Positions 1-25,204 of a DNA stretch of 25,204 nucleotides are shown piece after piece; positions within the stretch are counted from its first letter, which is position 1, and every line of letters begins with the position of its first letter. Where the stretch lies: positions 1 through 25,204 of the forward strand of contig JBGQGY010000041.1 in the NCBI GenBank assembly GCA_041497675.1. Direction: 5' to 3'. The translations under genes and the position numbers were made by a program. Below the pieces are notes generated by a model. It ran no database searches. It was not told where the DNA came from and saw only the letters and a list, made by a program, of their open reading frames with translations. This DNA is from a bacterium (GTDB lineage Bacteria; Sysuimicrobiota; Sysuimicrobiia; Sysuimicrobiales; Humicultoraceae).

Positions 1-117
1 CGCGTGACGGGGGCTGAGCACCCGCGTGGATACGACCGTGGCGATGGAGTTTGCGGCGTCGTGAAATCCGTTGATGAAGTCAAAACACAGGGCGATCAGG
101 ATGATGACGACGACCAC
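1..117 (-). CDS. pit: Inorganic phosphate transporter, PiT family (5' part only, runs off window)
   Basis: Manual translation from GTG at 117: VVVVIILIALCFDFINGFHDAANSIATVVSTRVLSPRHA, the PiT N-terminal signature (G-x-H/N-D-x-A-N). Directly downstream of a DUF47 gene, the usual pairing. Not in the ORF track. Confidence 0.9.
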   Translation of the reverse strand, partial: MVVVIILIALCFDFINGFHDAANSIATVVSTRVLSPRHA

Positions 118-125
118 GGCTGCGC

Positions 126-743
126 CTACATGTTTTTGGCGTGAATGCCTTCCAACAGATGAGCGACGTGCTCGCCCTGGTCGGTCGCTTCCTCAAGCGT
201 CTCGTAGATTTCCTTCCACTTGATGACGTCGATGGGATTGGAAACGGTGGCAAACAGACGCGCGATCGCGTCGCGCTGCAAATGATCGGCCAGGTTTTCC
301 AGCCGGTTGATCTCCTTCACGGGACCCTCCAACTTGTCCAGAGAGCGGAGATTCTTGACGGCCTCGACGACCGCTTGGCATTCGTTGACAATAATATGCG
401 CCAGTTCCTGCGCTTCGGGTGTGGAATGTGGTATCTGGTAGACGGCCATGCGGGCGGCCGCCGCTTCGATCCAATCGAGGACGTCGTCCAGTTGCTTCGC
501 GAGGGCGAAGATATCCTCGCGATCGATCGGCACGACAAAGGTGCGGTTCAGCCGTTCGATGATCAAATGCGTCATCTCGTCGCCCCGATCCTCGATGGCC
601 TTGATGGCGGCGGCTTGGCGCTCGACGTCCCGATAGTCGTCCATCATCGCTTTGAGCAGGCGCGCCGCCTGCAGCATGTTCTCGGCGGCCTCATTGAACA
701 TATCGAAGAACGACTCTTCGCGGGGCAGCAGACGTAACGCCAT
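126..743 (-). CDS. DUF47 family PhoU-like phosphate transport regulator (Pit accessory protein)
   Basis: MALRLLPREESFFDMF...IEDRGDEMTH...FVVPIDREDI..LAKQLDDVLD...LENLAD...IKWKEIYETLEEATD. SD GGAGGA at 751-756 (minus); start ATG 743 or 746. Confidence 0.93.
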   Translation of the reverse strand: MALRLLPREESFFDMFNEAAENMLQAARLLKAMMDDYRDVERQAAAIKAIEDRGDEMTHLIIERLNRTFVVPIDREDIFALAKQLDDVLDWIEAAAARMAVYQIPHSTPEAQELAHIIVNECQAVVEAVKNLRSLDKLEGPVKEINRLENLADHLQRDAIARLFATVSNPIDVIKWKEIYETLEEATDQGEHVAHLLEGIHAKNM

Positions 744-897
744 CATGTTATCCTCCGCAACGGAATCTTGGCACGTGGTTCGGCGCGGTGCCCTGGGTTC
801 CTGGATGGAACGGCGAAAGGCGGTTCGCTTGCACCGAGGCGCGCTGTCCCGGATACTGGGATTGAAGGCGTTCCCCGCGGGAAAGGTTGTGTCGATA

Positions 898-1863
898 GTG
901 CAGAGTAGCGAGCGCAACAGGGCGGTCGGCCCGGAGGTCAGCGTCCGGGAGGTCCTGCCCGATGGCAGTCCCGACCGGGAGTTGCGTCTCCTCGACGAGA
1001 TGGCAAGGACGATTCACGAAGCCGCGCAGATACTCAACACGGCCATGGGCGGCGGTGTGCCGTTTGGCGAAGCCTGGGAACTGATCAGAGACCTGGAGCA
1101 CAAAGGTGATGCAATCGCGCGCGACCTCTTTGACGCGCTGATGGTGCCGCGCGGCACGCTGGACCGGCAGGCGCTGACGGCCCTCACTGGATATCTGGAC
1201 GACGTCGTCGACGGGATCGAAGCGGCCGCGGCGCGTCTGGCGATCTACCGGATCCGGCGCGTGCTGCCGGCCGCGCACGAGATGAGCGCGATCATCCTGG
1301 AGTCCGCCAAGGAACTGGTCACGGCTATCGATCAGGTGCGCCGCATGGAGGACGTGTTTCCCCACACGCGGAGCCTGCACCGGCTCGAAAACCGGGGCGA
1401 CGATGTGCTGCGCGCGGCCATGGAAGCCCTCTTCTCAGGGTCGACCACAGTCAAGGATATTATCAAGTGGAAAGACATCTGCGAGATGCTCGAGACGAGC
1501 ACCGACCGGTGTGAAGACGTGGCGAACGTGCTCGAGACGTTCGTCGTCCAGTCGGGAGGCGAAGACAAACTTACGGCGGGCCGCCTCGTCGTCGATGTCG
1601 GCCGGCACGAGGTCAAGGTGGCCGGCGCCGTCGTGCCCGTCTCCGCGAAGGAGTTTGGCCTCCTGCACCTGTTGATGCGTCACCAGGGCAAAGTGGTGCG
1701 GCGCGAGCGGCTGCTCCACGAGGTCTGGGGCGACGACTATTTTGGCGACGCCCGCACGCTCGACACCCACGTTGGCTGGCTGCGCAAGAAGGTCGAGGCG
1801 CGGGGCGGGGTTCGGATCGTGGCCGTTCGCGGCATCGGCTACCGGCTGGATCTTGCGGGCTAG
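898..1863 (+). CDS. DUF47/PhoU-like domain fused to a C-terminal OmpR/PhoB-type winged-helix DNA-binding domain (no receiver domain)
   Basis: N part LEHKGD...LDDVVDGIEAAAARLAIY...LENRGD...IKWKDICEMLETSTDRCEDVA (DUF47). C part from ~1570: SAKEFGLLHLLMRHQGKVVRRERLLHEVWG...RTLDTHVGWLRKKVE...IVAVRGIGYRL (Trans_reg_C). Start uncertain (GTG 889/898 or ATG 1000). Confidence 0.88.
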   Translation: MQSSERNRAVGPEVSVREVLPDGSPDRELRLLDEMARTIHEAAQILNTAMGGGVPFGEAWELIRDLEHKGDAIARDLFDALMVPRGTLDRQALTALTGYLDDVVDGIEAAAARLAIYRIRRVLPAAHEMSAIILESAKELVTAIDQVRRMEDVFPHTRSLHRLENRGDDVLRAAMEALFSGSTTVKDIIKWKDICEMLETSTDRCEDVANVLETFVVQSGGEDKLTAGRLVVDVGRHEVKVAGAVVPVSAKEFGLLHLLMRHQGKVVRRERLLHEVWGDDYFGDARTLDTHVGWLRKKVEARGGVRIVAVRGIGYRLDLAG

Positions 1864-1884
1864 AGCCCGCATCCCTCGAAAGAC

Positions 1885-1960
1885 TTCACATTCCTTTGAC
1901 GTAGGATCCACTCTCACTTGACGTGGGTTCACGGTTCCCTTCACGTCCTGCTGGTACGCT
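1885..1960 (+). promoter_or_regulatory. PHO-box-like direct repeat array plus extended -10 of the pst operon
   Basis: TTCACA 1885, TTGACG 1896, TCCACT 1907, TTGACG 1918, TTCACG 1928, TTCACG 1940 (spacings 11,11,11,10,12), then TG-G-TACGCT at 1952-1960. Confidence 0.8.
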
Positions 1961-2003
1961 CAAGGCGCACCAGAGCGAATCGCATGACAGGAGGGAACCA
2001 AAG

Positions 2004-3050
2004 TTGAGAGGACGCAGCGTCTTGGGGTTTGTGCTCGCGGCCGGCGGCGTGCTCACGCTGGCCCTTGCCGTGGCGGCGCAGTCCGTGAACCTGACCGGGG
2101 CCGGGGCGACGTTCCCGTTCCCCTTGTACTCCAAGTGGTCCCAGGTGTACGAAGCGGAGAAGGGCGTCAGAGTGAACTATCAGTCGATCGGGTCGGGCGG
2201 GGGCATCCGCCAGTTCATCTCGAAGACCGTCGACTTTGGGGCCAGCGACGGGCCGATGACCGATGAGCAGATCCAGCAGGCCGGCGGTCGCGTGCTGCAC
2301 ATCCCCATGGTCGCGGGCGCGGTCGTGCCAGTCTACAACGTGCCCGGCGTCGGTCCCGGCTTGAACTTCACATCCGACATCCTGGCCGACATCTTTCTGG
2401 GTAGGATCACGAAGTGGAATGACCCCCGCATCATGAAGGACAACGCCGCGACCAAACTACCGGGCGCCAGTATCGTCGTCGTCCACCGTGCAGATGGGTC
2501 CGGGACAACAGCCATTTGGGTCAACTATCTGAGCAAGGTCAGCGGTGAGTGGAAAACCAAGGTCGGCGAGGGGACATCGGTCGAATGGCCCACGGGGCTG
2601 GGGGGCCGCGGCAACGAGGGCGTCGCGGGGCTCGTAAAACAAACTCCGAACACGCTTGGGTATGTCGAGCTGGCGTACGCGCTGACCAACCAGATGACGT
2701 TTGGCAATGTCCGAAACAAGGCCGGGCAGTTCGTCAGGGCGTCGCTGTCGACGACGACCAAGGCCATGGAAGGCGCGCTCAAGGCGATTCCCGAGGACTA
2801 CCGGATCTTCTTTACCGATCCCGACGGGCAGGATGCCTACCCGGTCGCGGGGTTCACGTGGATCCTGATCTACGGCGATCAGCGAGACGCCGCGAAGGGG
2901 AAGGCGCTCGTCGAGTTTCTCTGGTGGGCGACGCACGAGGGCCAGAAATACGGGCCGACGCTGCTCTACGCGTCGTTACCCAAGGCCCTGGTGCAGCGCC
3001 TTGAGGGCACGTTGAAGACGGTGACCGCGCAAGGCAAGGCGATTCTCTAG
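2004..3050 (+). CDS. pstS: Phosphate ABC transporter substrate-binding protein
   Basis: GAGATFPFPLY, YQSIGSGGGI, DFGASD, HRADGSGTT, GRGNEGVA, GYVELAYA motifs. TTG start at 2004 after SD GGAGG; signal peptide without lipobox Cys. Confidence 0.97.
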   Translation: MRGRSVLGFVLAAGGVLTLALAVAAQSVNLTGAGATFPFPLYSKWSQVYEAEKGVRVNYQSIGSGGGIRQFISKTVDFGASDGPMTDEQIQQAGGRVLHIPMVAGAVVPVYNVPGVGPGLNFTSDILADIFLGRITKWNDPRIMKDNAATKLPGASIVVVHRADGSGTTAIWVNYLSKVSGEWKTKVGEGTSVEWPTGLGGRGNEGVAGLVKQTPNTLGYVELAYALTNQMTFGNVRNKAGQFVRASLSTTTKAMEGALKAIPEDYRIFFTDPDGQDAYPVAGFTWILIYGDQRDAAKGKALVEFLWWATHEGQKYGPTLLYASLPKALVQRLEGTLKTVTAQGKAIL

Positions 3051-3053
3051 ACG

Positions 3054-3989
3054 TTGAACCCGCGCACGACCGCCCACACCGGCGACCTCTTGTTCCAGCG
3101 TCTGCTGGCCGGGATGGCGGGGATGGTGCTGCTGATCACCGGCGCAATCACCATCTCGTTGACCGTCGCGGCCTGGCCGGCCATCGAGAGGTTTGGCCTG
3201 CGATTTTTGGTGACGTCAACCTGGAACCCGGTCTCGGGCCGATTCGGCGCCCTCCCGTTTGTCTACGGGACGTTGGTCTCATCGGGGATCGCCCTGATGC
3301 TGGCGGTGCCGCTGGGGCTTGGCGTCGCCATCTTTCTCTCGGAGTTGGCGCCGCGGTGGCTGCGGGTGCCGGTCGGCTTTCTTGTCGAACTGCTCGCGGC
3401 TATCCCAAGCGTCGTCTATGGTCTGTGGGGGATCTTCGTGCTCATCCCGTGGGTGCGCACGAGTCTCACACCACCCCTGCAGGCCGCGCTCGGGTTTCTG
3501 CCGCTCTTTCAGGGGCCGCCGCTGGGGTTGGGCATGCTGACCGCCGGGCTCATCCTGGCGATCATGGTCGTGCCGTTTATCGTAGCCGTCAGTACCGAGG
3601 TCATGCGCGCCGTCCCCCAAGCGCAGCGCGAAGCCGCGCTCTCGCTGGGCGCGACGCAGTGGGAGACGACCCGCACCGCCGTCATTCCCTACGCGCGGTC
3701 GGGGATCATGGGAGCGACCTTCCTCGCGTTGGCCCGGGCGTTGGGTGAGACGATGGCGGTGACCATGGTCATCGGGAACGTCCCGCAGATCAAGGCGTCG
3801 GTGCTCGCACCCGCGTATACGATCTCGGCCGTCATCGCCAACGAGTTCGCCGAGGCTACCGAAAACCTATATCTCGCCGCGCTGATCCTCGTCGGGCTCG
3901 TGCTGTTCGTCGTCACAATGGGGGTGAACGTCGTCGCGCGCCTCCTAGTATCGAGGGTCGCCGGGGGACCGGCGCTGATCAGGGAATGA
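3054..3989 (+). CDS. pstC: Phosphate ABC transporter permease PstC
   Basis: WNP..GRFGALPFVYGTL, ELLAAIPSVVYGLWG, REAALSLGAT, RALGETMAVTMVIGN. Confidence 0.97.
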   Translation: MNPRTTAHTGDLLFQRLLAGMAGMVLLITGAITISLTVAAWPAIERFGLRFLVTSTWNPVSGRFGALPFVYGTLVSSGIALMLAVPLGLGVAIFLSELAPRWLRVPVGFLVELLAAIPSVVYGLWGIFVLIPWVRTSLTPPLQAALGFLPLFQGPPLGLGMLTAGLILAIMVVPFIVAVSTEVMRAVPQAQREAALSLGATQWETTRTAVIPYARSGIMGATFLALARALGETMAVTMVIGNVPQIKASVLAPAYTISAVIANEFAEATENLYLAALILVGLVLFVVTMGVNVVARLLVSRVAGGPALIRE

Positions 3990-4840
3990 TCGCTGCGGGG
4001 CCGGGGTACCGCCGGCGCAAGGTCATCAACGCGATCATGAGCGCCGCGACCGCGCTCTGCACCATCGCCGTGCTGGTGCCACTGTTTGTGATCCTGCTCT
4101 TTCTCATCCGTCAGGGCGCCGGATCGATCAACCGGGAGTTCTTCACGCACCTCCCCGGCGCGGCGGGTGAGCCGGGCGGCGGCATGGCGAACGCCATCGT
4201 CGGGTCGCTGGTCCTGATCGGGCTCGCGGGTGTGATCGGCGTGCCGGTCGGTGTGCTGGGCGGCGTGTTCCTGTCCGAATACCCGGGCAGCAAGTTCGGA
4301 CACGTCGTGCGGTTGATGGCCGACGTCATGAACGGCATGCCCAGCATCGTGATGGGGCTCTTTGCCTACACGGTCATCGTCTTGCCGATGCGGCACTTCA
4401 GCGCGCTCGCCGGTGGCGTGGCGCTGGGCGTCATGCTCATCCCCACGGTGATGCGGACGACAGAGGAGATCGTGCGGCTCGTTCCCCAGAGCATCCGGGA
4501 GGCGTCGCTCGCGCTCGGGATCCCCCAATGGAAGACGATGGTGCGGATCGTGCTGCCGACCGCGGCCGGCGGGATCGTGACGGGGATCATGGTCGGTTTG
4601 GCGCGTATCGCCGGTGAGACCGCCCCGCTGTTGTTTACCGCGTTTGGCAATCGCTTTTGGAATTGGAACCTTCTCCAGCCCATCGCGGCGCTGCCTCTCC
4701 AGGTGTTCTCGTACGCCATCGCCCCATTCGATGACTGGCACCGCCAGGCGTGGGCCGGGGCGTTGGTCCTCGTCGCCATGATCCTGGTGATCAACGTGAC
4801 GGCCCGGTCCTTCGCGGCCCGGCAGGTGAACCTCCGATGA
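3986..4840 (+). CDS. pstA: Phosphate ABC transporter permease PstA
   Basis: [46 protein letters not shown] overlap with pstC. Confidence 0.97.
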
Positions 4841-5652
4841 GCGCTCTCGAGACGAACATCATGCCGAATCACGCCGCGGCGCCCCAGCGCCCGACGGTCG
4901 GCGGCATCGATACGCGCGACGTCCATGCGTGGTTTGACCGGCACCACGTGCTGCATGGGATTACCCTGGCGATCGCGCCCCGGCAGGTCACCGCGATCAT
5001 CGGGCCGTCGGGGTGCGGTAAATCCACGTTTCTGCGGTGTCTGAACCGCATGCACGAGCTCGTCCCCGGCGGCCGGGTCGGCGGCCAGATCCTGCTCGAC
5101 GGCGGCGACATCTATGCGCCGGGCGTCGACCCGGTGCTCGTCCGCCGTCGCGTCGGCATGGTGTTCCAGAAGCCCAACCCGTTTCCGACGATGAGCATCT
5201 ACGACAACGTGGTGGCCGGACTCCGACTCGGCGGCGATCACGGCGGGGCGACGCTCGACGAGACCGTCGAGCGGAGCCTGCGGGCCGCGGCCCTGTGGGA
5301 TGAGGTGAAGGACCGTCTTGAAAAACCGGGGACCAGTCTCTCGGGTGGCCAGCAGCAGCGGCTGTGCATCGCGCGCGCGCTCGCCGTGTCTCCCAAGGTG
5401 CTGTTGATGGACGAGCCGTGCTCGGCGCTCGACCCGGCGGCGACCCTGCGGATCGAGGAGCTGGCCCGCCAGCTGGCCGGGGACATCACCATCGTGATCG
5501 TGACGCACAACATGCAGCAGGCCGCCCGAGTCTCCGATGTGACCGGCTTCTTCCTGAACGGCGAACTCATCGAATTGGGGGTGACGGACCAGATCTTCAC
5601 CCGGCCGAAGGACAAGCGCACCGAGGACTATATCACCGGACGGTTCGGGTAG
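4837..5652 (+). CDS. pstB: Phosphate ABC transporter ATP-binding protein
   Basis: Walker [49 protein letters not shown]-terminal [14 protein letters not shown] overlap with pstA. Confidence 0.97.
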
Positions 5653-5716
5653 GCGCGGGGTCCCGGGCAAGGACTTCCCCGAGCCGACCCGAACTGCTGC
5701 CGGCGGAGGCGACATC

Positions 5717-6373
5717 GTGACGCGCGACATGTTCGTCAAGGAAATGGAGGCGCTGCAGGCCGACGTCGTCCGGATGGCGTCGATGGCCGGCGACGCCATC
5801 CATGCGGCCGTTGAAGCGCTGAGGGACCGGGATGTAGCCCGCGCGGAGCGCGTCATTGCCGACGATGACCGGATCGACACCCTGCACCTCGATCTCGAGG
5901 CGCGGTGCATGCGGCTGCTGGCCCGACAGCAACCCATGGCGTCGGACCTACGCGCCATCGCAGCGGTCTTTACCATCACCCTCGATCTGGAGCGGCTGGC
6001 CGATCACGCTGAGGGGATCTCGAAGGCCGTCAAGCGTCTTGGGGACCAACCCCTGCTGAAACCGCTGATCGACATCCCGCGGATGGAAGCGTTGGTGCAG
6101 CAGATGCTCCGCGACGTCATGCACGCCTTCCTGCGCCGTGACGTCGCCCTCGCGGAGGCGACGGCGCTCAAGGACGACGAAGTCGATGCCCTGCGCAGTC
6201 AGGTGTTCCGCGAGTTGCTCACCTACATGATGAGCGATCCCGGCACGGTGTCGCGGGCGCTCGAACTGCTACTCGTGGCGCAACACCTCGAACGCGCGGC
6301 CGATCACATCACCAACATCGGCGAACGGGTCATCTATGCCGTCACGGGCGAACTCCGCGAACTGAACGTCTAG
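5717..6373 (+). CDS. phoU: Phosphate signalling complex protein PhoU
   Basis: DDRID, ARQQPMASDLR, DLERLADHA, DDEVD, LERAADHITNIGERVIYAVTG; follows pstB. Confidence 0.96.
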   Translation: MTRDMFVKEMEALQADVVRMASMAGDAIHAAVEALRDRDVARAERVIADDDRIDTLHLDLEARCMRLLARQQPMASDLRAIAAVFTITLDLERLADHAEGISKAVKRLGDQPLLKPLIDIPRMEALVQQMLRDVMHAFLRRDVALAEATALKDDEVDALRSQVFRELLTYMMSDPGTVSRALELLLVAQHLERAADHITNIGERVIYAVTGELRELNV

Positions 6374-6398
6374 CCAGATTCGACCCCCGGGGGCAGCC

Positions 6399-6794
6399 GT
6401 GCGACGCGTCCTCTTCGTCTGACACGCCAACACCGCCCGCTCACCGATGGCCGAGGCGCTGTTCAACGCCGCGGCGCCGGAGGGCTGGCGGGCCGGATCC
6501 GCGGGCACGGATCCCAGTGGTACCGTCCGTAACGACGCCGTCGCCGCGATGCGGGAGATCGGTCTCGATATCAGCGCGCACGTCCCGCGGTCGCTGGGCG
6601 CGGCGCTCGGACCCGACGTCGAACTGCTCGTGGGGCTCTGCGCGGAAGAGGGCTGCCCCGTCGCACCCGGCATCCGCAGCCTGCACTGGCCGGTTCCCAA
6701 TCCCGCGGGTGGGGGGATCGATCGCTACCGCGAGGCGCGCGATCTGCTGCGACGGTTGATACGGGATTTGGTGGGCGATCTCCAAGTGAGATGA
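6399..6794 (+). CDS. arsC: Thioredoxin-type arsenate reductase (LMW-PTP fold) with in-frame TGA at the catalytic Cys position; candidate selenoprotein (alternative: nonsense pseudogene)
   Basis: GTG 6399 gives MRRVLFV-TGA(6420-6422)-HANTARSPMAEA, in frame with the track ORF 6447..6794, which has SAGT, AMREIGLDIS, LCAEEGCP, HWPVPNP. Confidence 0.75.
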
Positions 6795-6830
6795 AGGAAG
6801 CCGGCGCGCGGCGGTGGAACGAAGGGGTCC

Positions 6831-7463
6831 ATGACGACTGGCGGCAAGGCGAAGGCGCGGGACGCGAAGCAGCACCGTAGAGACGCCACGCGCGAAGAAC
6901 GGCTCAAAGGACGACAAGAGGCGGAGACCCGCCGGCACAAGCGCGAGCGCACTATCTACGCGGCCGTCGCCGTGGTGGTCGTGGCCATTATTGGCCTGTT
7001 GGGGTGGTCCGCATTCAGGCCCAAACCCGCTCTGCCGGGCGTGCAGTATCCCGATCAGGGGACTGAGCACATCCCGCGAGGCAAGCCCCATCCCGCGTAC
7101 AACTCGAACCCGCCGACCTCGGGATGGCACTACGCGGAGACCGTGGCCCCCGGAGCCTACAACAACGACGTGGCCGACGAGATCCTTATCCACAACCTCG
7201 AGCACGGGTGTATTTGGGTGTCGTACAAGGATTCCAAGGACGCCGATCTGGTCGCGAAGCTGGAGGGGTTCGCGGCGCAGTATCCGACGTCGGTGGTGCT
7301 GACGGTGCGATCGAAGAACGACAGCGCCATTGCCGTGGCCGCCTGGCGGCGCCTGCTGAAACTGGAGAAGTACGACGAAGGTCGGATCGTCCAGTTTCTT
7401 AAGATGTTCCGCAACAAGGGACCCGAGTCGCTCAACTGCGTCGGGGGGATGCCGCCGAAGTAG
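6831..7463 (+). CDS. DUF3105 domain membrane-anchored protein
   Basis: Basic N-terminus, one TM helix, then YNSNPPTSGWHY and HNLEHG motifs, IAVAAW. Confidence 0.85.
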   Translation: MTTGGKAKARDAKQHRRDATREERLKGRQEAETRRHKRERTIYAAVAVVVVAIIGLLGWSAFRPKPALPGVQYPDQGTEHIPRGKPHPAYNSNPPTSGWHYAETVAPGAYNNDVADEILIHNLEHGCIWVSYKDSKDADLVAKLEGFAAQYPTSVVLTVRSKNDSAIAVAAWRRLLKLEKYDEGRIVQFLKMFRNKGPESLNCVGGMPPK

Positions 7464-8379
7464 GCGCCTCCCGCGTCTTCACATAGCGGATCATTCCTAG
7501 GGCGCTCTGTTGGATCGCCATGACCGTTTCGAACCGCGCCGCCGTACCCTGATTGTCCGCGGCGAGATCGCGTTCGGCCGCCACGCGTACGCGTTCGACG
7601 ATCGCCTCGTCGGTCTCCCCCTCGGCCAGCGCCTGACGCACGACCGCCGCGCACGCGTGGATCCGCCGCTGCAGCTGGACGAGCAGGTCGTCCGCCCACG
7701 TGTGCGCGCCAAAGTGCGTGAGCAAGAGCCGCCGCGGTTGGAGCGCGCGCATCCGCGCGATGGTCTGATCCCACGCGGGAATGTCTACCTCGGGCGGCGG
7801 CGTCGGCGGGCGTACGTAGCGCGACCCGGGTAGGGCGACGCCGGCCGCGTCGCCGGTGAAGAGGTCGCCTCCGGCGCGATCGTGGTAGACATGATGGTGA
7901 CGCGCGTGGCCGGGGGTGTCGTACGCGGCCAGCCGCCGCGACCCGAGCAGCACCTCGGCGCCATCCGGAAGGGCGTGGACGCGATCGGCCGGTACGGGGA
8001 CGATCTCGCCGAACAACCGCGGCAGATCATCACCGTACAACCGGTGCGCGCTGGCGACCAGCTTCGACGGGTCGACCAGGTGCGGGGCGCCGATCGGGTG
8101 CACGTACACGTCGAGATGCGGGTAGCGTCGCACGAGCAAGCCGGTCGCTCCCGCGTGATCCAGGTGGATGTGTGTGACGGCGACCGCGCGCAGGTCCTGC
8201 GGGTCCAGCCCGGCCGCGCGTACCCCGGCCAGCAACGTGTCCAGGGTGGAGGCCGGACCCGTTTCGATCAGCGCCGGGCGCTCACCGAGCAGCAGGTAGC
8301 AGCCAACCGCCTCAGGCGTGTTGACGTAGTGCGTGTCGATCAGGACCAAATCGTCCGCCAGACGCTCGATGCGCTTCAT
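7432..8379 (-). CDS. MBL-fold metallo-hydrolase
   Basis: LIETGP, THIHLDHAG (HxHxDH), TPGHARHH, FTGDAAG, LTHFG. Start MKRIERL at 8379; 3' end overlaps the convergent DUF3105 gene by 32 nt. Confidence 0.92.
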   Translation of the reverse strand: MKRIERLADDLVLIDTHYVNTPEAVGCYLLLGERPALIETGPASTLDTLLAGVRAAGLDPQDLRAVAVTHIHLDHAGATGLLVRRYPHLDVYVHPIGAPHLVDPSKLVASAHRLYGDDLPRLFGEIVPVPADRVHALPDGAEVLLGSRRLAAYDTPGHARHHHVYHDRAGGDLFTGDAAGVALPGSRYVRPPTPPPEVDIPAWDQTIARMRALQPRRLLLTHFGAHTWADDLLVQLQRRIHACAAVVRQALAEGETDEAIVERVRVAAERDLAADNQGTAARFETVMAIQQSALGMIRYVKTREAPTSAASPRRS

Positions 8380-8425
8380 CGTGCCATCACGATACCACAG
8401 ACCGCCAGGTGGCGCCGCCGCCGTC

Positions 8426-8453
8426 TTGCGAGGATCGGTCCTCGTGCTATAAT
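8426..8453 (+). promoter_or_regulatory. Sigma70-type promoter for rplY
   Basis: TTGCGA (8426-8431), 16 nt spacer, TG-C-TATAAT (8445-8453). Confidence 0.75.
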
Positions 8454-8518
8454 GGGCGATGGTCCGGCCCCGGTATCGGGGCCGGTGTTGTGTCCGGCTT
8501 GTGGTGGAGGGTCCGCGT

Positions 8519-9283
8519 ATGCAGCGAGTATCGCTTGCAGCCCAGGTGCGTGAAGGCGTCGGCAAAGGGACGGCGCGCAGCGTGCGTCGCGCCGGACAGA
8601 TCCCGGGCATTCTCTACGGCCGGGGCCGCGATCCGAGGCCGGTGGCGGTGGATGCGAAGGCGTTCGCATCCGTCATCCATACTCACGCGGGCATGAACGT
8701 GCTGATTGACCTCGAGCTCGCGGGCAATGGGGGCGGAGGCGCGCCATCCGTCGTGATGGTGAAAGAAGTGCAGCGCGACATCTTCCGGCGCCAACCTATT
8801 CACGTCGACTTTCATGCGATCTCGCTGACCGATCGGATGGAGTTCTATGTGCCGGTGCTGCTGAAGGGCATCGCCAAGGGGATCGCCGAAGGTGGCATCG
8901 TCGAGCAGCACCTGCGCAACGTCGCCGTCGAGTGTCTGCCGACCGAGATTCCCGAGCAGTTCGAACTCGACGTGACCGAGTTGATGACTGGGCGCGCGCT
9001 CCACGCGAGCGACTTCATCATGCCCGCCGGTGTGGTGTTGAAGACGCCTCTGGAACAAGTCGTCGTGGCCGTGGTGTCGCCGCGCGTGATCGAGGAGGCG
9101 GCGCCCACGACCGTCGTTCCGGCCGGAGGTGTTCCCGCGGCGGAGGGCGCTCCGGCTCCCGCAGAAGGCGTACCAGCTTCCGCGGAAGGCGCCGCGGCAC
9201 AAGCCGAGTCCGCTGCGCCGGCCGGGCGCGAAGGTGGGCGCGAAGGCGGGCGCGAGAAGAAGAAGCCGCCGAAGCGCGAATAA
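8519..9283 (+). CDS. rplY: 50S ribosomal protein bL25 / general stress protein Ctc (long form)
   Basis: GKGTARSVRRAGQIPGILYG, VKEVQRD, HVDFH, VECLPTEIPE; Ala/Glu/Pro/Gly-rich tail; SD GGAGG upstream. Confidence 0.95.
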   Translation: MQRVSLAAQVREGVGKGTARSVRRAGQIPGILYGRGRDPRPVAVDAKAFASVIHTHAGMNVLIDLELAGNGGGGAPSVVMVKEVQRDIFRRQPIHVDFHAISLTDRMEFYVPVLLKGIAKGIAEGGIVEQHLRNVAVECLPTEIPEQFELDVTELMTGRALHASDFIMPAGVVLKTPLEQVVVAVVSPRVIEEAAPTTVVPAGGVPAAEGAPAPAEGVPASAEGAAAQAESAAPAGREGGREGGREKKKPPKRE

Positions 9284-9296
9284 CCGTCGTACGTCG

Positions 9297-9330
9297 ACGG
9301 GGGCGCCGTCCGGCGCCCCCGTTTCTCTTT
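9297..9330 (+). terminator. Intrinsic terminator after rplY
   Basis: ACGGGGGCGCC-gtcc-GGCGCCCCCGT 11-bp stem followed by TTCTCTTT. Confidence 0.85.
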
Positions 9331-9343
9331 GTGGGGTCCTGAG

Positions 9344-9952
9344 ATGCGACTCATTGTGGGGTTGGGAAACCCGGGACGCCGCTACCGCGGCACCCGCCAT
9401 AACATCGGCCACGACGTGCTCGACCTCGTGGCCCAGACACACCGCGTGGCGATCGATACCGACGATGGCTGGGCCGAGGTCGGCCGCGGGACGATCGGCG
9501 GTCACCGCGTGATTCTGGCGCGCCCGGAGACGTACGTGAACGTCAGCGGTGCGGCGGTCGCCGACCTCCGCCGGCGCCACCGGGTCGCGCCCGCTGACGT
9601 GCTCGTCATCTTCGACGATCTCGATCTCCCCCTCGGCACGGTGCGTCTGCGTCCCATGGGCAGCCACGGCGGGCACAACGGTCTCCGGTCGGTCATCGAT
9701 GCGCTTGGGACCACCGAGTTCCCGCGCGTGCGCGTGGGGATCGCACGGCCACCCGCAGGCGTGGATCCCGCCGACTATGTCCTCGAGCGGCCCTCGTCTG
9801 AAGAGCGTGCGCAGCTCGACGAGGCCATCCGGCGCGCCGCGGATGGGGTGACGTTGTGGATCACCGAAGGGATCGAGGCCGCCATGCGTCACTGCAACCC
9901 GAAGCGCTCGGCTCCTCGCGCACCGGACGTGGCATCAACCAACACGGTATAA
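9344..9952 (+). CDS. pth: Peptidyl-tRNA hydrolase
   Basis: LIVGLGNPG, TRHNIG, DDLDLP, GSHGGHNGLRS, RVRVGI; typical synteny after rplY. Confidence 0.96.
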   Translation: MRLIVGLGNPGRRYRGTRHNIGHDVLDLVAQTHRVAIDTDDGWAEVGRGTIGGHRVILARPETYVNVSGAAVADLRRRHRVAPADVLVIFDDLDLPLGTVRLRPMGSHGGHNGLRSVIDALGTTEFPRVRVGIARPPAGVDPADYVLERPSSEERAQLDEAIRRAADGVTLWITEGIEAAMRHCNPKRSAPRAPDVASTNTV

Positions 9953-9953
9953 T
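9948..9953 (+). promoter_or_regulatory. Possible -10 element for the oxidoreductase-MFS genes
   Basis: Perfect TATAAT overlapping the pth stop codon, ~28 nt before the next ATG; no convincing -35. Confidence 0.4.
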
Positions 9954-9980
9954 GATCACGATTCTGGGAGGTTCTTGTTG

Positions 9981-10562
9981 ATGGCCCGCCAGACCGCTGC
10001 AGGACAAACACCGCCGGGGCAGTCCTTGACGTCGAAGTGGCCGGTGCTGCACTACGGCAGCGTGCCGCGCTTCAACGCCGCCACCTGGGACTTTCGCCTC
10101 TTTGGCCTGGTCGAAGAGCCAGTGACGCTGACCCACCAGGAGTTCTTTGCGTTGCCGAAGACGACGCGTACCTGCGACATCCACTGCGTCACGCAGTGGA
10201 GCCGGTTGGGAGTCACGTTTGAAGGTTTTGGGGCAACGACGGTGCTTGGGCTGGCCAAGATCCGTCCCGAGGCGAAGTACGTCATGGTCCACGGGGAACA
10301 GGGGTACGAGACGAACGTCCCCCTCGAGTATCTGCAGGCCGACGACGCGTTCTTTGCGCACAAGGCCGATGGCGAAGACTTGACGCCCGACCACGGCTAC
10401 CCTCTGCGGCTGGTGATCCCGCGCCTCTATTTCTGGAAGAGCGCCAAGTGGGTGCGGGGTCTCGAGTTCCTGGCGACCGATCGACCCGGCTTCTGGGAGC
10501 GCAACGGCTATCACATGCGCGGCGACCCGTGGAAGGAAGAACGCTACTCCACACCCTGGTAG
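9981..10562 (+). CDS. Sulfite oxidase-like molybdopterin-binding oxidoreductase (YuiH-like, cytoplasmic)
   Basis: PPGQ..TSKWPVLHYG, DIHCVTQWS (Mo-ligating Cys), HGYPLRLVIP, YFWKSAKW, GFWERNGYH..GDPWKEER. Confidence 0.9.
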   Translation: MARQTAAGQTPPGQSLTSKWPVLHYGSVPRFNAATWDFRLFGLVEEPVTLTHQEFFALPKTTRTCDIHCVTQWSRLGVTFEGFGATTVLGLAKIRPEAKYVMVHGEQGYETNVPLEYLQADDAFFAHKADGEDLTPDHGYPLRLVIPRLYFWKSAKWVRGLEFLATDRPGFWERNGYHMRGDPWKEERYSTPW

Positions 10563-10595
10563 GACGCAGGCCGGCCGTCACCCGGCACCTTCGCG

Positions 10596-11831
10596 TTGGC
10601 TGAAGGCGCGGCGCCGGCCGCGCGCGGCCCGCGGCAGGCCTTTGCGCCGCTGCGCGAGCGGAACTTCCGTCTGCTGTGGACCGGGCTGCTGATTTCGCAG
10701 ACCGGTTCGTGGATGCAGTTCATCGCCCAGGGATATCTCGTCGACCAACTCACCAGAGCCCCGATCTATCTCGGTTTGCTCGGTCTCTCACAGGCGGTAC
10801 CCCGCCTGTTGTTCGCGTTTCTCGGGGGCGTGGCGGCCGACCGCTTCCACCGGCGCCGTGTGCTGATGATCACCAACATCGCCATGATGTGCTCGGCGTT
10901 TGTGCTGGCGTATCTCGCTTACACCGAGCGCGTGCAGGTCTGGCACATATTGGCGATTGGGGCCTTCAACTCGCTCGCCCAATCGTTTGACAACCCCGCG
11001 CGCCAATCGCTGGTGCCGATGCTGGTGGGCGATCGGCAATTGATCTCGGCGCTCAGCCTCACCTCGATGGCGCTGAACGGCTCGGGAGTCTTTGGTCCAT
11101 CGTTGGGCGGCGTGGTGATCGCGATCGCGGGCGTCAAGGCCTGCTTCCTCCTCAACGCGGTGAGCTTCATCGCCGTCGTCATCGCGCTGCTGCGCATGGA
11201 GTTTCCGCCGCCGCAGACCGGCGAGCGGGATTCGGTTCGCGCCGACATCCGTGAGGGCCTCAAGCTGCTGACCAAACATCCGCACCTGATGACGCTGCTG
11301 GGGATCGTGGCCGTCATCAACTTCTTCGGCCGGCCCTACATCCGGTTGATGCCGGCGGTGGCGCGCGAAGTCCTCGGCGTCGGGCCGACCGGGCTTGGGG
11401 TGCTGCAGGCGGCGCCCTCGGTTGGGACGATCGTCGCGGTCTTCATTATCAGCGCCTTTGGCGCCACCGTCCGGCACGGCAAGCTGATGCTTCTGGCGGC
11501 GTTCTCCACCGGGTCGATGGTCGTGCTCTTTGGGTTGTCGCACTGGTTCGCGGTCTCGGTCGGGTTGCTGATCCTGGCCGGGACCGGCACGGCCGTGGCA
11601 AACGCGACGGCCAACACGATGGTGCAGACGTCGGTACAACCCGCGCAGCGCGGCCGCGTGATGGGTCTCTACAACATGGTGACCTTTGGGATGTTCGCGC
11701 TTGGGACGCTGCCGATCGGGGCGCTGGCCGGGGTGATCGGCGTATCGTCCGCTATCGCCATCGGTGGGGCCATCGCGGCCGCGCTGGTCGCGGTGCTCGC
11801 GCTGACCTCACCGAAAGTGGCGGCGCTCTGA
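10596..11831 (+). CDS. MFS transporter (DHA3/MFS_3-like)
   Basis: RNFRLLWTG..ISQTGSWMQ, motif A GGVAADRFHRRR, FDNPARQS, RGRVMGLY; about 12 hydrophobic segments. Confidence 0.92.
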   Translation: MAEGAAPAARGPRQAFAPLRERNFRLLWTGLLISQTGSWMQFIAQGYLVDQLTRAPIYLGLLGLSQAVPRLLFAFLGGVAADRFHRRRVLMITNIAMMCSAFVLAYLAYTERVQVWHILAIGAFNSLAQSFDNPARQSLVPMLVGDRQLISALSLTSMALNGSGVFGPSLGGVVIAIAGVKACFLLNAVSFIAVVIALLRMEFPPPQTGERDSVRADIREGLKLLTKHPHLMTLLGIVAVINFFGRPYIRLMPAVAREVLGVGPTGLGVLQAAPSVGTIVAVFIISAFGATVRHGKLMLLAAFSTGSMVVLFGLSHWFAVSVGLLILAGTGTAVANATANTMVQTSVQPAQRGRVMGLYNMVTFGMFALGTLPIGALAGVIGVSSAIAIGGAIAAALVAVLALTSPKVAAL

Positions 11832-11902
11832 CGGGAGCAGCGCGGCGGGCAACCCGACCCGCTGCCAGATCCCCGATGCAGTCATCGCCCCGAACACCAT
11901 GC

Positions 11903-13174
11903 CTAAGCGAGTGCCGCATCAGGGCTTGGCAAAGGCGAAGGGTATTTGCCAAACACTAGGGCGGCATTGATGCCCCCAAAGCCAAAGGAGTTGCTGAGAA
12001 TGAAATCTGCCGCCTGTGTACGCCCGCGACCCGGTATGTAGTCAAGATCACACTCTGGGTCGGGGTTTTCCAGATTGATCGTCGGCGGCAAGTAGCCGTG
12101 ACGTAGCGCCAGCATGCAGATCGCGGCTTCGATGGCCGCAGAAGCCCCAAGCGCATGCCCGTGCATTGATTTCGTGCCGCTGACTGGGATGCGTCGCGCG
12201 TCCTCGCCGAAAACCGCTTTGATTGCGCGGGTTTCCGTCGAATCGTTCAGCAGTGTCGACGAGCCGTGGGCATTAATGTAGTCGATCCGCCTGGGCGCGA
12301 CACCGGCGTCCGCCAGGGCGAGTCGTATCGCCCGTGCCGCTTGATTCCCCGACGGGAGCGGTGCGGTCATATGGTACGCATCGTTCGTAGAGCCGTAGCC
12401 CAGGACCTCGCCATATATCGTCGCCCTTCGGGCCAGAGCATGGTCCAGGCGCTCCAGCACGAGCACCGCCGCGCCTTCGCCCATGACGAACCCGTCGCGC
12501 TCCTTGTCGAATGGTCGACAGGCGGCCGCCGGCTTGTCGTTACGCGTCGACATGGCCCTGATGATGTCGAATGCTCCGAAGATAAGGGGGGTGAGTGGGG
12601 TTTCAACGCCGCCCGCCAACATGACGTCGACTTCTCCGCCGCGCACCAGTCGGAACGCCTCACCGAGCGCAATTGCACCCGAGGCGCATGAGTCAGTGTT
12701 GGCGCTTGTGGGCCCACTCACCCCGAGGTCGATCGCGATGTTGCATGAGGCCGCGCCGCCAAAGACAGATAGTGCCAGCGTCGGCCGTACGCGGCGAATG
12801 CCCTCCTTTATGTAGATACTGTATTGTTCTTCGGCAAACGCCGCGCCACCGAGTGCCGTCCCGATAAAAACTCCCACCCGCTCGCGGTCGACTCGATCTA
12901 AAAGGAGGTTGGCGTCCGCGATCGCGTGGCGCCCGCAGACGACCGCAAACTGAGAGAAACGGTCTAGCCGTCGCGCTTGCTTTGCGTCAAGGTATTGCGC
13001 GGAATTGAAGTCTGGGATTTCTGCGGCGACACGGCTCGCGAACTGTGATGCGTCGAAGCGCTCGACGCGGCGTCCGCCAGGCCTGCCTTCGCGGATTCCG
13101 GCAAGCAGCCCGGCCGCGCCGTGGCCGATCGGGGTAATCGCGCCGAGCCCAGTTACAACGACTCTGCCCGTCAC
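11903..13174 (-). CDS. Beta-ketoacyl-ACP synthase II (FabF-like) ketosynthase
   Basis: RVVVTGLGAITPIG; catalytic Cys in TDSCASG; His in NAHGSST and KSMHGHALGA; SNSFGFGG. GTG start 13174 overlaps the upstream stop (GTGA). Confidence 0.92.
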   Translation of the reverse strand: MTGRVVVTGLGAITPIGHGAAGLLAGIREGRPGGRRVERFDASQFASRVAAEIPDFNSAQYLDAKQARRLDRFSQFAVVCGRHAIADANLLLDRVDRERVGVFIGTALGGAAFAEEQYSIYIKEGIRRVRPTLALSVFGGAASCNIAIDLGVSGPTSANTDSCASGAIALGEAFRLVRGGEVDVMLAGGVETPLTPLIFGAFDIIRAMSTRNDKPAAACRPFDKERDGFVMGEGAAVLVLERLDHALARRATIYGEVLGYGSTNDAYHMTAPLPSGNQAARAIRLALADAGVAPRRIDYINAHGSSTLLNDSTETRAIKAVFGEDARRIPVSGTKSMHGHALGASAAIEAAICMLALRHGYLPPTINLENPDPECDLDYIPGRGRTQAADFILSNSFGFGGINAALVFGKYPSPLPSPDAALA

Positions 13175-13644
13175 CGTGGCTCCTCGTCCTTCTGTGCGTG
13201 TGTTCCCACGGCTTCTGCGTGGATCTTCACCGCCTGAAGAGTCTTGCGCGCCGTGTAGTTGATGAAGATCGGGCCGACAAGCAGATTTCCAACAAGCCGG
13301 CCTATCAGCGGCCAGCGCATCACCAGGTCGTGAACCAGCTCGACGGTGACGCCGTTGGCGTCGGCGGCGAAGCGCCACTCAACGGCCATGCCCCTCGTGA
13401 TCCCGCCGATATGGCGGAACGTGAGGCGCCGCCCATCACTGCGCGCCTCTCGCACCGCTGTCCACCGCGCGGGCCATCCACGGATCCAACCACCCATCTC
13501 GAACGTAAGTGTTCGCGGTGTCTCTTCAATAACGCGGAACCACCGGTACTCCCGCCGCAGTCGGGACCAATTCGCGACATCCTTGGCCAACTCGAAGACC
13601 ACCTCCAACGGAGCGGCGATCCAGATGCGATGCTCAAGATGCAT
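13171..13644 (-). CDS. SRPBCC / polyketide cyclase-aromatase family protein
   Basis: IWIAAPLEVVFELAKDVANW...RLTFRHIGGITRGMAVEWRF pattern, 157 aa. Confidence 0.8.
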   Translation of the reverse strand: MHLEHRIWIAAPLEVVFELAKDVANWSRLRREYRWFRVIEETPRTLTFEMGGWIRGWPARWTAVREARSDGRRLTFRHIGGITRGMAVEWRFAADANGVTVELVHDLVMRWPLIGRLVGNLLVGPIFINYTARKTLQAVKIHAEAVGTHAQKDEEPR

Positions 13645-13652
13645 GGAACTCC

Positions 13653-14834
13653 CTATCGCCTCGGAAGGACTATGCGTGTGACAAAGCTGGGGGACAGAAC
13701 ATCGCGAGCCCGACGCGAGCCCGCAACGACCTCTAAGAGTATGGAGGCGAGGTTCGGTTCGTCCGCTAGGTTACGGACCAAATACGCCGCCAGTCGTGGC
13801 CGCCGAACTATCCACTGAAGTACGCGACTGACCCGCCAAGTGTCCCGAAACGCAGCCGTACGCTCATGCTCATATGACCTTAGCGCGTGGCGCGACGCTG
13901 GCCCGTTCTGCAACACCTTGTGCGCTGTTTGGGCCGCGATGATCGCGCCGCGCAAGGCCAGCGCGATGCCCTCTCCCGTCATAGGATTAACCGTGCCGGC
14001 CGCGTCGCCGACCAGGAGCAGGCCGTCATTGACGGCGGGCCGGCGCGTGTACCCCAATGGGCCGACCGTCGTGAAGGACGTGATAGGCTTAGCCCCCCGC
14101 ATGATATCGTTTAGAGCGGGTGTTTGCTCGCATGCCCATTTGAAAAGCTCAGGAATCCGACCGTGAGCGCGCCTGAAGTGATCCCGTGGAAACGACGCGA
14201 CGACATTCCCGGTGCCGTCCCCGTAAAGGGCGGAGCCAACGAACCACGCGTGGCCCAGGTGCAGCGTCAGGCCGGGAGCCGCCCGTTCGCTGATCTCAAA
14301 GCGCGCCCCAACACTGTAGTATCCGTTACGGGCCGGTGCAAGCCTGCCAGCGTGGCGCGCGGTGACCGAACGGAGTCCATCCGCCCCGATGACAAGCTTG
14401 GCCTCAAGTCGAAGGATTCTACCGTTATGCCAGCCCGTGACGCTTGGTACTGCGCCCGGGATCACCGCGTCAGCCCTAAACCCCTCAATGACCTGAGCAC
14501 CTGCGCGTGCGGCCTCGCCCAGGAGCACGTGGTCCAGAATGGTCCGACAGACCAACAACGCACGGCCCGTAGCAAATGGCGCCCGTATGGCATGCCCGTC
14601 CAGATCGAGAACGCGCACCCCCGAGAGACCCAACCCTTGAGTCGCCACTAACTGGCCAACACCCAAGGAGTCCAGCGCGGCGACAGCACCGGGATTCAGA
14701 TATTCGCCGCAGGGCTTCGGTCTGGGAAACCGCGCCCGGTCCAAGAGCGTGACGTGATAACCGAGACGGGCTAGCATTAAGGCAGAGGCGCTGCCTGCTG
14801 GACCGGCTCCGACGACGATGACATCAGTGGTCAA
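13653..14834 (-). CDS. FAD-dependent oxidoreductase (geranylgeranyl reductase / aromatic hydroxylase-like)
   Basis: DVIVVGAGPAGS, FPRPKPCGEYL, VIGADGLRS, LVGDAAGTVNPMTGEGI. Confidence 0.9.
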   Translation of the reverse strand: MTTDVIVVGAGPAGSASALMLARLGYHVTLLDRARFPRPKPCGEYLNPGAVAALDSLGVGQLVATQGLGLSGVRVLDLDGHAIRAPFATGRALLVCRTILDHVLLGEAARAGAQVIEGFRADAVIPGAVPSVTGWHNGRILRLEAKLVIGADGLRSVTARHAGRLAPARNGYYSVGARFEISERAAPGLTLHLGHAWFVGSALYGDGTGNVVASFPRDHFRRAHGRIPELFKWACEQTPALNDIMRGAKPITSFTTVGPLGYTRRPAVNDGLLLVGDAAGTVNPMTGEGIALALRGAIIAAQTAHKVLQNGPASRHALRSYEHERTAAFRDTWRVSRVLQWIVRRPRLAAYLVRNLADEPNLASILLEVVAGSRRARDVLSPSFVTRIVLPRR

Positions 14835-15546
14835 AGCCCGAACCTTTTGGCCATCGAACGATCACGGCTCGCAATAGGCGGTTACTGTGGATCACAACCC
14901 CTGCTAGCCTGGCGGCGCGAACCAGGTCGTGAAACTCCGGCCAAGTGAACGATCTCAGCACTGACACCGGCGTATCATGCTTTGCTAAGCGGTTTCGTTC
15001 AATGAGCCAAGCGTCGGCGAGTGCGCCGAGGTAGGCGGGCCATGATCTCATGACGTCATTTACGACAAACGCGCCGCACGCAACCCGGTCAATTTCTCTG
15101 AGCAGCGCAGCGGCCTGGTCGAATGAAAAGTGGTGGAGGGTCAAAGCGTTTAGAACGACATCAACACTCCCATCTGCAAATGGCAGGGCAAAAGCATTGG
15201 CACACACCAGAGTGATTTCGGGTGCGCCGCGCACGATCTTGCGGGCTTCGGCCAGGATATCAGGATTGACGTCCAGCGCCACGATGCGGACCGATAGGTT
15301 CCGACCCCGTGCCCACGCTGCAATTGCCACAGGGACGTCTGCGGATCCGGTGCCTACGTCAAGGATGCGAAGCGGACGCCGAGGCAAGAGGTCTGCGAAC
15401 CGACGCAGATATTGCAGGACCAAGGCGTGCCCCCCGTACCAATGGTTGATTCGTCTCAGTGCTGCGAGGAGTCCCGCGAACTCCACCCGATCCTCTGCGG
15501 GTGCGTCGAAATATTCCCGCTCTTCTCTCTTGGGCGGATAGCGCAA
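14824..15546 (-). CDS. Class I SAM-dependent methyltransferase
   Basis: LRILDVGTGSAD, ALDVN, LPFADGSVDVV, LTLHHF; TTG start. Confidence 0.9.
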   Translation of the reverse strand: MRYPPKREEREYFDAPAEDRVEFAGLLAALRRINHWYGGHALVLQYLRRFADLLPRRPLRILDVGTGSADVPVAIAAWARGRNLSVRIVALDVNPDILAEARKIVRGAPEITLVCANAFALPFADGSVDVVLNALTLHHFSFDQAAALLREIDRVACGAFVVNDVMRSWPAYLGALADAWLIERNRLAKHDTPVSVLRSFTWPEFHDLVRAARLAGVVIHSNRLLRAVIVRWPKGSGFDH

Positions 15547-15638
15547 GATATCCCTCGGGGGTCATTTACTACCAGTCTAGCGAGGGGGATGTAATAAATC
15601 CATCACGTGATAGCGGCGGAAAACTGGCGGGTGTTCGA

Positions 15639-17057
15639 CTACGGCGACGTATCGGTTGACCGGCGCACGGCAAGCAGGACCGAAGAGACGTTGCGCTCCC
15701 CACCTCGGGGCAGGGCGCTGACGACGCGACCTCCGACGACGAGCGTCGTCGACCCGCCGCCATCAAGGTTCATCGCGTCCCGCGCGCCGAGATCCTTCAT
15801 CAGGCTTGCGAGCTCGGGCAAATTCATGCCGCTGCTCTCGCGGCTGCGTCCGTCGACGGTGACGAAGAGCACCTTGCCGGTGTGCGTAATGCCGATGGCC
15901 GAGCGTGCCGCGCGGGCGGCGTAGAAGCCGGGGCCAAACCCTTCCCAGGCGTACGGGATGTGGATCTGGCCGTTGCGGACCAACTGCGGGCCACCCTGCA
16001 CGGCCTGCATGATCCCTTGCGGCGTGAGCGCCAGGTCGAGTTTCATGGTTTGACCGCGCACCAGCCCCAACAGCAGGTGCTGCTGCGATTCGGCCGTCGC
16101 CAGGACGTACCCATCGGGCGGGATCGTTTGGCGCCCCGCGTTGAAGCTGTCGATGCGGCCGTCGCGCACCACGGCGACGAGCGCGTGCCACGGCGTGACT
16201 GGGCCGAACTCCGGCGTGTAGAGTGCGACGCCGCCCCACCGCGGCGGCCGGTTGATCGCCGAGATCGGCACGACGGCGCCCGTGTCGGCGACCATGCGGC
16301 CGTTGAACTCGGCCGGTCCGATCCACGGCCGTCCGCCGGAGTCAATCGCAAACACGGCTCGACGCGGGAACGGCGCCGACAACACGTGGCCGTCGATCAC
16401 GATCAACCCGACGGGCAGGCTCGCTTCGGTATAGAAGTTGCCGTTGATGGCGGCGATCGCGTTGAGCCGCGCGGCGGCCGCACTCGTCGTGTCTGTGGCG
16501 TTCACGACGGCCCCACCGAGTGCCGGCTGGATCGCCAGCGTCTCCGCGCGCGGGTCCAGCGTGACGATGTGCGCCCGCGCCCGGGCCCCGCGGCCGGCAC
16601 CCGTTGGGACACGCAGGGTCTGATACGCGACGCTCTCCGGGACGGGAACGGTGCCCAGCCGCTGCGGGAAGACCGTGACGGTCAGCAGGTCGTCGCGGGT
16701 GAAGACTTTGAACCGGGCCGGCTCGCGGACACCGAACTCCAGTCGTACGACGTCAGGGGTCATTCGACGCAGTGTGACGCCGGCGAGCACGCCGCGGTCC
16801 ACTGGAATGACGCGGTCGGCGTCACCGGTGACCGTCCACAGGTCGAGGGTCACGGCGCTCCCGCTGAGCGACGTCCGATAGCGGACCGGGGCGGACAGCC
16901 GCAGCGTCACCGCGGCCGAATCGGATTCGGACCGCCAACGGACGTCCAGGATCTGCGCGTCACGATCTTGAGCGGCCGTCGGAAGCGCGACACCGAGCAG
17001 ACACAGCGAAGCCAGAAGAACGAGGACCGTCATGCGGTGTCGCGGGGTACGAAGCAT
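15639..17057 (-). CDS. Secreted phosphodiester glycosidase (NAGPA-like) family protein with possible N-terminal AMIN-like domain
   Basis: Signal peptide; AAINGNFY, AVQGGPQLV, ARSAIG, VTVDGR, AMNLDGGGSTTL. Start 17057 or 17033. Confidence 0.85.
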   Translation of the reverse strand: MLRTPRHRMTVLVLLASLCLLGVALPTAAQDRDAQILDVRWRSESDSAAVTLRLSAPVRYRTSLSGSAVTLDLWTVTGDADRVIPVDRGVLAGVTLRRMTPDVVRLEFGVREPARFKVFTRDDLLTVTVFPQRLGTVPVPESVAYQTLRVPTGAGRGARARAHIVTLDPRAETLAIQPALGGAVVNATDTTSAAAARLNAIAAINGNFYTEASLPVGLIVIDGHVLSAPFPRRAVFAIDSGGRPWIGPAEFNGRMVADTGAVVPISAINRPPRWGGVALYTPEFGPVTPWHALVAVVRDGRIDSFNAGRQTIPPDGYVLATAESQQHLLLGLVRGQTMKLDLALTPQGIMQAVQGGPQLVRNGQIHIPYAWEGFGPGFYAARAARSAIGITHTGKVLFVTVDGRSRESSGMNLPELASLMKDLGARDAMNLDGGGSTTLVVGGRVVSALPRGGERNVSSVLLAVRRSTDTSP

Positions 17058-17236
17058 CGGCACGTCCGGCGTCCGACGTAGGGTTCGAATGCGAACCGCT
17101 TGTAGGTTGTCTTTGCGCCGAGCGGTCGAGATTCCTGCAGGGATCGCCACGGCAACCCCTCCGGCGGGGAAGTCGGGTCTCCTCGCGTATCCGTTAGGGA
17201 TGGTCCCTGATGTGGTCTCGTCTAGTCGTGGTCGGG

Positions 17237-18322
17237 CTACCGCCGCCTGCCCGTGTGCACCAGGCCTTTCGCCAGATCGCGCTCGACGTGATAGAGGAGG
17301 AATCCAGACCAGTAGGGGCTGGGCAGTTTGTAGGGGTTGTCGATCACGCCCAGATTCGTCGAGTACCCTCCGAAGACCAGCAGGAGCGCCTGAACCGCCA
17401 TCCGCTTCTCTCGTCCGAGGTCGCCATCTTTGGCGAAGATGAGCTTGGCCGGCCGCGGGCCGTCGAAGTGCCCGACGATGATCGATGAGGATGTCAAGAA
17501 CGTGGCGTCCAGTTCACGCAGAAAGCGCTTTCCCACGGCCCCGTCAACCTTGTGACCGGTCACGATGCCCCACGGGATGCTCTGATCCTGCATCAGCAGC
17601 CGCACCCACGCGATCGAGCCGCGCTTCGCGGCGTCCACGGCCTCGGCATTCAGTGCGCGATCGGAGGTGTCTTTTGCGAGCTTTTCGTGATCGACGCGCC
17701 CGGGACAACACCCATCGGGGTAGGCGCCGGTGAAGAGGTTCATCGCGGCGCGCTGGGCTGCGGGGACCTCCTGCCAGGTCGGCACCGGACTTCCCGGGGA
17801 TTTCTTGACGAACTCGTTCACCCAGTTTGAGTGGGAGTAGAAGTCCTGCACCATGTGGAGACTGGCTCCAACGATCGTGAGGAAGACGATCGGTCGGAAC
17901 CCGGGCTTGACCGACGAATCGGCCGCGTACTTGCGCAACGCCACCTTGGTGTTCGTCTCCAGGGTCGCCCACTGCTCCTCGATCTCGGCGGTGGAGAACA
18001 GCGCGTCGAAGTGGAGGCGATCCATGTCCTGGGCGTCGAGGCGGGACGCGGTCGGCGTATTCTGCGGCCGGCCGCCGGGGAGTCGCCGGACCAGGCCTTC
18101 GAAGCCGCCGATCCCGTGGGAGGTCACCGTGTAGAAGTCGGTCAGGTAGTTGGTGACCTGGGCGGCCAGACGCGCGTCGGCGGAGAAGCCGTTGGCGACC
18201 ACACCGTGCCGCGTCGCTTCGGCATGCCACCAGGTGTCGAACGCGAACGCCGGGCGAGGTGGAATTGACACGGCCATCAGCACCGCGATGATGAGCATCC
18301 TGGCGATACGTCTCGTGGTCAT
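17237..18322 (-). CDS. Secreted HET-C/vWA7-like (Zn-phospholipase C/P1 nuclease fold) protein
   Basis: Signal peptide ending AFA, mature start FDTWWH, then LHFD and GASLHMVQDFYSHSNWV; SD GGAGG. Confidence 0.7.
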   Translation of the reverse strand: MTTRRIARMLIIAVLMAVSIPPRPAFAFDTWWHAEATRHGVVANGFSADARLAAQVTNYLTDFYTVTSHGIGGFEGLVRRLPGGRPQNTPTASRLDAQDMDRLHFDALFSTAEIEEQWATLETNTKVALRKYAADSSVKPGFRPIVFLTIVGASLHMVQDFYSHSNWVNEFVKKSPGSPVPTWQEVPAAQRAAMNLFTGAYPDGCCPGRVDHEKLAKDTSDRALNAEAVDAAKRGSIAWVRLLMQDQSIPWGIVTGHKVDGAVGKRFLRELDATFLTSSSIIVGHFDGPRPAKLIFAKDGDLGREKRMAVQALLLVFGGYSTNLGVIDNPYKLPSPYWSGFLLYHVERDLAKGLVHTGRRR

Positions 18323-18400
18323 TCGCGCCTCCCAATCGTCTGGTGCTTCCGAATATGCTGCGGCTTCGGGCGTTTCCTGCCGGCGGGGACACTTCCCCCC

Positions 18401-18436
18401 AAAAGAAAAGCGCCCCGGCCCACCGAGCCAGGACGC
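18401..18436 (-). terminator. Intrinsic terminator upstream of the HET-C-like gene
   Basis: RNA GCGUCCUGGCUC-GGU-GGGCCGGGGCGC (12 bp, three G-U pairs) followed by UUUUCUUUU. Confidence 0.75.
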
Positions 18437-18460
18437 CGACCGCGCAACATCACACGGCCT

Positions 18461-18505
18461 TTAGATCAACATCCTCCACTGGTGGGCCGGGGTCTGACTA
18501 CTCAT
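18461..18505 (-). CDS. Candidate 14-aa small ORF / leader peptide MSSQTPAHQWRMLI
   Basis: Full SD AGGAGGTGA (18514-18522) 8 nt before ATG 18505; TAA at 18461-18463; lies between a promoter and a terminator. Confidence 0.6.
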   Translation of the reverse strand: MSSQTPAHQWRMLI

Positions 18506-18559
18506 CTTCGGCCTCACCTCCTCTCGTGTTAGCCACCTTGAAAGGTGGTTAATGCCTGC

Positions 18560-18588
18560 AGGATACCTCAGCCGGCGCACTCTGGCAA
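18560..18588 (-). promoter_or_regulatory. Sigma70-type promoter driving the sORF transcript
   Basis: TTGCCA (18583-18588), 17 nt spacer, TATCCT (18560-18565). Confidence 0.7.
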
Positions 18589-18613
18589 GCCCCGCCCCGC
18601 GCGCGGGTCGTCC

Positions 18614-19021
18614 TTATCGCGCCACGCCGTAGCGCAACAGGACGCTCACGTGACCCAGCGCGGCGCGTTCTTCCACCGTGACCGCATAGAAGCGCCGGCG
18701 CGACTGGTCGGCCATGAACCGGGTGTACACGCGGCCCGTGCTCTTGGGGAGTTCGCTTTCGAACGTCGCCGTCTGTCCGCGCACCTCGGTCTTGGCGTAG
18801 AAGTCGCGCACCTTGTCAAATGGCGCCTGAATCCGCAACTCAACCTGCTCCCACGACGCGGGCGGGAACCCAAACTGCTCCCCGACGGCCGAGGTCGAGC
18901 CCACATAGGACGCGCCGGGGTAGAAGGGGAGGTCGCCCACACGGTCGCGACGGGCGCAACCCGCGACCGCTAGCGCACAGAGCGCAAGGATCGCCCCCGC
19001 CACCCTAGACCGGTGACTCAC
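18614..19021 (-). CDS. Hypothetical lipoprotein
   Basis: GTG 19021 overlapping the upstream stop (GTGA); signal with lipobox-like AVAG-C; LPFYPGA follows. Confidence 0.65.
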   Translation of the reverse strand: MSHRSRVAGAILALCALAVAGCARRDRVGDLPFYPGASYVGSTSAVGEQFGFPPASWEQVELRIQAPFDKVRDFYAKTEVRGQTATFESELPKSTGRVYTRFMADQSRRRFYAVTVEERAALGHVSVLLRYGVAR

Positions 19022-19539
19022 GGCTCGAACCTGATTTCGATCTGCTCCCCGTCCTTGGGGACAACCGCCGGAAAGTTCGGGGTCGGCACGCCGTTGATCA
19101 GCACGCTCACGGTGCCCGCGCGCCCGTCCGCGCACCGGTCGCCGTTCTTGACCGTCTTAGATCCAATCGTGATCGACGTCTCCGTGACTTGAAGCGCGAC
19201 GCTGTTGAGGAAGGCCGCGATGGTGGCGTTGCGCCCCGCGGTGGCCGAACTGTCCGGGTGGATGTGGATGATGTCGTCACCGTGGGTGTGGATGTCGCCC
19301 ACCGACTGTGGCAGCGGCGGGACACGCTCGCCGCAGACGACGATCTTGAACGGCGCGTGCCAGTGATCGCCGATACTCGGCCCCGACGGCTGACTCCCGA
19401 CGATGGCCACGACCGCCGCCATCACGATGACCACGACAGACCCCGCCACCCACGGTGCCCATGACCACCGCTGGCGCGTGATCGCCGGCGCCTGGCGCGG
19501 CCGCCTCGGCGTCGTCCGTGGCCCGGTCTGGGGCCACAT
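19018..19539 (-). CDS. Membrane-anchored hypothetical protein with His motifs
   Basis: One TM helix, then DHWH and IHTHGDDIIHIHP, two Cys; ATG 19539 overlaps the upstream stop (TGATG). Confidence 0.7.
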   Translation of the reverse strand: MWPQTGPRTTPRRPRQAPAITRQRWSWAPWVAGSVVVIVMAAVVAIVGSQPSGPSIGDHWHAPFKIVVCGERVPPLPQSVGDIHTHGDDIIHIHPDSSATAGRNATIAAFLNSVALQVTETSITIGSKTVKNGDRCADGRAGTVSVLINGVPTPNFPAVVPKDGEQIEIRFEP

Positions 19540-19892
19540 CAGGCCAGGTCCGAGAGCAGCGTTGACAGGTGCTGCGTCACGGACGAGTTCGTCACCACCC
19601 GGTCGCAGCCCGCATCGGCCGCCGCCCGGCGGCGGGACGTGTCGGTATGGCCGCAAAAGCCCACCACGGGGATTCCGGCGAGATCCGGTTCGGTCTTCAG
19701 GGTGCGGATCAGTTCGATCGAATCATGGGATCTCGCGGCCAGGTTCACGACGATCACATCGGGGCGGTGGCGTCTCGCGCCCGCCAGCGCCTGGCCGGCC
19801 CCGCACCCGGCGCTGGACCATCCGGCCTCGCGGACCTGGTGCAGCAGCCGGGTACAGGAGAGCAGGTTGTCGTCGACGACCAACACGTGCAT
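19539..19892 (-). CDS. Stand-alone atypical receiver-domain protein
   Basis: HVLVVDDN, RPDVIVVNL, IELIRTLK..PDLAGIPVVGF, AAADAGCD: CheY-like pattern with Asn at the phosphoacceptor site. Confidence 0.75.
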   Translation of the reverse strand: MHVLVVDDNLLSCTRLLHQVREAGWSSAGCGAGQALAGARRHRPDVIVVNLAARSHDSIELIRTLKTEPDLAGIPVVGFCGHTDTSRRRAAADAGCDRVVTNSSVTQHLSTLLSDLA

Positions 19893-19900
19893 GGGAAGGA

Positions 19901-20218
19901 CTAGACGGACATCCCCATCGTCTGCAGTTGCAGCCGGCCATCCGGTGTGACTTTCTTGGTGGTCCAGGGCGGCGACCAGACGAAGGACACGGCGACGTTC
20001 TCTGCCCCGATCGCCTGCAGCCTGTTTTGGATCTCGCCCGCCAGTTGGGGGCCGACGGGGCAGCCCGGCGCCGTGAGCGTCATCACAATCGTGACGTCGT
20101 CACCCTCGAGGCGCAAATCGTAGATCAGCCCCAGATCCCAGACGTTGACCGGGATTTCTGGATCGAACACGGTCTTCAGAACCTCGATCGCCTGCTCGCG
20201 GGTAAAGGTCTCGTCCAT
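19901..20218 (-). CDS. Metal-sulfur cluster assembly factor (DUF59 / SufT / PaaD-like)
   Basis: LKTVFDPEIPVNVWDLGLIY, MTLTAPGCP, VWSPPW motifs. Confidence 0.92.
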   Translation of the reverse strand: MDETFTREQAIEVLKTVFDPEIPVNVWDLGLIYDLRLEGDDVTIVMTLTAPGCPVGPQLAGEIQNRLQAIGAENVAVSFVWSPPWTTKKVTPDGRLQLQTMGMSV

Positions 20219-20298
20219 CGCGAATCCCACCCAGGAAGCGCTCGTGATGAAGAGCGCGGCGGATTCAATTTTATCCCCGCGCAGGCGGTCCGTCAAAC

Positions 20299-20322
20299 GC
20301 GGAGATCAATGCGGAGATCAAT
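20299..20322 (+). repeat. 12-bp tandem duplication over RBS/start of UPF0182
   Basis: GCGGAGATCAAT x2. Confidence 0.85.
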
Positions 20323-23056
20323 GATGAGACGCATTCGGTGGCTGTTCTGGATCGTTGTGGTCATCCTGTTCGTTCTGGGGCCGACCCTGGCACGCTGGTA
20401 TACCGACTGGCTGTGGTTCGGTGAGGTCGGGCAACTGCGGGTATTCTGGGTGCCGTTTGTGTCGCGAATCCTGGTGACCGTCACCGTGAGCGGCGTGCTG
20501 TGGCTGCTCGCGTACGTCAACCTGCGCCCCGCGCTTCGTGGTGCCCGGCCCGACGTCATCGAGATGGCCGGCCGCGGCGGCACCTACCGCCCGGCCAGGC
20601 CACCCGCGGCCGGGCTGGTCGAGTGGTGGGGGTGGCTGCTGGCCGGCGTCGTGTTTATCCTGGGACTCTCCGCGTCCGGTGAATGGGTCATGTTTCAGCA
20701 GTTTCTCCACGCCACGCGGTTTGGAGAGGTCGATCCGCTCTTCGGCCGTGACGTCGGCTTCTACGTGTTCAGGCTACCGGTCTACCGGTTCATGGCCGAC
20801 TGGCTGTTTGTGTGGCTGGGGCTCGTCACCGCCGCGGTGGCGCTCGGCTATGCCACGATGTACGGGCGGCTCATGTTACGTGGGCTGTGGTTGGCGCCGT
20901 CGCGTGTGCGCGCCCATCTCTCGGTGCTGGTGGGCGCGGTCGTGATCGTCCGCGGCCTCGGCTTTTGGCTTGACGGCTTCGATCTGCTGTACTCGAGCCG
21001 CGGGCCGGCGTTCGGGGCGTCGTACACCGACGTGCACGCCGTGCTGCCGGCGCTGCGCATCCTGACAGTCTTGTTCCTCGTTTGTGGTGGGCTGCTCGTG
21101 GCCAACGCCTGGCTCCGCACCGTCCGGCTGGCCATCGGGACGTTGGTGCTGATCGCCGCCGCCTGGGCCGGCGGGTTGCTGTTCTACCCGGGGACGGTGC
21201 AGTCGTTCCGCGTGCGTCCCAACGAGCTGACGGTCGAGGCGCCGTACATCAAGCATGCCATCAACGGTACGCTCAAGGGATTCGGATTGGACAAAGTGCG
21301 CGAGCGGGACTTCCCGACGGCGCCGTTGGATGCGGCCGCGATTGCGCGCAACCGGGCCACCATCGACAACATTCGTCTGTGGGACTACCGGCCGTTGCTC
21401 CAGGCCTACCGGCAGCTGCAGTCGCTGCGCCCGTACTACACCTTTTCGGATGTGGACATCGACCGGTACGAATTCAACGGGACCCAGCGGCAGGTCATGC
21501 TGTCCGCGCGCGAATTGACGACCACGCGGTTGGAGCCGCAGGCCCGGTCGTGGGTGAACGAGCATCTAGTCTACACCCACGGCCACGGCCTCGTGATGAC
21601 GCCGGTCAACCGCGTCACGGAAGAGGGGATGCCCGAGTTCTTCATCAGGGATATCCCCGCGGAGGCGATCCCGGGCCTGAAGATCGCGCGGCCCGAGATC
21701 TACTTTGGCGAGCTGACGACCAACTACGCGGTCGTCAACACGAACCAGCGCGAGCTCGACTACCCACGGGGCGACGACAACGTGTACACGCGCTACCAGG
21801 GAACAGGCGGCATCCGTCTCGGGTTCCTGCCCCGTCTGGCGCTCGCGTACCGGTTCGGCGATACGAAGCTCATGCTCTCGACGGATATCGGATCCAACAG
21901 CCGCCTGCTCTTTCGGCGCCAGATCACGCAGCGCGTGACGCGGATCGCGCCATTTCTGCGCTACGACCGCGACCCGTATCTCGTGCTGGCGGACGGGGCG
22001 TTGTACTGGATCCTCGACGCCTTCACGGTGACCAACCGCTACCCGTACGCGGCTCGCTACGGCGACATCAACTACATGCGCAACAGCGTGAAGGTGGTCG
22101 TCAACGCCTACGACGGGCGGGTCGCCCTGTATCTGATGACCCCCGACGAGCCCATCGCGCGCACGCTGGCTTCGATCTTCCCCGAACTCTTCCGCCCGGC
22201 CGCCGAGATGCCGGCAGCGATCGCCGCGCACCTGCGCTATCCGGTCGACCTGCTCGAGACGCAGGCGCAGGTCTACGCCACCTACCACATGCGCGATCCC
22301 CAGGTCTTCTACAACCGCGAGGACGTGTGGGCCATCCCGAAGGAGATCTTTGGGCACGAGACCGTCCCCGTTGAGCCGTACTACGTCACGATCCGGTTGG
22401 CCGAGGGGTCGGCGCCCGAGTTCGTCCTGATCCTGCCCATGGCGCCCGCCGGGCGCGACAACATGATCGCCTGGATGGCCGCCCGCAGCGACCCGGCCCA
22501 CTACGGCGAGCTGCTCGTCTATCGCTTCCCGAAGACGCGCATCGTCTTTGGCCCGATGCAGGTCGAGTCGCGGATCGACCAGGACGCGGTGATCTCGCAG
22601 CAGTTGACGCTCTGGAACCAGCAGGGCTCGCAGGTGATCCGGGGCAACCTGCTGGTGATCCCCATTGAAGATGGCCTGCTCTACGTCGAGCCGCTCTTCC
22701 TGCAGGCTCAGCGTAGCCAGTTGCCCGAGCTGAAGCGGGTGATCGTCGCGAGCGGCACGCGAATTGTCATGGCCCAGACCCTGGACGAGGCGCTGTCGCA
22801 GCTCTTCGGGGCGCGGCCCGGTCCAGGCGTGCCTGCGCCGGTGACGCCCGGCCCGAGTCCCGGCGGACCATCGCCTGGGCCCGCGCCGGCGGCTCCCGCG
22901 GGGGCCGATGTGCGCGCGTTGAGCGAACAGGCGGTCGCAACGTACCGCCGCGCGCAGGAGCGGCTGCGCGCCGGGGATCTCGCGGGTTACGGCCGCGAGA
23001 TGGAGCGGCTGGGCAAGATCCTGGAACAATTGGACGCAGCCACCCGGCCGAAGTAG
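20321..23056 (+). CDS. UPF0182 family membrane protein
   Basis: YTDWLWFGEVG, DPLFGRDVGFYVFRLP, GASYTDVHA, NIRLWD, HLVYTHG, NYMRNSVK, HLRYP, VIRGNLLVIP; start 20309/20321/20324. Confidence 0.93.
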   Translation: MMRRIRWLFWIVVVILFVLGPTLARWYTDWLWFGEVGQLRVFWVPFVSRILVTVTVSGVLWLLAYVNLRPALRGARPDVIEMAGRGGTYRPARPPAAGLVEWWGWLLAGVVFILGLSASGEWVMFQQFLHATRFGEVDPLFGRDVGFYVFRLPVYRFMADWLFVWLGLVTAAVALGYATMYGRLMLRGLWLAPSRVRAHLSVLVGAVVIVRGLGFWLDGFDLLYSSRGPAFGASYTDVHAVLPALRILTVLFLVCGGLLVANAWLRTVRLAIGTLVLIAAAWAGGLLFYPGTVQSFRVRPNELTVEAPYIKHAINGTLKGFGLDKVRERDFPTAPLDAAAIARNRATIDNIRLWDYRPLLQAYRQLQSLRPYYTFSDVDIDRYEFNGTQRQVMLSARELTTTRLEPQARSWVNEHLVYTHGHGLVMTPVNRVTEEGMPEFFIRDIPAEAIPGLKIARPEIYFGELTTNYAVVNTNQRELDYPRGDDNVYTRYQGTGGIRLGFLPRLALAYRFGDTKLMLSTDIGSNSRLLFRRQITQRVTRIAPFLRYDRDPYLVLADGALYWILDAFTVTNRYPYAARYGDINYMRNSVKVVVNAYDGRVALYLMTPDEPIARTLASIFPELFRPAAEMPAAIAAHLRYPVDLLETQAQVYATYHMRDPQVFYNREDVWAIPKEIFGHETVPVEPYYVTIRLAEGSAPEFVLILPMAPAGRDNMIAWMAARSDPAHYGELLVYRFPKTRIVFGPMQVESRIDQDAVISQQLTLWNQQGSQVIRGNLLVIPIEDGLLYVEPLFLQAQRSQLPELKRVIVASGTRIVMAQTLDEALSQLFGARPGPGVPAPVTPGPSPGGPSPGPAPAAPAGADVRALSEQAVATYRRAQERLRAGDLAGYGREMERLGKILEQLDAATRPK

Positions 23057-23061
23057 CATGT

Positions 23062-23093
23062 ACGGGACCTGATCCTGACGGGACCTGATCCTG
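23062..23093 (+). repeat. 16-bp perfect tandem duplication in intergenic spacer
   Basis: ACGGGACCTGATCCTG x2, abutting SD GGAGGA. Confidence 0.9.
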
Positions 23094-23104
23094 GAGGAGA
23101 AGCG

Positions 23105-23509
23105 ATGAGCAGAGTGTTGCAGCAGTCCGTGACGTTCAACGTGCCGGCGGCGAGGTTGTTTGGCATCTACATGGACGCCCGCCAGCACGCGGCGGCGACG
23201 GGAGCGCCGGTTGTGGTCAGCCGAAAACCCGGGAGCCGGTTCTCGGCGTTTGGTGGCGAGGTCGCCGGCCGGACGCTGGCGGTTGTTCCCGGGCGGCTGA
23301 TCGTACAGGCGTGGCGAGGGCGGAGATGGCCCAAGACCGACGCCGATTCGGTGCTGATCCTGACCTTCACCGATACGTCGCGCGGGGGGCGCGTCGACCT
23401 GGTGCACGCCAACGTGCCGGCGCACGACTATGCCGGCGTCAAGACCGGCTGGACGCGGTACTACTGGCAGCCCTGGAAGGCCTACCTCCGCACATCCGGC
23501 AGGAAGTGA
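23105..23509 (+). CDS. SRPBCC (AHSA1-like) domain protein
   Basis: FSAFGG.V.G....VPGRLIVQAWR...W....SVLILTF...LVHANVP...GW..YYW. Confidence 0.85.
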   Translation: MSRVLQQSVTFNVPAARLFGIYMDARQHAAATGAPVVVSRKPGSRFSAFGGEVAGRTLAVVPGRLIVQAWRGRRWPKTDADSVLILTFTDTSRGGRVDLVHANVPAHDYAGVKTGWTRYYWQPWKAYLRTSGRK

Positions 23510-23511
23510 AA

Positions 23512-24621
23512 TTACTCCGCGAAACGCGCCTTGCGCACGGTGTACCGCGCGATCCGGCTCGGAACGACGTGGACACCGAGTCCGATCTCGGTGGGCACGG
23601 TGATCGTCCCGTCCGGGTTGAGCCGGACCGGCGGGTCGATGACGTCTTCGTGGAAGTAGCGGTCGCTCGCGGACAGGTCCGCCGGCAGCGAGAAGTTCGG
23701 TAGCGCGCAGAGCGCGATGTTCGCCGCCCGGCCGATGCCGGTCTCCAACATGCCGCCGCACCACACGGGCACCCCGTGCGTCTGACACACGTCATGGACC
23801 GCGATGGCCGCGGCGAGCCCCCCGACCCTGGCTTGTTTGATGTTGATGACCCGGCACGCGTTCAACTCGAGGGCGGCCCGGGCCGACCGCTCGTGCACGA
23901 TCGACTCATCCAGACAGATCGGCGTGCGCAGCTGTGCCTGCAGCTTGGCGTGGTCGACGATGTCGTCTTCTTCCAACGGCTGTTCGATCAGTAAGAGGTT
24001 GTAGTCGTCGAGGGCCTTGAACGTGGAGACGTCCGCGAGCGAGTAGGCGGAGTTGGCGTCGACCTGAAGCAGGATGTCACCAAACCGCTCGCGCAGCCGG
24101 CGGACGAGCGCCACGTCGAACCCCGGCTTGATCTTCACTTTGATGCGCCGGTAGCCCTGTGCCAGATACTGTTCGACGCGCGCCGCGACCTCATCAGCCG
24201 TTGGCTCGATGCCGATGCTGACGCCGACCAAGATCTGTTTGCGTGTGCCCCCAAGCACTTCGGCGAGACTCTTCCTTTGTCGTTGCGCCTCCAGATCCCA
24301 CAGCGCCGCCTCGATCCCGGCCTTGGCCATGTGATTTCGACGAATGGGCGCGACCTGCTGCGCAAAGGCGCGGGGGGCCGGCACCGGCCGTCCCAGCAGC
24401 GGTGGGATCAGGAAGTGCTCGAGCACCGACCAGGCCGTATCGATGGTCTCCTCGTTGTAGAGCGGCGCGCGCATGACCGGGGCTTCGCCCCAGCCTTCGA
24501 GGCCGTCGACCTGGACACGCACCAGCAAACACGCTTTGGTGTCCTCGCGGCCAAACGAGGTCTCAAACGGTGCCTTGTACGGGATCTCGATGTGGAAGAC
24601 GTCAATCGCCTCGATCGTCAT
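23512..24621 (-). CDS. menC: o-succinylbenzoate synthase / N-succinylamino acid racemase (enolase superfamily, NSAR/OSBS subfamily)
   Basis: PFETSFG, PLYNEET, KVKIKP (KxK), VDAN, IEQP, LDES, INIK, WCGGMLETGIGRA, DLSASDRY. Confidence 0.9.
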   Translation of the reverse strand: MTIEAIDVFHIEIPYKAPFETSFGREDTKACLLVRVQVDGLEGWGEAPVMRAPLYNEETIDTAWSVLEHFLIPPLLGRPVPAPRAFAQQVAPIRRNHMAKAGIEAALWDLEAQRQRKSLAEVLGGTRKQILVGVSIGIEPTADEVAARVEQYLAQGYRRIKVKIKPGFDVALVRRLRERFGDILLQVDANSAYSLADVSTFKALDDYNLLLIEQPLEEDDIVDHAKLQAQLRTPICLDESIVHERSARAALELNACRVINIKQARVGGLAAAIAVHDVCQTHGVPVWCGGMLETGIGRAANIALCALPNFSLPADLSASDRYFHEDVIDPPVRLNPDGTITVPTEIGLGVHVVPSRIARYTVRKARFAE

Positions 24622-25204
24622 CGCGACTCCTGGTCAACACATAGTCGCCCCGCAGAGGCGGCCGCAGCGGCGGCCCGGGGCGCAGGATGAAGTCGACGGC
24701 GCGATAGCCGCGCCCGAAGTAGTGCAGGAACGCCTCACGCGTGGCCAGCCGCCACGCCTGCGCCTGCCCACGATCGCGGTTGCGAATCGCGGGCAGGTCC
24801 GTCGGCACTTCGATCAGGATCGCCGGCGCGTCGAGGTCGAGCGTCGGGTCGCCCGGTCCGGTGTCCGTAGCCCGCGGGACGGTTCCCAGGGCGCGCCCCG
24901 CGCCATCCCATGCGCGCTCGACCGGCGTGCCGGCGACGGCCGCCTCCACCTGTCGCGACCGGAGCGCCCAGTCGACCTCCAGACGGTCGCTGTCCAACCC
25001 CCGGTTGATGTCGTCGGGCATCTGTCCGTAGTAGTTGACGTAGTAGCGATGCGCCGTGGCGCCCAGTTTGTGGAGGTTGAATCGCGCGTTGACACTCTGC
25101 ATCGGATCGTACGTCCAGACGGCGTGATCGTACCCCATCGCGAGGGCGGCCTCGCGCTGAGCGCACTTCAAGAGGAAGCCGACATCTTGCAGTTGCCGTG
25201 ACCC
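24602..25204 (-). CDS. GNAT family acyltransferase (putative D-amino acid N-succinyltransferase), 5' end outside window
   Basis: Frame open to the window edge: VGFLLKCAQR...WTYDPMQSVNARFNLHKLGA...NYYG....INRGLDSDRLEVDW; overlaps the start of the OSBS/NSAR gene. Confidence 0.85.
   Translation of the reverse strand, partial: GSRQLQDVGFLLKCAQREAALAMGYDHAVWTYDPMQSVNARFNLHKLGATAHRYYVNYYGQMPDDINRGLDSDRLEVDWALRSRQVEAAVAGTPVERAWDGAGRALGTVPRATDTGPGDPTLDLDAPAILIEVPTDLPAIRNRDRGQAQAWRLATREAFLHYFGRGYRAVDFILRPGPPLRPPLRGDYVLTRSRDDDRGD

Follow-up and report, generated by a model that had tools for sequence, protein, structure and literature searches.

A PitR-like DUF47 domain joined to an OmpR/PhoB-family winged helix: a candidate one-component regulator of phosphate transport genes in Candidatus Sysuimicrobiota

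It is a long-open question what PhoU/PitR-type domains sense and how PhoU-type accessory proteins convey phosphate status. In the bacteria studied, the phosphate signal runs from transporter to accessory protein to histidine kinase, a chain in which it is difficult to single out what the accessory protein itself receives and passes on. The conserved protein described here joins a PhoU-like domain directly to a response-regulator DNA-binding domain and so probably switches phosphate transport genes without a kinase relay. A PitR-type domain wired in this way to a DNA-binding domain with a recognisable candidate operator would make both ligand binding and output measurable in one purified protein.

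The window, meaning the whole stretch of 25,204 nucleotides that was analysed, starts at the end of a contig (C41) of a metagenome-assembled genome of 3.97 Mb in 272 contigs. The features that concern the locus are as follows.

1..123, minus strand: Pit (PHO4) phosphate transporter gene, first 41 codons, cut by the contig end (Pfam PHO4, 29 bits)
126..746, minus strand: stand-alone DUF47 (PitR-like) gene, 206 aa, divergent from the fusion gene (Pfam PhoU_div, 115.9 bits; tblastn)
898..1863, plus strand: DUF47-winged-helix fusion gene (open frame; Pfam PhoU_div and Trans_reg_C)
973..1551, plus strand: DUF47/PitR-like six-helix bundle, residues 26-218 (AF2 model; Foldseek; profile match to 3l39; residue conservation)
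1552..1566, plus strand: five-residue linker SGGED (219-223), from the last DUF47 helix to the first winged-helix strand (model secondary structure; alignment A1)
1567..1854, plus strand: OmpR/PhoB-family winged-helix DNA-binding domain, residues 224-319 (Pfam; PDB profiles; Foldseek)
1885..1944, plus strand: six direct repeats, Pho-box-like, a candidate operator between the fusion gene and pstS (shuffles; genome scan; relatives)
2004..3050, plus strand: pstS, phosphate-binding protein, TTG start after GGAGGGA (Pfam PBP_like_2; orthologues beside the fusion in relatives)
3054..3989, plus strand: pstC (ORF; tblastn synteny)
3986..4840, plus strand: pstA (ORF; tblastn synteny)
4750..5652, plus strand: pstB, ORF bounds (ORF; tblastn synteny)
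5717..6373, plus strand: phoU (Pfam PhoU, two repeats, E 6.6e-44)

Pfam, ORF and tblastn searches of the neighbours agree with a sequence-only reading of this DNA, which had set the fusion gene between a divergent DUF47-pit pair and pstSCAB-phoU. The PHO4 fragment scores below the cut-off because the contig end truncates the gene; the full PHO4/Pit gene in a locus of the same genus (L024) reaches 326 bits. The stand-alone DUF47 protein is 35% identical to the DUF47 domain of the fusion. As the pstB ORF overlaps pstA, its true start probably lies downstream of 4750. The window was also said to hold no histidine kinase, and none was found: the genome has 16 PhoR-model matches, 0 of them on C41, and HisKA and HATPase_c are absent from the 16 further window ORFs scanned.

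The fusion gene is, as had been proposed, one uninterrupted ORF of 321 codons plus stop, in which Pfam recognises both PhoU_div (PF01865; residues 30-216, E 7.1e-16, 58.7 bits, cut-off 24.4) and Trans_reg_C (PF00486; residues 245-317, E 5.7e-26, 90.8 bits, cut-off 26.2). The proposed lack of a receiver domain also stands: a Pfam search of the 321-aa protein returned no match to Response_reg, BTAD or any further domain, and the modelled N-terminus forms a bundle of six helices where a receiver would have an alpha/beta fold. It is uncertain which start codon is used: GTG 898, with GGAAAGG ~10 nt upstream, or an in-frame ATG at 805 that would give 352 aa, the length of a database protein (P0002) that is 97% identical. 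Residues 1-25 show no conservation in alignment A1, and residues 5-8 and 10-22 have pLDDT below 50. Overall, the AF2 model (mean pLDDT 88.3, pTM 0.73) places six helices before the winged helix; the folds nearest to it are those of 3l39 (DUF47) and of DNA-binding domains from the OmpR family. The linker, first read as QSGGED at about 1549-1566, was found exactly there (residues 218-223, nt 1549-1566), and its G220 is invariant in A1. A homodimer prediction with two copies and alignment A1 scored 0.00 (mark 0.42), and an ESM Atlas look-up returned winged-helix-only clusters alone, with scores of 0.82 or less.

A gene of this kind might be an artefact that arose by chimeric assembly, loss of a stop codon or gene decay, and a source genome in 272 contigs with the window beginning at a contig end would suit that suspicion. 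The sequence-only reading had itself named absence from related genomes as a possible refutation, but within the phylum (NCBI: Ca. Sysuimicrobiota/CSP1-3) the uninterrupted fusion is present in 50 of 94 genomes and 20 of 31 genera, drawn from many assemblies and with no internal stop in any listed match. In the databases, the fused form is found in at least 120 clusters from several sources; at least 120 homologues are at least 63% identical, and among those listed 120/120 carry both domains. A1 shows strong conservation of the linker and of both domains, and the AF2 model is confident. With so many homologues and genomes sharing the architecture, the fusion is not a chimera; homologues, alignment and genome distribution refute the artefact reading and leave it next to no probability. 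At 50% clustering, two full-length fused clusters were among the best 150 of 3210 DUF47 matches. As far as seen, the family is confined to this phylum, whose uncultivated members are common in soil and in hot springs, in a scan whose close peptide patterns could let more distant, independent fusions escape. A literature search turned up no publication describing a winged helix fused to a DUF47 or PhoU_div domain, in keeping with the earlier remark that no characterised protein of such architecture was known, and a term search of the main text of papers on the phylum found no mention of pst, PhoU, PhoB, PhoR or DUF47.

What the N-terminal domain might contribute can be judged from its fold and its conserved residues. 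Its six helices (26-50, 56-81, 90-116, 124-148, 154-180 and 185-218 in the AF2 model) match 3l39 with a Foldseek TM of 0.85 and a profile E of 3e-31. The acidic motifs reported as retained, EHKGD, DDVVD, ENRGD and DRCED, are indeed present at 67-71, 101-105, 164-168 and 203-207. Near-invariant columns, defined as at least 80% conserved in 124 stand-alone proteins, include eleven acidic residues (E67, D71, D101, D102, D105, E164, D168, E199, D203, E206 and D207), and all eleven are kept in 38/38 fusion sequences, across which the rest of the domain diverges by at least 35%. Relative to stand-alone DUF47 proteins, the fusion replaces H75 by R and Y195 by C and has lost the F-x-T-P-x-D-R-E-D loop motif; because of this loss, the domain may not signal as PitR does. 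In the DUF47 tree, the fusion forms one clade (support 100) with no supported sister among stand-alone DUF47 proteins, and a sister relation to the phylum's own PitR-like clade is without any support.

By domain score and near-invariant acidic residues, the fusion belongs to DUF47/PhoU_div. However, at 321 aa and with a second domain it is not a single-domain protein of ~205 aa encoded with pit, a description that the gene at 126-746, beside pit, does fit. A study in S. aureus (PMC13170248) describes such a single-domain protein, PitR, as the dominant negative accessory regulator of PhoPR that works together with its cognate transporter. PitR/PhoU2 shares the Pfam family (PF01865) and fold of the fusion's N-terminal domain, the fusion has all of the near-invariant acidic residues, and phosphate transporter genes adjoin it. 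In contrast, PitR (~205 aa) lacks a DNA-binding domain and exerts its effect on the PhoR kinase (PMC13170248), whereas in the fusion the DUF47 domain is covalently attached to an output domain. PhoU itself (PF01895) has the same six-helix, two-repeat fold (1t72, Foldseek TM 0.70) and a phosphate-signalling context, but the fusion has no PF01895 match in Pfam, and phoU is a separate gene of the same operon (5717-6373).

The winged helix was first labelled PhoB-type, a label that is weakly supported by sequence comparison. In its favour, the best NCBIfam model is PhoB (TIGR02154), at 74.3 bits over model positions 129-226 only and below the equivalog cut-off of 296.2. The best solved relative is RegX3 (100.4 bits, against 82.7 for YycF and 77.6 for PhoB in PDB profile matches), but the tree, in which the fusion is again one clade (support 100/99), leaves it in a polytomy with regulators on C76, C34 and C26 and with pst-linked PhoB-like regulators. 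With a polytomy as sister group, descent from a local PhoB cannot be claimed. Membership of the wider family is clear from the C-terminal Trans_reg_C domain and from Foldseek TM values of 0.82-0.89 to solved OmpR-family DNA-binding domains. Like PhoB, PhoP and RegX3, the protein carries this winged helix at its C-terminus, adjoins pst and has a candidate target of Pho-box-like direct repeats at 11-bp spacing beside a possible -10. Unlike these response regulators, it has neither receiver nor phospho-acceptor aspartate, and its locus has no cognate kinase. Its recognition helix (RTLDTHVGWLRKK) and repeat core also set it apart from the PhoB-like regulators linked to pst in sister genera, the helices reading RTLDTH(V/I)(G/A)WLR in the fusion versus RTVDVHVRWLR. 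Receiver-less one-component regulators of the OmpR family include ToxR, CadC, SARP/AfsR and EmbR, whose inputs are transmembrane/periplasmic, BTAD/NB-ARC or FHA modules and whose winged helix is N-terminal. The fusion shares with them an OmpR-type winged helix and a non-receiver input without phosphotransfer, but its input is a cytoplasmic PhoU-fold at the N-terminus, with the winged helix at the C-terminus as in response regulators.

A candidate target for this domain lies just ahead of pstS. Six units (TTCAC 1885, TTGAC 1896, TCCAC 1907, TTGAC 1918, TTCAC 1928 and TTCAC 1940) follow one another at ~11 bp, in a 10-12-bp register. Six units were reached by 0/500 shuffles, and 1885-1944 is the only array of at least four units in the 3.97-Mb genome (shuffled genomes 0, 0 and 0). 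At least three units in register occur in 8/8 fusion-to-pstS intergenic regions. Arrays of TT[CG]AC were found in 6/20 fusion-bearing stretches, the arrays outside these strict six being degenerate, and in 0/9 stretches without the fusion gene. Conversely, TTAA[CT] arrays occur in 5/9 stretches without the fusion, only in loci with a two-component pair, and in 0/20 with it; the source genome has no TTAA[CT] array of three units. Pho boxes are likewise direct repeats at 11-bp spacing that abut the -10. Since a sigma-70 and terminator consensus scan of 700-2100 found nothing, the placing of the array end ~8 bp before a possible pstS -10 (TACGCT, 1953-1958) depends on a weak element seen by eye. 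The divergent intergenic region (747-897) contains no TT[CG]AC unit on the plus strand and no array, and the window gives no sign that the fusion regulates itself.

Gene neighbourhood and co-occurrence make a strong case that the fusion is linked to phosphate. Among 18 related loci, pstS or phoU adjoins it in 14 and phoU is directly adjacent in 13, and in 30/50 fusion genomes (hand count) the contig that carries the fusion also has a PstS match no more than ~1.1 kb away. Fusion and PstS occur or are missing together within genera: both are present in four genomes and neither in four of g12, with corresponding counts of two and two in g5 and one and two in g6. G001 has a second, non-orthologous pstSCAB operon that ends with the fusion gene. 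The link is not universal, since g23 fusions are unlinked from pst, have unrelated neighbours and occur alongside a PhoBR pair embedded in pst. The fusion genes of L029-L031 and L034, all four unlinked, neighbour amidohydrolase, GGDEF, PAS kinase and DUF7453 genes and many ORFs without a family, with no phosphate gene nearby.

Relatives without the fusion indicate what it may have replaced. The suggestion that the gene sits where phoB/phoR often lie is borne out by ten such relatives with a phoB/phoR-like pair at the same place, between a PitR-like gene and pstS. For instance, L050, L051, L053 and L054 have the order DUF47, PhoB-like regulator, PhoR-like kinase, pstSCAB(-phoU), while L052 has the pair and pst with no DUF47 match and L055 has pstS alone. 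Orthologues of the pst-linked PhoR-like kinase (at least 61% identical) are present in 14/94 genomes, all other matches being at or below 50%. Of 51 genomes with the window-type PstS, 33 have only the fusion, 10 only the pst-linked kinase, 4 both and 4 neither. A one-component regulator thus appears to have replaced a two-component system at the same locus, with the operator sequence apparently changing to match.

Taken as a whole, the comparisons make it fairly probable that the fusion is a one-component, kinase-independent regulator of pstSCAB-phoU, binding the repeat array and reading phosphate through its DUF47 domain. The earlier interpretation is upheld in that the fusion is real, conserved, located at the PhoBR place, accompanied by pst and a promoter array, and in possession of its acidic motifs; its DNA binding and its sensing step, whether direct or through Pit, PhoU or PstB, are the more tentative parts. 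In the proposed mechanism, a PitR-type (DUF47, PhoU-fold) six-helix domain would stand in for the phosphorylatable receiver, coupled by the five-residue linker to the OmpR/PhoB-family winged helix. The protein would bind head-to-tail to the 11-bp-spaced TT(C/G)AC repeats before the possible pstS -10 and set transcription of pstSCAB-phoU by phosphate status, the presumed signal. Phosphate would be read by the conserved acidic site, directly or through PhoU/PstB, and the signal would reach the DNA-binding domain by way of the last DUF47 helix. Since the array sits right against the possible -10, the usual position of a Pho box, activation is slightly favoured over repression. A bolder proposal, with somewhat less than an even chance, makes the DUF47 domain the phosphate (or phosphate-metal) sensor in its own right, driving DNA binding directly, so that the protein would be a minimal Pho switch that displaced PhoR-PhoB at pst. 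If true, this would be the first PhoU-fold domain with an output readable without the transporter-kinase relay, offering a direct handle on what PhoU/PitR-type domains sense. The protein could also serve as a compact phosphate-responsive biosensor part.

Two other readings are less likely. The DUF47 domain could be a mere oligomerisation scaffold that holds winged helices in tandem, leaving a constitutive or abundance-controlled regulator that senses nothing. Binding of direct repeats by OmpR-family domains depends on dimerisation, crystals of PhoU-fold proteins contain oligomers, and the loop lost from the fusion is a putative partner loop of stand-alone DUF47 proteins. A scaffold alone would not need eleven conserved acidic residues, however, let alone keep them through the divergence of the rest of the domain, and frequent direct adjacency to phoU suggests signalling; this reading is accordingly given little credence.

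Somewhat more plausible, if still unlikely, is that the fusion is an auxiliary DNA-binding factor, for instance one that represses when phosphate is replete or competes for Pho-box-like sites, and that it modulates pst beside a classical two-component system instead of replacing PhoBR. The source genome is not kinase-free: the check for phoR/phoB, clear in the window, revealed a WalK/PnpS/PhoR-like kinase (PnpS model 383.7 bits, cut-off 400) with an adjacent OmpR-family regulator on C76, and this regulator could bind the array in place of the fusion. Four g23 genomes combine the fusion with a pst-linked PhoBR pair, the array extends into the -35/-10 region, from which a repressor would act as well, and single-domain PitR of S. 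aureus is a negative regulator (PMC13170248). Yet the C76-type pair belongs to the phylum's core genes (kinase in 79/94 genomes), and its neighbours on C76 are unrelated to phosphate. It is present in 11/12 genomes of family f5, which has neither the window-type PstS nor the fusion, and absent from all 8 g12 genomes, four of which have the fusion and pst, making it an unlikely pst regulator. Nor does the source genome hold the TTAA[CT] array that accompanies two-component pairs or an orthologue of the pst-linked kinase, the best match (42% identical) being the C76 gene itself.

Arrays were also seen away from the pstS promoter. A second strict array in the source genome (C142:5643-5669) is a plain non-coding 11-bp tandem repeat (TTTCACCCCGG, three copies) and was judged a coincidence. 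In G001, a three-unit array lies just upstream of the fusion gene. In 5 genomes of genus g23, the strict pattern gives three arrays and its reversed-pattern control 0. A small protein predicted to be secreted is encoded ~100 bp downstream of each array; neither of the two such proteins scanned matches a Pfam family. As a lead only, these g23 arrays may mark further targets of the fusion.

The gene at 898..1863 (+) is a single open frame of 321 residues, in which Pfam places a PhoU_div (DUF47) domain at residues 30-216 (58.7 bits, cut-off 24.4) and a Trans_reg_C winged helix at residues 245-317 (90.8 bits, cut-off 26.2), and returns no receiver domain. The sequence-only reading had described just such a receiver-less DUF47/winged-helix frame, and the open frame and its two domains bear this out; the motifs and linker that it quoted are present in the translation at the positions given, and the neighbouring genes are those it named, divergent DUF47-pit on one side and pstS to phoU on the other:

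126-746 (-), stand-alone DUF47 gene, 206 aa (Pfam)
beyond the DUF47 gene (-), Pit/PHO4 transporter gene, first 41 codons, the contig end cutting off the rest
downstream of the fusion gene (+), pstS, pstC, pstA, pstB and phoU, in that order

The start of the fusion gene is ambiguous (GTG at 898 gives 321 aa; ATG at 805 gives 352 aa, matching database protein P0002). This choice is immaterial to the reading, since residues 1 to ~25 are unconserved in the alignment and mostly of low confidence in the AlphaFold2 model. Immediately 3' of phoU lies a low-molecular-weight phosphatase/ArsC-like gene (6447-6791, +; LMWPc, E 7.6e-11). As arsenate mimics phosphate and enters cells through phosphate transporters, this adjacency may be functional.

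The fusion is widespread within its phylum. A search of 5.8 billion proteins returned 515 matches, and among the matches listed all 120 had at least 63% identity, at least 89% query coverage and both Pfam domains. The window's own genome (3.97 Mb, 272 contigs, 98.6% complete) belongs to a set of 94 species genomes of one order, 50 of which carry the fusion (20 of 31 genera; 29 of 54 high-quality genomes), with no internal stop codon in any fusion match listed from the 94-genome scan. This conservation shows that the gene is real and excludes an artefact, whether from chimeric assembly or from loss of a stop codon. These counts take in the unpublished genome G024, as do those for the two kinases discussed below, which also include unpublished G017; no conclusion depends on either. 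Public records of relatives carry the labels Armatimonadota, 'bacterium' or Candidatus Fervidifonticultor, the last of which NCBI places in Candidatus Sysuimicrobiota, formerly CSP1-3, and the proteins bear generic names such as 'DUF47 family protein' or 'DNA-binding response OmpR family regulator'.

Among the best 150 of 3210 DUF47-domain matches in a search at 50% clustering, the fused form made up only two full-length clusters (P0008, P0122) plus fragments, followed by ordinary DUF47 proteins of ~205 aa at 40% identity or less, indicating from sequence that the family is a tight clade. It is monophyletic with a long stem (support 100/99 in the winged-helix tree, 100 in the DUF47 tree), and neither tree gives it a supported sister group. 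A further covalent pairing of phosphate accessory domains is seen in P0128, a 451-aa protein from a public collection with two PhoU repeats (PF01895) and a C-terminal DUF47 domain 40% identical to that of the fusion.

The genomic setting of the fusion is closely tied to phosphate transport. Synteny with pst, which the sequence-only reading had proposed as a check, is largely retained: among 18 related loci taken from public genomes with names, 14 have pstS and/or phoU adjoining the fusion, phoU lying within the fetched stretch in 13 of those 14 and at most 60 bp after the fusion in five, while the remaining four of the 18 show no phosphate gene in the fetched stretch. By hand count, PstS is matched within ~1.1 kb of the fusion, on one contig with it, in 30 of the 50 fusion genomes. 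Among the other 20, 13 do not have this PstS type (orthologues of the window's pstS), one (G042) has fusion copies ~320 bp from contig ends, and six, all of genus g23, have PstS on a different contig. In G001, a four-contig genome among the 13, the fusion is the final gene in a pstS-pstC-pstA-pstB operon of a second, non-orthologous type. The presence of the fusion also covaries with that of this PstS type within genera, both being present or both absent in four and four genomes of g12, two and two of g5, and one and two of g6, although kin genomes are not independent and these counts overstate the statistical weight.

In several relatives without the fusion, a two-component system stands in its place. 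Six such loci were fetched (L050-L055). Four (L050, L051, L053 and L054; genera g21, g24 and g25) hold, in order, a DUF47 gene 67-71% identical to the window's stand-alone DUF47, a PhoB-like regulator, a PhoR-like kinase and pstSCAB, with phoU wherever the fetched stretch extends to it. At L052 the regulator-kinase pair and pst are present with no DUF47 match, and in L055 pstS alone was seen. By gene order, then, the fusion occupies the position held by phoB-phoR in relatives. Orthologues of this pst-linked kinase (61-100% identity) occur in 14 of 94 genomes, all of family f4, with no further match in the phylum above 50% identity.

Regulators accompanying this PstS type (51 genomes)
Fusion alone: 33
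Pst-linked kinase alone: 10
Fusion and pst-linked kinase: 4 (all genus g23)
Neither: 4

In g23 the two-component pair sits inside the pst locus and the fusion lies elsewhere among unrelated neighbours. One g23 genome, G065, retains the fusion and has no kinase orthologue (best match 41% identical); its pst-linked regulator was matched for the receiver part only, in two pieces (L058 11115-11464), and the pair may be decaying there.

Between the fusion stop codon and pstS lie six direct repeats forming a candidate operator.

Repeat starts and units of the candidate operator
1885, TTCAC
1896, TTGAC
1907, TCCAC
1918, TTGAC
1928, TTCAC
1940, TTCAC

Six in-register units arose in 0 of 500 shuffles. 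All eight fusion-to-pstS intergenic regions examined hold at least three units at a 10-12-bp register and six hold at least four; in six, the observed number was reached by at most 1 of 500 shuffles. PhoB/PhoP Pho boxes are 11-bp-spaced direct repeats adjoining a -10 element, and a possible -10 (TACGCT, 1953-1958, by eye) lies ~8 bp past the end of the last repeat; a consensus scan reported no promoter there. The array is the only one in its genome with at least four units including at least three strict ones, and three shuffled genomes gave none. A strict three-unit TT[CG]AC scan found one other site (C142:5643-5669), rejected as a second array because it consists simply of three tandem copies of an 11-bp sequence (TTTCACCCCGG) in non-coding DNA that is richer in AT. 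It lies ~100 bp before a sequence resembling a tRNA 3' end (GGTTCGAGTCC...CCA) and may be an integration site.

In the fetched loci, 370 kb in all, TT[CG]AC arrays were found in 6 of 20 fusion-bearing stretches and 0 of 9 without the fusion gene, and TTAA[CT] arrays in 0 of 20 and 5 of 9, respectively. This is paralleled by a difference in the recognition helix, which reads RTLDTH(V/I)(G/A)WLR in the fusion and RTVDVHVRWLR in the pst-linked PhoB-like regulators. G001 has TT[CG]AC arrays ahead of its second-type pstS and also ahead of its fusion gene. Strict three-unit TTCAC arrays were also seen in g23 (L060 1501-1527 and L062 1501-1527 in G065; L061 1501-1527 in G066), each ~100 bp ahead of a gene for a small protein predicted to be secreted (83, 155 and 182 aa). 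L060 and L062 are alike in promoter layout, and the L061 and L062 proteins have no Pfam family. The fusion, which in g23 is unlinked from pst, may act on these as further targets.

An AlphaFold2 model built with a 38-sequence alignment (mean pLDDT 88.3, pTM 0.73) has six long helices over residues 26-218; after a linker of five residues (SGGED, its G220 invariant in the alignment), residues 224-319 form a sheet of four strands, three helices and a hairpin. In Foldseek, the N-terminal half matches DUF47 structure 3l39 (TM 0.85) and, more distantly, PhoU 1t72 (TM 0.70), and the C-terminal half the DNA-binding domains of YycF, PhoP, PhoB, SaeR and GlnR. Among solved structures, the winged helix is closest by profile to RegX3, the phosphate-responsive regulator of mycobacteria (100.4 bits), with YycF at 82.7 and E. 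coli PhoB at 77.6; its top NCBIfam model is PhoB (74.3 bits, well below the full-length cut-off of 296.2). A PDB profile search returned no solved chain with both domains.

Architecture and comparative genomics together suggest that the fusion controls pst as a one-component regulator. Multiple copies would bind the repeat array head-to-tail, and the DUF47 domain, via its conserved acidic site, would sense phosphate status directly or through PhoU/PstB and gate DNA binding or activation. In Staphylococcus aureus, single-domain PitR, together with its cognate transporter, is the dominant negative accessory regulator of PhoPR, according to PMC13170248, a study confined to single-domain PhoU_div proteins. 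Activation at low phosphate seems somewhat the likelier sign of regulation. Less probably, the DUF47 domain could be a purely structural oligomerisation module. An alignment of 38 fusion sequences and 124 stand-alone DUF47 proteins shows that acidic positions conserved to at least 80% in the latter are, without exception, 100% conserved in the fusion (E67, D71, D101, D102, D105, E164, D168, E199, D203, E206 and D207 being fully kept). In contrast, the fusion has lost the helix 2-3 loop motif of stand-alone proteins (F 92%, T 90%, P 98%, then D-R-E-D) and varies there; H75 and Y195 are replaced by R and C. In the model, the last DUF47 helix (185-218) bears E199, D203, E206 and D207 and continues directly into the linker, so a change at the acidic site could reach the DNA-binding domain mechanically.

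The fusion might instead be an auxiliary repressor acting with the genome's two-component pair on contig C76. The absence of a histidine kinase noted in the sequence-only reading holds for the window, where scanned ORFs include none and the genome's PhoR-model matches lie off its contig (C41), but not for the genome, which does carry a PhoR-like pair at C76:8926-11414 (L047 4927-7418). This comprises an OmpR-family regulator and a 593-aa kinase resembling WalK, PnpS and PhoR, near but below all three cut-offs (PnpS model, 383.7 bits against 400). On comparative grounds the pair is a poor candidate for pst regulation, because it is core to the phylum (79 of 94 genomes), occurs in 11 of 12 family f5 genomes, where this PstS and the fusion are missing, is absent from all eight g12 genomes, four of which have fusion and pst, and has neighbours unrelated to phosphate.

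Full-text searches found no literature describing a winged helix fused to a DUF47 or PhoU_div domain, in keeping with the earlier statement that no characterised protein of this architecture was known. The main texts of both phylum papers mention none of pst, PhoU, PhoB, PhoR or DUF47, though supplements may list annotations. OmpR-family regulators that lack a receiver are already known, as are accessory regulators of the PhoU fold; what is new is their direct union, which apparently displaces PhoR-PhoB at the pst locus.

Elsewhere in the window, 19403-23053 (+) encodes a UPF0182 family membrane protein (1217 aa, 936 bits) with ~310 additional N-terminal residues, its start being as read from the open frame.

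Follow-up and report, generated by a model that had tools for sequence, protein, structure and literature searches.

The closest described systems to the gene considered here are the thioredoxin-coupled arsenate reductases of the low-molecular-weight phosphatase (LMW-PTP) fold, pI258 ArsC of S. aureus (1LJL, 1LJU, 1JF8) and B. subtilis ArsC (1JL3), and an ArsC-like protein of Archaeoglobus fulgidus known from structural genomics (1Y1L). Selenocysteine (Sec) has been described in arsenate reductases of another kind. The literature on selenoprotein families includes an "Arsenate reductase" with a UxxS motif (COG1393/TIGR00014) and an "Arsenate reductase-like protein" with a UxxC motif (COG1393/NF041106) (PMC1088965, PMC9312934, PMC13188914), and the two reviews consulted list only this thioredoxin-fold (COG1393) Sec-ArsC and no phosphatase-fold type. 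For the RNA signal that directs Sec insertion in bacteria (bSECIS), the rules quoted in PMC13188914 are a loop of 3–9 nt, a stem of 4–16 bp, a G among the first two nucleotides of the loop and a minimum free energy (MFE) of ≤ -7.5 kcal/mol; PMC8659212 describes the E. coli spacing as 11 nt.

The gene at 6399–6794 of the window (the whole stretch of DNA analysed, 25,204 nucleotides) resembles pI258 and B. subtilis ArsC in its fold (TM 0.82–0.86, 104 bits), in the Asn at the same place of the X5-R-S P-loop, in its two downstream Cys residues and in its length of ca. 130 residues. It differs from them in possessing a TGA, presumably a Sec codon, rather than a Cys codon for the nucleophile, a C-x4-C instead of a C-x6-C spacing, an Asn in the window at the position equivalent to Asp105, and pst/phoU neighbours instead of arsR or arsB/acr3; the identity is 25–31% and the scores lie below the cut-offs of TIGR02691 and PRK13530. 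With 1Y1L (TM 0.85/0.89, 39% identity, rmsd 1.7) it has in common the ALFNA helix and the C-E-E-x-x-C (C-x4-C) spacing, whereas that protein is archaeal and has a Cys nucleophile. As with the COG1393 Sec-ArsC, the gene is annotated as an arsenate reductase and was found by Sec/Cys pairing, but it has the LMW-PTP fold, unrelated to the thioredoxin-fold ArsC/Spx proteins with their UxxS or UxxC motifs, and its own motif is U-X5-R-S.

The explanation that we consider best overall, and likely to be correct, is that the gene encodes a Sec-containing LMW-PTP-fold enzyme of the ArsC branch in which UGA 6420–6422 is recoded by SelA, SelB, SelD and tRNA-Sec. This selenoprotein family is without an entry in the catalogues searched and, if the reading is true, would provide the first Sec in the P-loop of phosphatase-fold enzymes, a point of relevance to the chemistry by which arsenate and phosphate esters are attacked (Se-As adduct, selenenylsulfide relay).

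The gene and its annotation

All features described below lie on the plus strand. The table-11 ORF list begins this gene, as the original prediction stated, at ATG 6447. The prediction extended the frame upstream to a GTG, and direct reading from this codon (6399–6401) confirms it, giving V-R-R-V-L-F-V-(TGA)-H-A-N-T-A-R-S-P-M-A-E. The TGA (6420–6422) is in frame, seven codons behind the start, and stands where a C-X5-R-S P-loop has its nucleophile (U-H-A-N-T-A-R-S, 6420–6443); the CAEEGCP motif is present downstream, with Cys codons at 6639–6641 and 6654–6656. The preceding in-frame stop is the TAG at 6372–6374 which ends phoU. The full-length gene comprises 131 codons and its own TGA terminator (6792–6794), and its translation is an LMW-PTP-fold ArsC-like protein with a putative Sec at residue 8. 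Loose SD-like purine tetramers precede the start in 21 of 27 sequences, a count that has no control comparison. The bases at 6420–6422 are identical in contigs of four other sequencing runs. The RNA runs X19 and X20 contain only 0.10 and 0.05 of the sequence words, respectively.

It had also been predicted that gene callers truncate the gene, and the public protein calls bear this out. Of 43 matches, 42 cover only 60–92% of the query and are headless, lacking the N-terminal part, and in the five public sequences that were read the start is Met17 or a position just behind the TGA. The public entries found for this arsC-like family display a systematic annotation error in that the catalytic loop is missing from them.

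Distribution of the TGA codon and the Sec machinery

In the comparison of relatives proposed with the original prediction, each of the 26 orthologous loci that were inspected has TGA at this codon of the alignment; the loci come from 26 genomes in two families of one order (55–80% identity, ca. 15 genera); these relatives are kin, and the counts are not independent events. One of the loci (L036) belongs to an unpublished genome, G019, and without it the count is 25/25; a 27th place (G023:C33), also with one TGA, was left out of the 26. An ATG or GTG start codon is fixed at the same aligned codon, seven codons upstream of the TGA, in 26/26 orthologues, and the remaining frame is intact in every locus. 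Cys was encountered in more distant homologues: four of the same order (L051–L054) have TGC or TGT at this position, and a wide genome scan found Cys there in 75 ORFs belonging to 72 of 80 distant loci. On the tree the 25 Sec rows are set apart by a branch with SH-aLRT 91 and one change, with Cys forms from archaeal MAGs (L060, L072) adjoining the Sec clade.

The short peptide upstream of the TGA appears, from its codon usage, to be under selection, with the residues kept while the codons vary. Val4 is specified by GTC (17), GTG (7) and GTT (2), Leu5 by CTG (19), CTC (4), CTA (1) and CTT (1), and Phe6 by TTC (23) and TTT (4). On the other side of the TGA the N, A, R and S of the P-loop are invariant in 24 aligned orthologues.

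The Sec machinery, which was to be looked for in the genome (G000), was found in its entirety: tRNA-Sec (62.8 bits; ARAGORN call SeC, anticodon tca), selA (536.6 bits), selB (361.5 bits) and selD (393.6 bits), the last with one in-frame TGA and itself of the Sec-containing type. Among the genomes of 61 relatives, selD occurs in 56 and selA in 51, and all 58 selD places contain the TGA. Each of the 26 genomes with a TGA-containing arsC-like gene possesses selD or selA, and 20 possess both. TGA is also the terminator of this gene, both here and in each of the 26 orthologues, so that the code has not been reassigned. That the UGA of residue 8 is decoded as Sec is, we infer, very probable.

RNA structure downstream of the UGA

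The original prediction had proposed an imperfect hairpin at 6429–6463 as a possible SECIS. Such a hairpin can form on paper (-11.4 kcal/mol), but an equal or better fold is obtained from 26 of 200 shuffles, and on the 26 orthologues 76.6% of its cells pair with no covariation, a value equalled by 342 of 500 column shuffles. This hairpin is not conserved and was abandoned; the conserved RNA element lies at 6435–6513 instead, and displays compensatory changes at silent sites. The 64-nt MFE fold of 6417–6480 is weaker than its shuffles (z +1.45), and RNAalifold on the first 96 alignment columns gave a weak structure (-5.1 kcal/mol), the signal emerging only after the alignment had been extended.

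The element is composed of two hairpins. Hairpin 1 (6435–6493) is long and imperfect and starts at a distance of 12 nt from the UGA, similar to the 11 nt described for E. coli; its apex, around CUGUUCAAC, is located ca. 36–37 nt after the UGA. In an alignment of 50 sequences, 24 of which are metagenome rows fished by a pattern containing TGA and GCCCGC and therefore add nothing on the TGA or on columns 16–24, 31–33 and 37–42, its base helix (GCCCGCU/GGCGGGC) is 93.1% paired. At the pair of alignment columns 39–93, L046 has compensating changes in two silent sites; pair 45–87 (silent/silent) occurs as CG17, GC16, UG4, GU2 and UA1, and the apical hairpin is found again with stems of altered sequence. 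The apical loop has no conserved G, with only 16 of 26 sequences having one at column 63. Hairpin 2 (6496–6513; -11.7 kcal/mol, z -2.3) has a 6-bp stem, extended to 7 bp in the window (6495–6514), and the loop CGGGCA. The loop is conserved as CGGGNA. Across the same 50 sequences 300 of 300 cells are paired; pair 99–114 is found as CG30, GC12, AU5, GU2 and UA1, and pair 102–111 as CG49 and UA1. For Ser34, Ala35 and Thr37 the silent sites show no variation in 27/27 orthologues, but are free in the Cys homologues.

For the two-hairpin structure as a whole 89.2% of cells pair, as against 33–48% when it is slid along the alignment, and none of 500 shuffles reaches this value. The region is also more stable than its synonymous recodings (mean z -2.04; 15 of 26 below -1.64). 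In single-sequence MFE folds hairpin 1 is recovered in only 8 of 26, and hairpin 2 is fully recovered in 14 of 26. Two further candidates were rejected: a short CCGC/GCGG hairpin with a 9-nt loop (columns 39–55), which only 17 of 26 sequences can form and which is interrupted in the window, and a pseudoknot between GCCCGC (columns 37–42) and the loop of hairpin 2, since the change at column 39 in L046 is compensated at column 93 and not at 106.

In its loop, stem, G and energy hairpin 2 (CGGGCA, 6–7 bp, -11.7 kcal/mol) agrees with the core rules for a bSECIS; the loop of 6 nt, with G at position 2 and then another G, fits the consensus N-G-[G/U]-N-N. Unlike in a canonical bSECIS (E. coli fdhF type), the start of this loop lies 79 nt behind the UGA and not within 16–37 nt, with a hairpin of 59 nt in between. 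In four further probable selenoprotein genes of this genome, single hairpins carry NGUNN loops of 5 nt at 20–32 nt from their UGA. No canonical SECIS was found at the usual distance behind UGA 6420–6422, and an Rfam search of 6350–6560 at E ≤ 10 returned four irrelevant weak matches and no SECIS family. Hairpin 2 is the best candidate for the SECIS core, and the chance that it is the SelB site seems to us slightly short of even. Because the element breaks the spacing rule of SECIS predictors, genes of this kind could be missed; it offers a concrete natural test case of how far a bacterial SECIS may sit from its UGA.

Alternative readings of the UGA

Three explanations without Sec were weighed. 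A recent TGC/TGT-to-TGA nonsense change, leaving a pseudogene, or an assembly error would need a single base change, and the former had been kept in view by the original prediction; it is effectively excluded by the fixation of the TGA, with intact frames, throughout the 26 loci of ca. 15 genera, and the recovery of the same bases from four other runs and the conserved RNA structure behind the TGA make the chance of either negligible. Termination at the TGA would yield a 7-codon upstream ORF and an independent, P-loop-less protein of 115 residues from ATG 6447, which is the form of all the public calls (42 of 43 matches being of 60–92% coverage) and which would agree with the failure to find a canonical SECIS at the usual distance. 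Yet the N-x-A-R-S between the TGA and Met17 is invariant, in frame and forms the P-loop, and the VLFV strand before it is kept at the protein level through silent changes. Moreover, Met17 is replaced by Ile in 3 of 27 orthologues, where it is no start codon, and by Val in 1 of 27, and in the AF2 model the product would be deprived of the catalytic loop and the first beta-strand. We regard termination as very improbable. Only a little less improbable is a near-cognate reading of the UGA by an ordinary tRNA for Trp, Cys or Arg, or its reading under a reassigned code, in place of Sec-tRNA. In favour of this, the RNA element departs from a typical SECIS, but TGA serves as terminator of the same genes in the window and the 26 orthologous loci, the Sec machinery is complete with its TGA in all 58 selD places, and the alignment of the TGA with the catalytic Cys is the classic Sec/Cys pair.

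Fold and catalytic residues

The predicted fold is that of LMW-PTP. Pfam LMWPc (PF01451) matches residues 4–124 with 70.9 bits (cut-off 23.2), the AF2 model has a pLDDT of 93.9, and in Foldseek the best match is 1Y1L (TM 0.85/0.89), the top 13 matches all being ArsC structures. A profile search of the PDB gave 104.2 bits for 1LJU and 103.7 bits for 1Y1L with U/N/R/S and both Cys aligned, compared with 55.7 for YwlE chains and 29.8 for Wzb. In the profile the P-loop residues correspond to C10-N13-R16-S17 of pI258 ArsC. The putative resolving Cys pair, C81-A-E-E-G-C86 (C-x4-C; 6639–6656), aligns to Cys82/Cys89 of the same protein, and both residues are invariant in 24 orthologues. Asn101 (6699–6701) is aligned with Asp105 of pI258 ArsC, which we take to be the general acid; among 27 orthologues this position is N in 15, D in 10, S in 1 and G in 1.

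The ArsC equivalog cut-offs of NCBIfam were not reached (TIGR02691, 58.5 vs 174.3; PRK13530, 61.1 vs 215), nor was that of the Grx type (TIGR02689, 41.7 vs 157.6) or of the LMW protein tyrosine/arginine phosphatase models (Wzb, PRK10126, 21 bits vs 243; PRK11391, 19.8 vs 247). TIGR00014 and NF041106 were absent among the five NCBIfam matches at E ≤ 0.01. The core of the original prediction survives both of the tests named with it. A Sec-containing, LMW-PTP-fold ArsC-like gene is supported by the machinery, the fixed TGA and the conserved upstream peptide, but it departs from a canonical Trx-type ArsC in its C-x4-C rather than C-x6-C spacing, Asn101, sub-cut-off scores and phosphate-transport neighbours.

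Gene neighbourhood and substrate

In the window the gene is preceded by pstA, pstB and phoU and followed by a DUF3105 gene. The phoU gene (5717–6373; PhoU domain, E 1.4e-43) ends 25 nt before the GTG, and no promoter-like or terminator-like site was found in the gap. In 7 of 26 loci the gene is immediately preceded by a phoU gene in the same orientation, in 19 the flanks contain genes for phosphate transport or regulation (Pst/PhoU/Pit), and in 4 an inorganic pyrophosphatase gene is directly downstream. The arsC-like gene does not belong to an ars operon (arsR, arsB/acr3); a canonical arsR-acr3-arsC(Cys) cluster is present on a separate contig (C90) of the same genome. Because its place beside Pst/PhoU/Pit genes is conserved, the arrangement suggests that the enzyme deals with arsenate entering through phosphate transporters, and hence a coupling of arsenate detoxification to phosphate uptake in this uncultivated sediment lineage.

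By analogy with the known ArsC proteins, arsenate is the substrate that we favour, though by a modest degree of confidence. The protein might instead be a selenoprotein that is not an arsenate reductase, that is, a phosphate-linked phosphatase or phosphotransfer enzyme (with a Se-P intermediate) or a reductase of another oxyanion. The pst/phoU/pit neighbours and the occasional pyrophosphatase gene would suit such an enzyme, as would the separate ars cluster with its own Cys-ArsC, the failure to reach the ArsC equivalog cut-offs, the Asn in place of the general-acid Asp in 15 of 27 orthologues, and a C-x4-C spacing shared with the functionally uncharacterised 1Y1L. On the other hand, a plain hydrolytic phosphatase has no need of the invariant resolving Cys pair, arsenate reductases account for all of the best matches in sequence and structure, with YwlE and Wzb far below their 104 bits, and Sec is, to our knowledge, employed almost exclusively in redox catalysis. 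On balance we hold a non-arsenate function to be unlikely, with about one chance in a few of being right.

Proposed mechanism

For the favoured reading, a Sec enzyme of the ArsC branch acting on arsenate, we infer the SelB-binding hairpin, the substrate and the reductant alike. Recoding is probably directed by the conserved two-hairpin RNA within the coding sequence (6435–6513). With the UGA in the A site, hairpin 1 would be placed at the mRNA entrance of the ribosome, and its folding would cut the 79-nt linear distance to ca. 20 nt. Following pI258 and B. subtilis ArsC, Sec8 would attack the oxyanion, most likely arsenate; Cys81 would then resolve the adduct, forming a selenenylsulfide with release of arsenite, and Cys86 would generate a Cys81-Cys86 disulfide to be reduced by thioredoxin. 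The most far-reaching form of this proposal is a natural bipartite SECIS, whose SelB hairpin (6496–6513) at 79 nt is brought near by the 59-nt hairpin, serving the first Sec enzyme with a C-X5-R P-loop, a phosphate-regulon arsenate reductase that has a selenenylsulfide relay and dispenses with the general-acid Asp. In all its parts together this proposal is tentative and rather doubtful. Lastly, the hairpin 2 motif has 19 matches across the genome, and only the one in the arsC-like gene is preceded by a TGA in the frame of a recognisable gene.

The probable Sec gene and its product

The gene at 6399-6794 (+) is best read, as originally predicted, as a conserved selenocysteine (Sec) form of the phosphatase-fold ArsC family, in which Sec would be inserted at TGA 6420-6422. 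Direct reading gives the frame proposed before, from GTG 6399 through V-R-R-V-L-F-V, the TGA and H-A-N-T-A-R-S-P-M-A-E, and on to TGA 6792-6794; the in-frame stop upstream is TAG 6372-6374, the end of phoU. The mechanical ORF list begins the gene at ATG 6447, as had been stated. The TGA indeed occupies the nucleophile place of a C-X5-R-S P-loop, and the downstream Cys pair is present as C81-AEEG-C86. The read-through product has 131 residues and a Pfam LMWPc match over residues 4-124 (70.9 bits).

The top matches of a profile of 24 orthologues were the thioredoxin-coupled pI258 ArsC of S. aureus (1LJU, 104.2 bits) and the A. fulgidus ArsC-like structure 1Y1L (103.7 bits), while protein phosphatases scored far lower (YwlE 55.7 bits, Wzb 29.8 bits). 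U8, N11, R14 and S15 of the Sec protein align to C10, N13, R16 and S17 of pI258 ArsC, and C81 and C86 to C82 and C89. The AF2 model (pLDDT 93.9) is best superposed on 1Y1L (TM 0.85/0.89, 39% identity); ArsC structures from pI258, C. glutamicum, B. subtilis and D. indicus come next. Canonical thioredoxin-type enzymes have a C-x6-C pair, whereas the Sec protein has C-x4-C, a spacing common to 1Y1L; it scores far below the NCBIfam equivalog cut-offs for ArsC and, unlike the canonical type, its gene lies without ars context. The counterpart of Asp105, the general acid of pI258 ArsC, is Asn in the window (6699-6701), and among 27 orthologues it is Asn in 15, Asp in 10, and Ser and Gly in one each; the Sec nucleophile may relax the need for a general acid, or the substrate may be different.

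A separate, canonical arsenic-resistance cluster, arsR-acr3-arsC(Cys), is found on contig C90 of the window's own genome, G000 (locus L164, G000:C90:7000-15500; cluster at 1710-4413). Its products are a regulator of the ArsR type, an SBF transporter resembling Acr3 and an LMW-PTP ArsC of the Cys type, and it is adjoined by genes for multihaem cytochrome and cytochrome b.

Conservation of the TGA codon

A search with the read-through protein covered 61 genomes of the window's order, its own genome among them. Twenty-seven places in 26 genomes match at E <= 6e-42 with 55-80% identity, each with exactly one TGA. It falls at the same aligned codon in 26/26 loci fetched (25/25 without L036, from the unpublished genome G019); the 27th place, on contig C33 of G023, and two partial TGA-bearing matches in G005 and G006 lie outside this count. 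With the TGA fixed in all 26 orthologous loci inspected, the alternative raised in the original prediction, a TGC/TGT-to-TGA nonsense mutation, is contradicted: this is no lesion. The TGA/Cys alternation among relatives by which the prediction could be checked was observed as well, since the more distant homologues of the order, L051-L054 (38-47% identity), have TGC or TGT at that codon.

In 26/26 loci the seventh codon before the TGA is a start codon, ATG or GTG. In the four codons before the TGA the amino acids are kept while the third bases drift, as at Val4 (GTC 17, GTG 7, GTT 2), Leu5 (CTG 19, CTC 4, CTA 1, CTT 1) and Phe6 (TTC 23, TTT 4). Third-base drift of this kind marks a peptide that is translated. 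At Met17, where the gene callers begin the protein, three of 27 orthologues have Ile and one has Val. In four other sediment or hot-spring runs, one of which (X4) may be the source of the window DNA itself, contigs cover 6420-6422 with no difference there, including divergent contigs with 9-10 differences elsewhere.

Selenocysteine machinery

The G000 assembly (3.97 Mb, 98.6% complete) contains the full Sec set, so that all four genes on which the original prediction depended, selA, selB, selD and that for tRNA-Sec, are present. The tRNA-Sec (Rfam 62.8 bits; called SeC with anticodon tca by ARAGORN) adjoins selA (536.6 bits) and selB (361.5 bits), and selD (393.6 bits) has one in-frame TGA. 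Counting the unpublished G010 and G019, selD is present in 56 and selA in 51 of the 61 genomes; of the 26 genomes that carry the TGA gene, 20 have both and the other six, MAGs of 69-93% completeness, have one of the two. SelD is itself a selenoprotein with the motif C-A-G-U-A-S-K-L, its TGA occurring in 58/58 listed places in the order (L020, G000:C39:15011-15934; L135-L163). The selD SECIS is conserved, with stem GGCGYA/UGCGCC and loop (G/C)GU(C/G)(C/U) 32 nt after the UGA.

RNA element downstream of the UGA

The hairpin at 6429-6463 offered originally as a bacterial SECIS fails on alignment of the orthologues; what stands as a SECIS candidate is a conserved element at 6435-6513. When the alignments (A3 and A4, in which column n is window position 6398+n) were extended to 111 nt past the TGA, two hairpins appeared. 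Hairpin 2 (6496-6513 (+), columns 98-103 with 110-115, loop CGGGNA) is paired in 156/156 cells of the 26 genome-derived sequences. The pairing holds in 300/300 cells after the addition of 24 distinct metagenome sequences, which were picked by a pattern fixing TTCGTCTGA, AAC and GCCCGC, so that in those rows neither these columns nor the TGA count as independent evidence. Pair 99-114, which links codons 33 and 38 at their third bases, occurs in all the Watson-Crick forms (CG 30, GC 12, AU 5, UA 1) and as GU in 2; the sequences are kin, and by our own reading of the tree this requires four or more double changes. Pair 102-111, between two sites that are each four-fold silent, is CG in 49 and UA in 1, the sole UA being the compensated TCT with ACA of locus L181 (110-241). 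This and L187 (436-567), with C for G at loop position 2 (GCC for Ala35), are the only departures among the 50 sequences. The silent sites of Ser34 (TCC), Ala35 (GCG) and Thr37 (ACG) are invariant in 27/27, while genome-wide only 17% of Ser codons are TCC and the S-A-G-T codons vary freely in 31 high-GC Cys homologues.

Hairpin 1 (6435-6493 (+), columns 37-95) has the base helix GCCCGCU/GGCGGGC, 93.1% paired, in which L046 carries two silent changes that match each other, C-to-G at column 39 and G-to-C at column 93. The silent/silent pair 45-87 reads CG 17, GC 16, UG 4, GU 2, UA 1 and unpaired 10. In nearly all sequences the apical part folds anew, from stems that differ in sequence. The G-U pair U43-G89, in 49/50 sequences, favours the sense RNA strand. 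Over the whole structure 89.2% of cells are paired against 33-48% with slid partners, a value reached by 0/500 shuffles; the region folds more stably than its synonymous recodings do (mean z -2.04, 24/26 negative). Window 6435-6515 folded alone gives exactly hairpins 1 and 2 (-45.5 kcal/mol); single-sequence MFE folds recover hairpin 1 in only 8/26 and hairpin 2 fully in 14/26. It is well supported that an unusual two-hairpin element stands where a canonical SECIS is expected. A palindrome, CCGCGG, lies at the hairpin 2 stem-loop junction (6500-6505) and is invariant in 48/50 A4 sequences; it may have a role at the DNA level, but the covariation speaks for a hairpin in the RNA and against a DNA site.

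In the bacterial SECIS model set out in the Fig. 2 legend of PMC13188914, a stem of 4-16 bp closes a loop of 3-9 nt that lies 16-37 nt from the UGA; G is found within the first two nucleotides of the loop (usually N-G-[G|U]-N-N), and the MFE is <= -7.5 kcal/mol. Hairpin 2 (-11.7 kcal/mol) conforms to this model in everything but distance, its loop beginning 79 nt after the UGA. According to BSepDB, a canonical SECIS is absent from 12.6% of its entries. Four other probable selenoprotein genes of G000, selD and three that resemble thioredoxin or glutaredoxin genes (motifs W-U-G-C, W-U-P-Y-C and D-U-P-T-C), look canonical by comparison, with stems of 6-7 bp and 5-nt NGUNN loops that start 20-32 nt after the UGA. 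The latter three, found by a GC3-periodicity screen within G000 alone, have their TGA at 2068 of C15, 13637 of C19 and 5170 of C98, all on the - strand, each followed after 20-21 nt by a 6-7 bp hairpin with loop GGUCU, CGUGG or CGUGU.

The SelB-binding site, like Sec insertion itself and the substrate of the Sec protein, is one that we infer. Hairpin 1 probably folds; it starts 12 nt after the UGA, near the place of the mRNA entrance of a ribosome that has the UGA in its A site. The path from the UGA to the hairpin 2 loop would then be 12 + 2 + 6 = 20 nt. Su et al. reportedly found in 2005 that an engineered distal SECIS functions in E. coli when base-pairing brings it near the UGA. The start of hairpin 1 is also similar to the E. 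coli spacing of 11 nt described in PMC8659212. Alternatively SelB might bind the apex of hairpin 1, whose loop, 36-37 nt after the UGA, fits the distance rule; however, only 16/26 sequences have G in that loop at column 63, which is a silent site.

Gene neighbourhood

Flanks of 1.5 kb (3 kb for L056) were scanned for 26 Sec loci, L036 excluded. In 19/26, counted irrespective of background frequency and including L048, which is barely above the cut-off, the gene is flanked by PhoU, DUF47/PhoU_div, PHO4 (Pit), PstB or PstS genes; the flanks of the other seven have none of these. In seven loci the Sec gene lies downstream of phoU on the same strand, 17-105 nt apart; in the window no promoter-like or terminator-like site was found in the 25-nt gap. 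An inorganic pyrophosphatase gene directly downstream is another link to phosphate metabolism: in L034 and L038 it shares 21 nt with the Sec gene, and in L027 and L030 the two genes abut.

Phosphate transporters let arsenate into cells, and because it enters through them a reductase co-expressed with them makes sense, which is a plausible rationale for this neighbourhood. In the same context the Sec protein may instead have a role in phosphate metabolism proper.

In L029 (2583-3386 (-)) and L038 (2633-3382 (-)) a DUF47/PhoU_div domain beside the Sec gene is fused to a Trans_reg_C DNA-binding domain. Downstream in the window is a DUF3105 gene (6831-7463, E 2e-26) with an N-terminal basic and hydrophobic segment, a neighbour also present in a same-genus genome (L026).

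Distribution and public records

A one-genome-per-species scan gave 80 loci. Two have the TGA (L055 and L056, both in records titled 'Armatimonadota bacterium' MAG), and L055 duplicates L047 over the Sec gene; 72 carry 75 Cys ORFs (TGC 55, TGT 20; 33-48% identity), and six were not parsed by motif and fall outside these counts. A quick IQ-TREE of 104 rows was made, excluding L036 (unpublished), L055 (duplicate), L037 (contains X) and the six unparsed loci. In this tree, built from 140 columns and with many forks lacking resolution, a branch with SH-aLRT 91 separates the 25 Sec rows from the rest, so that a single Cys/Sec change is enough. The five rows nearest to them (SH-aLRT 94) are all Cys forms: L052-L054 from the window's order and two archaeal-MAG-titled records.

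The truncation by gene callers suspected originally is evident in public records. Among 5.8 billion proteins searched, 42 of 43 matches at E <= 1e-20 have 58-100% identity and cover 60-92% of the query; of five read, four begin at Met17 and one directly behind the TGA. In their source records they are called 'arsenate reductase', 'protein-tyrosine-phosphatase' or hypothetical.

In the searchable text of PMC1088965 the Sec 'arsenate reductase' is catalogued as COG1393 with motif UxxS, and in that of PMC9312934 and PMC13188914 this family appears with an 'arsenate reductase-like protein' (COG1393/NF041106, UxxC). The main text of PMC13188914, a 2026 review, makes no mention, supplements apart, of a phosphatase, LMW or PF01451 family, and the searchable text of the deep-Sep paper (PMC12013277) mentions neither arsenate/ArsC nor a phosphatase family. 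A full-text literature search returned no description of a Sec-form LMW-PTP-fold ArsC, a point on which supplementary lists may bear. The Sec-form phosphatase-fold ArsC found here, truncated in public calls, is absent from the searchable catalogues.

The public Cys-form homologue P0044 (152 aa, 42% identity) has the stretch MAEALFNAAAPEGW in common with the window's protein and may stand closer to the Sec clade than the Cys rows of the tree do. Its Cys pair is spaced C-x5-C, and it is rich in Lys and Glu.
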